IMG/VR virus record: IMGVR_UViG_3300032238_000944
Location: 1 to 64,000 of that record
Length of the DNA stretch: 64,000 bases
Direction: 5' to 3' (one strand)
From: a virus
The notes beneath the pieces are model-generated. The model searched no databases. It was not told the origin of the DNA and saw only the letters and a program-made list of their open reading frames with translations. The position numbers were made by a program, and so were the translations under genes. Positions 1 through 64,000 of the stretch are shown piece after piece (the first letter of the stretch is position 1; every line of letters begins with the position of its first letter).

Positions 1-2358
1 ATAGCAGGTCCTGTAATGGATACTATTATTAATTTTTCTGGAATGTTATTGAATGGAATGGTATCATTTGTAGATGCTGGTTATAAAGCAGTTGATGCTA
101 CTCGTGGTTTAGTTGGCAAAACATTTGGAGAAGATGCATTAAAGAATTTTGATAAACTTGCAGGTGATTTTGAGAAATTTATGAATCTCGCCATCATTGT
201 TGGAATGGCAAGTGCTGATTTTGGAATGGAGCGTCTTAGTACTAGGGGAGGAGCAAAAGTTGCTGGTGCAGCATTAACTTCGGGAGCAAGAAAAGTAGGA
301 TTTAGTGGTTATGGTGCTGGCACCGCAATGACTCCAGGAAGATATCGTATGCCTGGACAAGCTGCTGCAGGAGGATTTGAACTAGAATCAACAAGAAAAG
401 CTCTTAGTTTTGAACAATCTGTGGCTTTAAGAGCAGGAACAAGAGCAGAAACAAAATTGGGCGCCAAGATAGGATCCAAAGTACTTAAAGCAATTCCATT
501 TTTAGGTGCTGGACTTGCAATTGTTGAAGGTATAATGAGAATTAAGGATGGTGATTATGTTGGAGGATTGCTTTCCTTTGGTTCTGCAATTCCTGTTGCT
601 GGTTGGGCATTTTTAGCACTTGATATTGCTCGTGAATTTATGGGTGGGCCAGAATTTGATAAATCTGTTGGAAGAGCATTCAGTGGGAGATCTGGATTAA
701 CGGATAGACAGGTTCAGCAAAGAACACCATCTGTATCTGGTCCTTCCATTATGGGACTTGCTGGAGGAGGTTCAACATCACCAGTTAGAAGAAAAGTTTC
801 TAAAGTTAAAAGAAAAGTTTCTGCAAAAGCACCAACTACAAAAGTAAAACCTGGTTCTTCAGTTGGTGGCAAACAGAATATCGTAAAAATATTCCCAGAA
901 AGCAAAAAAAATTCTAAGCAATCAAATCCTCTTGGATACCTTGAGGGTTCTGCAACATCCTTAGGAAAGGCACCAAATTTTGGTCCACTCTTCACCATTG
1001 CGATGAAGACTGTTCTTGGAGAAAAACCAACATTAACAGATTATAAAAATGCTGGAATAGGATTGAATGCTTGGGCAGCAAATAGTATTACAAATGTTGG
1101 AGGATTTGCTAGTGGTGGTGAAGTAGATGGAAGAATGCTTTTTGCTGGTCAAGACATGAGTGATGCAATTGCAAAATCAATTCAAACTTCAGTGTCATCA
1201 GAAGTTGATAGAACAATTAATGATTTGATGAAGCAATTGACATTACAAACAATTGGTCCTGATGTAGAAAGTATGAAAGAAACTCCTGGACAACCTGGAC
1301 AAATGGCACCTGGTTCCGTTGCTGGAGGTCAATTAACAGTTGGACAATTGGTTGGATTGGCAAAAGGAGCAGGATTTTCCGAAAATGAAGCTGTTATTAT
1401 GGCAGCAATTGCATTAGGTGAATCTGGTGGCAATTCTAATAAAACCAATTTTGTTCCTCCCGATAAATCCTATGGTCTTTGGCAAATTAATATGATTGGC
1501 GGTCTTGGTCCTGCAAGACTAAAAGAATTTGGATTGAGCAGTGAAAGTCAATTATTAGATCCAGTAACAAATGCTAAGGCAGCATATGCAATTAGAAAAA
1601 GTCAGGGTTTAGGTGCTTGGACAGTTTATAAAGCAGGAATATATAAAAATTATTTAAAAGAAGCTGAAGCGGCAAGAGGTGCTCCTTCATTAGCAACATC
1701 GCCTGTTGCTGGTGGAGCAAAAGGATATTCTGGATATATTACTGGAGATCCATCAAGTCCAAATTATGATCCTTCTCATGGAGGTAATAATTATCACGAT
1801 CACCTATCATTCAAAGATAGAGCAACAGCAGAAAGAGCATATAAATTTTTCCAATCAAAAGGATTTAGAGTTACCGAATTTAAAGGGTATAATCCTGTAG
1901 GAAGACATTCTCCAGGATCACTTCATTATTCTGGATTGGCATTTGATATTCCAGGATCTCAAGTTCCTGTTGGACAAGAAACAGCAATGTCAGCTAGGGT
2001 TAGATCTACTTTGTCACAATTTAATGCAATGGCAGTGGGTGGTAGAGTATCCAAACCAACTTTTGCATTGATTGGTGAAAAAGGTAAAGAATTTGTATTT
2101 GATGCTGATACTACAAAAGGTTTGGATCAAATGATGCCAGGCCTGTTGGATCATTTAAATGCTGCAAAGACTAAACCACAGTTAGCAAGTATTCTTAGAT
2201 CTTATTCAGATGACCCTGAAATGATTGTAATTCCAACTACACAATCATCACCACCACCATCAAAATCAATGTCCTCTGGAGGATACGCATCTTCTGGTAG
2301 TGTAAATAGTCAGGATAACTCCTGGATGTTTGATCGTCTAGCAACAGGAACTGGTTAA
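1..2358 (+). CDS. Tail/baseplate-associated muralytic protein (lytic transglycosylase + M15-like peptidase); probably 5'-truncated by the window
   Basis: Frame open from base 1; SLT-like motifs AIALGESGG, SYGLWQIN, GLGAWTVY; Zn-peptidase-like HSPGSLHYSGLAFD and YHDH; C-terminal ALIGEKGKEFV typical of phage tail proteins. Confidence 0.75.
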   Translation: MAGPVMDTIINFSGMLLNGMVSFVDAGYKAVDATRGLVGKTFGEDALKNFDKLAGDFEKFMNLAIIVGMASADFGMERLSTRGGAKVAGAALTSGARKVGFSGYGAGTAMTPGRYRMPGQAAAGGFELESTRKALSFEQSVALRAGTRAETKLGAKIGSKVLKAIPFLGAGLAIVEGIMRIKDGDYVGGLLSFGSAIPVAGWAFLALDIAREFMGGPEFDKSVGRAFSGRSGLTDRQVQQRTPSVSGPSIMGLAGGGSTSPVRRKVSKVKRKVSAKAPTTKVKPGSSVGGKQNIVKIFPESKKNSKQSNPLGYLEGSATSLGKAPNFGPLFTIAMKTVLGEKPTLTDYKNAGIGLNAWAANSITNVGGFASGGEVDGRMLFAGQDMSDAIAKSIQTSVSSEVDRTINDLMKQLTLQTIGPDVESMKETPGQPGQMAPGSVAGGQLTVGQLVGLAKGAGFSENEAVIMAAIALGESGGNSNKTNFVPPDKSYGLWQINMIGGLGPARLKEFGLSSESQLLDPVTNAKAAYAIRKSQGLGAWTVYKAGIYKNYLKEAEAARGAPSLATSPVAGGAKGYSGYITGDPSSPNYDPSHGGNNYHDHLSFKDRATAERAYKFFQSKGFRVTEFKGYNPVGRHSPGSLHYSGLAFDIPGSQVPVGQETAMSARVRSTLSQFNAMAVGGRVSKPTFALIGEKGKEFVFDADTTKGLDQMMPGLLDHLNAAKTKPQLASILRSYSDDPEMIVIPTTQSSPPPSKSMSSGGYASSGSVNSQDNSWMFDRLATGTG

Positions 2359-2363
2359 CAAAT

Positions 2364-3773
2364 ATGGCACAAGTATTTGAAACACGCAAAAAGAGTGAAA
2401 ATAATATTACCAAATTTGAGATCTATCCAAATAATGGTGGAGATCCAATTGATGTAACTCAGGGAGTTACAGAACTATATTATTATGAAAATGTATTATC
2501 TGAAAGTGTTAAACTTACAGTCTTTGTTGTTGATACTGGAAATGCACAAAAGGCTGATGATGGAACTGGAGGAAAGATTGGTATTGATGATGCTTTGAAA
2601 TTAGGTAATGGTGAAAAGATATACTTAGAATTTAATGATGGATGGTACGAGAAAGATAAAAAAGCATCGACCACAACATATCAACAAAAAAATCCACATA
2701 AACTTTCATTTGTATCGGAAAATACTGCATTGTATTTGAATGAGAAAGAAAAACTATCTGAGCATACACAAAAAAGTGTGTACATGTTTGATTTGGTATC
2801 CAAAGAATATTTGATGAATGAAAGTAAAAGAGTCAATAAAAGATATGATGGAAAAATTTCAGAATCTGCTAGAAAAATTTTAAAAGATGTATTAGAGACA
2901 AAAAAAGAACTTGATATTGAGGTATCTGAGAACAACTATAATTTTATTGGAACTGCTAAAAAACCTTTATGGACACTTTTATGGTTGGCTAAAAAAGCAA
3001 TTCCACAAAAGAAAAATGCAAATGGTAATACTGCTGGATATTTCTTCTTTGAAACTTATGATGGTTATAAGTTTAAGTCAATAGACACCTTACTATCAGA
3101 TACTGGTGAAGGAGATAATGGCAGTAAAGTTAAATACAAGTCTTATATCTTTAACAACAGCACATCATCCGTTGTTCCTGTTGGATATGATGGAAAGATC
3201 CTAAACTATGAATCATCAAATACGGGAAACTTTCAAAGTAATTTGATGACTGGTTCTTATAATTCTGCAAAAAATGCAGTAAATGCTTTTGATAGTTCCT
3301 TTAATCAGAATCAAATTGATATTTCAAAACAAATCAAAGGTGTAAGTATTGCAGGTTTAGATTTTAATTTCGTTAATAATGCATTCACTCAACTTCCATC
3401 TAGATTTTCTTGGAGTTTTGATTCTGTGGGTGTTCTACCAACAGGAAATAATTTAGAAGAACAACTTGACAAATCAAAGGAATTGGATATAGATAAATCC
3501 AAGATTCAAAACAGAGCAGCAGCAAGATATAATCAACTATTTACGATTAAATTAGAAATTATGATTGCAGGGGATTTTAGTCTTAGGGCAGGAGATTTGA
3601 TTTATTGTGATTTTCCAGAACTCACAAATAAAACAAATACTGGTAATAATCCACGTATGAGTGGTATATATATGATATCGGCTCTTTGTCACCGTATAGC
3701 ACATAATCAAACATATACAAAACTTGAATTGATTAGAGATTCCTATGGTAGAAAACCTAATAAAGTAAAATGA
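2364..3773 (+). CDS. Baseplate hub / virion structural protein (gp27-like position)
   Basis: Motifs YYENVLS, GYFFFETYDGYKFKSID, GDFSLRAGD, SGIYMISALCH, T.LELIRDS typical of T4-like hub proteins; upstream of gp5. Confidence 0.7.
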   Translation: MAQVFETRKKSENNITKFEIYPNNGGDPIDVTQGVTELYYYENVLSESVKLTVFVVDTGNAQKADDGTGGKIGIDDALKLGNGEKIYLEFNDGWYEKDKKASTTTYQQKNPHKLSFVSENTALYLNEKEKLSEHTQKSVYMFDLVSKEYLMNESKRVNKRYDGKISESARKILKDVLETKKELDIEVSENNYNFIGTAKKPLWTLLWLAKKAIPQKKNANGNTAGYFFFETYDGYKFKSIDTLLSDTGEGDNGSKVKYKSYIFNNSTSSVVPVGYDGKILNYESSNTGNFQSNLMTGSYNSAKNAVNAFDSSFNQNQIDISKQIKGVSIAGLDFNFVNNAFTQLPSRFSWSFDSVGVLPTGNNLEEQLDKSKELDIDKSKIQNRAAARYNQLFTIKLEIMIAGDFSLRAGDLIYCDFPELTNKTNTGNNPRMSGIYMISALCHRIAHNQTYTKLELIRDSYGRKPNKVK

Positions 3774-3988
3774 ACGACAGAACACTCCAACAACACATCA
3801 ATAACGATAAAGACGAACTGGATAATCCGAATACTAGTGGTCAACGTCGTCGCCATTTAGAAGCAGAATTAGATGCTTTAGAGCAATATCAAGTAAATCA
3901 TCCAGATGATGATCATGATCCAACAGGATTAGAACTTTATTGTGATTCAAATCCAGAAGCACTCGAATGTAGAATTTATGAAGATTGA
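3770..3988 (+). CDS. cp12: CP12 Calvin-cycle inhibitor (phage auxiliary metabolic gene)
   Basis: 72 aa acidic protein ending LELYCDSNPEALECRIYED, the CP12 C-terminal Cys-pair motif. Confidence 0.92.
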   Translation: MNDRTLQQHINNDKDELDNPNTSGQRRRHLEAELDALEQYQVNHPDDDHDPTGLELYCDSNPEALECRIYED

Positions 3989-3990
3989 TT

Positions 3991-6783
3991 ATGTCTGAAG
4001 CATTGTCCTCTGGTAATTTTGAATCTGATTTTATAACTCATCCGCCGAGGTGGTTTGGTAGAGTTGTATCTAAAGAATCTTGGACTGGGAATATCTCATC
4101 ATCAAAGACTACAAATGTTGGTGATAATAAAGGATGGGGTTATCGATATAAAGTAAGAATTTTTAGTTGGTATACGGGAGATACAAATACAGTTCCCGAT
4201 GATCAATTGCCAATGGCTAGTGTTGTTTTACCAACAACAGCAGGTTCTGGTATGGGTGGATCTGGAATGACACCATCTATTGAACCGGGATCACTTGTTA
4301 CTGGATTCTTCATGGATGGAATGGGAGGCCAAGAACCATGGATCGATGGCATTCTTGGTAACTCAAATAATAATATTCCAAAAAAACAAGGAGGAAAGTC
4401 CCCAACAGATAAAAAGGCTTTACCAACTCCACCAAATGTTGATCAGTTAAGTGCCGATTCTTTAAAAAGACTTTTAAATCCTGCAAGGACTCCAACATCA
4501 GCAGAGTTTGCTGCAGCATCTCAAGCAAGACAACTAGCAAAAGCAGCAGGACTTTCATCAGCAGAAGTTGAAAGGCAAGTGTTAATTGCAACAGTTAAAG
4601 CAAAAGATGCTGCAATTAGTCAACCATCTAAACCACAATTTCTTGGGTATTCTGCCTTAAATGATACCTTTAAAGATGGTACAAATCCAAGTAAGGTTCC
4701 TGATTTTTGTAGAGTGGGAGATGCCCCACTTTCAACATTTGATGCTATTCAATTAAAAGTAGAGTCAACTGCAAAAAGTCTCAAAGATAGTATCAAAAAG
4801 GTTCCTTTGTTGGATGTTTCCAAAGATGGAAATTCTCCAATAAAGGGAATTCAGCAAACAATGAAAAATTTCTTGAATACTGTTCAAGAATTAAAAAGGG
4901 AATATAATCAAGCAACATCTACTCAAGGAGATCCTACATTTTTAGAAAAAATTCAAAAAGTTCTTGGAGATGCTTCTAAAGAAATTGCAAAGTTTACTAA
5001 AAATATTTTAGGTGGAGTTAAATCTTTTATTTTTGATAAGTTAGATGTTAACATTAAAAAGATTACTCCATATTTGTTTCCAAGTGAAATGCCAAAATTA
5101 TATGATCTTGTAAATCAAGGATTAGATAAAATTTCTTGTCTTTTTAAAAATATTATTGGAGGTTTACAAGGATTGATTGGTGGACTTCTTGGAGGAATCT
5201 TAGATAAATTTGTGACTGCACCATCTTGTGCGGCACAGAATTTGATGAGTAAAATTTTAAATCCAATTCTTGCAATTCTTACTGGTGGATTAAGTTCAAT
5301 TTTAGGTCCGATTAATGCTCTTTTTAGCAGTGTAACAGGTATTACTTCTCTTGCAACAAATTTATTAGGAACAGCAACTTCTTCACTTGGAGGATTAGTT
5401 GGAAGTATTTCTGGAATTGCAGGTTCTGTTTCTGGAGTTTTTGGTCAACTTAGTGGAGTTGTTGGATCTTTAGGTGCGATTGGTGGTCAAATTGAAGGTC
5501 TTGGAGAACAAATTGGATCTGCATTGGGAAAACTTGGAGGTCTTTCTTTAGATGGACTTGGTTCTGATTTATTAAGTGCTTTAGATTTTATTCCTGGTAT
5601 TTTGAAATTCTTTTCTTGTGATGAACCACAGAAAAAACCATCATATAATACAATCACTCAGGATGGACCAGCAATTCCTGGTGCTCCTGGAGCAGATTTA
5701 TTTGGAAACATTTCAAAAGTCATTGGTTCTGTAACTGCAATTCAAGGCCAAATTGGAGGACTTGTAGGTCAAGTCACAGGAATTGTAGATCAAATTCAAA
5801 GTTTAATTTCATCAGGAGAATCTGTTCCTAACTATTTGCTTAATCAAGTAAGTGGAATTGTAGGTCAATTTAGTGGAATTGTTGGACAATTTGCAGATCT
5901 TGCTGATGGAGTTTCTGGTTCCTCTGGTAATTGTAACAAAGGTCCTGTTGCTTGTGGTCCACCAACTGTTACAATTTTTGGTGGTGGAGGAACGGGAGCT
6001 GCAGCAAATGCAGTTATTAGTCCTGAATCATCGTCAGTCATTGCATTTAATATTATAAATCCTGGAAGTGGTTATACAACTCCTCCTACTGTAGTTCTTG
6101 AAGATCCTTGCGGCCGAGGAAATGGTTCTTGTTTAGATGCAGTTATAGAAGATGGTAAACTTACTAATATTGTTATTTGTGCGCCTGGCAATGGATATTT
6201 ACCAGCACCAGATGGAAGTCTAGGTGGAGATGGTGCAACCTGGAAAGCAGCAGATGAAGGTTATGTTGAGTGTCCTGATGGAGATACATTCGTCGTTCAA
6301 CCAGGAAGACCAATTAATGTTGATGCAGGATGTACATATTATGCACCAGGACAACCACCAGTCGTTTTAGAACAGGCACAAACAATTACATTAGGATTGC
6401 AAGCAGTTCAACCACCAGCAGTAGAAACAACCCCTGTTCTTCTATGTCTTGATAGCATTGAAGTTGCAGATGGTGGATTTGGTTACGAGCAGGGAGATCA
6501 AATCATTATTACTCCAGATAATGGCGTTGTTGCCGAACCTGTAATTAATGATCGTGGCCAAATTGAGAGAATAAATATTGTATCTGGTGGTTGTGGATTT
6601 ACTGACTTACCAGAAATCAGAACAAATTCCGAAACTGGATTTAATGCAGAGTTTCTTCCAGTTCTCAAAGTTACACCTGTTGCGGATGTAACTGCAATTC
6701 CAGCAGGAATTCAAGTTGTTCAAGTTGTTGATTGTGTAGGAAAAATTCCACCAAAACAAGATTTCTTTACTGTTACTAGATAA
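3991..6783 (+). CDS. gp5: Baseplate hub subunit gp5-like (N-terminal OB fold)
   Basis: WFGRVV...GYRYKVRI...LP.A.V..P...V.GFF.DG...QEP.I.G gp5/VgrG OB-fold signature; Gly-rich helical middle; cyanophage GSGY repeats. Confidence 0.8.
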   Translation: MSEALSSGNFESDFITHPPRWFGRVVSKESWTGNISSSKTTNVGDNKGWGYRYKVRIFSWYTGDTNTVPDDQLPMASVVLPTTAGSGMGGSGMTPSIEPGSLVTGFFMDGMGGQEPWIDGILGNSNNNIPKKQGGKSPTDKKALPTPPNVDQLSADSLKRLLNPARTPTSAEFAAASQARQLAKAAGLSSAEVERQVLIATVKAKDAAISQPSKPQFLGYSALNDTFKDGTNPSKVPDFCRVGDAPLSTFDAIQLKVESTAKSLKDSIKKVPLLDVSKDGNSPIKGIQQTMKNFLNTVQELKREYNQATSTQGDPTFLEKIQKVLGDASKEIAKFTKNILGGVKSFIFDKLDVNIKKITPYLFPSEMPKLYDLVNQGLDKISCLFKNIIGGLQGLIGGLLGGILDKFVTAPSCAAQNLMSKILNPILAILTGGLSSILGPINALFSSVTGITSLATNLLGTATSSLGGLVGSISGIAGSVSGVFGQLSGVVGSLGAIGGQIEGLGEQIGSALGKLGGLSLDGLGSDLLSALDFIPGILKFFSCDEPQKKPSYNTITQDGPAIPGAPGADLFGNISKVIGSVTAIQGQIGGLVGQVTGIVDQIQSLISSGESVPNYLLNQVSGIVGQFSGIVGQFADLADGVSGSSGNCNKGPVACGPPTVTIFGGGGTGAAANAVISPESSSVIAFNIINPGSGYTTPPTVVLEDPCGRGNGSCLDAVIEDGKLTNIVICAPGNGYLPAPDGSLGGDGATWKAADEGYVECPDGDTFVVQPGRPINVDAGCTYYAPGQPPVVLEQAQTITLGLQAVQPPAVETTPVLLCLDSIEVADGGFGYEQGDQIIITPDNGVVAEPVINDRGQIERINIVSGGCGFTDLPEIRTNSETGFNAEFLPVLKVTPVADVTAIPAGIQVVQVVDCVGKIPPKQDFFTVTR

Positions 6784-6788
6784 ATTTT

Positions 6789-8105
6789 ATGGCTAAATCT
6801 AAAAATAATGAATCAAAAGAAATTAGAACAAAGGATGGTAATCTAAAATTTGGTCATATTCACGAAGATGAAATAATTTCTTCAGTTATGATGCAAGGTC
6901 AAAATGGCCTTGACTTCATTACAATTGATCAAACTGGAAAAAGGCAAGGTTGGATTTGGAATCGTTCCAGAGGTCGTTATCAAATTATAACCGGAGATAA
7001 TATTCCAGAAGATCAACCAGCAATTTATATCAGTTCTGCTGGTGGAGATGGAATGGCACCAGGTAACATTGAATTTGTTACCAAAGGAACTTTTAAAATC
7101 TGTGCAGAAAATATTGAGTTTATTGCATCAGGTAGCGACAATAATTCTGGAAATATTACATTACAAGGAAATCAAAATATCAAACTTGATGGTGGCAAAG
7201 CTATTAGTATTGACTCAAAAGAATCTACTTCAATTACTGCAGCAGCAGATTTGAATTTAACTGCAACAAATTCAATGAAAAATACTGCAGGACATCATCA
7301 ACAAAAAAGTAATGCAAGTGCCTCTAAAGAACCTGCGTTTCCTGTGGCTGGTAATGCAGACTTTCAGCATATTACCGGACAATTATTTGTAACCAATGCA
7401 GAATCAAAACCAAAAGCACTGGGAAGAGGTTCAAATAGAATTGATGGATCTGCCTATATGATGGGCCCAGTGCAAATTGGTAAAGACAGTGACTACTCTA
7501 AAGTAGATGCAACTGTAATGATTTCTAATACTAATAATGCAGACTGTGCAGTTCCAGAAAATGCATTATTTGTAAAAGGAAAAACAACAAATCAAGGAAA
7601 TCTTGCCGTAACTCAAAATATTTCTGCTGGAGGAGATATTTCTGCTGAAGGAAATATCACTGCATCAGAAGTCACTGCAGGTGGAGTTAGTTTAACATCA
7701 AGAAAAGCATTTGATATTCCACATCCCACTAAAGATGGGTGGAGACTTAGACATATTTGTCTAGAAGGCCCAAGTGCGGATGTCTATGTAAGAGGTAGAG
7801 TTACAAACAAAACTGCAATTGAATTACCAGAATATTGGATGGCACTAGTAGATCCAAGATCAATCACGGTATCATTAACTCCAATAGGTTCTCATCAGGA
7901 TGTTGTGATTAAAAGAATTTCTGACAATAGAGTATATCTTCAATCAAAAGGTGGAATGCCCATTGATTGTTTTTATCACATTTATGGAGAAAGAATGGAT
8001 GGAGAAAAACTAATTGTAGAATATAAAGGACAATCTGCAGAAGATTATCCAGGAGACAACAGCGCATACTCAGTTGCTGGATACCATTACGATCAGAGGG
8101 GTTGA
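6789..8105 (+). CDS. Baseplate spike / gp5 C-terminal-like structural protein
   Basis: Beta-helix-like repeats (ITLQGNQNIKLDG, ISAGGDISAEGNI); C-terminal KAFDIPHP...LRHICLEGP domain common in cyanophage structural proteins. Confidence 0.6.
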   Translation: MAKSKNNESKEIRTKDGNLKFGHIHEDEIISSVMMQGQNGLDFITIDQTGKRQGWIWNRSRGRYQIITGDNIPEDQPAIYISSAGGDGMAPGNIEFVTKGTFKICAENIEFIASGSDNNSGNITLQGNQNIKLDGGKAISIDSKESTSITAAADLNLTATNSMKNTAGHHQQKSNASASKEPAFPVAGNADFQHITGQLFVTNAESKPKALGRGSNRIDGSAYMMGPVQIGKDSDYSKVDATVMISNTNNADCAVPENALFVKGKTTNQGNLAVTQNISAGGDISAEGNITASEVTAGGVSLTSRKAFDIPHPTKDGWRLRHICLEGPSADVYVRGRVTNKTAIELPEYWMALVDPRSITVSLTPIGSHQDVVIKRISDNRVYLQSKGGMPIDCFYHIYGERMDGEKLIVEYKGQSAEDYPGDNSAYSVAGYHYDQRG

Positions 8106-8135
8106 CACCACACCCCAGATGCCTTATAATGGCCA
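8102..8135 (+). promoter_or_regulatory. Sigma70-type promoter with GGCCA discriminator
   Basis: TTGACA 8102-8107, 17-nt spacer, TATAAT 8125-8130, then GGCCA. Confidence 0.85.
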
Positions 8136-8157
8136 GGTAACAAACGGGGAAACCTGA

Positions 8158-8352
8158 ATGCTTAATGAGACCGATGAGTATCTGACACGATGCGTCGTAG
8201 ATACAAGCAAACGCAAATTTAATCTTTACTCCAATCTTGGAGAAGAAAAAGTTGTAACTTGCGATAACATTGATGAGTTTATGAATGTTCTTACGTTCGT
8301 TCGCAATACGATTGGCGAAGGAGATGAACTTGTTTACGCAGAACCACTATGA
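8158..8352 (+). CDS. Hypothetical protein
   Basis: 64 aa ORF directly downstream of a consensus promoter. Confidence 0.7.
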   Translation: MLNETDEYLTRCVVDTSKRKFNLYSNLGEEKVVTCDNIDEFMNVLTFVRNTIGEGDELVYAEPL

Positions 8353-8528
8353 GAGTAGAGACTAGAGAAGCAATGGAAATGTTGTTTTCAGCAAAATGGA
8401 ACTTGCCTAAAGCAGCAAAACATGCTAATCTAACCAACAAGGAATGCAAGATTGTTTTTAATGAATACTGCAATTTCCATCCACCCACTTATGTTTCAAT
8501 TCAGAATAATCAATTAGATTTATTCTGA
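8349..8528 (+). CDS. Hypothetical protein (59 aa, MRVETREAMEMLFSAKWNLPKAA...)
   Basis: ATGA overlap with the previous stop; below the ORF-track cutoff. Confidence 0.65.
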   Translation: MRVETREAMEMLFSAKWNLPKAAKHANLTNKECKIVFNEYCNFHPPTYVSIQNNQLDLF

Positions 8529-8536
8529 TTTTTTAT

Positions 8537-8621
8537 GGGAGCATGGTGGAATCGGTAGACACACCAGACTTAAAATCTGTTGAGCGTATAGCTCGTGGGA
8601 GTTCAAGTCTCCCTGCTCCTA
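8537..8621 (+). tRNA. trnL: tRNA-Leu (anticodon TAA)
   Basis: Acceptor GGGAGCA/TGCTCCT, D-arm GTGGAATCGGTAGACAC, anticodon arm CAGA-CTTAAAA-TCTG, long variable arm, T-loop TTCAAGT; no CCA, no intron. Confidence 0.95.
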
Positions 8622-8651
8622 TTCCCTACATAATACAACGGGAAAACCAAT

Positions 8652-8921
8652 ATGGGATACAAGATTGAAACAGCATATTGCTGGTACAACAAAGGAACTC
8701 AAATTGTTTTGATGTACTTTATCAATTCTATTCCATTTACATTTGATGAACTTCCAGATCTTGTGATGGAAGATCTTGAAATTATCAAAAAAGCAGATGA
8801 ACAACGTCGCTGGGAACCAGAAGATCTTTATAGAACTTCTTTCTATCTAATCGACGAAGAATGTCATCCAATGCTTTTTGATGTTGATTTAGAAAATCCA
8901 GAGGCACTTCCTGTGGATTGA
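8652..8921 (+). CDS. Hypothetical protein between the two tRNAs
   Basis: 89 aa ORF with normal codon usage. Confidence 0.7.
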   Translation: MGYKIETAYCWYNKGTQIVLMYFINSIPFTFDELPDLVMEDLEIIKKADEQRRWEPEDLYRTSFYLIDEECHPMLFDVDLENPEALPVD

Positions 8922-8926
8922 TTTTT

Positions 8927-8999
8927 GCCCTTGTAGCTCAGTTGGTAGAGCGCGGTTTTTGTAAATCCGATGTCGCTGGTTCAAGTCCAGTCGGGGGCT
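8927..8999 (+). tRNA. trnT: tRNA-Thr (anticodon TGT)
   Basis: Acceptor GCCCTTG/CGGGGGC, GCTCAGTTGGTAGAGC D-arm, loop TT-TGT-AA, GCTGG-TTCAAGT-CCAGT T-arm. Confidence 0.93.
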
Positions 9000-9017
9000 C
9001 TGAGTTTATAACTCCAA

Positions 9018-9173
9018 ATGTCACTTATTTCACAAAAAGACAGAGCACTTACAATCAAAGCATTAGAGCATTATACTGCTTCATTTAAGGATATTATGAC
9101 TGAAAGTGAAAGAGCAGAAGTTAATGCGCTTCTTAACTGGATCAAATTGGAATATAATAAAAATGAACATTAA
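9018..9173 (+). CDS. Hypothetical protein (51 aa, MSLISQKDR...LLNWIKLE)
   Basis: Short ORF overlapping the next start. Confidence 0.55.
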   Translation: MSLISQKDRALTIKALEHYTASFKDIMTESERAEVNALLNWIKLEYNKNEH

Positions 9174-9336
9174 ACTTTGGTACTGTGAAGGAATGAAACA
9201 ATGGAGATGGACATTGACAGACTCCTCACGTCCTATTCGTAAACAAGAATCTGGACAAAGACCATTTCTTCGTGATGCGATGAATGATGTTGCAAATACT
9301 GTTGAATATATGTTGGAAACAAAACAAAACGAATGA
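9163..9336 (+). CDS. Hypothetical protein (MNIKLWYC..MKQWRWTL)
   Basis: ATG 9163 preferred over GTG 9106; coupled to the next gene. Confidence 0.65.
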   Translation: MNIKLWYCEGMKQWRWTLTDSSRPIRKQESGQRPFLRDAMNDVANTVEYMLETKQNE

Positions 9337-9986
9337 GTAAAAGTTCCTACTTTATAGATAAAGTAAAGAAGTGTGAAGTAAAAGATTTACTCAACACTTT
9401 TCATTATCTTAAAGATGAATCTAAAGATTTTAAAGTAAGTCCTTACTCATATGGTCTCTACAGAAACACTGTTACAGATATTCTGCACGTTGGCGGTTGT
9501 CTTGGTGTTTGCATCTTTACTAAAATCCCAGTCCCCGAAATAGCAGTAGGTGCATTTGGATTACAAAGACATGAGCAAGAAGGACTTTATGAACTTTCAA
9601 GACTTTGTATTCATCCAAATGTTCAAAAAGAAGAATATAATATTACAAGTTGGTTTGTAAGTCGCTGCATTAAGAGGTTTAGAAAAGATGCAAAGGTTCG
9701 TGCTATTCTTAGTTATGCTGACTCTAATTACCACACTGGAGTTATATACAGAGCTTGTAATTTTAAGTACTACGGTCTAAGTGACCCAAAAAAAGATTTC
9801 TATTATACTGATGGCACAAAACATTCAAGAGGTAGTATTCGTGGCATTGATGGTGAGTGGCGTGATCGCAGCCGTAAACATCGCTATCTTATGGTATTCG
9901 ACAAAACGCTGAATGTCTTGTGGAAAGAAGAAAAATATGGTATAATAGACAAGTGTGAAGGAAGTGCAAATGGGGAGATTGCTTAG
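9333..9986 (+). CDS. Mom-family (GNAT-fold) DNA-modification protein
   Basis: FHYL, YELSRLC, SWFVSR, ILSYADS...HTGVIYRACNF.YYG motifs of phage Mu Mom-like proteins. Confidence 0.75.
   Translation: MSKSSYFIDKVKKCEVKDLLNTFHYLKDESKDFKVSPYSYGLYRNTVTDILHVGGCLGVCIFTKIPVPEIAVGAFGLQRHEQEGLYELSRLCIHPNVQKEEYNITSWFVSRCIKRFRKDAKVRAILSYADSNYHTGVIYRACNFKYYGLSDPKKDFYYTDGTKHSRGSIRGIDGEWRDRSRKHRYLMVFDKTLNVLWKEEKYGIIDKCEGSANGEIA
9918..9946 (+). promoter_or_regulatory. Sigma70-type promoter inside the 3' end of the Mom-like gene
   Basis: TTGTGG 9918-9923, 17-nt spacer, extended -10 TGG-TATAAT 9941-9946. Confidence 0.6.
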
Positions 9987-10002
9987 GCAGTCTCCCTTTT
10001 TT
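9953..10002 (+). ncRNA. Candidate ~50-nt small RNA
   Basis: Bounded by the promoter at 9918-9946 and the terminator at 9973-10002; 5' end GTGTGAAGGAAGT. Confidence 0.5.
9973..10002 (+). terminator. Rho-independent terminator
   Basis: GGGAGATTGC-TTAG-GCAGTCTCCC followed by TTTTTT. Confidence 0.9.
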
Positions 10003-10008
10003 CGTTTG

Positions 10009-10015
10009 ATAAATA
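10009..10015 (+). promoter_or_regulatory. T4-type late promoter (ATAAATA); further copies at 17238, 19208, 22474, 38438, 38734, 39400, 48189, 62572
   Basis: (T)ATAAATA 17-40 nt upstream of structural gene starts, matching the T4 gp55 late promoter TATAAATA. Confidence 0.8.
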
Positions 10016-10045
10016 ACTTATAACGGAAACTATAGATTTAATAAG

Positions 10046-13000
10046 ATGGGTCTCTCACGTCTAGATAATTTTCTGAAATCAGTTCGTGGCACAATTCTCT
10101 ACGTTGATCCAAGCAGTCTGGATGCAACAGATAGTATTGAAAATCAAGGAAATTCGCTAACCCGTCCATTTAAAACGATTCAGAGAGCCCTTGTAGAAGC
10201 AGCAAGATTTTCATATCAAAGAGGTCTTGATAATGATAGATTTGCTAAGACCACAATTCTTTTATATCCTGGAGAGCACTTTATTGATAATAGACCTGGA
10301 TGGATTCCTGATGGAGCATCCAATTTTAGAATGAGGGATGGAAGCACTACAAATGATTTTCCTCAATGGTCAATTACATCAAATTTTGACATAACTTCAA
10401 CAAATAATGCTCTTTATAAAATGAATAGTATTCACGGGGGTGTTATCATTCCTCGTGGTACTTCGATCGTTGGTATGGATCTTCGTAAAACAAAGATTCG
10501 TCCTCTTTATGTTCCAGCACCAGAAAATAACAATATTGAACGTTCATCAGTTTTCAAAGTAACTGGTGCTTGTTACTTATGGCAATTTACGATTCTTGAT
10601 GCAGATCCTAATGGTATTTGCTACAAGGATTATACAACCAACACTTTTGTTCCTAATTTTTCACATCATAAACTCAGTGGATTTGAATATGCTGATGGTG
10701 TAAATAATGTTAAAATTGATGATACATTCCAGACTTGGGAAACGGCTCGTACCGATCTGGATATGTATTATGAAAAAGTTGAACTTGCATATGGTTCAAC
10801 AAGTGGCAGACCAATTGAACCCGATTATCCTTCCGCAAGTGAAGATCTTCAACCAATTATTGATGAATATCGGATTGTTGGATCTCGTGGCGCGGCAGTA
10901 GGAATTACTAGTATTCGTTCTGGTAATGGTATTACTGGAAATACTACAATTACAGTTACATTTGAACAATCATTTGAAAATCAATTGAGTGTTGATACAC
11001 CAATTCAAATTCAAGGTATTCAAGCAGCAGGATATGATGGGCAATATGTTGTAAGTGCTGTTAATAGTACGACAGAAATTCAGTATAAAGTTCAAAACGT
11101 TCCTACAAATCTTCTTCCGCCAACTACTGGTGCTACATTAAACATTGCAGTTGATACAGTTACTTCAGCATCGCCATATATCTTTAACATATCCTTGCGT
11201 TCTGTTTATGGTATGTGTGGTATGCTTGCTGATGGCAGCAAGGCCGATGGATTTAAATCAATGGTTGTTGCTCAATACACGGGTATTTGGCTTCAAAAAG
11301 ATGATAATGCATTTGTAAAATATGATTCTACTTCAGGAACATATAGAGATTCTACAGCAATCACCAATCTTCATAGTGATTCAAGAGCAAGATTTAAACC
11401 AACTTATGAAAATTTCCATATTAAAGCAATTAATAATTCATATGTACAGTTAGTTTCTGTTTTTGCAATTGGTTATGCTCAACATTTTGCAGTTGAATCT
11501 GGTGGAGATTTTTCGATCAATAATTCCAATTCAAACTTTGGTTCAAAAGCATTAACTGCAACTGGATTTAGAAGCACAGCATTCCCAAGAGATGATATTG
11601 GATATATTACTCACGTTATTGGACCAAAAGAAATTGAGACCGAAGAAGTTAGCGTCAACTTTGGTGCAATTGATATTACAAATACAGTAGGCATTGCATC
11701 TACAACAAGACTTTATTTGTATGGGGAAACTGATGTAAATTCTTCCCCAAGTAGTGTGATTGATGGATATAGAATTGGTGCAAAAGTTAATGATACATTA
11801 TATGTTGAGCTTTCTAATTCTGGAGTAACAACAACATATTCGGCACGTATTGTAATGCCGAATACTCAATATTCATCTGAAAAAATTATTCCTGTTGGTA
11901 GATCTGTTTCAGGAATTAATAGCATTGCTTCAAATATCTTTACTTTAACTGGCACACATTCATTCTTAAATGGCGAATCAATTCGTGTAATTGCCGATAA
12001 TGCTCACCTTCCCGATGGCCTTGAAACAAATCAAATTTATTATGCAATTACGAATACTACATCGGTAGGTCTTGGAAGTGATCAAATTAAAGTTGCACAA
12101 ACTTTAAATGATGCGATCAATGATAATGAATTGGATGTTAATTCAAAAGGTGGAGTTTTAAAAATTGTTTCCAGAGTTTCTGATAAAAATTCTGGAGATA
12201 TTGGCTATCCAATTCAATGGGATAGTACACAATCTCAATGGTATATTGGTGTTGCCACGGATAATGGAATTTATCCTGTCTTAAATACTGCATCCTATGG
12301 GACTGCAACTCCAAGAACATATTTAACCAGAACTCCAGACAATAGAGGAGTTGTTGATACATCATATCGTGTTCGTTATGTAATTCCAAAAGATGCTACA
12401 ACTCTTGCAAGACCACCTTTGGATGGTTATATTCTTCAAGAGTCTAATGATGTGATTGGTGCAGGAACCACTGAAATTCAAAAATATTTCAATCCAACTG
12501 GAGCAACTCTGTCAAACTCTACAGAGTTAAGAAACTTTAGATTTATTTCTGGTGCAGAATGGGCATCGGGAACTGCAAAAGTTTCTACAGAACTCCCACA
12601 CGATTTATCTGTTGGTGCTGAAGTTGAAATTATTAATGTTCTCAGCACAAATAACCTTACGGGTATTGCAAATTCTGCATATAATGGTACTCATACAATT
12701 ACTGGTATCAGTAGTGCAAAACAATTTAGTTTTGCTTTAACAAATAATCCAGGAACATTCTCAAATGATACTACTGCTAGAACCGGTAGTCTTCCATATT
12801 TTAGAAGAAAAAGATTGGCTTCTACCTATCAAGTTTATAGAAGTCAAGAAGTTCAACCATATATTCAAGGTGCTCAAGATGGTATCTATCATTTAATTCT
12901 AATTAATTCATCAAATTCTCCAACTGTTGCACCTTTTACAGATTTAAAATTCTTACAACCAGTACAAAATCTTTATCCTCAAACAAATAGAGATAATCCA

Positions 13001-16000
13001 AACTCAGATCCAGTTTCAACAAAAACTTTTGCAGTTGCAGAACCAATTGGACGTGTTGTAATCAATGACCCACAAAATAGTCTTACAAGAGAAACTATTG
13101 AGAAAAATTTATTTGACTTCAATGTCGGCGTTGGTTTAACAAACATTATTTCTTCTGGAGTCAGTACTCATACATTATATTCTGCAATTGATCATGGACT
13201 TTGTGGTATCACATCCGTTAGCATTGCAAATGCAGGTGCTGGTTATTCTTCAGGTATATATTATGGTGCTCGCCTCATCAATCCAGTTGGCGGAGCAACA
13301 ACAAGTGGAAAAAATGCCACAGCAAGAGTAACCGTAAGTGCTGGTGGAACTATCACAAATGTCACCATTATGGATGGTGGTAGCGCATATGGAGTTGGAA
13401 CTACATTATCAATTGCTGGTATTACAACTGTTTCTGGATATTCACCTTCAGTATTGACAATTACAAATATTTACAATAACGTTGGTGATTGTATCAGTAT
13501 TTCTGGAGTTTCTTCTAATTCATATCAACCATATAATAATCTTTATAAGATTACCTCCGTAACTTCACCAACTCAAATTGAAGTTCAATCTTCAGAGACA
13601 ATTTCTCCTCTTGGGCCATCAATTGCAGGTATCGGTTCCACATTAACAGCAAATGCAACTGCAATTCTGACTGGAAAAGCACTTTCTGTTACTCTCTTAA
13701 CTTATGATTATTCATCTGGAATTGGTACTCTGACATTCCCAACTGCTCACGGATTTAGAGTTAATCAAAAACTTCGTATTGGCGGTGCTGATCAATCATT
13801 CTTTAATGATGATTTCATTGTCAAAACTATTAACAGTTCAACATCTCTTGCAGTAGCAATTGGTGCATCTACAGCAGGAATTAATACAGGCGGTACAATG
13901 ACTGCCTATCGTCCATTCTTGTCATCTTATGGCGGAGATTTGACTAGAGATAATGAAAATACTTCTGGACGTTTAATTGCACCATATGCAGGTATTACAA
14001 CTACCTTAGGAACAAACTTTGCTTCCACTGCATCAGATGTTGATCCAATCGTCATTCCAAATGCAGATATTTTGGGATTGAAGATTGGTGATTACCTGCA
14101 GATTGATGATGAAATTGTCAGAATCAGAACAAATGTGTCTGGAAGTACCGTTTATGTCTTCCGTTCATTATTTGGAACTCAAAGACAAAATCACCAGTCA
14201 GGCACTGCAGTCAGAAAAATTAAGCCTCAACCAATTGAATTCCGTAGAAATTCAATCATTCGTGCATCGGGACATACCTTTGAATATCTTGGATATGGAC
14301 CTGGTAACTATTCCACTGCATTCCCAGAAAGACAAGACCGTATTCTGACCGCACAAGAAGTACTTCTTGCACAATCAGTAAAACTTGACGGTGGTGTCAG
14401 TATTTACACTGGAATGGATGATAAAGGTAACTTCTACACAGGTAATAAGAAGTTAAATTCTGCTACTGGACAAGAAGAAGTCTATGATGCTCCAATTCCT
14501 ACCACAACAGGTGAAGATCCTGGAACTGGTGGTGTAAATGTTGGATTTGATGTTCTTTCTCCACTTGAAGTTTCTGTAAATCGTTCTCTTCGTGTTGAAG
14601 GTGGTCAAGATAACAATCTTATTTCTCAATTTGATGGTCCTGTTGTTTTCAATAACAAAGTTACAACAAATTCAGAAAAAGGTATTGAAGCAAAATCATT
14701 ATTTGTTCAGGGTAATGCTGATGTATCGCGTAAATTTACAGTTGGCGTTGGATCAACTCCAACATCTTCTGGAAACCCAGGAGACATTATTACTAGAGCA
14801 TTCCCAGAACATAACAAATATCTTGGTTGGATTTATACATTAGATAATTATTGGGAACCATTTGGATTTATTGGAACTCTTCCAAATGGCCTTGTCTTTG
14901 GTGCAGCAAATCAAGTTCTGTATAAAAACCCACTGGGACAAAATGCAGGTAACAATGATTTCTTATTCCAAAATAATTCTACATTAATCATTGGTATTGG
15001 CGCATCAACCAATGTTGCCAATCAAAAACTACAAGTTGGTGGTGGTGCATATCTAAATGGATTTGTTGGTATTGCATCTTCGGCACCTTCAGCAGCTCTT
15101 GACGTTGTTGGAAATGCAAGAATAAGTGGTATTGTTACCATTGGTACAGCATCAGTTACTATCAATGGCAATACTAATACTATTACTGCTGGCATCACAT
15201 CCATTAAATCTGGAATTATTACCGCAACATCAGGAATTGTTACTTATTATGGTGATGGACAATATCTTCAAAATATTGATACTTCAAGTTGGGCAAATGT
15301 TCCTGTTGGACTCGGAACTGGAATTTATTCTAAGTCATTGCTTCGTGTTGGAATCGGAACTATCCTCCCTCAAAGTCAATTAGATGTTGTCAGTGGACTT
15401 TCAACAAGTGTTGATGCAAAACTTGCAAGGTTCTCAGCACCAGATCTTGGGATTGGCTCAGTTACAAGCATTGCATTCGGAAAACAGTTTTCAAATTTCC
15501 AATCATCACTCTTTGCATATAATTATTTTGGAAGTTCTGCATCTAGTGGTTCCTTCCTTTCCATTAGTCATTCAGGACAAGGCAATACTCTTGTAGTTGC
15601 TGATAGTGATCGTGTTGGTGTGGGAATCGCAAATCCACAAGCAAAACTTCATGTTTCTGGAGATGGAAGATTTGATAGCAATGTGGTGATTAGCGGTGCT
15701 CTAAGTGTAAATAGCAATGTGGTGATTAGCGGTGCTCTAAATGTAACTGGTGATATTACAGCATTCTATACTTCTGACCAAAGACTGAAAGATAACATCA
15801 CTCCAATTCCAAATGCATTAGATAAAGTACTTTCAATTAGTGGTAATACATTTGATTGGAACGAAAAATCTGGCAAAGAAGGAACTGATGTTGGTGTTGT
15901 TGCACAAGAAATTCTGGAAGTTCTTCCAGAAGCAGTTACCACAAGAGATAATGGATATCTTGCTGTTCGTTATGAAAAACTTGTACCACTTCTGATTGAA

Positions 16001-16051
16001 GCAATTAAAGAACTTAAACAAGAAGTAAAAGAACTTAAAGGAGAAAACTAA
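10046..16051 (+). CDS. Large tail-fibre / virion protein with C-terminal intramolecular chaperone (peptidase S74)
   Basis: 2001 aa; ILYVDP...GNSLTRPFKTIQRAL N-terminus, VGIG repeats, C-terminal SDQRLKDNI...GVVAQE...L.PLLIEAIKEL. Confidence 0.85.
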   Translation: MGLSRLDNFLKSVRGTILYVDPSSLDATDSIENQGNSLTRPFKTIQRALVEAARFSYQRGLDNDRFAKTTILLYPGEHFIDNRPGWIPDGASNFRMRDGSTTNDFPQWSITSNFDITSTNNALYKMNSIHGGVIIPRGTSIVGMDLRKTKIRPLYVPAPENNNIERSSVFKVTGACYLWQFTILDADPNGICYKDYTTNTFVPNFSHHKLSGFEYADGVNNVKIDDTFQTWETARTDLDMYYEKVELAYGSTSGRPIEPDYPSASEDLQPIIDEYRIVGSRGAAVGITSIRSGNGITGNTTITVTFEQSFENQLSVDTPIQIQGIQAAGYDGQYVVSAVNSTTEIQYKVQNVPTNLLPPTTGATLNIAVDTVTSASPYIFNISLRSVYGMCGMLADGSKADGFKSMVVAQYTGIWLQKDDNAFVKYDSTSGTYRDSTAITNLHSDSRARFKPTYENFHIKAINNSYVQLVSVFAIGYAQHFAVESGGDFSINNSNSNFGSKALTATGFRSTAFPRDDIGYITHVIGPKEIETEEVSVNFGAIDITNTVGIASTTRLYLYGETDVNSSPSSVIDGYRIGAKVNDTLYVELSNSGVTTTYSARIVMPNTQYSSEKIIPVGRSVSGINSIASNIFTLTGTHSFLNGESIRVIADNAHLPDGLETNQIYYAITNTTSVGLGSDQIKVAQTLNDAINDNELDVNSKGGVLKIVSRVSDKNSGDIGYPIQWDSTQSQWYIGVATDNGIYPVLNTASYGTATPRTYLTRTPDNRGVVDTSYRVRYVIPKDATTLARPPLDGYILQESNDVIGAGTTEIQKYFNPTGATLSNSTELRNFRFISGAEWASGTAKVSTELPHDLSVGAEVEIINVLSTNNLTGIANSAYNGTHTITGISSAKQFSFALTNNPGTFSNDTTARTGSLPYFRRKRLASTYQVYRSQEVQPYIQGAQDGIYHLILINSSNSPTVAPFTDLKFLQPVQNLYPQTNRDNPNSDPVSTKTFAVAEPIGRVVINDPQNSLTRETIEKNLFDFNVGVGLTNIISSGVSTHTLYSAIDHGLCGITSVSIANAGAGYSSGIYYGARLINPVGGATTSGKNATARVTVSAGGTITNVTIMDGGSAYGVGTTLSIAGITTVSGYSPSVLTITNIYNNVGDCISISGVSSNSYQPYNNLYKITSVTSPTQIEVQSSETISPLGPSIAGIGSTLTANATAILTGKALSVTLLTYDYSSGIGTLTFPTAHGFRVNQKLRIGGADQSFFNDDFIVKTINSSTSLAVAIGASTAGINTGGTMTAYRPFLSSYGGDLTRDNENTSGRLIAPYAGITTTLGTNFASTASDVDPIVIPNADILGLKIGDYLQIDDEIVRIRTNVSGSTVYVFRSLFGTQRQNHQSGTAVRKIKPQPIEFRRNSIIRASGHTFEYLGYGPGNYSTAFPERQDRILTAQEVLLAQSVKLDGGVSIYTGMDDKGNFYTGNKKLNSATGQEEVYDAPIPTTTGEDPGTGGVNVGFDVLSPLEVSVNRSLRVEGGQDNNLISQFDGPVVFNNKVTTNSEKGIEAKSLFVQGNADVSRKFTVGVGSTPTSSGNPGDIITRAFPEHNKYLGWIYTLDNYWEPFGFIGTLPNGLVFGAANQVLYKNPLGQNAGNNDFLFQNNSTLIIGIGASTNVANQKLQVGGGAYLNGFVGIASSAPSAALDVVGNARISGIVTIGTASVTINGNTNTITAGITSIKSGIITATSGIVTYYGDGQYLQNIDTSSWANVPVGLGTGIYSKSLLRVGIGTILPQSQLDVVSGLSTSVDAKLARFSAPDLGIGSVTSIAFGKQFSNFQSSLFAYNYFGSSASSGSFLSISHSGQGNTLVVADSDRVGVGIANPQAKLHVSGDGRFDSNVVISGALSVNSNVVISGALNVTGDITAFYTSDQRLKDNITPIPNALDKVLSISGNTFDWNEKSGKEGTDVGVVAQEILEVLPEAVTTRDNGYLAVRYEKLVPLLIEAIKELKQEVKELKGEN
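15675..15746 (+). repeat. 36-bp in-frame tandem duplication
   Basis: atagcaatgtggtgattagcggtgctctaa(g/a)tgtaa x2, one mismatch; encodes SNVVISGAL(S/N)V x2. Confidence 0.95.
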
Positions 16052-17218
16052 ATGTCTCTTCAAGCTTCAGGACAAATAAGTGCTTCTCAAATTAGAAACG
16101 AATTTGGAGCAACCAGTGGAACTTCTGTGAGATTTGGTGCTTATAGAGTAAGTCAAACAGTTTCCGCTTTGACTAATATGCCGTTGGATGCTGGTATTCC
16201 ACAATCAGGATCTATAAGGTTTAGTAATTTTTATTCCAAAAAACTTAATGTGGTTGTTGATTATACATCATCAACACCAGTAACTAAAGTTAATGCTAAA
16301 AATGATTATGATGCAAATAGTAGAGTTGTTGTGGTTGGCGGATTTAAACAAAGACCTGCAGATCCAGCAGGAACAAAAGTATGGATTCATACCAATGGCG
16401 ATATTGGATCTGATGCAAAAAGCACAACTAAAGAACGTTGTTCACTTATAACTGGAGCTTGGTCATCAACAACAGATTTAAGACTTGATATTGGTCCTAA
16501 TGGTAGGGTAGTGGGCGCTGGTGGTGATGGTGGAGATGGTGGATATGAGTTTGGTAGCCAAAGAGGTTGTCAAGTATTTCCAGGTAATCCTGGATCAAAT
16601 GGAACAAGTGCTATTGGAATAACTACCCCAAATATTATAGTTACCAATCGTGGAATTATTCAAGCAGGTGGCGGTGGTGGTGGAGGAGGAGGTGCTGCTG
16701 CTGCCATTAATCAAAATACTGGAGACCCAGATGAGGTTCATGGATCTGGTGGAGGTGGTGGAGGTGGTGGTATTGGATATCCTGGAGGAACTGGTGGTAC
16801 AGGAGGGACATCAACCCCAAGTGGAAATGGCAGACTAACACCAAGACCTGGAACAAATGGAACTTCAGGAACAATATCTTCATCTGGAAATGGAGGTGCT
16901 GGTGGTTCATTTGGAATTGAAGGGCAATCAGGTGCCTCTCTTGGTGGAGGAGGTGGTGGTGGAGGAACCAGTGGACTTGGAGGAGACACACCCAATGGTA
17001 CTAATGATGGAACAGCAGGAACCATAATTAGAGGAGGAACTGGTGCTAATGGTATTGCACGTGGATTTGGTAGTGGTGGTACTTCCAAAACTGCTGTTGG
17101 AGCAGCAGGTGGTGATTCTGGATATGCTATTATAGTAATTGGTTCTGGAACTGGAGTAACTATTACCAATACTGGAACAATTAAGGGAATTACTATATAC
17201 AGCACAACACCATCATGA
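16052..17218 (+). CDS. Glycine-rich tail adhesin (gp38-like polyglycine type)
   Basis: SGQIS.SQI..EFG and SGSI.FSNFY N-terminus, IQAGGGGGGGGG tracts, C-terminal GG..GYAI; directly after the S74 fibre. Confidence 0.75.
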   Translation: MSLQASGQISASQIRNEFGATSGTSVRFGAYRVSQTVSALTNMPLDAGIPQSGSIRFSNFYSKKLNVVVDYTSSTPVTKVNAKNDYDANSRVVVVGGFKQRPADPAGTKVWIHTNGDIGSDAKSTTKERCSLITGAWSSTTDLRLDIGPNGRVVGAGGDGGDGGYEFGSQRGCQVFPGNPGSNGTSAIGITTPNIIVTNRGIIQAGGGGGGGGGAAAAINQNTGDPDEVHGSGGGGGGGGIGYPGGTGGTGGTSTPSGNGRLTPRPGTNGTSGTISSSGNGGAGGSFGIEGQSGASLGGGGGGGGTSGLGGDTPNGTNDGTAGTIIRGGTGANGIARGFGSGGTSKTAVGAAGGDSGYAIIVIGSGTGVTITNTGTIKGITIYSTTPS

Positions 17219-17277
17219 GAATGTGATGTTTTTCAAATATAAATAATAAAAAGTAACCGAGGGGAGAGTGAACCTCA

Positions 17278-19200
17278 ATGGCAGGAATTAATAAGAATTT
17301 TGTAGTTAAACATGGTTTACAGGTTAGCAATAACTTAATTGTTGCTGACGAAACCAAATATACTGTGGGTATTGGAACCAGCGTATCCAACTCCAGCTAC
17401 CGTCTTCACGTCAATGGTGGGATTGGAGCAACAGATTTAAAAGTTTCTGGTATTGGTACATTTGATTATATTCATCTAAATGGAACTGTAGCTGCTGGAA
17501 CTAGTCAAGGTGCCATTGGACAATATCTTGTTCGTGTCGGAACTGGAGTTACTTGGCAAAATTTACCATCAACAAGAAGTTCTCAAACATTTACAGCCTC
17601 TGTAGGACAAACAGTATTTTTCTTTTCTTATACTGTCGGTTATTTGGACGTATTTGTTAATGGCGTAAAATTATCTTCAAGTGAATATACTGCTAATGAT
17701 ACAGCATCGGTTATTTTAAATACTGCTTGTTTTGGTGAAGAAACTGTAGAATTAATTTCTTATAGTTCAGTTAATCCTGGGTATGGATATACTGGAATTT
17801 ATGGTATTTCTTTATTTGAAGATGGATCTCCCGTAGGCACTACGGGACAAGTTGTGGCATTAAATTTTGTAGGTGCTGCAGTAACTGCAACGGCCACTGG
17901 AGTTGCTGCAACTGTTTACCTAACTGAAAATTGGACAAAAAATAGTCAAGGAGTTTATAGTCTTAATTCTGTTGGAGTTGGAACTACAAATCCAAGATTT
18001 GCCTTAGAAGTTGGCGCTGTGGGTGCATCAGGAACTTCATTATGGGTCAATGGAAATGCAAGAGTTACTGGAATTCTAACCGTTGGAAGTTCAAGTATTG
18101 TTTTAGATGGATCAAACAATACAATCAATGTTGGTTCTGGAGTTACAATCAACGGAAATACTGGTATTGTAAGTGCATCCAATTTTTATGCAAATGGAAT
18201 TCAAGTCGGGGTTATTTCAGCCACAACGATTGTTTATCAAGGTTCAACTTTAGCTTCCTCACAATGGGTAACAACAGCAGCAGGAATTCATACACTTTCT
18301 AGTGTTGGCATAGGAACCACAAATCCAACCAGTGCTCTTACAGTAGTTGGTAGTGGAACCTCAACATCACAACTTTATGTAACTGGTGTTTCTACATTTA
18401 CCGGCACAACAAATTTAGCGACTACAAATATCAGTGGAGATTTAACATTTACAGGAAATAATGATCTTTACTTAAAAGATAATGGAGTTATTAACTTTGG
18501 GGATAGTAATGATCTCCAAATTTATCATAATAGTTCTGTAAGTGTCATTAGTGATGGTGGAACTGGTGGATTATTAATACAATCAGATAATGAAATTAAA
18601 CTTGCTAAAAATGGAACAGGAAATGATAATTTAGCAGTATTCACTCCAGATGGACCAGTAGAACTTTACTATGATAACTCTAAGAAATTTGAAACCCTTG
18701 GTGCTGGTGTAACAGTCACTGGAACTACCTTCACAAACCAGTTAAGCGTTTCTGGTGTTTCTACATTTAAAAATACTGTTTCGGTTGACAATTATCTCGT
18801 TGTCAATCAAACATCAACTAATCCTAGCGTTACTGTGGATGTTGGTGGTAATACTGCCATTGCAATGTATTATGACACATCATCACTTCAAAGTTATCTT
18901 TATTCTGGCAATAAAAATTTAAACATTAAAGTTTATTCTCCACAAAATGTTAACATTATGTCAGGTGATTATAATTTGGCATCATTTAATAGTAATAGTG
19001 CAGCACAACTTTATAAAGGTGTAATAGTCACAGGATCAACTACTACAGATCAGTTAAGTGTTTCTGGTGTTTCTACTTGTACTGGAAGTGTAAGAGTTGG
19101 TGTTAGCACTGCTGCAGGTGTCATTCTTACTTCACCTAATGGAACCAAGTATCAACTATTTGTTGAAAATGGTGGCACTTTGAAAACAGTTGCAGTATAA
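17278..19200 (+). CDS. Tail-fibre protein
   Basis: NFVVKHGL start, LDVFVNGVKL, VGIGTTNP and VSGVST repeats, GDSNDLQIYH, VELYYDNSKKFET modules. Confidence 0.8.
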   Translation: MAGINKNFVVKHGLQVSNNLIVADETKYTVGIGTSVSNSSYRLHVNGGIGATDLKVSGIGTFDYIHLNGTVAAGTSQGAIGQYLVRVGTGVTWQNLPSTRSSQTFTASVGQTVFFFSYTVGYLDVFVNGVKLSSSEYTANDTASVILNTACFGEETVELISYSSVNPGYGYTGIYGISLFEDGSPVGTTGQVVALNFVGAAVTATATGVAATVYLTENWTKNSQGVYSLNSVGVGTTNPRFALEVGAVGASGTSLWVNGNARVTGILTVGSSSIVLDGSNNTINVGSGVTINGNTGIVSASNFYANGIQVGVISATTIVYQGSTLASSQWVTTAAGIHTLSSVGIGTTNPTSALTVVGSGTSTSQLYVTGVSTFTGTTNLATTNISGDLTFTGNNDLYLKDNGVINFGDSNDLQIYHNSSVSVISDGGTGGLLIQSDNEIKLAKNGTGNDNLAVFTPDGPVELYYDNSKKFETLGAGVTVTGTTFTNQLSVSGVSTFKNTVSVDNYLVVNQTSTNPSVTVDVGGNTAIAMYYDTSSLQSYLYSGNKNLNIKVYSPQNVNIMSGDYNLASFNSNSAAQLYKGVIVTGSTTTDQLSVSGVSTCTGSVRVGVSTAAGVILTSPNGTKYQLFVENGGTLKTVAV

Positions 19201-19233
19201 CATACCAATAAATAAAGATATCAGGAGAAACCA

Positions 19234-20589
19234 ATGGCAGAAATAAGGAACAGAGAATTATCACAATTTAGTTCTTTTTTACACATTGAAGATGCTACAC
19301 AAAGTATTGGTATCGCAACTGATGTAACTCCTTTTGTTGGTATAGGAACCACAAGCCCAACATCAAAACTTACAGTCAATGGTGATGTTCTTGTATCTAG
19401 CGCATTAACTGCAACATCATCTAATTTTAATAATTTAACTGTCAACAGTTCTGGTAATATTGCAAATATTTCTGGATCTAATCTTTATTATGCTGGAATT
19501 GGTACAATCAATACTTTAAATTCTGTTTCTGGAATTATTACCAATTTTACCAGCGGTATTGGTTCAATTACTCGACTCAATGCATATACTGGAATTGTAA
19601 CCAATCTTTCTGGTACTGGAGTTACTTATACTTCTGGCAATTTAACAACACTAAATGCTACCACAGGAAATATTGTTACTGGAATTATCACAAATTTGAC
19701 TGGTACTATCAATGCAAACATTGCGACATTAAATGCTACGACAGGAAATATTGTTACTGGTGTTGTTACAACTTTAACATCTACTAATGCATCTATAACA
19801 AATCTTACCATGGCTAGTATGAATTATACTGGTAGTGATATGAATATACCAACATTAAATGTCACTACAGGAAATATTGTTACTGGTGTTGTTACCACTC
19901 TTACTGGCAGTAGTATTAGTTACAGTGGTATTTCTACATTTAGTGGAGTTAAAATTTCTTCAGGTATTGTTACGGCTACAAACTCAGGAATTGTAACTTA
20001 TTATGGAGATGGTAGTAAGTTACTTAATGTCACTGCATCTGTATATTTACAAAGCGATTCAAGTACTCCACTTTTAAATCCAACTGGAATTCTTTCCACA
20101 TTCAATTTCGTAAATACAAATGGTGGCACAACGTACTCTGGGGGAATTGCATCAATTGATGTCGCTAGAGCCGCATCAGGTCCATCAAATGCAGTTCAAT
20201 TTAAAAATGCTTCTGGTATTTTCTCCGGATCTTCAAACTTTACTTGGAATGGATCAATCGTATCGATTGCTGGAACTTGTGAGGCAACGAACTTTAATAC
20301 AACATCAGATTTAAACTTTAAAGAAAATATCAAAACCGTTCAAGATGCATTGGCAATTGTATCAGATCTCCGTGGCGTAAGATTTGATTGGAAAACAACT
20401 CATCAACCAACAATTGGAGTGATTGCACAAGAAGTTGAAACCATTCTTCCAGAACTTGTAACAACTGCAGATCATAAAACGGTGAATTACAATGGTATTA
20501 TTGGTGTTTTGATTGAGGCAATCAAAGAACTTAAAACTGAAGTTCAAACATTAAAAGACCAAATAAATAATCAGCAGGGAGGATTATAA
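19234..20589 (+). CDS. Tail-fibre protein with S74 chaperone
   Basis: LNATTGNIVTG repeats; C-terminal SDLNFKENI...GVIAQE...LIEAIKEL. Confidence 0.85.
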   Translation: MAEIRNRELSQFSSFLHIEDATQSIGIATDVTPFVGIGTTSPTSKLTVNGDVLVSSALTATSSNFNNLTVNSSGNIANISGSNLYYAGIGTINTLNSVSGIITNFTSGIGSITRLNAYTGIVTNLSGTGVTYTSGNLTTLNATTGNIVTGIITNLTGTINANIATLNATTGNIVTGVVTTLTSTNASITNLTMASMNYTGSDMNIPTLNVTTGNIVTGVVTTLTGSSISYSGISTFSGVKISSGIVTATNSGIVTYYGDGSKLLNVTASVYLQSDSSTPLLNPTGILSTFNFVNTNGGTTYSGGIASIDVARAASGPSNAVQFKNASGIFSGSSNFTWNGSIVSIAGTCEATNFNTTSDLNFKENIKTVQDALAIVSDLRGVRFDWKTTHQPTIGVIAQEVETILPELVTTADHKTVNYNGIIGVLIEAIKELKTEVQTLKDQINNQQGGL

Positions 20590-20590
20590 A

Positions 20591-20974
20591 ATGGCATTCA
20601 AAATTTCTGGTACTACAATTGTTAATGATAGTAGAGGGATTATTGGTTATGCCGAAACTCTGAATAATCTTGGAAATACTGGAGCAAATCCAAATATAGA
20701 TCTTTCAAATGGAAATTTTGTGGTAGCAACATTAAATCAAAATGCTACTTTTACATTTTCAAATCCACCTGCAGGTGCTTGGTCTTTTACATTATTCCTT
20801 ACTAATGATGCAACACCATCCAGAGTAATTGCTTGGCCTGCATCAGTTGTTTGGCCAAGTGGTACAACTCCAGCAAGAACTACAACTGCAAGTAAAACTG
20901 ATGTTTATACATTTTTCACTGTAAATGGTGGAACAACCTGGTACGCAAACATAGCGCAATACAATTATAGTTAA
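20591..20974 (+). CDS. Small tail-associated structural protein
   Basis: IDLSNGN...ATFTFSNPP...WP.SV.WP...DVYTF.T..GGTTWY tail-tip domain. Confidence 0.65.
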   Translation: MAFKISGTTIVNDSRGIIGYAETLNNLGNTGANPNIDLSNGNFVVATLNQNATFTFSNPPAGAWSFTLFLTNDATPSRVIAWPASVVWPSGTTPARTTTASKTDVYTFFTVNGGTTWYANIAQYNYS

Positions 20975-20982
20975 TTTTAATC

Positions 20983-21573
20983 ATGAACGCACGATACAAT
21001 GATTTCATTGGTATGTATCAGAACGTCTTTCCAGACGGGTTCTGTTCACATGTAATTTCAGAATTTGAGAGATTACTATCTTCTGGTTCTTGTGCAAATC
21101 GACAAGATGTAGAAGGTACTCCAAAAACAAGCAAAGAAGATTATCATTATTTCTTGAATATGAAAAATCATGTGATGTCACCATTTAATAATGTTGATGT
21201 AATGGATATTTTTATGAATTCATTACAGAATTGCTTTGATGAGTATATAAGTGAATTTGATATTCTGAAGGACATTCCTTTGAGATGTACAGCAGTTAAA
21301 ATGCAAAAAACAGATCCTGGTGCTGGATATCATGTTTGGCATGGCGAACAAGGTGAAGGTCAAGCTAGTGCAAGATGCCTAGTTTATTCAGCATATCTCA
21401 ATGATATTGATGATGCAGGAGAAACTGAGTTCTTATATCAAAGATTAAGAATTGCTCCCAAAGAAAATACTATGATCTTATGGCCTGCTGCATTTACTCA
21501 TACTCATCGAGGTAACGTAGTTCATGGAAATAAATCTAAATATATAATAACAGGTTGGTTTTATATAGAGTGA
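20983..21573 (+). CDS. 2OG-Fe(II) oxygenase
   Basis: YHVWHGE, YLND...GETEF, WPA.FTHTHRG, KY..TGW. Confidence 0.9.
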   Translation: MNARYNDFIGMYQNVFPDGFCSHVISEFERLLSSGSCANRQDVEGTPKTSKEDYHYFLNMKNHVMSPFNNVDVMDIFMNSLQNCFDEYISEFDILKDIPLRCTAVKMQKTDPGAGYHVWHGEQGEGQASARCLVYSAYLNDIDDAGETEFLYQRLRIAPKENTMILWPAAFTHTHRGNVVHGNKSKYIITGWFYIE

Positions 21574-21574
21574 T

Positions 21575-22477
21575 ATGAGTATTACTACCAGAAAAGTACT
21601 AAGTGGATCACAACAATATACAGGAAGTGTAACTTTCAATGCTCCGGGAACTTGGACTTCTCCAAATAGATTAGTTCAAGTTACAGTGCAGGGACGAGGC
21701 CAAGGTGGCAGCCCAGGAAATGCTGCAACAGCAGGAAATGCTGTCGCTCCTGGACAAGCAGGAACTGGCGGCGGCGCTGGCGGCGGCGGCGGCGGTGGCG
21801 GCGGTGGAGCCTCCAACCCCGGAACTGCGGGAGGAAGTGTTGCTGGTGGTGGTAATGGTGGAGCAGCTGGTGGCGGTGGTGCTGCTGGCGTTCCTGGCCA
21901 GCCAGGTGGTGCTGGAAATCCAGGTAATGCTGGTGCCCCTGGTCCTATAAATCCAGCAATTCAGGGTAATCCCGGAAACACTGGACAAGCATCATCTGCA
22001 TTTGGTTTAACATTTCCAGGTGGCCAACGTGGCAATGGCGGAACCGCAAATGCAGCACAACCAGGAGCTCCAGGACCTGCTGGCCAAGGAGGAGGTGGCG
22101 GAAATGGAGGCGGACCAGGATCTCAACAAGGTACTGGAGGTGCTGGCGGAGTTCCTGGAGGCCAGCCTGGAAGTGGTACTGGTCCGGGTAGTACATTAAA
22201 TTTTGTTGGAGGAACCGGTGGTGCTGGTGCTGCTACTGGTGGAAATGGTGGCCGAGCATCACCTGCCGCTAATTTTAGAGGTGGTGGCGGCGGTGGCGGC
22301 AGCGGCTCTGGTAGCGCAGGAGGAGCAGGAACCCCCGGCAATATTGCTACCAATCCAAACCCTGGCGTCTCAGCTCCGACAATCAATACACCAGGAGTTG
22401 TAGTTACTCCAGCAACTTCATATCCGATTACTGTAGGTCCAGGAGGTTCTGTTATTATCTCATGGAATACTCAATAA
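21575..22477 (+). CDS. Gly/Ala/Pro-rich (G-X-Y) tail-associated protein
   Basis: TFNAPGTW start, long GXX repeats (GQPGGAGNPGNAGAPGP), C-terminal YPITV..GG.V.ISW; markedly GC-richer than its neighbours. Confidence 0.7.
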   Translation: MSITTRKVLSGSQQYTGSVTFNAPGTWTSPNRLVQVTVQGRGQGGSPGNAATAGNAVAPGQAGTGGGAGGGGGGGGGGASNPGTAGGSVAGGGNGGAAGGGGAAGVPGQPGGAGNPGNAGAPGPINPAIQGNPGNTGQASSAFGLTFPGGQRGNGGTANAAQPGAPGPAGQGGGGGNGGGPGSQQGTGGAGGVPGGQPGSGTGPGSTLNFVGGTGGAGAATGGNGGRASPAANFRGGGGGGGSGSGSAGGAGTPGNIATNPNPGVSAPTINTPGVVVTPATSYPITVGPGGSVIISWNTQ

Positions 22478-22503
22478 ATATAAAAAATATTTGAATTTTA
22501 ATT

Positions 22504-22920
22504 ATGCCACAAAAGAAATTATCAAAAACTCGTCAAAAAATTCATGGTCTTTATGAAGAAGCTGAATATTATAATGTAAAATCAAATCAAACCAGAGCAA
22601 GATCTTTATCTGTAGGAACTTGTGGTGGTGGATTAATTGAAGTAAATATAAGAGGTGATATTGGAAATCTTTGGTATCAACTCCAACCAGCAGAAGCAGT
22701 AGAAATCATAGGTCAATTAGCAGCTGCTGCTGGTGTAGAAATTGCAATGAGGCCTAGACAAGATTTTGCTGCTTGGAGATCTTGGGACACTTCACTTCCT
22801 GCAAGTATTCAATGGATTGGTGCAGCACCTTGGCAATTATCTGAAGATCAAAGATTGGAATTAGAAGAAGCAAAAGCAAAAAATATTAAACCAATTGAAG
22901 GTACGAATGAATCTGAATAA
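22504..22920 (+). CDS. Hypothetical protein
   Basis: 138 aa ORF after a late promoter. Confidence 0.7.
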   Translation: MPQKKLSKTRQKIHGLYEEAEYYNVKSNQTRARSLSVGTCGGGLIEVNIRGDIGNLWYQLQPAEAVEIIGQLAAAAGVEIAMRPRQDFAAWRSWDTSLPASIQWIGAAPWQLSEDQRLELEEAKAKNIKPIEGTNESE

Positions 22921-23446
22921 TTTTTATGTTTTAGTTGATAATGAAAGAAATCAAATTATTGACAAAATTCAAAAATTGCCTCAAAATTGGAAAAATATTG
23001 CAGGACTTCCTGGACTTACTGATGAAGAACTTTGTGATTTAAAATGGGCTGGGCATCATAATCTTGCATGGATCAATATTCATTCAGAAAAAATTAAAGA
23101 ATATACATCATCATTACAAAATCTAGAGCTTAATAAAAATACATTTAAGTTATTAGTTTCAGATCTAAGAAAAGAGAAACAATCAGAACCAATTGATTAC
23201 TACGGAGCAAAAATAAAATGTGATTTTAGAACTCGTTGTTCGTTATACGTTCTAAAAGAAAAAGAAAAAGTAAATTTTAAATGTATCAATGGATATTATA
23301 CGTTTACTTCATTGCAAATTTCAGAAATTTATGATAAAATAGAAGCACAAATTCAAACTTTATTTGATCAAGAACTTGAAATTTACAATCAAATAGATAA
23401 ATGTCAATCAATATCTGACTTTTTTAATGTAAAATATGACTTCTGA
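22907..23446 (+). CDS. Putative tail-assembly chaperone (DUF4376-like)
   Basis: LP.NW.NI.GL N-terminus and VNFK...G...F..E C-terminus; located in the tail cluster. Confidence 0.5.
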   Translation: MNLNNFYVLVDNERNQIIDKIQKLPQNWKNIAGLPGLTDEELCDLKWAGHHNLAWINIHSEKIKEYTSSLQNLELNKNTFKLLVSDLRKEKQSEPIDYYGAKIKCDFRTRCSLYVLKEKEKVNFKCINGYYTFTSLQISEIYDKIEAQIQTLFDQELEIYNQIDKCQSISDFFNVKYDF

Positions 23447-24083
23447 GTTTTTTTCAAATAAAAATTCTTTTGATATTATTCAAGATCCAATTAAAAATAG
23501 TTGGGGGCCATATTGGCATCTTAATACAAAAGAATATGAACCATATTGCTGGAATAATCAAGTATTCACTTGTGAAGAAATAGAAAGAATTAAAGTGATT
23601 GGATGTAGATTAGGAGTAGATAGGGCAACAACTGGCAATGGAAAGGATTGTCTAGATCACAGAAGATCTTTTACTTCTTGGATAAATCCAAATGAACATA
23701 CAAGTTGGATTTATGAAAAATTAACTCAATTGATAGATCAAAATAATCAACAATATTTCAATTTTGATTTAACTATGATTGAAACTTTACAATTTACTTA
23801 TTATTCTTCACAAGAAGATGGTTGTTACAAAAGTCATATTGATCCCTTAAATTGGAGATTACCTCACAACAGAAAATTAAGTGTTGTAGTTCAACTTTCG
23901 GATCCGTCAGAGTATGAAGGAGGAGATTTAAAGTTGCATAATTCTTATAATCCAGTGATAATTAATAAAGAAAAAGGTCTTATCATTACTTTTCCATCGT
24001 ATACATTGCACGAAGTTACTCCAGTAACTAAAGGAGAAAGATATTCTTTAGTTGCTTGGGTTCATGGGCCTGCCTTTAGATAA
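23436..24083 (+). CDS. 2OG-Fe(II) oxygenase (prolyl-hydroxylase-like)
   Basis: YKSHID, RKLS..VQLSDP.EYEGG, FPSY.LHEVTPV..G.RYSLV.W..GP. Confidence 0.92.
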   Translation: MTSEFFSNKNSFDIIQDPIKNSWGPYWHLNTKEYEPYCWNNQVFTCEEIERIKVIGCRLGVDRATTGNGKDCLDHRRSFTSWINPNEHTSWIYEKLTQLIDQNNQQYFNFDLTMIETLQFTYYSSQEDGCYKSHIDPLNWRLPHNRKLSVVVQLSDPSEYEGGDLKLHNSYNPVIINKEKGLIITFPSYTLHEVTPVTKGERYSLVAWVHGPAFR

Positions 24084-24088
24084 TTATT

Positions 24089-24655
24089 ATGACATTTAAA
24101 GAAGATGGATATCAAATTATTCGTGGTTTTCTAGAACCAGACTTCGTTAAGTTTATTAATCAATATTTTTTTACAAGAATTACTGCAGGTCAAGCAGTAA
24201 TTGGTGACGTTCAAGCACCAAATTCTTATATTTTTTATGGTGATCCTTTGATGGATACAATTCTTGGGGAAGCAGCAACAAAACTGAGTGAAGTTGCTGG
24301 TTATTCGTTATTGCCAACCTATACATATACAAGACTGTATGGTAAAAGTGATGAACTTGTGATTCATCGTGATAGACCTTCTTGTGAATTATCGGGAACA
24401 TTAGCACTTGGATTTCCTGATGGAGAAGAAATAAATCCAATTTATTTTAGTAAAAATGAAGACAAATCTGATGCAATTGAGATTAGGTTAAACCCTGGTG
24501 ATTTGTGTTTATATCATGGATGCGATTTGTATCATTGGAGACCACCATTCACTCAACGTTGGTATCTTCAAGCATTTTTACATTATGTAAATGCAGAAGG
24601 TCCTCATAAAGACTTTTTATATGATAAAAGAACTTATCTAGGAATGTCTAAATAA
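24089..24655 (+). CDS. 2OG-Fe(II) oxygenase
   Basis: PTY.Y.RLY...L..HRDRPSCE.S, GD..LY.GC...HWR, Q.FLHYV. Confidence 0.88.
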   Translation: MTFKEDGYQIIRGFLEPDFVKFINQYFFTRITAGQAVIGDVQAPNSYIFYGDPLMDTILGEAATKLSEVAGYSLLPTYTYTRLYGKSDELVIHRDRPSCELSGTLALGFPDGEEINPIYFSKNEDKSDAIEIRLNPGDLCLYHGCDLYHWRPPFTQRWYLQAFLHYVNAEGPHKDFLYDKRTYLGMSK

Positions 24656-24668
24656 AAATAAAACCAAA

Positions 24669-24947
24669 ATGGATTACAAATTATATGCCATTGTAGATCA
24701 AGATAATTTAGTAATTAATTGCACAACTTGGTTAATCAATGAAAACATTCAAGATCTGATTACAAATACATATTCTAGCAGATACAGTGCTATTGAATAT
24801 TCTATGGATCAAAGTATTACCAAAAATCCAGCTGGAATAGGACTTACTTATGACGAATCTTTAAACGCATTTATTCGTAAAAAACCTGGAGATAATTACA
24901 CATTAAATACAGAAACATTTGAATGGGAACCTAATCAAACTAATTAA
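24669..24947 (+). CDS. Putative tail-fibre assembly protein
   Basis: YA.VD..N.V.N start, AGIG.TYD...AF...P...LN..T..WE end. Confidence 0.55.
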   Translation: MDYKLYAIVDQDNLVINCTTWLINENIQDLITNTYSSRYSAIEYSMDQSITKNPAGIGLTYDESLNAFIRKKPGDNYTLNTETFEWEPNQTN

Positions 24948-25006
24948 CCACTTTACAAACTGTCCACTCAACCTCCCAGGGTCTCTGGGAGGTTTTATAA
25001 TAGCTT
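24945..25006 (+). promoter_or_regulatory. Early-promoter repeat element copy 1 (contains a terminator-like hairpin)
   Basis: taaccactt-taca-aactgtccac, hairpin aacctcccag/ctgggaggtt, TATAAT 24996. Confidence 0.75.
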
Positions 25007-25117
25007 CGTGAACTCAGTTTCCTATGCCTCTGACTGCCACTGAAAAGTTAATTTTTATAGCATCATTCGTCAATTTTCTTCACTGGGGCGCAAAAGTCAC
25101 GGAATCTGTACTGAATC

Positions 25118-25537
25118 ATGCTATTTCTTGAAATTACTGGTTATAACTGCTCTAAAAGGCGCTGTGAGAGCATTGTAGAGTGGTTCATAGGGAAATACCT
25201 TCCCAACCATAAATTGGACGTTGTAGTGAACCACAGAGGTCTTCTGAGGGAAGGTGTATATGGTTGGTGTACCGTACTAGATTGTGATCATCGTCCAAGG
25301 GCTTTTGAAATTGAAATGCATAATCGTCTGAATGTAGAAGATTATGCTAAGACTTTGTTTCATGAGCTTTGGCATGTGTATCAACATGTACATGGAGATC
25401 TTCGTGATAAGTATCAGAAACGTCTTTGGAAAGGTGTTGATTGTTCTGAGTTGGATTATGATGATCAACCATGGGAACAAGAAGCAAACTCAATGGAATC
25501 TCAACTGTACCTGATGTACTTGACAGAAACCTCATAA
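25118..25537 (+). CDS. Zn metallopeptidase (HExxH)
   Basis: TLFHELWHVYQ and QPWEQEA. Confidence 0.75.
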   Translation: MLFLEITGYNCSKRRCESIVEWFIGKYLPNHKLDVVVNHRGLLREGVYGWCTVLDCDHRPRAFEIEMHNRLNVEDYAKTLFHELWHVYQHVHGDLRDKYQKRLWKGVDCSELDYDDQPWEQEANSMESQLYLMYLTETS

Positions 25538-25548
25538 GTAATTAGAAT
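25520..25548 (+). promoter_or_regulatory. Sigma70-type promoter
   Basis: TTGACA-17-TAGAAT. Confidence 0.7.
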
Positions 25549-25569
25549 TGCTTTGTCCGGGTTGATGAG

Positions 25570-26082
25570 ATGGCTATAAGTACTTTAGAGAGACACAAAT
25601 ATAATGGCAATGAGATCATCAAGACTCGTACATTAACATACGAGCCTTACAGATATTGTGAATATAACATGGCACTGGTGATGGGTTTAATAAGACGCAA
25701 ACTCACACCAGATTTGCTATCTACAAGATATCGGGAAGAAAACAAAACAAATCCAACATATGGACATTGCTATCACTCTACACAGGCATTGTTCTATCTG
25801 ATGGATACTGATAAGTTACAACCAATGAGTGGTATTGATTACCGTGGTGAAACTCATTGGTGGTTACAAGATGGAGATAACATTTATGATCTTACTGCGG
25901 AGCAGTATCTTTCCGTAGGAAAGTTGCCACCATATTCTGTAGGTAAGAAAAGTAAATGGTATGGTTGGAAAGGTCGTCCACATCAGAGATCATTGGATCT
26001 CATTGTGAGAGTTCTTGGCAATCGGGTGACAGACACTGTGACAGTTGCCGAAGTGGATGGGGCCTTGACACCTTTCTTTTGA
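25570..26082 (+). CDS. Papain/transglutaminase-fold protein (YunG-like)
   Basis: Putative Cys-His-Asp triad: GHCY, THWWL, YDLTAEQY. Confidence 0.6.
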   Translation: MAISTLERHKYNGNEIIKTRTLTYEPYRYCEYNMALVMGLIRRKLTPDLLSTRYREENKTNPTYGHCYHSTQALFYLMDTDKLQPMSGIDYRGETHWWLQDGDNIYDLTAEQYLSVGKLPPYSVGKKSKWYGWKGRPHQRSLDLIVRVLGNRVTDTVTVAEVDGALTPFF

Positions 26083-26100
26083 TCCGTGTATAATAGCCAG
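26038..26100 (+). promoter_or_regulatory. Early-promoter repeat element copy 2
   Basis: gtgacagtt-gccg-aagtgg, TTGACA 26065, TG-TATAAT 26089, AGCCA. Confidence 0.8.
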
Positions 26101-26164
26101 GTAAGCAACGGACGAGAACTTAGTTCTGCCTTGATTACACACTGTAGTTTACTTAGTTTAACTT

Positions 26165-27337
26165 ATGACAGTTCAAATCCCTTTTATGCCTAGCGAAACT
26201 CAACTTGTTTGGGATCGTGTGGCACAAACTTGCAACAATCCTTTGGGATTGACCGAAGAGATTCTTCAACAATCTCTTGAAGTTTGTCCCGCTCCTGAAT
26301 ATCAAGGAGCAGAGTATATTGGTCGATATCTGGTTCCTCGTTCTTTTGTTCGCTATGATCAAGAAGAACAACCCCGTGATAAAAGTAATGATGCTGATCA
26401 CGTTAATAATCTAGTCAATAATTTTGAGACGATTGGTTATCGTCTGGATGCACAACCTCCCATCAGTTGTTTTGATACAAATGATGTAGCATCTACCAAA
26501 CTCAAAGCACAATCGGGTTATAACCGAAATGAAGCTTTGGATCGGATTGGTCAAGAACTTTATATCTTCGATGTTTATAAGTTTGAGAGTAGGTTTTGGG
26601 AAATTGTTGCTCGCAACCAGTCAAATCACCACTCCAATCCTCAACTTAGTCAGTCTATTCAAGACTACATCAAAGAAGTTTGCAATGCTGTGGAAAATGA
26701 AATCATTCCTGGTGATGCAGATGCTATTTCTGATTTTGTAGATCTGATTGCTACAGATAAAACTGCTAAAGCTCGTAAAAAAATTAAAGTTACTTGCTTT
26801 AACAACTGTCAGGTATTTCCTAACTTCCGTACCTACAATTCTGTTGGTGCTGGTAAAAATACTTTGAATGGATTCATTAAAGAAAATGGATTTGTAAAAC
26901 AAGGTGTTGAAGGTCGTACTGATGAAGAGTTGAAAGCACAAGGTTATATTACCTATTGTGCTGGCAATGGTGACAACAAAAGCAGTTGGATGCGAGCACT
27001 CTATCACGGAACTCGTTTGGGTCTTCCCGTGTGGATCTTTGGTTATGCAGCAAATCGTGTAGATAACCTAGAACAGTTCCGTGCAGAATACATCAATGAT
27101 TTCAATGAATTGAAACAAGTGATGCTTGAGTTTGCTTTCTCGATTGCTGATGGTGGAGAGCAATCTTCGATTGATGAAGATGCTTTTTGTGTCAAACTCG
27201 CTGGATTTTTGCCTCAGTATGTGAAACCCAATCCTCAAGATAGGGGTCGTCCTACTGAAAATACATTGGTTGATGTATATGGCAATTCTATTCGGTTTGA
27301 TCCTGATGGAGATTGTCTGACACTTTCCCAACCCTGA
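26165..27337 (+). CDS. Hypothetical protein with possible ParB/Srx-like N-terminal domain
   Basis: QPR....DHV..L...F...GY...PP and SGYNR..AL resemble the ParB-N GxxR motif. Confidence 0.45.
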   Translation: MTVQIPFMPSETQLVWDRVAQTCNNPLGLTEEILQQSLEVCPAPEYQGAEYIGRYLVPRSFVRYDQEEQPRDKSNDADHVNNLVNNFETIGYRLDAQPPISCFDTNDVASTKLKAQSGYNRNEALDRIGQELYIFDVYKFESRFWEIVARNQSNHHSNPQLSQSIQDYIKEVCNAVENEIIPGDADAISDFVDLIATDKTAKARKKIKVTCFNNCQVFPNFRTYNSVGAGKNTLNGFIKENGFVKQGVEGRTDEELKAQGYITYCAGNGDNKSSWMRALYHGTRLGLPVWIFGYAANRVDNLEQFRAEYINDFNELKQVMLEFAFSIADGGEQSSIDEDAFCVKLAGFLPQYVKPNPQDRGRPTENTLVDVYGNSIRFDPDGDCLTLSQP

Positions 27338-27400
27338 TCCAATTTGTGAACTGTCACACGGGGTCCACACGGACCCCTTTTTGCTGTATAATGGCCATAT
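27336..27400 (+). promoter_or_regulatory. Early-promoter repeat element copy 3 (with terminator hairpin)
   Basis: gatccaatt-tgtg-aactgtcac, GGGGTCC-ACAC-GGACCCC-TTTTT, TG-TATAAT 27387, GGCCA. Confidence 0.85.
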
Positions 27401-27413
27401 CGAAACGAAAGCA

Positions 27414-28637
27414 ATGGAACTTCGCCCCCATCAACAACGTGCCCTAGATGCTCTCGTAAAGCATGTTATTGGGCAGGTGATCATCCCGACTGGCGGAGGT
27501 AAGACCAATGTTGCTATTTTTGATGCAATCCGTGAGTTTCAGTCTGATGCTCCTAAAACCATCGTAGTGGTTGCCCCGCGCATCCTTCTGGCAGAGCAGT
27601 TGTCTAGTGAGTTTCTTGAGTTTATCACAAATGTTGCAGTATTGCACGTTCATAGTGGCGAAACTCATCACTTCAACACCACTAAACCTGCTGAGATCTA
27701 CAACTGGTCTCGTCGTGCATACAAACATCAACTGATCTTCACTACCTATAACTCACTCAAGCAACTTGTCACTGCTGGTATTCATGTTGATACCATCTAT
27801 TTTGATGAGGCACATAATTCTGTGCAACGTCATTTCTATCCTGCCACTCAACATTTCAGTCAACATGCTGACCGCTGTTACTTTTTTACTGCTACTCCAA
27901 AGCATTCTCTTGCTGCTAGTAAACCTGGAATGAATGATACCCGAGTGTATGGCCAGGTGATTTGCAATGTACCTGCTCCCGAACTTGTAGATGGTGGTTA
28001 TATTGTACCACCTAAAGTTGTGGTCAAACAACTACCGATGCTTGGCAAACATGCTCAGGTTGCTGATCGTGACAGCGAGAATCTGTTGGATACCATTGAT
28101 GAACAAGGTGTCTCTAAGGTTCTCATCTGTGCCAAAGCTGTCAAGCAGATTCTCAATCTGGTTGCAGAATCTGACTTCTGCCTGCAACTCCAACAGCGTG
28201 GATATTCCTATATGTACATCAGTGCAAAGACTGGTGGTGTGATTGATGGTCAGAAAGTCAATCGTGAGCAATTCTTTGACACTCTCACTGCATGGGGTAA
28301 GGATAACAATAAGAAGTTTGTTGTTCTACATCACTCCATTCTTTCTGAGGGTATCAATGTCAGTGGACTTGAGGCAGTGATTTTTATGCGCTCCATGGAT
28401 TACATTGGTATCAGTCAGACTATTGGCCGTGTGATCCGTTTGCATCATGATGATGCTGCTGGACTGCGCTCTGGTCGTATTGCTCCTGGTGCTGTGCAAG
28501 ACTATACTAAATCTTTTGGTCTTGTGTGCATTCCTGTGTTCAATAAGGTTGGCATCAGTACCGCGCAGAAAGTACAGTCGGTTGTTGATACCATCTTTGT
28601 TCAAGGTGAACCTGCAATCTCTACCGTAAGAAGATAA
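27414..28637 (+). CDS. Superfamily 2 helicase (ResIII/DExH-like)
   Basis: LRPHQ, PTGGGKT, FDEAH, FTATP, LSEGINV, QTIGRVIR; start moved to ATG 27414. Confidence 0.92.
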   Translation: MELRPHQQRALDALVKHVIGQVIIPTGGGKTNVAIFDAIREFQSDAPKTIVVVAPRILLAEQLSSEFLEFITNVAVLHVHSGETHHFNTTKPAEIYNWSRRAYKHQLIFTTYNSLKQLVTAGIHVDTIYFDEAHNSVQRHFYPATQHFSQHADRCYFFTATPKHSLAASKPGMNDTRVYGQVICNVPAPELVDGGYIVPPKVVVKQLPMLGKHAQVADRDSENLLDTIDEQGVSKVLICAKAVKQILNLVAESDFCLQLQQRGYSYMYISAKTGGVIDGQKVNREQFFDTLTAWGKDNNKKFVVLHHSILSEGINVSGLEAVIFMRSMDYIGISQTIGRVIRLHHDDAAGLRSGRIAPGAVQDYTKSFGLVCIPVFNKVGISTAQKVQSVVDTIFVQGEPAISTVRR

Positions 28638-28640
28638 CAT

Positions 28641-29081
28641 ATGGAAGTCAAATTCACGCAAAATCATTTTAAAAAGTGTAAAGAAGTAACTTGGGATGAT
28701 ATAGTTGAAAAAATTGATAATGAATTTTTTCACCAAACTCATAAAATTATTTGCCCTTCAGATCGTGCTCCAACAATCATTCTTCATAATGATTACTATC
28801 CACTATCAATTAAATCTGCATATAATGAAGTTGAAACCGAAACTGGTATAAAAGATATGCATATCTATACTTCATTGGGTAGAAATGCTTCAACATTTGG
28901 AAGACACTGTGACACAATGGATGTTTTGATTGTTCAATCTAAAGGAAAAATTGATTATGAATTTGATTGTGGTACAATTGTAAGGATGAGTCCAGGGGAT
29001 TCTCTTCACATTCCCAAAGGAGTTTATCACAATCCAATTGTATCCGAACCTAGAATTACATTGAGTTTCTCTTGGCAATAA
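28641..29081 (+). CDS. Cupin/JmjC-like 2OG oxygenase
   Basis: FGRHCD..DV.IVQ..G, PGD.LHIPKG.YH.P, RITLS. Confidence 0.8.
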   Translation: MEVKFTQNHFKKCKEVTWDDIVEKIDNEFFHQTHKIICPSDRAPTIILHNDYYPLSIKSAYNEVETETGIKDMHIYTSLGRNASTFGRHCDTMDVLIVQSKGKIDYEFDCGTIVRMSPGDSLHIPKGVYHNPIVSEPRITLSFSWQ

Positions 29082-29084
29082 ATT

Positions 29085-29624
29085 ATGAAAGACTGGACAA
29101 TCTACTGTGAGACTACCTACAACAGTCTCAGGGCCAATATTCACAACTGGGGTAAACCAGAGTTTGCTCGCCCCATCACCAGAATCTACTATATCGGTGT
29201 TTTTGATTGCGGTGTGCCCAATCCTACGGGTCTGATCAGCGAAAATGCACTCAAAAACAAAAATATAAAACAGAAGGTCGTACATGACCATTATTTGTCT
29301 CCACAATTCATTGGACGGATGATTCTGGACAATCCTGAGGTGTATTTGACCGATTTTGACAAGTTCAAATCGATTTTTTGGCAGTCTTGTCAGACCATCG
29401 TGGTCACTCAGCAGGAAAACGATGCCCTGGCTGCTCTGACATCAAATGATGGTAACATATATAAAGTTCAAGTGCCAACCTATTTGAAGTACAATCATCT
29501 TAAGATTAAATTAAATAAACGTCCAGAAAATACAATCCGATGGAATACTTCAGTTCCAATTGAATCTAACATTCTAGAGGTTCCTGAAGAACTTACACAA
29601 TATGAAAAGAGGTTTCTAGTATGA
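29085..29624 (+). CDS. Hypothetical protein, possible HNH-like nuclease
   Basis: VHDHYLSPQ and downstream C.T..VT..EN; weak. Confidence 0.4.
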   Translation: MKDWTIYCETTYNSLRANIHNWGKPEFARPITRIYYIGVFDCGVPNPTGLISENALKNKNIKQKVVHDHYLSPQFIGRMILDNPEVYLTDFDKFKSIFWQSCQTIVVTQQENDALAALTSNDGNIYKVQVPTYLKYNHLKIKLNKRPENTIRWNTSVPIESNILEVPEELTQYEKRFLV

Positions 29625-29794
29625 GAGAAGGATTCATCACGGCAGACGGTTATGCGGCTGTCCCCTGGGGCAAAAAAAACCTGATTATCCTGTATAATGG
29701 CCATCAGATAGAGACGGTAAGCACACCGCTCCAAGCACAAAAGTTCATTAAAAACCACCGCACTAATCCATCCAAAGGAACAGTATTCCTATGA
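29621..29794 (+). CDS. Hypothetical protein (57 aa) with an embedded promoter element
   Basis: Overlaps both neighbours; MREGFITADGYAAVPWG...LYNGHQI. Confidence 0.6.
   Translation: MREGFITADGYAAVPWGKKNLIILYNGHQIETVSTPLQAQKFIKNHRTNPSKGTVFL
29643..29704 (+). promoter_or_regulatory. Early-promoter repeat element copy 4 (intragenic)
   Basis: cagacggtt-atgc-ggctgtcc, TG-TATAAT 29693, GGCCA; spacing 50 nt like the other copies. Confidence 0.65.
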
Positions 29795-30198
29795 AACTCC
29801 CAGCACTACTATCTCTTGCATTGTTTGCTCCAATGCCTGTGTTTGCACAACAGACAAACATCTATCAGGTATGTACAACCTATCAAGAGAACTATGCTCC
29901 TGGATATTATGATCAGTATGGTAACTATCGTCAAGGAAATGTAAGCACTCAGGCTTATAATACTCAGTGTGGTACTGGTACATACTATCGCCCCAATACT
30001 GGTGGTACATATTATCCAACACCTGTTGTAGCTCCAGTTGCACAACCATATCGTAGGTCATGTGCTGCTGCTCCTATTGGCGCTATTCTTGGTGGTTTTG
30101 GTGCATACAAAGCAACCAGTAGTGTACCCAATCGTTGGTGGTCTGTTCCTCTAGGTGTTGTAACTGGTGGAATTGTTGGAAATGCTCTCTGTAACTAA
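29791..30198 (+). CDS. Exported protein with C-terminal glycine zipper
   Basis: Signal peptide MKLPALLSLALFAPMPVFA; IGAILGGFGA and LGVVTGGIVGNA. Confidence 0.65.
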   Translation: MKLPALLSLALFAPMPVFAQQTNIYQVCTTYQENYAPGYYDQYGNYRQGNVSTQAYNTQCGTGTYYRPNTGGTYYPTPVVAPVAQPYRRSCAAAPIGAILGGFGAYKATSSVPNRWWSVPLGVVTGGIVGNALCN

Positions 30199-30199
30199 A

Positions 30200-30394
30200 A
30201 TGAAAACTGAGTTTATTTGTGTCAAACCTAAATCATCAAAAGCAAAGAATAGATTTGCAAATATGATGGATAGTCTTCATTCTTGTCGTGTTGAACAACG
30301 CAAGGATGGTAAAGTCTTTCTTGCATCTATTAGTGGTAAATACTTCTTTTGGTTGAATGAAAGCGGTGATGATCATTGGGAAATTATAAAATAA
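30200..30394 (+). CDS. Hypothetical protein
   Basis: V.PKS.KAKNRFAN.M..LHSC motif; ATG 30200. Confidence 0.65.
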   Translation: MKTEFICVKPKSSKAKNRFANMMDSLHSCRVEQRKDGKVFLASISGKYFFWLNESGDDHWEIIK

Positions 30395-30927
30395 TGGAAC
30401 ATATGTTCTATGTTCCATTATTTCACTATAAAGTGGAAAATTGGACTTATAAAAAAAAATTTCTACTTGAACTATATGATTCAATTAAAACAGAATGTGA
30501 AATAAAAAAAGATACGACGGTAATTACAAATTATCATCAAAATCATAAAAAATTAGTTCAAGATATTGCATATATTTTTTATTCCGAAATAAAAGAATTT
30601 GCTGAATCTGTTGAAATATCAAAATATGATGTTAAAGATGCTTGGTTTGAAAAATCTTACAGAAATAACTATCACGGGATTCATAATCACGGACCAATTG
30701 GTTATTCCTCAGTTTGTTTTATAAATTATGATGAAAATGAACACAGTCCAACTCAATTTGTATCTCCGTTCAATAATTTTATGAATGGATCTACATTGAT
30801 TCATAGTCCTCAAAATATAACAGAAGGATCTATTATATTTTTTCCATCTATTATAAATCATTATACAGATCCAAATCAATGCGATAAAGAAAGATTGATA
30901 GTATCTTTTAATTTAAACTTTACTTAA
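30394..30927 (+). CDS. 2OG-Fe(II) oxygenase (TIGR02466-like)
   Basis: H.IHNHG, EGSI.FFPS.I.HYT, RLIVSFN. Confidence 0.85.
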   Translation: MEHMFYVPLFHYKVENWTYKKKFLLELYDSIKTECEIKKDTTVITNYHQNHKKLVQDIAYIFYSEIKEFAESVEISKYDVKDAWFEKSYRNNYHGIHNHGPIGYSSVCFINYDENEHSPTQFVSPFNNFMNGSTLIHSPQNITEGSIIFFPSIINHYTDPNQCDKERLIVSFNLNFT

Positions 30928-32300
30928 ATGGATAAATCAGAAAAACGTAACCGAGCACTAGGTCTTTTTGTTGAAAGTGTACTCAAACCAGATCCAGAAC
31001 TTCGCCAATGCTCTCACAATCAAGAGTGCTTTAATGAACTGCTTGAATGGAGATCTGAAGTTCTTGAGTATCTACAAAAACGAAGAGAAGAGGAATTTGG
31101 TTAATGAGCCCATACTACATCTATTTCATCATTTTTACTTGTATCGCATACTTAATTGTAACTGATGCAAGTGTTGCAAGACTATTTGTTCTTCTGATGG
31201 GAATTGCAAGAATAGAGTATGAAAAGATAAAGTGGTGGGTTCTTCACAATCCTGCAAATCCGATTGTTAAGTATCTAATGTGGCGAAGATCTTGGAAACT
31301 TGCAAAAGAATTGGAGAAAGAATTTAGCTCTCGTAATGATATATGAAGCAGCAACCTTATCATGTCCTAGATAGTACGACACCTTGGTATGAACTCTTGA
31401 GTTATTTGGAATGTTGTGCTAGCCTGGGTGTTGAACCATCACTCACTAGATGGATTCGGTACACTAATTATTACAGGAGTGTGTCAAATGTCAAGAACAT
31501 ATCGCAAAGTTGAATACATTCACAGTGGAGCATTTAGGCATCCACATACAGAGAATGAACGCAAACAACTTGACGGAATTATTCATGATGTAGAACTTGA
31601 ATTAGACTATAAAGTTTCTGGATTGAACCACATGAAGGCACGGGAGCATCAGTTGCCTTCAACATATGATGACAAAGTAGTAAGTGCTTATTATGAATCT
31701 GACCACATGGCCTACGGAACCTAGTTTACTTGATCGCATAGCATCTTTAGAATATGAGAATGTTGAAACTTCCAACTGTCTCTATGAAATATATACATCC
31801 ATAGAGACACTGGAGAATGTTAAAATGTATGAAGAACTGACACAATTTGAAAGGGCATTGGCAAGATTTGGTGATAAAGTTGCTTTAATTGCTGGACTTG
31901 AAATTGCTGATAAAATTACTCCCGAAGATGCTTACCAACAAATTAAAACTCTTTATAAAGAACTCAAATCCCTTCGCAAAAAAGAACGTGATGATTGGGA
32001 ATATCCCGACAATTAGATCCTGTTCTAAATGTAAAGAAACCAAACCACTTGATTTAAATCATTATCAACAAGTGAAATACTTTTCAAGTGGTTTTTCCTA
32101 TTATTGTAATGACTGTAACAAACCAAAGAAAAATGACTGAACAAGATGATGGACTGAAGGTAACAGAGAATGGTGATGGATCATTCACTTTAGAGTGGGA
32201 TGAAAAAGATCCACGCTGGTCAATGCTGAATGGGTTGACACAAGAAGAAGTTACTGCTATACTAACCGAAGGTCTTCAAAAAATGCTTGATAATGACTGA
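30928..32300 (+). other. Run of small coupled hypothetical genes (e.g. 31104-31346, 31488-31724, a CxxC zinc ribbon ending 32140, an acidic ORF ending 32300)
   Basis: Tightly packed short + strand ORFs with overlapping start/stop codons. Confidence 0.55.
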
Positions 32301-32820
32301 CTACAAAAAATACTCATTGGGCCAAGTTGAGAACTTTCTGTATGATGCAATGAGTACAGATGCAACACCAAAAGAAATCTATGATGTCATTAAAGGTGTT
32401 GTTGAAGATAACTATAATACCTATAAGGTACAGACAGAAAAAGCGAGTGAACTTCTTGCTCTGCTGAATGGCCATCGTCCTGTAGATTTTGACTTTTGTG
32501 ATAAAGATGACCCATCACCTGAATGTAAAAAGTCTTGGAATGACTTCTGGGAAGAAAATTACTGTTCAGAAGAACACCAACAGTACACAGAAGAAGAACT
32601 AAATGCAATGTGTGATGCTGCTGAAGCAAAAGATAAAGTAGTTAAGTGGTCTCTTCCTGTTGAAGCAGATCCAAGTGGTGAATACTTTGTAACTTTCCCT
32701 GATGATTTGTTAGAAGCAGCAGATCTTAAAGAGGGTGATCAAGTTGAATGGATTGCTCAAGATGGTGGATCTTATCTTCTTAAAAAAATAACTAACCCAC
32801 TTGGAATGGAAAAATGTTGA
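32293..32820 (+). CDS. Protein with C-terminal AbrB/MazE/SpoVT DNA-binding domain
   Basis: YFVTFPDDLLEAADLKEGDQVEW...GSYLLKK. Confidence 0.75.
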   Translation: MTDYKKYSLGQVENFLYDAMSTDATPKEIYDVIKGVVEDNYNTYKVQTEKASELLALLNGHRPVDFDFCDKDDPSPECKKSWNDFWEENYCSEEHQQYTEEELNAMCDAAEAKDKVVKWSLPVEADPSGEYFVTFPDDLLEAADLKEGDQVEWIAQDGGSYLLKKITNPLGMEKC

Positions 32821-32853
32821 TGGTTTTTGGATTAAAGATTGGGAGTTGATAAA

Positions 32854-33477
32854 ATGGCTTTTCAATCTATATGGTATTATACAAATCTTGATCCTCGTAT
32901 TGTAGATATTATTGAGGAAGATTTGAGCAAAACTTATGACTCATCTTTCACCGAATCCTTGATTAAACACAAAAATACTAGTATCTTAGACAAAAATGTG
33001 AGAAATTCTCATCATGCTTGGATTCCCACAAATCATTGGATATCTGGATTTATTTGGCATTATGCTCATAAAGCAAATAAAGAAAATTTTCTTTATGAAT
33101 TGGATCATATTGTCACATCTTTACAATATACCATATACCAACAAGGTCAGTTTTATAAATGGCATACTGATCAATCAACAGATAAGTTTTATAAACCTTT
33201 ACCATCCAATACTGATGAAAATCTAAAAGAAAATTTTTTAAATCAAAATACAGAATCAGTTCGTAAATTGTCTGGTGTTTTGCAACTATCTGATCCCAAT
33301 GATTATGAGGGTGGTGAATTGCAGATTATGGCAGAAGATGGTAGTTCATATTTTGCTCCAAAGGAACAGGGAACAATAATTTTCTTTGATTCTAGATCTA
33401 ATCATAGAGTTAGAAAAGTTGCCAAAGGAATTAGGAAAAGTTTAGTCTTTTGGGTAAAAGGCCCGAGATGGAAATGA
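32854..33477 (+). CDS. 2OG-Fe(II) oxygenase (prolyl-hydroxylase-like)
   Basis: FYKWHTD, RKLS..LQLSDP.DYEGG, FDSR..HRV, RKSLV.W..GP. Confidence 0.92.
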   Translation: MAFQSIWYYTNLDPRIVDIIEEDLSKTYDSSFTESLIKHKNTSILDKNVRNSHHAWIPTNHWISGFIWHYAHKANKENFLYELDHIVTSLQYTIYQQGQFYKWHTDQSTDKFYKPLPSNTDENLKENFLNQNTESVRKLSGVLQLSDPNDYEGGELQIMAEDGSSYFAPKEQGTIIFFDSRSNHRVRKVAKGIRKSLVFWVKGPRWK

Positions 33478-33654
33478 ATGATAAAGAGGAAGGAATCTAT
33501 CCTACTGGTTTATCTGATGGATGTTCATGATTCTCTTTGGTTTTATTATCACAATAATTTTATTAAGTAGTGTAAAGCAATCCCAAAGAGAATCTTAAGC
33601 AATCTTCATTCTCCTAGATATTGTGTTAGGATAGCAACATAATACTTGGACACA

Positions 33655-33828
33655 ATGACACTTGCAAAAACTGGTTCGGCAGACCTTACAACCGAAGAAT
33701 GGAATGAATTAGTTGCACTTAAAGAAGCAATTAACTATTCTCCACAAACTGTAAGTCCAGAGAAAATGGAAAAGTTTACTGAGCTTATGGTAAGATCCTT
33801 AGAAGGTAAAGGAAATAGGCCAGTTTAA
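33655..33828 (+). CDS. Hypothetical protein
   Basis: LTTEEWNELVALK...KMEKFTELMVRSL; stop supplied by the repeat element. Confidence 0.6.
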   Translation: MTLAKTGSADLTTEEWNELVALKEAINYSPQTVSPEKMEKFTELMVRSLEGKGNRPV

Positions 33829-33886
33829 GAAGTGGCACATGGCAGTTCCACCTGCTCCCATTTTGCTGTATATTGGCCATGTTGAG
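33817..33886 (+). promoter_or_regulatory. Early-promoter repeat element copy 5
   Basis: aggccagtt-taag-aagtggcac, TG-TATATT 33869, GGCCATGTTGAG. Confidence 0.88.
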
Positions 33887-33897
33887 ATAAACACTAC

Positions 33898-34305
33898 ATG
33901 GCAACCCGCTCTCGCATTGGTATCGAACTTCGTGACGGTTCTATTCTGTCTGCCTATCATCATTGGGATGGCTATCCTTCCTGGTTGGGTCGCATTCTGA
34001 AGACTCACTACAATAGCAAAGAACTCGCTGCCGAACTGATTGATGGTGGCGATATGAGTTCTGCATGGACTAATGCAGGTTTCAAAAATGAAACTGTTGC
34101 TCAAGGTGCTCTTTATTATTCTTCCCGTGGTGAAGATTGCCCTCCTCGCCTTGATAAGAACTCAGGTGAGTTCTTGACTAAAGATGCTGAAGAATATGCA
34201 TATCTTTATACTGAATCTGAAGGTTGGTTGTGCTATGATACTTGCGATTGGCATGAAACTTATCTTGAAAGTCAAGAAATCCCCTCTGTTGCTCTTGCTG
34301 TATGA
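33898..34305 (+). CDS. Conserved phage early protein
   Basis: MATRSRIG...YHHWDGYP..LG..L...Y, EEYAYL motif. Confidence 0.75.
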   Translation: MATRSRIGIELRDGSILSAYHHWDGYPSWLGRILKTHYNSKELAAELIDGGDMSSAWTNAGFKNETVAQGALYYSSRGEDCPPRLDKNSGEFLTKDAEEYAYLYTESEGWLCYDTCDWHETYLESQEIPSVALAV

Positions 34306-34459
34306 CTGAAACTTCAATTAAATTGAATAAAGATGAATTGACTGTGCTTATTAGTTCTCTGAACTATATGTCACAACCAAATGAAGTTTACTTGCAAATG
34401 AATTATACAAATGTCAATCGTCTGTATAATAAACTATTCTCTTTGTATGAGGGCTTGAA

Positions 34460-35026
34460 ATGACTTACAACGCAAAAGTAAAACTCTGTTACATCAATGA
34501 TAGTGATGTAACTCCAAGTAAGTATTTTCCTGAACTTGTTGATAGACAAACCATCACTGTAGAAGCACCTGCAAGTGACTTGAATGTTCATCAGTATTTT
34601 GAATTATTCAAGGGATTTCTTCGTGCTGTTGGATTTACTGATTATAACATTATGGATGCTGGATGTCGTCTGGCATTCAATGATAGTAATGATGAAGCAC
34701 AGATGAAGAAGTTGATGGAAGAATATGAACTGCAAGATAGGCAGGGATATGATGCTGACGATATTCTTGCTATGGAGGAAGAAATCCGCCAACTGAAAGA
34801 AAAACTTGCAAGGGTTCTTCCAGAGCAATATGTTGAGGAATATACTGATGAAGATGCTCCAAGAGATGATGGAACATCTTGGAATAAACCTTGGGGAGAT
34901 TTAGTTCCTGGTTCAGATCAAGCATATAAAGCAGGTTGCAAGTGTCCAATTCTTGATAATCAAAATATGCCTGAAGGTAAAAAATGGGTGAATGGTGATT
35001 GTCCTCTTCATGGTAATGTAAAATGA
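34460..35026 (+). CDS. Hypothetical protein with C-terminal Cys/His cluster
   Basis: GCKCP..DN...CPLHG. Confidence 0.65.
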   Translation: MTYNAKVKLCYINDSDVTPSKYFPELVDRQTITVEAPASDLNVHQYFELFKGFLRAVGFTDYNIMDAGCRLAFNDSNDEAQMKKLMEEYELQDRQGYDADDILAMEEEIRQLKEKLARVLPEQYVEEYTDEDAPRDDGTSWNKPWGDLVPGSDQAYKAGCKCPILDNQNMPEGKKWVNGDCPLHGNVK

Positions 35027-35725
35027 GATTTGAAAACCCAACAAAATGGGAACTTTTTCTTGATGGATTCCACTATATCTGCTCTGCCCTTGAAGCCTAT
35101 AATGCTGGTGATTACTGGGGAATGAAAGAGTTTTGGGAAACTATCAATGTTGGATGGTATTATGAATATATCTACCCATATGATGACCCATTTGTTATAC
35201 ACATTCCTTCCCCTGAACGTAAACTAAGGTTAGCAGAATGAACAATCTTGATTATTACAGGGCAGTATTATTTGGTGCTGTAGTTGCTGCATTCTTTCTT
35301 TCTATGTTTTATGTCTTCACAAGAGAAGATAAACCACAAAAACCTCAAAGCAACTTTGAGGTAGTGGATTCATACAAAGGATGTGATGTTGTGCGTTATA
35401 CTAATCCAAATCTTGCAAACTATCAATATTTCTTGGACTGCAGAAAATGAAACTCTTTCAAGTAGCAAAGTTTTATGTAAGAGAGGATTATGGTAAGGAA
35501 TATTGTCTATCACTCTTCCTTACAGAAAAATATTCACTCTTACAAGTTGCTTTTGATATTGGTGAGTATGGTTCTTGGATAGAGTTTCCTTATCTACAAA
35601 TCTCTATGGGTTATGGAAAGTTATTCTCATTCTTATTCACTTTGGGAAAATTAGGTTTCACTTTTGATATTGCTGGTAGAAATTGGAGAGATAAGCACTT
35701 TTATGTTCAAGGAAGTGAAGAATGA
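35023..35725 (+). other. Three small coupled hypothetical genes (35023-35241; 35238-35450 with a TM helix; 35447-35725)
   Basis: ATGA-type overlaps. Confidence 0.65.
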
Positions 35726-36000
35726 GTAGATTTCAAGAAAATCTTGATGAACAATTCTTAAAAGAAACGGCAACCAAAGTAGCAAATGTTCTTCATATGC
35801 CTTTAGGTGAAATTGAACCGTTAAAGCTTATAGAATTGTTCTCGTGTCTTTATATTCTTATGGGTGGTGATGAAGAACTTATGATACATTGGTTGAATAC
35901 TCATAACAATCATCTTGGGTTTAATCCTGCTGCAAGATTGACAGATGAACAATCTATGAATAAAATTATAGGATACTTAGAGAGTATGTGTTATCACTGA
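35722..36000 (+). CDS. Xre/MbcA/ParS-type antitoxin toxin-binding domain (DUF2384-like)
   Basis: L..LMGGDEE....WLNT.N..LG..PA..L.......I..YL pattern. Confidence 0.7.
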   Translation: MSRFQENLDEQFLKETATKVANVLHMPLGEIEPLKLIELFSCLYILMGGDEELMIHWLNTHNNHLGFNPAARLTDEQSMNKIIGYLESMCYH

Positions 36001-36383
36001 TGACTTATTCTAAACCACTTCTAGGCACAAACAAAAAGAAAACCAAAATGACTTGGGCAGAGTATATCTTCACACATCTCATTCCTACTTGGTTTCAATC
36101 ATTCAATGATAACTTTGTGATGTGGAGAGATCTTGTAACTGGTGATTATGAGAAGTATGTTCTTCTCAAAAATGATGATCCATTTCAAGAATGTTATGAT
36201 TGGTTTTGGTGCAGTATCAATCTTGATGAAACATATTCCAAAGAGTTTCTTGAGTATCTAATGCAAATGGTAGATGATATTGAAACTGGTAAAGAAAAAG
36301 TCTATCCGATGGATGAAGTTTTTGATAGAGTTAGAAATCTTGTTGGAGATTTGATTGATGATGAAACCTCTAAACCAACTTAA
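36000..36383 (+). CDS. Hypothetical protein
   Basis: C..WFW.S...DE...KEFLEYL..MV.DI.TGK motif. Confidence 0.65.
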   Translation: MTYSKPLLGTNKKKTKMTWAEYIFTHLIPTWFQSFNDNFVMWRDLVTGDYEKYVLLKNDDPFQECYDWFWCSINLDETYSKEFLEYLMQMVDDIETGKEKVYPMDEVFDRVRNLVGDLIDDETSKPT

Positions 36384-36579
36384 ATCTGGTGATACTGGTG
36401 AGATTGTAAAGATTTCTTGTCCGCATACTTTATTGTTTCGTATGAATGCATTAGGTATTCGTACTGGCCAAAAAATAAAAGTATTAAGAACTGGGTGGTT
36501 TCGTCCTATACATATTTGTATCTCCACAACAGAGATGTTTATTCGCAGAAAAGATGCTAAAAACATTTGGATAGACTAA
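36361..36579 (+). CDS. feoA: FeoA family (ferrous iron transport protein A, SH3-like)
   Basis: L..LK.G..G.I..I......RM.ALGI..G..IKV.R......PI.I.......IR..DA..I.I FeoA pattern, 72 aa. Confidence 0.8.
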   Translation: MKPLNQLKSGDTGEIVKISCPHTLLFRMNALGIRTGQKIKVLRTGWFRPIHICISTTEMFIRRKDAKNIWID

Positions 36580-37485
36580 TGGCAAACTTCAATGTAGAAC
36601 AACAAAAAATAATCTATAATGCTGTTCGTTATTATCAAATCAATCGCGTTACATTAGACAGCAAATTATATAAAGACTGCGATGCAATTCTAAATGAATT
36701 ATTTCCAACTGTAATACAGCATGTGCCAGTTGATCAAGAGGCCCCTGCAAACACAACAAAACCTGGAACTACTGTATAGTGGCTACATGGACAAACAAAC
36801 TAAATTGTTATTTGCATTGTCACAAATTGAAAATGTTTCTAATTTGATTAAAGACAATGAGTATGAAAGTTATCTCATTCGTCATATTATCTCTGTTCAA
36901 TCTGAATTACAACGTCAGTTGACAAATCTTACACAATCCATTACAATTAAGGAGTAATTTACAAACACAAATGAAACAGATTTATCTTGTTGACTACTGG
37001 GTTCCTTTTCCTTCCTCTGAATATGGTGGAATCATCAATGTCATTGCAGAAAATGATAATGAATGTCACGATCTGTTGGTAAACTATGGTGGTTTTGATG
37101 ACATCTACAATGATCGCATCATGACAAATGTAGCAAAAGCATCACGGTTTGAACTTGTTAATCAAGAAGAAGAATCTCGTATCGTTGACGCATTTTTGAC
37201 CTAATGGATTTTGAGTTTCCTCATACTGCACCACAAGGATGTTACTATGAAATTGAACAATTCAAACGTAATGTTCTTTCTATTTGGTTGTGTAATAACC
37301 GCGAGTTTGATTACAATCTTGGTAAACCAACAAAAACAATCTGGGGATTCTACAATTCAAAGAAACGTGAGTATTATGCACCAATCAATTCAAAAACAGT
37401 TGGTAAAGCAGTAGAAATCAATCATACTCGTAACTTTACGGCTATGCAAATCAAACAAACAGTTTTGGAACAATGCTTTTCGTAG
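36579..37485 (+). other. Four small hypothetical genes (36579-36779, 36787-36957, 36971-37204, 37204-37485)
   Basis: Coupled ORFs; internal promoter TTGACA-17-TACAAT at 36919-36947. Confidence 0.6.
36723..36789 (+). promoter_or_regulatory. Early-promoter repeat element copy 6 (degenerate, intragenic)
   Basis: gtgccagtt-gatc-aagaggccc, TG-TATAGT 36775, GGCTAC-ATG. Confidence 0.6.
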
Positions 37486-37645
37486 AAGGAACATCTGTAT
37501 CATATAAAGATATTATTGGTGTTGTTTCGTTTTGTAGTAAAGGGTACGTTTCAATTTTAATCAAGAAAGGAAATCATCCTTCACAAGATGTAAATGTTGT
37601 GGTATATCAAAGTGATTTCAAAAACATTCATTTGCTTGACGAAAA

Positions 37646-38233
37646 ATGAATATAATCAACTATACACTATTTCCAACGATTGTCACTGAAGTTGAATGTG
37701 ATCTATTCAAATACATTCAAGGTGATTTAATTCGTTGGATTTATAACTACAAATCTAAAACTGAAAGTGTAGTGTATAGTAATCGTGGAGGGTGGCAATC
37801 TCCAAACGATTTTCACAATGATCCTTCGTTTTCTGAGTTTAGAAATTATATTGTAACAAATGCAAATCATGCACTTTGTTATTATAATTGCCAATTTAGT
37901 TTAGACAACATGTGGATCAATATAAACAAAAAAGGTGATTATAACATTTGCCATGATCATCCTGCATCCACAATGTCAGGTGTAATCTGGATTAAAACAC
38001 CAGAAAATTGTGGTAAATTGAGTTTTCGTTCACCTCACGAATATGTTGAACATTCTTTATTAAAATGTGCTGATGAAGATGTAAAAAAAGAAAGAAATTA
38101 TCGTGATACATTTGATTTTATGCCAAAAGAAGGAACTATGATATTATTTGCATCACATTTAATGCATTGGGTAGAGATGAATGAATCTGATGAGGATAGA
38201 ATCTCAATTGCATTTAATTTGAATATTGTATGA
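37646..38233 (+). CDS. 2OG-Fe(II) oxygenase (TIGR02466 family)
   Basis: SN.GGWQS, W.NIN..G.YN..HDHP, SGV, L.H.V..N....RISIAFN. Confidence 0.9.
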   Translation: MNIINYTLFPTIVTEVECDLFKYIQGDLIRWIYNYKSKTESVVYSNRGGWQSPNDFHNDPSFSEFRNYIVTNANHALCYYNCQFSLDNMWININKKGDYNICHDHPASTMSGVIWIKTPENCGKLSFRSPHEYVEHSLLKCADEDVKKERNYRDTFDFMPKEGTMILFASHLMHWVEMNESDEDRISIAFNLNIV

Positions 38234-38469
38234 AACAACGTAAAAACTTGTGGAGATTGTGGGCAAAATCATTAGGTGAAAAAGCATCTAAATGTGATCG
38301 TGAGAGTGACACAATCGCTTTCATTCGTTCTTTCATCTTTATCACATATCTTATCACCAACTGTTTTATCATTTATGGTGTAGTTCGTACTCATATATTT
38401 CCAAAAACACAAAATCCAATTAAATGTATTGTCATTAATAAATATGAATACGCTAAGAAAGTTCTATGA
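38230..38469 (+). CDS. Small membrane protein
   Basis: WRLWAKSLGEKA...hydrophobic TNCFII.GV. Confidence 0.65.
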   Translation: MKQRKNLWRLWAKSLGEKASKCDRESDTIAFIRSFIFITYLITNCFIIYGVVRTHIFPKTQNPIKCIVINKYEYAKKVL

Positions 38470-38669
38470 AATCCTTCCATCAATTTTTTGAAGATTTGGG
38501 TGAAAGAAGGCAACAACTTGCTCAAAGACAAAGAGATAAAGTTGTTGCATTCAAAGATAGAGCAAAAGCAAACATACAAAAACAAGCAGCAACTCATGCG
38601 GCTATTAAAAAACGTTATGATGCTATGCAACAAGAAAGAGCAGAAAGAATGGCAAACAAATCTAGATAA
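38466..38669 (+). CDS. Putative capsid internal protein
   Basis: Late promoter at 38438; N-terminus MKSFHQFFE resembles the T4 capsid-targeting sequence; basic, helical. Confidence 0.6.
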   Translation: MKSFHQFFEDLGERRQQLAQRQRDKVVAFKDRAKANIQKQAATHAAIKKRYDAMQQERAERMANKSR

Positions 38670-38703
38670 ATAATGGTGCTTATGTGTTTGGCGACTTATA
38701 AGC

Positions 38704-38731
38704 AGAAAGGGGGCAGAAATGCTCCTTTTCT
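38704..38731 (+). terminator. GNRA-capped hairpin / terminator
   Basis: AGAAAGGGGGCA-GAAA-TGCTCCTTTTCT. Confidence 0.75.
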
Positions 38732-38764
38732 TGTATAAATACTAATGCCAAACATATAAAGCAG

Positions 38765-39391
38765 ATGGAATACTACACTTACGCTTATTTGCGTGAAAAT
38801 AGAACACCTTACTACATTGGTAAAGGTAAAGGTAATAGAGTTTACCAAAAAAATAGAAAATCAATAAACCCACCAAAAGATAAATCTAGAATAATATTTC
38901 TAAAACGAAATTTAACTGAAAAGGAAGCATTTAAACATGAAGTTTATATGATTTCTGTGTTTGGTAGAAAAGATTTGGGTACAGGTATTCTTTATAATCT
39001 TACAAATGGTGGAGAGGGAACTTCTGGAGCAAATAATTCGGGAAAAAGAAACGGTTTCTATCAAAAATCTCATACGGAAGAAACAAAACTAAAAATATCT
39101 AAAGCAAAAATTGGAACCAAGTTTCCTGAAGAATTAAAACCATTAGTATCCAAGAGAACTAAAAAAATGTGGGAAGATGGTGGTGTGTTTTCTACACCAA
39201 AGTTTAGACAAAAACTATCACAATCTTTATGCAAAAAGCAATATCAACTTACTAATGAAGAAGGGGAGGTATATTATACTAATAACATAGTGCTATTTTC
39301 CAAAGAACACAATTTAGATTACAGTTCAATGTACAAAGTTGTTAAAGGAAAACTAAAGTATTATAAAGGATGGGTAGGAAAAATCATATGA
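38765..39391 (+). CDS. Free-standing GIY-YIG homing endonuclease with NUMOD3-like motif
   Basis: YYTYAY...PYYIGKG...R, E, L.NLT.GGEG, FY.K.HTEETK.KIS. Confidence 0.88.
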   Translation: MEYYTYAYLRENRTPYYIGKGKGNRVYQKNRKSINPPKDKSRIIFLKRNLTEKEAFKHEVYMISVFGRKDLGTGILYNLTNGGEGTSGANNSGKRNGFYQKSHTEETKLKISKAKIGTKFPEELKPLVSKRTKKMWEDGGVFSTPKFRQKLSQSLCKKQYQLTNEEGEVYYTNNIVLFSKEHNLDYSSMYKVVKGKLKYYKGWVGKII

Positions 39392-39423
39392 CTGGAACGA
39401 TAAATATATAAAAAACGAAATAA

Positions 39424-39642
39424 ATGAAAACGTTTCAACAATTTCAAGAACAGTTGGAAAGAGGTAGATTAACTCCAGCAACACCTGCACAAACACAACA
39501 ACAACGTGTTTCAAGTGTAAAGAGAGCAAGCATGATTGCTACAAAGATGCGTGGTCGTGCATCAGATGAATTAGATTCTCATCAATCCAACATGAGAACA
39601 CTACTCAAAAAGTCTGGAGAAGATATTAAAGGGGCCCACTAA
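39424..39642 (+). CDS. Putative capsid internal protein
   Basis: Late promoter at 39400; N-terminus MKTFQQFQE. Confidence 0.6.
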   Translation: MKTFQQFQEQLERGRLTPATPAQTQQQRVSSVKRASMIATKMRGRASDELDSHQSNMRTLLKKSGEDIKGAH

Positions 39643-39705
39643 TCAGGCTGTCCACTATTCTCCCCAAATGCCCTCAGAACCTGTATATTGGCCATGTTCT
39701 GAGGG
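39633..39705 (+). promoter_or_regulatory. Early-promoter repeat element copy 7
   Basis: ggcccacta-atca-ggctgtccac, TG-TATATT 39684, GGCCATGTT; CCCTCAGAAC/GTTCTGAGGG inverted repeat encloses the -10. Confidence 0.85.
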
Positions 39706-39712
39706 ATTTCTA

Positions 39713-40462
39713 ATGTTTGAAGAACTTTGGTCTGAGATTGCTGATGCTCCTGGCGAGATCTATGATCTACCCGAGATGCGTGAGTTTGATGACAACTACG
39801 ATGATAAATCGTTCGCTACACTACTTGAAACTTCCTACGATTTCTGATGCCTGACACCTATTCGTTCTCTGGTGATGCTGTAACATTCCTGGGCCTGGTT
39901 GGAGTTATCTCCACGGCAATTATTATGGTTACAGTGTATAAACGTTACTGGAACTCTCCCTACCGCAAATAATCATGGCAACTTGGCAAGCAGATGTATT
40001 CGTAAACTCACAAGTTGGGCGAATCAAAACTGAAGTAGAGGCAGCATCATTTGCTGGTGCCAAACAACAAATCTATGCAAAGCATGGTGATGTTCAGCAA
40101 ATCACTAATTTACAACAAGTAAGGTCATCTTCGTTATCTTCGAGTTCTAGCAGCTCAGATAGTGGTGGCGGAGCAATCTTGTTACTCGGATTCATTGTCA
40201 TTGCGTTAATTATGAACTATTGGTATTATATTGTACCAGCAGCTATTATAATTGGTTTGCTTTGGTGGTTTGCAAATAAATGACAATGAATGTAACCGAA
40301 CATAACATCAGTGATTGGGAGTTGAGTAATAGTGAAATTGAAGAGATCATTCGTCTCACTAAACTTGAGATGAAAAAGTATCCTGAAGATAAAGAAACTC
40401 AAATGTTCTATGGTATGATAGTTGGAAAGCTTATGATCATGAAGAATAATGAGGACACTTGA
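39713..40462 (+). other. Small early genes (39713-39847 acidic 44 aa; 39847-39972 TM peptide; 39975-40283 C-terminal TM; 40280-40462)
   Basis: Coupled ORFs between repeat copies 7 and 8. Confidence 0.6.
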
Positions 40463-40518
40463 AGAACTGTCACAAGGGCCCTTGCAAGAGGGTCTTTTTG
40501 CTGTATGATGGCCACATG
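40452..40518 (+). promoter_or_regulatory. Early-promoter repeat element copy 8 (with hairpin)
   Basis: aggacactt-gaag-aactgtcac, AGGGCCCT/AGGGTCTT-TTT, TG-TATGAT 40504, GGCCAC-ATG. Confidence 0.85.
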
Positions 40519-41412
40519 AAGAACACACACCTTAACCATCCTGAAGATGAAGTTCTTAATGGCAAAGATGCTGCCAAAAATGTTATTAAGTTTTTGCGTG
40601 AACGTAACTCTACATTGAGTGTAAAATACGATGGAAGTCCAGCTGTAGTTTGGGGCACTTGTCCTTTCACTGGTTGGTTCTTTGTAGGCACAAAAAGTGT
40701 CTTCAACAAGAAGAAAATCAAGATCAATTATTCTCACTATGATATTGAAGTAAATCATGGTGATGTACCAAAGGTTGCATCAATTCTTCATGTTTGCTTT
40801 GACAATCTTCCTCGCATCAAAGGTATTGTCCAGGGTGATTTCATCGGTTTCGGTGGTAATGACTTCTACAAGCCTAACACGATTGAGTATAACTTCGGTC
40901 GTCTTGTGAATGAGAATGTAATCATTGCTGCTCATACATCCTACAACAGTTCTACTCATCTCAAAGATGCAATTGCGTCATTCGGTGTCAATGAGGAACT
41001 GCAATCTCCCAATGTTAAGTTTCTGAATACCAATGCACAGTTTGCCTCCCGTCGTCGTAGAATTGATTTGCTTTGTAGTCTTGCAAGTGTGGCTATCAAT
41101 TTTGTTAAGTTCCCTGATGCAAAAGAGGGACAAGAACTCAAGATAGCCATCAATCGTTGTATTCGTGAACAACGTGACATTGCAGAGTCTGGTATGAACA
41201 ACAATCTCGCAATTCTCTACAAACTGATCATTGAGATCAAAGAATTGCTGATGGAAGGTATTGTATCTGATGAAAATGTTGAGTGTTACATTGGCAATGA
41301 CAAATGTGATCATGAGGGTTATGTCATGACCAATGAGTTTGGTACATTCAAATTTGTCAATCGTGAAGTCTTCAGTTATAATAACTTTGTGCGTCCTAAG
41401 AGTTGGTCATGA
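40516..41412 (+). CDS. Ligase-fold nucleotidyltransferase-like protein (DUF6267-like)
   Basis: NTHL.HPED, motif I SVKYDGSPA, QGDF, HEGYV, FKFVNR..FS..NF; start ATG 40516. Confidence 0.7.
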   Translation: MKNTHLNHPEDEVLNGKDAAKNVIKFLRERNSTLSVKYDGSPAVVWGTCPFTGWFFVGTKSVFNKKKIKINYSHYDIEVNHGDVPKVASILHVCFDNLPRIKGIVQGDFIGFGGNDFYKPNTIEYNFGRLVNENVIIAAHTSYNSSTHLKDAIASFGVNEELQSPNVKFLNTNAQFASRRRRIDLLCSLASVAINFVKFPDAKEGQELKIAINRCIREQRDIAESGMNNNLAILYKLIIEIKELLMEGIVSDENVECYIGNDKCDHEGYVMTNEFGTFKFVNREVFSYNNFVRPKSWS

Positions 41413-41966
41413 AATATAAAAATGTATCTACAAGTGATGGAAAAGTTATTCACATTTATGATGAGGTTTTTTCTGAATTTGAAAAAAGTTTTCATGAAAA
41501 GTTTTGTTTTGAATCTAATTTTAGATTAAGTTGGCAGTCATTTTTGTTGCCTTATTTTAGATGTAATCTTAGTGAAGAAGATGTAAAAAACTTTCGTTTT
41601 TTTGATAATGAAAACATCGTTAATATAATTAAAAATCATGTGGGGGAAAATGTTAAAGTAATTGCAAGCTGGATTATTGTTACAACACCCTCTTTGATTC
41701 CTTACAATTTTCATCATGATGCCACTGATGATGATAAAGATAATCAAAAAATCATTTTATATTATGTAAATAATGAATGGAATCGTAATTGGCACGGTCA
41801 AACATTATATGCAAATGACAATGGTGAATGTGAAATTGCAGTAGAATATAAACCGGGAAGAATTACTGTATATGATGCAAAAACTTGTCACGCTTCGGGT
41901 CCAATTACAAGTCCTACTTCTAAACCAAAGTTTATTTTTGCGATGCACTTAGAATCTCAATCTTAA
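41409..41966 (+). CDS. 2OG-Fe(II) oxygenase
   Basis: FHHD, LYYVN.EW...W.GQT, PGR...YD....H. Confidence 0.82.
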   Translation: MKYKNVSTSDGKVIHIYDEVFSEFEKSFHEKFCFESNFRLSWQSFLLPYFRCNLSEEDVKNFRFFDNENIVNIIKNHVGENVKVIASWIIVTTPSLIPYNFHHDATDDDKDNQKIILYYVNNEWNRNWHGQTLYANDNGECEIAVEYKPGRITVYDAKTCHASGPITSPTSKPKFIFAMHLESQS

Positions 41967-41997
41967 AATGGTAAATAGAAAATAAAGAGTATCACAA

Positions 41998-42291
41998 ATG
42001 GAAGAACAGATTGAGATTACAAATGGCATCAATCATCACACTTGTTCATCACTTGAGGAAGCATACATTCTAGGGCAGCATTATGCAACAGAATTGCAAG
42101 GGGAAATCACAATTTTCGTAAATGGTGCAAAAGTTGATACAATCGCACCACAAAATAGATCATCTGAATTGTTTGGAGAGATTCCACCTAATCTAGAAGA
42201 AATGATTGCTGATGGTTATAATCCTAACGCAAAAGATGGTGACGGTGATGGACTCTTACAGGATGGCACAAAATGGGAAAGGCCAGTTTGA
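41998..42291 (+). CDS. Acidic protein with DxDxDG Ca-binding-like motif
   Basis: NAKDGDGDGLLQDGTKWERP. Confidence 0.6.
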   Translation: MEEQIEITNGINHHTCSSLEEAYILGQHYATELQGEITIFVNGAKVDTIAPQNRSSELFGEIPPNLEEMIADGYNPNAKDGDGDGLLQDGTKWERPV

Positions 42292-42359
42292 GGGCTGTCC
42301 ACCATTTCACCCACTGGCAGCCAAATGATGTATATTGGCCATGTTGAGAGATGAATCAC
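42280..42359 (+). repeat. Early-promoter repeat element copy 9
   Basis: aggccagtt-tgag-ggctgtccac, TG-TATATT 42331; 42296-42359 is 59/64 identical to 43100-43163. Confidence 0.92.
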
Positions 42360-43027
42360 ATGGATCGCAAGTTTCACACCGTCAGCATTGAAGATCGTGA
42401 GATGTTTGCTTATAATGCTGCCTACAACAAATCGAAGGCAGAGATTGCACGAATCAACGCACATCCTGAACAGCGTATGAAATATTGTTTTGAGTTTATG
42501 ACACATGCTGATGACGAAATGCGTGTGAAATGCTACAACGCAATCGCAAAGTATTCCGCACAACTTGACTACTCCGAAGCACACTTCTGAATCCTTCACT
42601 AACACAAATCCATGCTCGATTACCTCTGCATTTGTTTCGGTCATTCTGACATTCCGAACCACTGGTATAACATGAAGAGTCGTCATTCGACTGCTCGTGC
42701 TGCTGAAAGATTCGGTCTTGATAATATGTGTGTGGCAGGACAATTTGGTTTCGTTGTGATTGAAGAGACCAAAGATACCTGGAAGGTGTTAGATGATCGT
42801 TCGATGTTGCCTCCTTCTGGTTATAGTATTGGTTGCAACAATACCAACCTTTATGTTCAACCTGCTCCCCAACTTGTTCTTGTTTGATGATGATGATGAC
42901 TGATGATGAACTGTTTCGTAATCTCCTTGCCACATTGATTTGTGAGGATAAGTTAGAAGAATGGGAAACAAAAGCCGCTGAGTTAGAGTTACCATTGGAC
43001 TACTACATTCAGGAGTTTGTAGGATGA
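42351..43027 (+). other. Small early genes (42351-42590, 42612-42887, ~42887-43027)
   Basis: Cassette between repeat copies 9 and 10. Confidence 0.6.
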
Positions 43028-43083
43028 AAGCTACGGTCTTTGCATTAGTCTGTCTTGGAATTGGTCAGGCAATTCTAATCAGT

Positions 43084-43163
43084 GTGCCAGTTCCCGAAGT
43101 GTCCACCATTTCACCCACTGGGTCTCAAATGATGTATATTGGCCATGTTAAGAGATGAATCAC
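43084..43163 (+). repeat. Early-promoter repeat element copy 10
   Basis: gtgccagtt-cccg-aagtgtccac, TG-TATATT 43135, GGCCATGTT. Confidence 0.92.
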
Positions 43164-43166
43164 CAA

Positions 43167-43798
43167 ATGCGAATTGATGTCAAATGCCATGCTGCTCCCT
43201 GGGAGAATACCACCACTGATGTGGATCGTGCCTATGATCTCGCATATGATTTGAGTGAAGAATACCAATGCGATGTGGATCTTCGCTATAATGAAACTGG
43301 CATCATTTTCACCACTGTTTCTAACTATTGAATCATGAAAAACATGACTTTTGTTGAAGGATTGATCGCATCTGGTTATGTATTTGATGATGAGAACTAT
43401 GATGGTTGTTATGTAAAACAAGATGCAGATGGTTTCATTCATTGTTATCAAGAAGGAGAAGATGAAGGTGAATGGAATTATGTGAAAATGACTGATGAGT
43501 TTGATATTATCACTGAGAAAACATTTGCACTCTGATGATCTATTCAAATCTGTCAAAGATCAAACCAAAACTGAGAACAACTGGTCGCGTCTCTGGTAAC
43601 TTTGGACGCAACAAAGTTCAAGCAGGTTCTTCACTTAATGAGATTGGAATGAGTACCAAAGAGACAATCAAATGTACCACACAAGATGAATATCTGAAGC
43701 GTCTACATGATGCCTTTGATCATACCACAGATTCAAAACTGCGTCAGTTCATTTATACTGAGATTCGCAAGATTCATGTTCAACGCGGGACATGGTGA
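43167..43798 (+). other. Small early genes (43167-43331, 43335-43535 very acidic, 43535-43798)
   Basis: Cassette between repeat copies 10 and 11. Confidence 0.65.
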
Positions 43799-43865
43799 CA
43801 GTCTGACAAGTGGCACAAGGCCCCTTGTGGACAGCCCCCATCTCATGTATTATGGCCACATGAGG
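43795..43865 (+). promoter_or_regulatory. Early-promoter repeat element copy 11
   Basis: gtgacagtc-tgac-aagtggcac, TG-TATTAT 43848, GGCCAC-ATG; CTCATGT/ACATGAG inverted repeat around the -10. Confidence 0.85.
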
Positions 43866-43911
43866 GAAAGGGATTGCCCCAAACCTCACACTTCACTCGC
43901 TAATCACTCTC

Positions 43912-44235
43912 ATGCGTAAGATTGAACAACTGATGAATGATGCAATTTCCAACAAGAAAGATTGGAAACTTGCTAACACTTGTGTCGAGTATTTCAGTGG
44001 TCATGATATTTCTCGTGTGTATCTGCATGACAATTTGATTGCTGAGATTGGTCCTACTTATGTTCAACTGTTCGATGGTGGATGGCAAACCAACACCACC
44101 AAATCGCGTCTCAATGCTATTCTTTCTGCACACGGATTGCCTGGAGAAGGTGTATTCCAAAAGAACTTTAATTGGTTCTTTCAGTCTCATGACTATGGCA
44201 CGATTCCTTTCTTTTCAGGTATGCGAATTGCCTGA
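43912..44235 (+). CDS. Conserved phage early protein
   Basis: MRKIE..M..AI, VYLH.N.IA.I, GGWQT.TTKSRLNA. Confidence 0.75.
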   Translation: MRKIEQLMNDAISNKKDWKLANTCVEYFSGHDISRVYLHDNLIAEIGPTYVQLFDGGWQTNTTKSRLNAILSAHGLPGEGVFQKNFNWFFQSHDYGTIPFFSGMRIA

Positions 44236-44273
44236 TTCTTTGTTCACCTTTTTCACAAACTTCGATTGATAAA

Positions 44274-45016
44274 ATGACTGACAACAAACTTGAAATGTTG
44301 AGTGCTCGTGAACAACTTATGAGCGATATTGATTGTATCATCGAAAGTTTCTTTTATGATACCTGGGGCGATGAATACAACGAAGAACAACAAGAATTGG
44401 TGAAAACCTTGTGTGATGCTGTCTGTGCAAACTTTCCTTCTAAATGACAATGACTAACACCAAAGATCTTTATTATACTGATGCCAAAGATGGCAAAGAA
44501 CGTATGATTCAAGTTCCCGAAAATCTTGCATGGATTATGGTTCAGTCAATGCACATTGCTGGTGTTGATGCTTATATTGATCTCACTCCTACTGATACCA
44601 TTGCTGCCTAATCTCATGATCATTCCAATTCTAAACAAACGTGGAAACACTCCCAAACCTTATCAAATCTCAAAGGAGAAAGTAGATCATAAAGAAGGAA
44701 GATTTATCGTCTGGAAGTATCACAAAAAAGTCATTGTGAATCATCAAGTGATGTACAAGTATTCACCGATTCGATATGATCAAGAACTCGCAAGGTTTAA
44801 GACAATGAAAGATGCAAAAGAGTTTGGACGTTATATCGTAGGACTATGAGTAAGGTTATCGCATTGCATCACACAGAGGTTATACTTCTGAGAACAGATC
44901 AGGTTCATTTTATCAAGAATCTGTTACGAGACTATGTGATAAGAACTGATAACAAAAGAAAATGTAATGATGCCATTCACATTCTTACTACTATTAGTAA
45001 GCAGTTAAATGATTAA
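44274..45016 (+). other. Small early genes (44274-44447, 44450-44611, 44616-44849, ~44846-45016)
   Basis: Coupled short ORFs. Confidence 0.55.
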
Positions 45017-45051
45017 AAAAGCCTTTTTTTAATTAAGCTGAGTTTAAGAAG

Positions 45052-45093
45052 TTTTCCACAAGCTGTTGAAAATTATGTGTTAATTGTGGAAAA
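45052..45093. promoter_or_regulatory. Three DnaA-box-like 9-mers
   Basis: TTTTCCACA 45052-45060, TGTTGAAAA 45064-45072 (1 mismatch, reverse), TGTGGAAAA 45085-45093 (reverse). Confidence 0.6.
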
Positions 45094-45171
45094 CATTGAT
45101 ACTTTAAAGCCCTTGGTTGTTGTGCATTAGGACCCTTATAAACCCTTCTAGTCCTTGTGATCTTTGCGTGC

Positions 45172-45200
45172 AAGCTATCACAACCGCACAAAAATGTCAA
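45172..45200 (-). promoter_or_regulatory. Minus-strand sigma70 promoter
   Basis: On the - strand TTGACA (45200-45195), 17-nt spacer, TGA-TAGCTT (45177-45172). Confidence 0.6.
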
Positions 45201-45227
45201 GGCCCCTGATAAATACTCCCATGCCCC

Positions 45228-45262
45228 TTGACATAACCGCACAGGGGGGATTATACTGGCCA
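45228..45262 (+). promoter_or_regulatory. Sigma70 promoter with GGCCA discriminator
   Basis: TTGACA 45228-45233, 18-nt spacer, TATACT 45252-45257, GGCCA. Confidence 0.8.
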
Positions 45263-45288
45263 CAGTACAACAAACCCTCCGAGGTCTT

Positions 45289-45456
45289 ATGTCAGTTTCC
45301 TACCTTCAAGCTCAGAAAAAGCATGTGCGTGTGACACTGGATCTTTCAGTTTACAGTGACTTCGATGCCCGACAGATTGACTATGCAAAACTATTCGGAT
45401 TGGATGGAGATGAGTCAGTCTCAGTATACGTGGAGGACATGGAGATTGACTGGTAG
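45289..45456 (+). CDS. Small acidic hypothetical protein (55 aa)
   Basis: GAGG RBS; MSVSYLQAQKK.VRVTLDL.V..DFDA..ID. Confidence 0.65.
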   Translation: MSVSYLQAQKKHVRVTLDLSVYSDFDARQIDYAKLFGLDGDESVSVYVEDMEIDW

Positions 45457-45466
45457 CTTATAACGA

Positions 45467-45540
45467 TGTGACAGTTGTAGAAGTGTCACAGTAAATGAGC
45501 ACAACCCCCTCAGATGATGTATATTAGCCATGTTGAGAGG
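45467..45540 (+). promoter_or_regulatory. Early-promoter repeat element copy 12 (best palindrome)
   Basis: TGTGACAGTT-GTAG-AAGTGTCACA, TG-TATATT 45520, AGCCATGTTGAGAG. Confidence 0.9.
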
Positions 45541-45584
45541 AACACCCAATGCCCACCACACTTTCCACCTCTTCCGAAACTTTC

Positions 45585-45836
45585 ATGACCTCTGCCACTT
45601 ATAACGGTTGGGCAAATTATGAGACCTGGAATGTATCTCTGTGGATTCAGAATGATCAATTCCTTTATAACACTGCAAAAGCATGTGTAGAGTATTGCGG
45701 CAAAGATGAAACCCCTTATGATAAGTTCGTCCGCTGCATGTTCAATGGCGGAATGAACAAAACTCGTGATGGTGTTTCGTATTCGTCCTCAAAGCTAGAT
45801 CATCAGGAACTCAACGAAATGCTGAAAGATATCTGA
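45585..45836 (+). CDS. Conserved phage early protein
   Basis: TYNGWANYETWNVSLWIQND motif. Confidence 0.75.
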   Translation: MTSATYNGWANYETWNVSLWIQNDQFLYNTAKACVEYCGKDETPYDKFVRCMFNGGMNKTRDGVSYSSSKLDHQELNEMLKDI

Positions 45837-45901
45837 GATCTTATAAGGAATGAGATGCGCCTTAAAGACACTCAACCCCGTACACTAACTAACACTTAAC
45901 A

Positions 45902-46042
45902 ATGTCTACTTCTGTGATGATCTCCCTGCTGGATCGTGCTAACACTGGCAACGAACTCCTGCAGATTCTTGATAGTCTCGTGACGGACAGTGAGCAACAG
46001 TCTGCCAGCGAAACTGCATACGTGGAGGGTATCGCTATCTGA
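45902..46042 (+). CDS. Small hypothetical protein (46 aa)
   Basis: MSTSVMISLLDRANTGNELLQILDSL. Confidence 0.6.
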   Translation: MSTSVMISLLDRANTGNELLQILDSLVTDSEQQSASETAYVEGIAI

Positions 46043-46050
46043 TGACATCT

Positions 46051-46085
46051 GCGGGTGCTGCTTATAACAGTGGCACCCGTTATTC
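46051..46085 (+). terminator. Strong hairpin at the end of the early region
   Basis: GCGGGTGCTGCT-TATAAC-AGTGGCACCCGT (12 bp incl. G-U) then TATTC. Confidence 0.6.
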
Positions 46086-46271
46086 GTATTGACAGTTATT
46101 CGTGAGCCCAGTTATTTGGCGGTTGCGGTTATACGGGGCGGGCGGCGTACCCGTTATAAAAAGCTATAAGTCCCTAACCTACAGAGGTGACAAAACGACC
46201 TAGCTATATCATTCTATAAAAAAATTCCCGGAGAAAAATGGCACCCAAAAAACCAAAAAAGAATCCTACAT

Positions 46272-46672
46272 TTGGCAATGGGGACAAAAGAAAAGCAACA
46301 GGTCAATGTAGATCCACGGCACAGAAGAATGCATCGAACAAGAGGAAGAAGAAATAAACCATATTGGAATTTTTTCCGAGTTGTTCTTGCAGGATGGATG
46401 ATACGGTATCCACGACCATTCTTTGTGACTCTTGGTATTGTTATAGTGACCATATATAATGCAGTCACAAAATAATTTTCGTGGAAAAAATTTATCACAT
46501 CTATGCAAAGGATAGATGTTTATTCCATTCGATTAAAGAAGAAGAATTTCAGACGACATGGAATACGATTAAGAATATGGTTGGTATTATGAAGACTGAC
46601 TATAATGAAAGTGATTTGTCCTATGAAGAACTGATTGTAAATAAAGAACTTGCAAGAACTTCTTCACATTGA
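46272..46672 (+). other. Small hypothetical genes (46272/46329-46475 with TM helix; 46481-46672)
   Basis: ORF track; KPYWNFFRVVLAGW.IRYP motif. Confidence 0.55.
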
Positions 46673-46697
46673 CAAATCATATATACTCTGATAAAAT
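46669..46697 (+). promoter_or_regulatory. Sigma70 promoter
   Basis: TTGACA-17-TAAAAT with TG extension. Confidence 0.8.
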
Positions 46698-46719
46698 TGA
46701 TCTGAAGTGATTTCAACTT

Positions 46720-47487
46720 ATGGCAAAAGGATTTACTGTTAAAGCAAATACTCCCAAACCAAAAACAGAGGAATGGGATTATGATGCAATCAAAGAAAGA
46801 ATGAGAGGTAAGAGTATTGTCTTCTGTCTTCCAGGAAGAGGATGCTCATATGTATTTCTCAAGGCATTTGTACAACTGTGTTTTGATCTTGTACAAAATC
46901 AGATGAGTATTCAGATTTCTCAGGATTACTCATCCATGGTAAACTTTGCACGTTGTAAAGTTCTTGGGGCTAATGTATTGCGTGGTCCAAAGCAAGTACC
47001 TTGGGATGGTAAACTGAATTATGATTATCAACTCTGGATTGATAATGACATTGTATTCAACACAGAAAAGTTCTGGCAACTCTGTGATTTGGCTCTGAAT
47101 GCAGAAGGAGAAGAGAAAGGTATTGTTGCTGGATGGTATGCCACAGAAGATGGGCACACGACCTCAGTAGCACACTGGTTAGAAGAAGATGATTTCCGCC
47201 GTAATGGTGGTGTGATGAATCACGAAAATGTGGAGAGTATCTCGAAACGTCGTAAGCCTTTCACAGTTGATTATACTGGTTTTGGTTGGGTTCTGATTCA
47301 GAAAGGTGTCTTTGAATCTCTTGAGTATCCTTGGTTTGCACCAAAGATGCAAGTCTTTGAATCTGGTGCGGTTCAGGATATGTGTGGAGAAGATGTTTCA
47401 TTCTGTCTCGATGCAAAAGAAAAAGGATTTGAGATCTGGTGTGATCCCAGAATTCGTGTGGGGCACGAAAAAACTCGCGTAATCTGA
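46720..47487 (+). CDS. Glycosyltransferase (GT-A fold)
   Basis: NFARC, DYQLWIDNDI (DxD), GFG..LI..GVFE....PWF, GEDVSFC, I.VGH. Confidence 0.85.
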   Translation: MAKGFTVKANTPKPKTEEWDYDAIKERMRGKSIVFCLPGRGCSYVFLKAFVQLCFDLVQNQMSIQISQDYSSMVNFARCKVLGANVLRGPKQVPWDGKLNYDYQLWIDNDIVFNTEKFWQLCDLALNAEGEEKGIVAGWYATEDGHTTSVAHWLEEDDFRRNGGVMNHENVESISKRRKPFTVDYTGFGWVLIQKGVFESLEYPWFAPKMQVFESGAVQDMCGEDVSFCLDAKEKGFEIWCDPRIRVGHEKTRVI

Positions 47488-47995
47488 TGAATAAGTTTAA
47501 TATCTTATACAAAGGTAGAAAGATCTATCAGAATCTCTCACATGAAGAATGTAGTGAGATTCTGATGAATCTCTCAGAAACTTATTATAATGATGAAACT
47601 TTTGATGTTAATGAAATTGAATTGGAGGAAATTTAAATGGCAAAAGGTGGATCGATGAATAAGGTGCTTCATGTACCTGGAGCTCCGAAAAAAACTCGTC
47701 AAGGACGATCAGCACGCACTCTTCTCTCGGCTACTTCTCGTAATGGTCGTAAAAAAAAGTATAGAGGTCAAGGTCGGTGATTCAATTGAATCCTCAAATC
47801 CCAGTTCTGACTCCGAAAGGATCAGGCTGGGCATTTTTTTTGATTGATCGTTCACAAGAACATGACCTTGAGTGGGTTGTGTTCCTAGATAATGGTGGGT
47901 ATTGTTGGACTTTTCGCAATTCTGACATTCGAATACAAAAAAACTTAACTCATCATCGTTCAAATATAGCAGATTTCGGGATAGCAACCCCGTAA
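47487..47995 (+). other. Small genes 47487-47636, 47637-47780 (basic, ends KKYRGQGR) and 47777-47995
   Basis: Coupled ORFs; GGAGG RBS before 47637. Confidence 0.65.
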
Positions 47996-48027
47996 AAAGT
48001 TCTGATTTACTTAAATCAGGAGCTAAA

Positions 48028-48189
48028 ATGGAACAAAGAATGCTTAGAGAGATCAATAATGATGATCTTACGCCAAAAAAACATGATTTTTGGCATCAAA
48101 ATGAAATTCATGAGAAAATTCGTAATGATGAGGACTATGATGACTGGGAATATGGTACAGAACCCCTTTATGAAGTCAAAAAAGTCTAA
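48028..48189 (+). CDS. Small acidic hypothetical protein (53 aa)
   Basis: AGGAG RBS; MEQRMLREI.ND..TPKK...EDYDDWEYGTEP. Confidence 0.65.
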   Translation: MEQRMLREINNDDLTPKKHDFWHQNEIHEKIRNDEDYDDWEYGTEPLYEVKKV

Positions 48190-48216
48190 TAAATAAGTTA
48201 TGTTTATTACTTTTGT

Positions 48217-48618
48217 ATGCCTGTAGAACGAGTTAGTAAGGCATTTAAGGACATTAGTGCATCTTTTCAGGTTAATCCCCTGAATTATGACCTAATTGCG
48301 ATTAAAAATGAGACTGCAATTGCTCGTTCTATTCGAAATTTGGTTCTTACACTTCCTGGAGAACGATTTTTTAATCAAAATCTAGGTTCTAGAGTTTCGA
48401 GAGCACTTTTTAACAATATTGATAGCGTTTCAGCATCAATTATTCAGGATGAAATTGAAAATACTATCAAAAATTATGAACCACGAGTGAATTTAACTGA
48501 AGTTAATGTAGCTCCAGACTATGATAACAATAATTTTAATGTAACTATCAGATATACGATTGTAGGAATTGATGTATTACCGCAACAATTGGCATTTGCT
48601 TTACAACAAACTCGATAA
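48217..48618 (+). CDS. gp25: Baseplate wedge subunit gp25
   Basis: FKDIS.SF, AI..SIRNLVLT..GERFF...LGS, I..YEPRV. Confidence 0.93.
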   Translation: MPVERVSKAFKDISASFQVNPLNYDLIAIKNETAIARSIRNLVLTLPGERFFNQNLGSRVSRALFNNIDSVSASIIQDEIENTIKNYEPRVNLTEVNVAPDYDNNNFNVTIRYTIVGIDVLPQQLAFALQQTR

Positions 48619-50532
48619 ATGGCACTAGTAAACTTCAGTAATTTAGATTTCGATCAAATTAAGACTTCGATTAAGGATTACCTTAGGTCGAATTCAAATT
48701 TTACTGATTATGATTTTGAAGGATCTAACTTATCGACGATTGTTGATATGTTAGCCTATAACACTTATATTACCTCATACAATGCTAACATGATTAGCAA
48801 TGAGGTTTTTATTGATAGTGCAACATTAAGAGAGAATGTTGTTTCTTTAGCAAGAAATATTGGATATGTTCCAAGATCAAGAAGAGCATCTGTATCAAAT
48901 ATTTCATTTTTTGTAGATACAACCGCATTTACAACAAATCCAATTTCCTTAACTCTACAAAAAGGAATTGTTTGTACTAGTGCATCCTCTTTTGGAGGAG
49001 ATAGTTATACATTTACAATTCAAGATGATGTTACCGCAAATGTTATTGATGGAATTGCATCCTTCAATAATATTGCAGTTTATGAGGGAACATATCTTAC
49101 TCAAAATTTTACTGTAAATGCAAACGATCCAAATCAAAGATTTATTTTAAACAATCCAAATATTGATACAAAGACAATTCGAGTTACAGTTAGAAATACT
49201 CAACAAAGCACAATTACTCGTAAATTCACTCTTGCTGAAAATTTAATTGATATTGATGGCACATCTTTAGTATTTTTCATTCAAGAAATCGAAGATCAAA
49301 GATATGAATTAATTTTTGGTGATGATGTATTTGGTAAAAAACTTGATAGTTCCAATTATATTCAAGTTTCCTATGTGGTTACAAATGGAAAAGATGCAAA
49401 TGGAATTCCAGCATTTACCTATAGTGGAAGAATTTTTGATAATAATGGAGCAATTGTTGCATCAGGCATTTCTTTAATTACAACAGATGCTGCATCACAA
49501 GGAGGAACTGAAATTGAATCGGTAAATTCAATTAAAAGATATGCTCCAAGAATATATTCCTCTCAAAATAGAGCAGTAACTGCTACAGATTACGAAACCA
49601 TTATTCCAACCATTTATCCTGAAACTGAATCTATTTCCGTATTTGGTGGCGAAGATTTAAATCCACCAAAATATGGCAAAGTCTTTATTTCTATTAAGCC
49701 ATATAATGGAACCTTTATTTCAAATCCAATCAAAGATAATATAAAGGCAGCACTTAGAAAATATAGCGTTGCTGGAATTGTTCCTGAGATTTTAGATCTC
49801 AAATATCTTTATGTTGAATTTGATTCAACAGTTTATTATAACACAAATACTTCTCCTGGAGCAAGTACTGTAAAATCAATCATTTCATCAAACATTGAAA
49901 AATATTCGGATTCCAGTGAATTAAACAAATATGGAGCAAGATTTAAATATAGCAAATTTCAAAAAATCATTGATGATAGCCACCAATCAATAACGTCTAA
50001 TATTACCAAAATTACAATGCGTCGTGATCTTCAAATTAAAGTAAATCAACTTGCAACATATGAAATTTGTTTTGGAAATCAATTCCATATTCGAAATTTC
50101 AAAAATGGATATAATATTAAATCCTCTGGATTTACTATTGCTGGTTCATCAGATACTTTATACCTATCAGATTTGCCAAATTCTGATGGTAAAAATGGAA
50201 CAATATTTTTCTTTAAATTAAAGTCACCAACAGAACCCATTATTATTAAAAATAATGCCGGAACCATTAATTATGATCGTGGAGAGATTAATTTGTCCGT
50301 AGTTAATTTTTCTTCGGCATTAAAAAACAATGGTGGAGTTCCGATTATTCAAATTTCATCTATTCCACAATCAAATGATGTAATCGGATTACAGGATCTT
50401 TATTTGCAACTAGATATTAATAACAGTGTATTAAATATGCAATCAGATGCTATCTCATCTGGTGCTGATATTTCTGGATCATCTTATACAGTAACTTCAA
50501 GTTACACAAACGGAGCCCTCGTAAGATCATAA
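48619..50532 (+). CDS. gp6: Baseplate wedge subunit gp6
   Basis: LDFDQIK, FTDYDFEGSN, LAYNTY, DSATLRENVVS, QNRAVT..DY, PP.YGKV.I. Confidence 0.95.
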   Translation: MALVNFSNLDFDQIKTSIKDYLRSNSNFTDYDFEGSNLSTIVDMLAYNTYITSYNANMISNEVFIDSATLRENVVSLARNIGYVPRSRRASVSNISFFVDTTAFTTNPISLTLQKGIVCTSASSFGGDSYTFTIQDDVTANVIDGIASFNNIAVYEGTYLTQNFTVNANDPNQRFILNNPNIDTKTIRVTVRNTQQSTITRKFTLAENLIDIDGTSLVFFIQEIEDQRYELIFGDDVFGKKLDSSNYIQVSYVVTNGKDANGIPAFTYSGRIFDNNGAIVASGISLITTDAASQGGTEIESVNSIKRYAPRIYSSQNRAVTATDYETIIPTIYPETESISVFGGEDLNPPKYGKVFISIKPYNGTFISNPIKDNIKAALRKYSVAGIVPEILDLKYLYVEFDSTVYYNTNTSPGASTVKSIISSNIEKYSDSSELNKYGARFKYSKFQKIIDDSHQSITSNITKITMRRDLQIKVNQLATYEICFGNQFHIRNFKNGYNIKSSGFTIAGSSDTLYLSDLPNSDGKNGTIFFFKLKSPTEPIIIKNNAGTINYDRGEINLSVVNFSSALKNNGGVPIIQISSIPQSNDVIGLQDLYLQLDINNSVLNMQSDAISSGADISGSSYTVTSSYTNGALVRS

Positions 50533-50536
50533 TAAA

Positions 50537-53500
50537 ATGACAGAAACAAGAGTAAAGATCAGTCAAGTTGTAGACAGTCAACTTCCAAATTTTATTAAAG
50601 AAGAGTTTCCATTAGTATCTGAATTTTTATCTCAATACTATCTTTCTTTAGAATATCAAAGTGGACCTTCTGACCTTTTTCAAAATATTGATCAATATGT
50701 AAAAGTTGACACTTTAGCAAATTTAACAGATTCAACTACTCTTAGTTCTGATATAACTTTTGGCGATAGCACGATTTCTGTAGAATCAACCTATGGATTC
50801 CCAAATTCATACGGTTTACTTTTAATCGATGGTGAGATCATTACATATACATCAAAGACTTCAACCGCCTTCCAGGGGTGTATAAGAGGGTTTAGTGGCG
50901 TTACATCATACAATGATCCAACAACTCCAGATCAACTTATATTTACAGAATCTGATTCTGCAGATCATACTTCTGGATCAACAGTCTCAAATTTGAGTAT
51001 TCTTTTCCTAAAAGAATTTTTTAATAAAGTTAAAAAACAAGTTAGTCCAGGATTTGAAAGTAGAAAATTATATTCTGGATTAAATGAGGCTTTGTTTGTA
51101 AAGCAGTCTAAAGATTTTTATTCTACTAAAGGAACTGATAATTCATTTAAAATTCTTTTTAGAGCACTCTATGGTGTAGATGTTGAGGTCATTAAACCAA
51201 GAGATTATTTGATCCAACCATCAGATGCTCAATATAGAATTACAAAAGATTTGGCTGTTCAGGCATTATCTGGAAATCCTTTAGATCTTTTGAATAAAAC
51301 ATTCTATCAAGATCAAATTGGCAGTATCAATAAAGCAGAAGGTACAATATCGAATGTACAAAAGATTAATCGCGGATCAAAAGATTATTATATAATCAGT
51401 GTTGATTATGATTATGATAAAGATATCACAGTTTCGGGAACAGTAACAGGAGAATTTTCTATTCATCCAATCACCCAATTGGTTACTAATGCTAGTATTG
51501 GTGATACTACTCTTGATGTAGATTCTACAGTTGGATTTCCTTCATCAGGTGAATTAGTAATAGATCTTTCAAATGGATCTTCATTAACTGTCAATTATAC
51601 TTCAAAATCATTAAATCAATTTTTTGGATGTTCTGGAATTACTCAAACAATTTCTGAGAAACAAGAATTAAGATTAAACGTTTTTGCATATGGATATTCT
51701 GGAAATACAACTGACGATATAGTCAAAGTCAGAATTACTGGAGTACTTTCTGATCTTTCAATTCCAACCAAAAATTATTATTATGAAAAAAATGATCTTA
51801 TTCAAGTAAAAACTCTTGGAATAGATTTAAAGGATCCAAAATCAAATAATTGGTTTTTTAATATTTCTACGAGATATGATGTAAAATCGATTGCTTTGCT
51901 TGATCAATCAGATTATACTTATCGGGTAACTTTATATGATCCACATACATTTAATGTTGGAGACTCTATAGTATTAATTTCTTCAACCAATCAAGAATTT
52001 TTTGGCAGTATTATTGAGGAAAATATTGATTTAACATCAAGTTCAAATGTCATTTCATTCCAAAATACAACTTCATTTGATATCAAAGGTCAAGGACCAT
52101 TGAATGTTAATTTATTTTATACGATCAAAAAGAATATTTTAAAAGTCAATTCATCTAATCATCCAGAATTAAACAAATATTCTGCAGATATTCAAAATCT
52201 TTATAGTGATTTAAATGATTCTTTATATGTAGCTGCACCTTCTCTTCCAAACTATATCAATTTGCCAATTTCAATTGATGATAGATCAATAACTTTTTCT
52301 GGAACTTTTGAAGGTACTGATTTGCAAATTGGAACTCATGGATTATATACTGGAGATGCAATTGTTTATAATCCAGAAGGTGAATCGAATAAACTTGATA
52401 TGCTGAAAGGAATTTATTTTGTAAAAAAAGTTGATGAGACTACAATTAAACTGGCCAGAAGTAAGCAAAATATATTTTCAGAAAATTTTGTATCTGTAGC
52501 ATCTACAACTATTTCGAATAATCAATTTTATTTTTACAATTTTTCAGATTCAAATTTAAATTTAAAAACTGTACAAACTCAAAAATTAATTAGAAAATTA
52601 TCTCCTGCAGTTGAAGATAGTTTTGATTATGAAACTCTTCCAGGAACAACTGGAATTTTTATTAATGGCGTCGAACTTTTAAATTATAAATCTGACGATG
52701 TTGTCTATTATGGAGAAATTAAAACCATTTCTCCAACTGCACCCGGTAAGGGATACGATATCGTAAATCCACCAATATTATCAATTCAAGATAATATTGG
52801 ATCTGGAGCAGCTGCATATTGTTCAGTTATTGGTAATCTTGAAAGAATTAATATTGTTGATCCTGGATTCGATTATCTTCAAGAACCAGTTATTACAATT
52901 TCTGGAGGTAATGGTTCTGGTGCGAAAGTAAAGGCAAATTTAATTGAATTTGATCATTCTGCAGAATTTAATTCTATTGCCTCTGCACTTCAAGTAGATT
53001 TATCAAATGATACTATTGGATTTTCTAGTTATCATAAATTTAGAGATTCTGAAAAAGTAATTTATTCCTCGGAAGGTCAAACAGATGTTGGAGGCCTTTA
53101 CTCTGGAGCATTTTATTTTGTTTCTGTTCAAGATGCATATACAATTAAACTTCATAAAACTTTTGATGATTCTGCAGTAGGAATTAATACAATCAATTTA
53201 ACTTCTTATGGTACTGGAAACCATAAATTTTTATCAATTAATAAAAAGAAAAAAATTGGATCAATATCAGTTATTGATTCTGGATCAAATTATCAAAACA
53301 AAAAATTAACTGCTTCAGTATCAGGAATCAATACTGCATCCAATACAATTTTTGTTAGAGAACATGGATTACAAAGTGGTGAAATTGTAACGTATGATTA
53401 TACAGAAACTCCTATAGAAGGATTATCTCAATCGTCATATTATGTTACCAAAGTTTCAAATGATGAATTTAAATTATCAGAATTGGGAACAGGAACTTAT

Positions 53501-56500
53501 TCTGAAGATTTCTACTATAAAACAAATCAATATGTTAATTTAATTTCAACTGGAACTGGAACTCATATTTTTAATTATCCAGAAATACAAATTAATATTC
53601 AAGGGAGTATTGGCGTATCTACTCTTTCTGGACAAGATTTTAATGCAATTTTAGAACCAATTTTTAGAGGAAAAATTAATTCTGTTCACGTATCTGTTGG
53701 CGGAAATTCTTACGGTTCTGAAGATATTCTAAATTATAATCGTCAACCATTGTTCACTTTAATTAATGGTTCTGGAGCTCAAGTTACTCCTGTCATTTCT
53801 AATGGAAAAATAGAACAAGTTTTTGTAGTAAATGGGGGAAGTGGATATAATTCTATTCCAAATTTAATTATTGATGGTGCAGGTTCAGGAGCATCTTTAA
53901 TTCCGATTGTTTCAAATGGATCCTTAGTGGATGTAAAAGTTGTTTCTAAAGGAAATGGTTATTCATCATCAAATACTTCAATCAATGTAGTTTCTGCAGG
54001 ATCTGAAGCTTTATTCGAGGCAAAAATTAAATCTTGGAGAATTAATATAATTGAACGTCTTATAGATTCAAATTATATTACTGCTGATGATGGTATTGTC
54101 CATCGTTCTTTAAATGAATCTTATGGATTACAGTATACTCATGCATATTCTCCAAGAAAACTAAGATCTTCAGTATTGGCAACCAAATATAAGGATGGTT
54201 TGCCAATTTTTGTGCCAGATTTGCAAGTTTCTTCTGGTCTTGAAATAGCCTCTGATGCACATTCTCCAATTATTGGTTGGGCATATGATGGAAATCCAAT
54301 TTATGGGCCATATGGATATACATCTCCTTCTGGCGGAACTGTTCGATCAATGGTTTCAGGTTATGAACTTTCTTTACAAGAGGGTCGTCCAAGCACCTCA
54401 TTGTATCCAGTTGGATTCTTTATTGAAGATTATCAATTTAAAAATTCTGGAGATTTAGATGATCATAATGGAAGATTTTGTGTGACCCCAGAATATCCAA
54501 ATGGAATTTATGCATATTTTCTTACGATTAATCCTCTTGCAGCAGAATCGGTAGGACCATTTAAAGGATATAAAAAACCAACATTTCCATATGCAATTGG
54601 AAATCTATATAAATCAAAATTAATAGACTTTAATCTGTCAAAAAAATCTAATCAAGATGATATTGATATTAATGAAACCGGTTGGATTAGAAATACCACT
54701 CCATACAATTTAACCAATAATAGAAGTTATTATGATTATCTGATTGATCCAAATAAAATTAAAAAACAATTTTCTATAGTCAAAAATTCCACCAAAGGTG
54801 GAATCAATTCAATTGGAATATTGACTGGTGGTAGAGATTATCAAGTTGGCGATGAAATTATTTTTGATAACACAGGATCTGGTGGTCAAGGATTAATTGC
54901 AAATGTTTCTAAAGTTTCTGGAAAAGAAATAACTCAAGTTAGTGTTGCAAATTCTACTTTATATAATGTCGAATTTGTTCCTTTAGCAAATCAAAATTAC
55001 TTCGTTGGTTTTGCAACTTTGCCACATTTGTTTGCAAATAATGATTTGGTAACGATTAGTTCTTTATATGATTATCAAAAATCTGGAAATATAAAAGTTA
55101 CAAGTAATGCTCTTACTTTAGTTTCTGGAATTGGTTCTGTTGGGTATACTGGATTAGTAACTTATTTAAATGTTCAAGGAAATTTAACATTCCCAAATAT
55201 CAAAGAAAATGACATCTATCAAATTGGAAGTGAACAAGTAAAGATTTTAAACATTGATACATTATCTTCAAGAATTAAAGTACTTCGTAATCAAAACGGA
55301 ACTACTGGATTAACTACATCTTCTGCTGGTATTGCTTTAACAGAAATTACAAGAAAACTTCAACTTACTTTTGGAATTTCAACATCTTATCAATTTGATT
55401 TAAATTCACAAATATATTTTGATCCTTCAGAATCTGTTGGATTAGGAACAACTTCTGGCCCAGGAATTGGATATACACTTTCTTTCACAAATCCTGGAGC
55501 AGGAATTACTCAGATCAATATTCCAACTAGAGCAATTTATTTGCAAAATCATAATCTTCAAACAGGAACTCAATTAATCTATTCCTCAAATGGAGGAACT
55601 CCATTATCAGTTTCCACAAATGGAGTTTCTAGTTTTTCATTAGGTGAACAATCTATAGTATATGCTACTAAATTCACAAATGATCTGATTGGAATTTCTA
55701 CAGTTAAAGTTGGTCTTGGATCCACTGGAACTTATGTTGGAATTGGTAGTACAGCAGCAGCATTACTATACTTCACCAATGTGGGTGTTGGGAATACACA
55801 TAATTTCAAAACAAATTATTCAAATATATTAAATGCAACTGTTAGTAAAAATATAGTAACAGTATCAACAGCATCTTCTCATGGACTGCAAACCGATGAT
55901 ATAGTAACAATTTCAGCGAAGGCTGAAGGAACAACTACTTCTGTAGTTGCATATGATGATTACAATAGAAGATTAGTAATTAATCCAACAAATTTTGTTG
56001 CAACTAATATCAATGTTGATGAAGATACTATTGAAATTGATGATCACAAATATTTTACGGGACAAAAAGTTATTCATACTTCAAATTCTCCATCAGGAGG
56101 ATTAATCAATGAAGCAATTTATTATGTTGTAGTTGTTGATAACAATAAATTTAAATTATCAGAAACTTATTATGAAGCAACAAAAATAAATCCAAATGTT
56201 GTTGGAATTTCTTCAGCATCTACAGGAACAATTTCTTTAGTCAATCCACAAATTTTATTGACTAAGAACAATAATTTAATTTTTGATTTATCAGATTCTT
56301 CTTTATCATTTACAAAAAATTCGATCAAATATTCTGCGTTTGAATTAGAATTTTATACCGATCCTTATTTCCAAAATATATTTAATTCATCATCTTCATC
56401 AAGTTCCTTCGAAGTTATTAGAACAGGCAACGTTGGAATAGATTCCTATGCAAAAGTTATTCTAAAAGCAAATGATTTTATTCCAAAAACTCTTTATTAT

Positions 56501-59500
56501 AGATTAAATCCAATCGATCTTGCAAATAATTTAGATGTTAAAAAAGAAATCATCATTGATGATGAAATTTTAGGAAATAGTCAAGTGGTATTGGTTGATA
56601 GTTTATATTCGGGAACTTATAAAATTGCCGGAATTTCATCAACTCAATTTACTTATAATGTATTAAACAATCCAGAAGTATCTCAATACAATTCTGATGA
56701 AGCAAAATTATATTATTCTACAAATTCTCCAACTGCTTATGGACCTATAAATTCAATTTCGATTAAATCTTCTGGAAGAAATTATCAAAAACTGCCACAT
56801 ATAACTAAAGTCGTTTCTGGATTGGGTACAGATGCAATTTTAACCGTATTTGGAGATAATGTTGGATCCATCAATAAAATTGAAATTCAAGATATTGGAT
56901 TTGATTATCCATCAGATTTAAGTATTAGAGCAACAGCAAAACTTCCAGAAGTCTTAAAAATTGAAACACTATCTTCATTTAAATCTATTGGGATTTCTTC
57001 AGTTGGCAAAAACTATATAATTGCTCCAAATTTAGTTGTTCTGGATGCGATTACAAATGAAGTTATTTCTGATGTCGATTTATCATATAAAGTTGGAGAT
57101 TCTCAAGTATCTATTTTAAAAAATACAAAAGGAATTAGTAGTGCAATTCCAACAATTATTCCAATAAACAATTGTAATGGAGTTGGAATCAGTACAATTA
57201 AATTTATTTCATCTTCAAAAGATGTAGTTGTAACATTAGGAGCTAGTTTTAGCAATCTATCGGATTTTCCATTTGAAATCGGAGATCGAGTACTTATCGA
57301 AAATATTAGTGTAGGAACTGCTTCTACAGTAAAAGGATATAATTCTGAAAATTACAATTATGCTTTATTTACGATTGTAAACATTGATCCAAATATTGGT
57401 GGAATAGGAGCTACTATATCGTACAATATTTCAAACTATATTTCATCATCAGAAATTCCTGGAACTTATGATCCAGTAAATTCTTATGGCAGAATTATTC
57501 CAGAAAAACATTTCCCAATCTTTAATATTGAACTTAAAAGAAATCAATTTTTTATTGGTGAAAATGTTATATCTTCATCTGCAGATGGAATTGTTCAAAA
57601 CTTTGATGAAATTAATGGATATTTAAAAGTTTCAACTAATAAAGATTTTGTAATTGGAGAAACTATTGTTGGAGAATCTTCTTTTACTGAAGCAAAAATT
57701 GAAAACATTATCAAATTCAATAGTGTTTATTCAACCAAAGCATTTTCTATTGTTAAAGAGGGATGGAAAAGAGAAACCGGATTCTTAAATAATAGTCTAC
57801 AAAGAATTCACGACAATGATTATTATCAGTATTTTTCATATTCATTAAAATCAGCAATTCCTTTTGATACTTGGAATAGTGCCGTAAGTGATCTGAATCA
57901 TACTGCAGGTTTTAAAAAATTTAGTGATTTAATTATTGAAAATGGAGATCTTTCTTCTGGTATTGCAACATCTCAGGATAATGGAGATTTTACTGGAGTT
58001 GTAGATTATTCTTCGTTTATTGATTTAAATTGTTATTCAGACTTTGACTTAGCTACAGAAAATAATTTAATGCTGAATGGCAACATCAAATCAAATGAAA
58101 TAATTTTTAATTCTACAATCGTTCAAGATTATTTTGAATCTATTGGTAACAGAGTTCTTATGATTGATGATCTAAGTACTCAATTCAATAGTAGTCCCAG
58201 AACTACTAATTTTAGTATTGTTGATCAATTTTCTGTAGATACTTATGGTCTAGATACCATTAGATTTAGAAAATATATTTCATTAGTAATAGATAGAATT
58301 TATACTTATCAAAGACAAACATCTTTAATATCTCTTTTACATGATGGAACGTTTGGATATTTGAATCAATATGCGACAGTTTATAGTGATACTGATTTGG
58401 GATCGTTTGATTTTTCAATTTCTGGTACGCAAGCAAACTTCTTATTTTATCCATTTTACAGTTCAATTAATAACTATGATGTTAGTTTGGCATCATATGA
58501 TCTTTATGATTCTATAAGTGGTATTGGATCAGTATCTATTGGAAATATTGCAAAAATTCAAACCTCTACAAAAACTATTTCAATAGGATCAACTTCAGCA
58601 TCGACTATTGTTGGAATTGCTTCTACTTATAGAGCATCAAAAGTTTTAGTTCTTTTAGAGGCTTCAGATAAATCGTGGTTTGGAATTGATGAGTTAACAA
58701 CAATTCATGATGGAACAAATGTCAATTTGCTTGAATATGGCCAACTCTCGACAAATAATTTAAATCCTTATGAATCTGCTGGATTAGGAACTTATAGTGC
58801 TTATATTTCTGGATCTAATTTAAACATTGATTTGACACCTTATTCTGGATTGTCCACGAATTTTTATATTAATGCACTTGCAGTTTCTATTGGCAGCACA
58901 CTATCTACAACAGCAGGAAATCAAGCAATTACTGATTCTGTTCTGAGTACTTCAATTACTTCAATTGCATCTTCTACATCTCCAACACAAAATTTAGTAT
59001 CAACTTATACTAATGAATCTTGTGCATATTATATTGCAGTTGTAGAAGATACTGTCAATAACAAGCATCAGATATCAGAATTGATGTCAATTACTAATGG
59101 GACTGATTGTGGGTTAACTGAATTTGGTATTGTTGAAACATCTTCTTCTTTAGGTGAATTTTCAATTAGCATATCTGGTTCCGATACAAATCTTTATTTC
59201 ACTCCAATAGCAAATGTTGGCGTTACAGTTCGTGTTTTTCAACATTCATTAAACAATCAACACAACCTAACTTTACCATCAACTATTAATTTAATTAATG
59301 GCGAAATTGATTCTGGTTTTGGTTCCTATGAAGGAACTGATTTAGATGTTAGAAAATCTTTCAATTTAACTTATAAACAACATCCAATTTTTGAAAGATA
59401 TTTTGATGGAAGCAATTCATCAATTGTAGATGTTACAAACAATGACATTAAAATTCCATCCAACTTCTTTGTAACTGGAGAAGAAATCGTTTATTCTCAT

Positions 59501-62500
59501 ATTGGTGCAGGAAGTTCAAATGCAATCGGAATTACTACTACAACAATTGTTGGAATTGGAACAACAGATAAACTTCCAGAAAAACTTTATGTTGTCAAAA
59601 AGAATGATTTATCAATTCAAGTTGCAGCTTCAGCTTCAGAGGCATTAAAGTCAGTTCCATCAGTATTAACACTTTCAAGTGTTGGTATTGGCACATCACA
59701 TGTATTCCGTGCTAAAAATCAAAATGCAAAATCACTAATTGCAATTGATAATTTAATTCAATCTCCAATTGTTGCAACTTCAGTAACTACAACTTTATCA
59801 AATAATGTATCATTATCTGATAGTCTAATTACAGTTTCCGGAATAACTTCATTCTCAGGTGGAGATTTAATTAAAATTGATAATGAAATTATGAGAATTA
59901 CTGCAGTTGGTTATGGCGCAACTAATGTCATTCAAATTTTCAGACCTTATATGGGTACTGGAATTTCAACTCATGGTGCAGGAAGTGTTGTTTATAAAGT
60001 TCTTGGTTCATATAATATTGTTAATAATGTTATTAATTTTGTTGACGCACCATACGGGAAAGTTCCTTTTCCAAATCCATCAACTCGTGCAGATGAACAA
60101 GATTATGTTGGATTAGAAACATCATCTACTTTTGATGGAAGAATTTTCTTAAAATCTGGAACTCCTAACACTGTTCAAGAACCTTATTATAGAAATTATA
60201 TTTTTGATGATATATCATATAATTTCAGTGGAATTAAAACGGATTTTATTCTGAAATCAAATGGATCGGATATTACTGGAATTTCAACAAGTAATGCAAT
60301 TGTTTTAATTAATAATATATTCCAAAGCCCAGCAAGAAACACTGCAGTTAATATTTCTGGAGATTATTCGATTAAAGAATCTTCTGGAATTAGTACAATC
60401 AGTTTTGTTGGGTCAGCAACATCAATTTCATCAAAAGATGTTAATACAGCAGCATTTCCTCGTGGGGGTGTAATTGTTTCGGTAGCATCCACACCAGGAT
60501 TTGGATATCAACCATTAGTTGCTGCTGGAGGAACCGCAACTGTTTCTATTGCGGGAACAATTTCTGCAATTAGTATTGGAAATAGTGGTTCTGGATATAG
60601 ATCTGGAGTTCAAACTGTTAGAGTTGGTGTAGCGACATCATCAACGGGAATTCAAAATATTACTTATATTGGTATTGCTTCAATCGGTACAACAACTAAT
60701 CAAGGTCGTATTGTAAGTATTGCAATCACTAACCCAGGAACTGGATTTACTTCTACAAATCCACCATATGTCATTTTTGATTCTCCATTATCGTATTCAA
60801 ATATTCCACTAATTTATAGTTCTTCGTCAAGAAGTGGAGTTGGAACAGCAGCATATGTTGATATTGTTGTTGGCCAAGGATCAAGCGTAACTAATTTTGA
60901 AATTAGAAATACTGGGTATTCTTATGGGCAAGGAGAAATTTTAACCTTTGCATCTGGAGGCACATCTGGAATTCCAACAAATACAAGTTTAACATTCAAA
61001 GAATTCCAACTTACAGTAGATCAAATTTATAATGATAGTTTTGCTGGGTGGACAATTGGAGATCTTCAAGTTTTTGATATTATTGACCAATTATTTGATG
61101 GACAACAACAAGCTTTCCCACTTTCAATTGATGGTTTACAAACTACGATCAAATCTAAAAAAGGATCTAATATTGATGTTCAAGCAACGCTTTTAGTGTT
61201 TATTAATGATGTTCTTCAAGTTCCTGGTCAAGGTTACATATTCACTGGCGGCAGTATTATCAGATTCCCAGAACCACCTAAACAAGGAGATACTTGCAAA
61301 ATTATTTTCTATAAGGGAAATAGTGAAATTGATGTTGTATTTGTTGATGTTCTTGATAATATTAAAGTTGGAGATGATTTAACCTTATATTCGCAAAATA
61401 CTGCATTCAATGAAAATCAAAGATTGGTTACTCAAATTAAATCTTCTGATAGTGTTTTGACCAATTTGTATTCGGGTCCAGGAATCAGTGAAGATCCATT
61501 TTTAGAAAGATCTGTTACCTGGTGTAAACAAAGTGAAGATATGATAATTGATGGGCAACAGGTTGGAAAAGATAGAGTTCTTTATGAACCTTTAATTCAA
61601 CCAACCACAAATATTATTCAAAGTGTAGGAATTAGTTCTAATGTAATCTTTGTTGAAAGTGTTAAAACTTTCTTTGACAACTCGAAAGAATATACGACAA
61701 TAGATAAATTACCTAAGAAAATAACTCTCATTTCTCAAGACATAAGAGTTGCAGCAGCTGCAACGGCTATTGTTTCTATTGCAGGAACAATTAGTTCAAT
61801 TGCTATTTCTGATGGCGGCGTCGGTTATTCAACTACACCATCAGTGACAATTGCAAGTGCAGTTGGATTTGGAACTACTCAAAGAGCAGCTGCGGCTGCA
61901 ACTTTAACAGGAGATTATGTATCTTCAATCTCAATTACAAATCCTGGGACTGGATATACTACAACAAATCCACCGCAAGTTTTGATTGAGTCTCCATCTC
62001 CAAAAATAGAAGTAATTACAAATGCAAGTTATGAAGGTGATTTTGGAGTTATCACTGGGATTAAAACAACTTCTGTCGGAGTTGCTTCAACTGGAATTAT
62101 CTTTGATTTCTTCATTCCCAAAAATTCTTTCTTAAGAGACTTAAGTGTAAATTCTGTAGGAATTGCAACTACGGGAGTAAGCGGAATTCAAACTGGTTAT
62201 TATTTCGTAGTATCAAATTCAAATGTTGGTAGAGGAATTACTTCACTTTATCAAAATGGATCTGTAGTTGGATTTGGTAGTACTTTCATAGATAACATCT
62301 ATGAAGTTGCTGCAGTTTCAATTGCACAAACAAGCGTAACTGGAGTTGGTTTAACTTATGTTGCAAAAGTAACTGTAAGTGTTGCCAATTATAATGGATT
62401 GACTGGTCTTGGATTTAGTAATTTTTATGGCGAATATAGTTGGGGTAGGATTACTAATATAACAAGAAGCAATCCAAAATCATTTACGATTTATAATACT

Positions 62501-62575
62501 GGACTTTCTGGAATTTCTACTTCACCTATAGTCCAAAGATATAATCCCCTTAAGTATCGTAATTACTATACATAA
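50537..62575 (+). CDS. gp7: Baseplate wedge initiator gp7-like giant protein (4012 aa, contains a YHYH-like domain)
   Basis: QLP.F..E, KDFY..KGT..S...LF..LYG, IHDN.YYQ.FSY, HTAG.K.F; position between gp6 and gp8. Confidence 0.85.
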   Translation: MTETRVKISQVVDSQLPNFIKEEFPLVSEFLSQYYLSLEYQSGPSDLFQNIDQYVKVDTLANLTDSTTLSSDITFGDSTISVESTYGFPNSYGLLLIDGEIITYTSKTSTAFQGCIRGFSGVTSYNDPTTPDQLIFTESDSADHTSGSTVSNLSILFLKEFFNKVKKQVSPGFESRKLYSGLNEALFVKQSKDFYSTKGTDNSFKILFRALYGVDVEVIKPRDYLIQPSDAQYRITKDLAVQALSGNPLDLLNKTFYQDQIGSINKAEGTISNVQKINRGSKDYYIISVDYDYDKDITVSGTVTGEFSIHPITQLVTNASIGDTTLDVDSTVGFPSSGELVIDLSNGSSLTVNYTSKSLNQFFGCSGITQTISEKQELRLNVFAYGYSGNTTDDIVKVRITGVLSDLSIPTKNYYYEKNDLIQVKTLGIDLKDPKSNNWFFNISTRYDVKSIALLDQSDYTYRVTLYDPHTFNVGDSIVLISSTNQEFFGSIIEENIDLTSSSNVISFQNTTSFDIKGQGPLNVNLFYTIKKNILKVNSSNHPELNKYSADIQNLYSDLNDSLYVAAPSLPNYINLPISIDDRSITFSGTFEGTDLQIGTHGLYTGDAIVYNPEGESNKLDMLKGIYFVKKVDETTIKLARSKQNIFSENFVSVASTTISNNQFYFYNFSDSNLNLKTVQTQKLIRKLSPAVEDSFDYETLPGTTGIFINGVELLNYKSDDVVYYGEIKTISPTAPGKGYDIVNPPILSIQDNIGSGAAAYCSVIGNLERINIVDPGFDYLQEPVITISGGNGSGAKVKANLIEFDHSAEFNSIASALQVDLSNDTIGFSSYHKFRDSEKVIYSSEGQTDVGGLYSGAFYFVSVQDAYTIKLHKTFDDSAVGINTINLTSYGTGNHKFLSINKKKKIGSISVIDSGSNYQNKKLTASVSGINTASNTIFVREHGLQSGEIVTYDYTETPIEGLSQSSYYVTKVSNDEFKLSELGTGTYSEDFYYKTNQYVNLISTGTGTHIFNYPEIQINIQGSIGVSTLSGQDFNAILEPIFRGKINSVHVSVGGNSYGSEDILNYNRQPLFTLINGSGAQVTPVISNGKIEQVFVVNGGSGYNSIPNLIIDGAGSGASLIPIVSNGSLVDVKVVSKGNGYSSSNTSINVVSAGSEALFEAKIKSWRINIIERLIDSNYITADDGIVHRSLNESYGLQYTHAYSPRKLRSSVLATKYKDGLPIFVPDLQVSSGLEIASDAHSPIIGWAYDGNPIYGPYGYTSPSGGTVRSMVSGYELSLQEGRPSTSLYPVGFFIEDYQFKNSGDLDDHNGRFCVTPEYPNGIYAYFLTINPLAAESVGPFKGYKKPTFPYAIGNLYKSKLIDFNLSKKSNQDDIDINETGWIRNTTPYNLTNNRSYYDYLIDPNKIKKQFSIVKNSTKGGINSIGILTGGRDYQVGDEIIFDNTGSGGQGLIANVSKVSGKEITQVSVANSTLYNVEFVPLANQNYFVGFATLPHLFANNDLVTISSLYDYQKSGNIKVTSNALTLVSGIGSVGYTGLVTYLNVQGNLTFPNIKENDIYQIGSEQVKILNIDTLSSRIKVLRNQNGTTGLTTSSAGIALTEITRKLQLTFGISTSYQFDLNSQIYFDPSESVGLGTTSGPGIGYTLSFTNPGAGITQINIPTRAIYLQNHNLQTGTQLIYSSNGGTPLSVSTNGVSSFSLGEQSIVYATKFTNDLIGISTVKVGLGSTGTYVGIGSTAAALLYFTNVGVGNTHNFKTNYSNILNATVSKNIVTVSTASSHGLQTDDIVTISAKAEGTTTSVVAYDDYNRRLVINPTNFVATNINVDEDTIEIDDHKYFTGQKVIHTSNSPSGGLINEAIYYVVVVDNNKFKLSETYYEATKINPNVVGISSASTGTISLVNPQILLTKNNNLIFDLSDSSLSFTKNSIKYSAFELEFYTDPYFQNIFNSSSSSSSFEVIRTGNVGIDSYAKVILKANDFIPKTLYYRLNPIDLANNLDVKKEIIIDDEILGNSQVVLVDSLYSGTYKIAGISSTQFTYNVLNNPEVSQYNSDEAKLYYSTNSPTAYGPINSISIKSSGRNYQKLPHITKVVSGLGTDAILTVFGDNVGSINKIEIQDIGFDYPSDLSIRATAKLPEVLKIETLSSFKSIGISSVGKNYIIAPNLVVLDAITNEVISDVDLSYKVGDSQVSILKNTKGISSAIPTIIPINNCNGVGISTIKFISSSKDVVVTLGASFSNLSDFPFEIGDRVLIENISVGTASTVKGYNSENYNYALFTIVNIDPNIGGIGATISYNISNYISSSEIPGTYDPVNSYGRIIPEKHFPIFNIELKRNQFFIGENVISSSADGIVQNFDEINGYLKVSTNKDFVIGETIVGESSFTEAKIENIIKFNSVYSTKAFSIVKEGWKRETGFLNNSLQRIHDNDYYQYFSYSLKSAIPFDTWNSAVSDLNHTAGFKKFSDLIIENGDLSSGIATSQDNGDFTGVVDYSSFIDLNCYSDFDLATENNLMLNGNIKSNEIIFNSTIVQDYFESIGNRVLMIDDLSTQFNSSPRTTNFSIVDQFSVDTYGLDTIRFRKYISLVIDRIYTYQRQTSLISLLHDGTFGYLNQYATVYSDTDLGSFDFSISGTQANFLFYPFYSSINNYDVSLASYDLYDSISGIGSVSIGNIAKIQTSTKTISIGSTSASTIVGIASTYRASKVLVLLEASDKSWFGIDELTTIHDGTNVNLLEYGQLSTNNLNPYESAGLGTYSAYISGSNLNIDLTPYSGLSTNFYINALAVSIGSTLSTTAGNQAITDSVLSTSITSIASSTSPTQNLVSTYTNESCAYYIAVVEDTVNNKHQISELMSITNGTDCGLTEFGIVETSSSLGEFSISISGSDTNLYFTPIANVGVTVRVFQHSLNNQHNLTLPSTINLINGEIDSGFGSYEGTDLDVRKSFNLTYKQHPIFERYFDGSNSSIVDVTNNDIKIPSNFFVTGEEIVYSHIGAGSSNAIGITTTTIVGIGTTDKLPEKLYVVKKNDLSIQVAASASEALKSVPSVLTLSSVGIGTSHVFRAKNQNAKSLIAIDNLIQSPIVATSVTTTLSNNVSLSDSLITVSGITSFSGGDLIKIDNEIMRITAVGYGATNVIQIFRPYMGTGISTHGAGSVVYKVLGSYNIVNNVINFVDAPYGKVPFPNPSTRADEQDYVGLETSSTFDGRIFLKSGTPNTVQEPYYRNYIFDDISYNFSGIKTDFILKSNGSDITGISTSNAIVLINNIFQSPARNTAVNISGDYSIKESSGISTISFVGSATSISSKDVNTAAFPRGGVIVSVASTPGFGYQPLVAAGGTATVSIAGTISAISIGNSGSGYRSGVQTVRVGVATSSTGIQNITYIGIASIGTTTNQGRIVSIAITNPGTGFTSTNPPYVIFDSPLSYSNIPLIYSSSSRSGVGTAAYVDIVVGQGSSVTNFEIRNTGYSYGQGEILTFASGGTSGIPTNTSLTFKEFQLTVDQIYNDSFAGWTIGDLQVFDIIDQLFDGQQQAFPLSIDGLQTTIKSKKGSNIDVQATLLVFINDVLQVPGQGYIFTGGSIIRFPEPPKQGDTCKIIFYKGNSEIDVVFVDVLDNIKVGDDLTLYSQNTAFNENQRLVTQIKSSDSVLTNLYSGPGISEDPFLERSVTWCKQSEDMIIDGQQVGKDRVLYEPLIQPTTNIIQSVGISSNVIFVESVKTFFDNSKEYTTIDKLPKKITLISQDIRVAAAATAIVSIAGTISSIAISDGGVGYSTTPSVTIASAVGFGTTQRAAAAATLTGDYVSSISITNPGTGYTTTNPPQVLIESPSPKIEVITNASYEGDFGVITGIKTTSVGVASTGIIFDFFIPKNSFLRDLSVNSVGIATTGVSGIQTGYYFVVSNSNVGRGITSLYQNGSVVGFGSTFIDNIYEVAAVSIAQTSVTGVGLTYVAKVTVSVANYNGLTGLGFSNFYGEYSWGRITNITRSNPKSFTIYNTGLSGISTSPIVQRYNPLKYRNYYT

Positions 62576-62595
62576 ATAGATAAAAAAACGGCAAA

Positions 62596-64000
62596 ATGTC
62601 AGCAATTATAACTGATCAACTAAGAATTTTGAATGCGAAGAACTTTGTTGCTGCAGCAACTTCTTCCACTAATGCATATTATACTTTTGTTGGTCTACCC
62701 AATGCAACTGATTATTCTTCCAGCTGGGATTCAAATCCACCTGCACCAAAAGATAGTTTTGATCAAGAAAATGATTATTGGGATACTACTATTGCATTAA
62801 AAAAAATTAAAGCAGATGACGTAAAACAAGTAGTTAAGAAAAATACTTGGTTATCTGGAACAACTTATGATATGTATCGTCATGATATTAGTAGAACCAA
62901 TACTTCAAAACCTTCTGGAGCTACACATTTATACTCTGCAAATTATTATGTTGTAAATAGCGATTATAAAGTTTATATTTGTATTTGTAATGGCACTGAT
63001 CCCGAAAATCCTGAAGGAAAACCTTCATTAGATGAGCCAACTTTTACAGATCTCGAACCAAGATCTGCTGGCAATAGTGGAGATGGATATCTTTGGAAAT
63101 ATCTTTACACAATTAAACCTAGCGATATTGTAAAATTTGATTCTATTAATTTTATGCCAGTCCCTAAAGACTGGGAAAATAATTCTACAGATTCTGCCGT
63201 AAGAAATAATGCTGCAACAAGTGGACAACTTAAAGTTGCAGTAATTACAAATCGTGGAGTAGGAATTGGTACTGCCAATAAAACTTATAGTAGAGTTCCG
63301 ATCAAAGGTGATGGATCTGGAGCTGAAGCCACAATTGTTGTAAATAATGATTCTAAAGTAGAATCAATAACTATTTCTAATGGGGGATCTGGATATACTT
63401 ATGGATCTGTAGATTTGGTTGCTGGAAATATTCCAACTGCAACAACAAATCCATCTTTTGACGTAATTATTCCACCTAAAGGCGGACACGGTGCTGACAT
63501 CTATAGAGAACTTGGTGCTTATAATGTTTTAATTTATTCAAGGATTGAGAATGATAATCAAAATCCAGATTTTATAATCGGAAATCAAATTGCAAGAGTT
63601 GGAATCGTTGAAAATCCTCAAGCATATTCTTCAACTTCATTATTGGGTTTAGATAAAGCAAGTGCTGTGTATGCATTAAAACTTACTGGAGTTGGATATA
63701 GTGCTGCCACATTTGTAGGTGATAGTAGGATTACGCAAACAATTGGAATAGGATCTACATCTGTTGGCAGAGTGATTTCTTATGATCAAAATACTGGAGT
63801 ATTAAAATATTGGCAAGATAGGAGTTTGGTTGGATTTAACACCGATGGAACTCAAAATACTTCACCAACATATGGATTTAGATTAAATCAATTTACATCA
63901 GTACCAGGTGTTGGTGGTACAACAATTATTCAAGGTGGTAGTACCAATTTGTCAATTGATACTGGATTTAGTGGTCTATCAACGTCAATAAATAGTAAGA
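62596..64000 (+). CDS. gp8: Baseplate wedge subunit gp8 (3'-truncated by the window)
   Basis: MSAIITDQLRILNAKNF, W.SGTTYDMY, VYIC, DGYLWKYLYTI, GGHGAD; open to the end of the window. Confidence 0.92.
   Translation, partial: MSAIITDQLRILNAKNFVAAATSSTNAYYTFVGLPNATDYSSSWDSNPPAPKDSFDQENDYWDTTIALKKIKADDVKQVVKKNTWLSGTTYDMYRHDISRTNTSKPSGATHLYSANYYVVNSDYKVYICICNGTDPENPEGKPSLDEPTFTDLEPRSAGNSGDGYLWKYLYTIKPSDIVKFDSINFMPVPKDWENNSTDSAVRNNAATSGQLKVAVITNRGVGIGTANKTYSRVPIKGDGSGAEATIVVNNDSKVESITISNGGSGYTYGSVDLVAGNIPTATTNPSFDVIIPPKGGHGADIYRELGAYNVLIYSRIENDNQNPDFIIGNQIARVGIVENPQAYSSTSLLGLDKASAVYALKLTGVGYSAATFVGDSRITQTIGIGSTSVGRVISYDQNTGVLKYWQDRSLVGFNTDGTQNTSPTYGFRLNQFTSVPGVGGTTIIQGGSTNLSIDTGFSGLSTSINSK

Follow-up and report, generated by a model that had tools for sequence, protein, structure and literature searches.

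Trans-acting small RNAs (sRNAs) such as RybB and OmrA/B have a 5'-terminal seed and an intrinsic terminator, and their targets are mRNAs. Other short RNAs neutralise non-coding RNA by pairing. AgvB and AsxR are prophage-encoded anti-sRNAs of enterohaemorrhagic E. coli and 3'ETS-leuZ is a tRNA-spacer sponge, and all of these bind Hfq-dependent regulatory sRNAs. To our knowledge, cyanobacterial Hfq is not known as an RNA matchmaker. For cyanobacteria, there are published accounts of the Yfr1 motif and of how it pairs with the 5' end of Yfr2 (PMC2190773, PMC2518516, PMC6778093). Specific tRNAs can also be read through pairing with the anticodon loop, as is done by the T-box specifier and, for tRNA-Lys3, by the A-rich loop of HIV-1 (PMC4919913, PMC1084362). 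In those systems 3-7 loop bases are paired, the stem stays intact and the tRNA serves as a signal or a primer. Finally, in phage-host conflict single tRNA species are attacked by proteins, namely anticodon nucleases such as PrrC, PARIS AriB and the retron Ec78 effectors (PMC12409363, 10.1101/2025.05.10.653283).

The locus described here lies in a 64,000-nt stretch of viral DNA (IMG/VR record IMGVR_UViG_3300032238_000944, positions 1 to 64,000; hereafter the window), with all of its features on the + strand. It starts with a -35-like hexamer, TTGTGG (9918..9923), which has 3/6 consensus matches and is separated by a spacer of 17 nt from the -10, itself part of a perfect extended -10 box, TGgTATAAT (9938..9946). 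A consensus promoter scan skipped this promoter (9918-9946) because its -35 matches at only 3/6 positions. The 5' seed, GUGUGAAGGAAGUGC / GTGTGAAGGAAGTGC (9953..9967), is a perfect antisense of positions 23-37 of host tRNA-Val(CAC). It is followed by a terminator hairpin of 11 pairs (6 G-C) with a loop of 4 (9972..9997) and by the T-run TTTTTT of an intrinsic terminator (9997..10002). Promoter spacing and terminator together predict a small RNA of ~51 nt (9953..10003), in agreement with the ~50-nt product expected in an earlier note on this DNA; the promoter, unpaired 5' segment and strong terminator on which that expectation was built were all found. In the predicted fold of the 51-nt RNA the first 15 nt are unpaired and the hairpin has an energy of -19.9 kcal/mol. 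If this is a small-RNA gene, it should give an RNA of 40-50 nt with its 5' end at, or no more than 4 nt before, GUGUGAAGG. At the sequence level, the order of promoter, invariant unpaired 5' seed and variable terminator hairpin is like that of RybB and OmrA/B, although the phage RNA is shorter. The predicted unit is very probably a genuine small-RNA gene that stands alone and whose single-stranded 5' seed is conserved. In layout it does not differ from ordinary 5'-seed sRNAs; its tRNA target class would be new.

In the window, the unit overlaps a Mom-like ORF of 217 residues (9333..9986, + strand), which we treat as context and not as part of the RNA's function. The final ~23 codons of this ORF span the promoter, the seed and half of the hairpin, and its TAG stop (9984-9986) is in the terminator hairpin loop; the Pfam Mom match is limited to residues 6-192. 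At the DNA level, the only matches in the phage collection lie in the part from position 9931 on, and they come from the Synechococcus phages Bellamy and S-SM2. At the corresponding site the Mom gene is absent from both of these phages and from SynMITS9220M01; in Bellamy and S-SM2 a 56-residue ORF ends there and the remainder is intergenic. Their alignment with the window contains TTGACA-17-TAATAT, an identical 15-mer, a hairpin of other sequence, and the same T-run and late promoter. The earlier note had considered that the motif might be conserved only as Mom codons. This does not hold, because relatives without Mom keep the whole unit and carry the seed in intergenic DNA. The TTGTGG of the window aligns with the canonical TTGACA of Bellamy and S-SM2, and promoter function appears to be kept by different means, the weak -35 of the window being offset by its perfect extended -10. 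The wider surroundings in the window include two tRNA genes upstream (Leu-UAA and Thr-UGU) and, downstream, a T4-type late promoter box followed by a tail-fibre gene of 2001 residues.

Copies of the element were retrieved by exact search with the 14-mer at 9953-9966, and 19 genomes were covered by scans allowing up to two mismatches and by BLAST with the whole tRNA. The exact 14-mer was present in at least 119 IMG/VR contigs. In about 90 of the 119 listed matches the seed follows a promoter and precedes a GC-rich hairpin, with 0-6 nt between seed and hairpin; the other listed matches are scattered in ORFs, as chance predicts for a 14-mer in a large collection. The 14-mer is invariant in every copy found (the IMG/VR copies by virtue of the exact search), and in the genome scans allowing up to two mismatches every element-bearing genome held a single copy that was always exact. 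These genomes are the window's own, Bellamy, S-SM2, S-RIM2, S-SSM5, S-CAM8, SynMITS9220M01, Syn9, S-SM1 and Syn19, and two complete UViGs (207-213 kb) likewise have one exact copy each. Searching cyanophages for the motif between a -10 box and a terminator, as had been suggested, thus finds the same layout in many genomes. On sequence grounds, this recurrence of the 14-mer between a promoter and a variable hairpin is far beyond chance.

Nine of the ten Synechococcus myophages tested each hold a single exact copy of the 14-mer. S-PM2, which infects Synechococcus, was without the element in both the genome scan and the whole-tRNA BLAST. By the same two approaches, the element was found in none of six Prochlorococcus phages (P-SSM2, P-SSM4, P-HM1, P-HM2, P-RSM4 and P-SSM7), including P-RSM4, although its host genome is large. 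In P-SSM4 and P-RSM4 the capsid gene passes directly into a terminator and the seed is absent. One-mismatch matches in P-HM1 and P-HM2 were attributed to chance, being inside ORFs with neither promoter nor hairpin, and all two-mismatch matches in other scanned phages were set aside on the same grounds (in ORFs, no promoter or hairpin).

Across lineages the element occupies at least four different genomic sites. In the window, Bellamy and S-SM2 it is ahead of a tail-fibre gene. In other lineages it immediately follows the major capsid gene, or else a small ORF that separates this gene from gp3. Relatives of the freshwater phage S-SRM01 have it inside tRNA arrays as a tRNA leader, with a hairpin that has no T-run and a tRNA-Gly gene immediately next, and the seed is still present. 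These copies, carried as the 5' leader of a tRNA transcript, are reminiscent of 3'ETS-leuZ. In 54 of 79 non-redundant elements a -10 hexamer (at least 5/6 matches) ends 3-10 nt before the seed, and in 13 more a T4-late TAAATA box is found 4-9 nt before it; the seed starts within a few nucleotides of the predicted +1 under sigma70-type and late-type promoters alike. The 46 terminator-type copies have hairpins of differing length and were each folded separately. They show 43 distinct hairpin 5' arms with a median of -15.6 kcal/mol, their predicted RNAs are 35-51 nt long (median 43), and the seed is wholly unpaired in the predicted fold of 39 of them.

What the seed could pair with was approached by scanning cellular genomes. 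Most matches were due to chance, and a single context recurred: the reverse complement of a tRNA gene in Synechococcus, Cyanobium, other cyanobacteria and a few other phyla, which ARAGORN identifies as tRNA-Val(CAC). The 14-mer pairs positions 24-37 of this tRNA (linear numbering), namely the last base of the D-stem, position 25, the CUUCC that forms the 5' side of the anticodon stem, and all seven loop bases (UUCACAC). The seed of the window extends this to 15 nt of perfect antisense, at positions 23-37; for the proposed class of anti-tRNA-Val(CAC) RNAs we ask for at least 14 nt. BLAST with the whole tRNA, which is independent of the 14-mer pattern, returned 14-21 nt of antisense identity in every element-bearing phage: positions 22-37 in Bellamy and S-SM2, 24-40 in Syn9, 24-41 in S-SSM5, 24-42 in S-SM1 and Syn19, and 23-43 in SynMITS9220M01. 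The identity is therefore lengthened on different sides in different lineages. Among the 79 non-redundant copies the perfect antisense is 14-19 nt long, with a mode of 16. With ~3,150 positions in the host tRNAs and both strands counted, a given 14-mer would match one of them by chance with a probability of ~2e-5.

In five complete host genomes, tRNA-Val(CAC) is the sole perfect complement of the seed, and near-matches are no commoner than those of a reversed control pattern, save for tRNA-Val(GAC). Since tRNA-Val(GAC) has two mismatches to the seed, and since a phage tRNA-Val(UAC) on the IMG/VR contig of locus L027 (one sequence read) is not complementary to it, the seed is isoacceptor-specific. 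Outside the phage tRNA genes, the window holds no second anti-tRNA seed: the longest complementarities to 42 host tRNAs were 12-13 nt, lay in ORFs and were at chance level. The seed-tRNA duplex has an energy of -28 kcal/mol. Cofolding of the whole RNA with the whole tRNA gains ~-16.5 kcal/mol over the folded monomers, in a model that takes no account of base modifications or tertiary structure. A mature tRNA has a tight fold, carries modifications and is for the most part bound by proteins, which makes it a hard antisense target.

Pairing through the anticodon loop would be a feature shared with the T-box specifier and with the A-rich loop of HIV-1. The phage RNA differs from both in that its 14-21 nt would open the anticodon stem, and in that it has neither an antiterminator alternative nor a primer-binding site. 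A T-box leader, in which a specifier loop is combined with mutually exclusive antiterminator and terminator folds that sense the 3' end of the tRNA, was considered and rejected, as the RNA consists of a bare seed and one hairpin, has no alternative fold and has no Rfam T-box match.

A member of the host family has three valine tRNAs, UAC, GAC and CAC. The exact 19-mer of the tRNA-Val(CAC) anticodon arm is present in 184 of 251 host-family genomes, and it is found in 176 of the 185 genomes of at least 2.0 Mb versus 8 of the 66 genomes of at most 1.9 Mb. In eight small genomes, the only valine tRNAs are Val(GAC) and Val(UAC). From their size, we infer that the small genomes are Prochlorococcus. 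On the sequences compared, the distribution of the element follows that of tRNA-Val(CAC), which Synechococcus-sized genomes have and Prochlorococcus-sized ones lack, in a small sample of related phages whose presences and absences are not independent observations.

Codon use points in the same direction. The Val(CAC) isoacceptor reads GUG only. In the window, GUG makes up 7% of valine codons (5.1 per 1000), as against 37-60% (30-40 per 1000) in five host loci. GUG can also be read by Val(UAC), and the loss of Val(CAC) would slow host translation and not stop it. Of the phages that carry the element in a tRNA array, at least one has a tRNA-Val(UAC) gene of its own, and the seed is no match for this tRNA.

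Based upon these observations, the best-supported reading is that the element encodes a small RNA acting on tRNA-Val(CAC), to which, with its proposed consequence included, we assign a probability of about 0.55 from sequence comparison. We propose that the region gives rise to a ~50-nt trans-acting small RNA from its own promoter, the single-stranded 5' end of which would pair with host tRNA-Val(CAC) along its anticodon loop and the 5' side of the stem below that loop. Pairing would start at the exposed 7-nt loop and then spread into the stem. The tRNA would be sequestered, or would become open to cleavage by a nuclease that is double-strand-specific or of the RNase E type. Loss of Val(CAC) should burden host translation far more than phage translation, because the phage almost never uses GUG, whereas roughly every second valine of its GC-rich Synechococcus or Cyanobium host is encoded by it. 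Expression of the RNA, its binding to the folded and modified tRNA and the fate of that tRNA are the steps of the model that we infer.

Stated in full, the proposal would be that Synechococcus phages disable the GUG-only tRNA-Val(CAC) with a tiny RNA that opens the anticodon arm, and so impose a codon-selective shut-off of host translation. We offer this fuller statement tentatively and rate it somewhat below an even chance. With a host need for GUG that is 6-8 times that of the phage, this might be seen as an RNA-based counterpart, with phage and host in exchanged roles, of the anticodon nucleases that hosts deploy as proteins. As in anticodon-nuclease and tRNA-supply systems, differences in codon usage between phage and host would decide who suffers; there, however, the host attacks with proteins, whereas here the phage would attack with an RNA. 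Variants of the seed are found at the head of phage tRNA operons, and in that position they could couple the removal of a host tRNA with the supply of phage tRNAs. In the literature, no precedent was found for a bacterial or phage sRNA directed against a mature tRNA. AgvB, AsxR and 3'ETS-leuZ come close, as short RNAs derived from a phage or a tRNA locus that neutralise a non-coding RNA by pairing, which is what is proposed here; their partners are regulatory sRNAs, whereas in the present case the partner would be a mature decoding tRNA.

Among the alternatives, the one that fares best is a real small RNA with another partner. This could be an mRNA of host or phage, or a protein to which the 14-mer is the recognition site, and the resemblance to the tRNA would then reflect ancestry and not function, with descent from a captured antisense piece of a tRNA gene. 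Most known sRNAs do act on mRNAs, the seed is rich in Shine-Dalgarno-like bases, and two sites with two mismatches, CACTTCGCTCACAC and CACTTCCTGCTCAC, recur in several host genomes. An mRNA target, however, would be expected to vary by host, which fits poorly with a seed that is invariant across many phage genera. The lack of any excess of host near-matches over the reversed control also speaks against such a target, as do the weak pairing with the 3' end of 16S rRNA (-9.2 kcal/mol) and the finding that complementary sites are not enriched in the window. We consider this alternative unlikely.

The earlier note had named Yfr1 as the target. In the form considered here, the RNA would imitate the 5' end of the host Yfr2 sRNAs, titrate Yfr1 and Yfr10 and de-repress their targets. 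The resemblance to Yfr2 (RF01701, Cyano-1) is considerable: both are short RNAs with a conserved single-stranded G/U/A-rich 5' end beginning GUGUGA, and Yfr2, which pairs with Yfr1/Yfr10 in picocyanobacteria, has as its partner, as proposed for the phage RNA, a small non-coding RNA and not an mRNA (PMC2518516, PMC6778093). The 5' motif of Synechococcus Yfr2 is GUGUGAGGAGUG, and the phage seed is GUGUGAGGAGUG with two inserted A residues. Cofolding with real Synechococcus Yfr1 is predicted to gain -8.8 to -13.5 kcal/mol, which is close to the -12.6 to -16.1 kcal/mol of Yfr2-Yfr1, so that energy alone does not decide against Yfr1. The pairing of the seed with the Yfr1 motif ACUCCUCACAC, with two bulged A residues, proved to be real (-11.6 kcal/mol) but not unusual, since 90 of the 127,970 15-mers in the window, and 4% of shuffled seeds, pair with the motif as well or better.

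Several further observations turn the choice from Yfr1 to the tRNA. Both of the would-be bulged A residues are invariant, although a decoy would leave them unconstrained, and these same two residues make the match to tRNA-Val(CAC) perfect. The flanking bases extend along the tRNA, up to 21 nt, and not along Yfr1, which continues CCUCC. The exact Yfr2-type motif occurs in 0 of the 19 phage genomes. Prochlorococcus has Yfr1 (PMC2518516), and yet none of the six Prochlorococcus phages was found to carry the element, the distribution of which resembles that of the tRNA. Yfr2 itself is ~90 nt long and has a conserved first stem-loop and the motif GUGUGAGGAGUG, whereas the phage RNA is 35-51 nt long, has the two extra A residues and finds its perfect partner in a tRNA. 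With the Yfr2/Cyano-1 model, which does detect host Yfr2 copies, the window gave no match at gathering score, nor did 9850-10060 at any E value up to 10. Taken together, these results make a Yfr1 decoy improbable.

We also give little credence to the idea that there is no RNA gene at all, the hairpin terminating upstream transcripts and the 14-mer being a DNA signal (a protein site, an attP-like or recombination match, or part of a shuffling cassette): several phages do carry the unit right after the major capsid stop codon, where a terminator is expected anyway, and phage attP sites often match tRNA genes, but a promoter of one of two classes is always at a fixed short distance upstream, the tRNA-array copies keep the seed although their hairpin has no T-run, the identity is mid-tRNA and only 14-21 nt long, unlike attP cores, the phages are lytic and T4-like, and the single copy per genome is unlike the T4-type promoter-stem-loop shuffling cassettes, which have many dispersed copies per genome.

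An anti-tRNA small RNA of this kind is apparently undescribed, widespread as the element is. At gathering score, no Rfam family was matched by the window or by six related loci, and relaxing the cut-off to E = 10 added only noise. The element was not found in a literature search by sequence and by the topics of phage sRNAs and tRNAs, which returned primers and unrelated papers only. The cyanophage non-coding RNAs covered in the S-CREM1 paper are CfrI, PhotoRC-II, wcaG, manA, glnA and abiF, none of which is this element.

The element is cheap to test because it is only ~45 nt long. Cultured phage-host pairs exist for Syn9, S-SM2, S-RIM2 and S-SSM5, and a method for engineering cyanophages is available (PMC8776855). 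Nearly all of the Synechococcus myophages examined, marine and freshwater, carry the element, and Synechococcus myophages kill a significant fraction of the ocean's primary producers. If the proposed role is true, this would be, as far as we have found, the first virus to turn a base-pairing RNA on a mature tRNA of its host. The success of AT-rich cyanophages in competing for translation inside GC-rich hosts would also gain a new explanation. The supply of tRNA is already a resistance factor for Syn9 (PMC11726456), and current work treats it as one of the determinants of cyanophage host range (PMC11726456); an RNA of this kind would make that picture codon-specific in part.

The Mom-family ORF at window positions 9333-9986 (PF25680, E = 5.7e-19) represents an insertion relative to the Synechococcus phages Bellamy, S-SM2 and SynMITS9220M01 at the matching site. 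Its frame crosses the promoter and seed of the predicted phage sRNA, and its stop codon falls within the terminator loop. Because the frame is read through these elements, the final ~23 residues of the ORF are probably an accidental tail. The tail-fibre gene (10046-16051; 2001 residues) has a T4-type late-promoter box, GATAAATAA, at 10008-10016, 30 nt upstream of its ATG, and alignment showed that this box and the leader of the gene are conserved across five phages. Comparison of the window with host tRNAs also detected a chance-level match to tRNA-Asp inside the tail-fibre gene. This 12-nt stretch occurs twice (15693-15704 and 15729-15740, 36 nt apart) and probably reflects a repeat within the fibre coding sequence.

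Some copies of the seed were found at phage tRNA genes. In some of the copies that head tRNA transcripts (IMG/VR contigs L027, L048, L069, L077, L087, L093, L103 and L104), an insert of ~40 nt, CCGUGCCUGUGAAGGGAAACCUGAGGCUGGGUAAAUCC, is found within the hairpin and includes a second seed-like stretch, UGUGAAGGGAA; an Rfam search returned no family matching the insert. In another contig, L024, the seed (~14149) lies directly 3′ of the end of a tRNA gene and is followed by a Shine-Dalgarno sequence and an ATG. Since the seed directly abuts the tRNA gene, the 5′ end of this RNA would arise by tRNA processing rather than from a promoter.

In the host genomes G035, G074, G094 and G179, the sites CACTTCGCTCACAC and CACTTCCTGCTCAC differ from the seed complement by two mismatches. 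Each recurs in three genomes, at a single position per genome, and both are presumably located in conserved host genes. They could be secondary targets.

Labels of the public sequencing runs that contain window 9600-10400 are mostly freshwater metagenomes, and the G+C content of the window is 35%. Bellamy and S-SM2 are marine phages, and this phage may be their freshwater relative.

We also compared host loci for Yfr1 (L370-L372), Yfr2 (L367-L369) and tRNA-Val (L342). The anticodon-arm sequence of tRNA-Val(CAC), CACUUCCUUCACAC, becomes the ultraconserved Yfr1 motif, (C)ACUCCUCACAC, when two U residues are removed. This likeness in sequence may be due to chance, or it may reflect a tie between the small RNAs Yfr1/Yfr2 and tRNA-Val(CAC).
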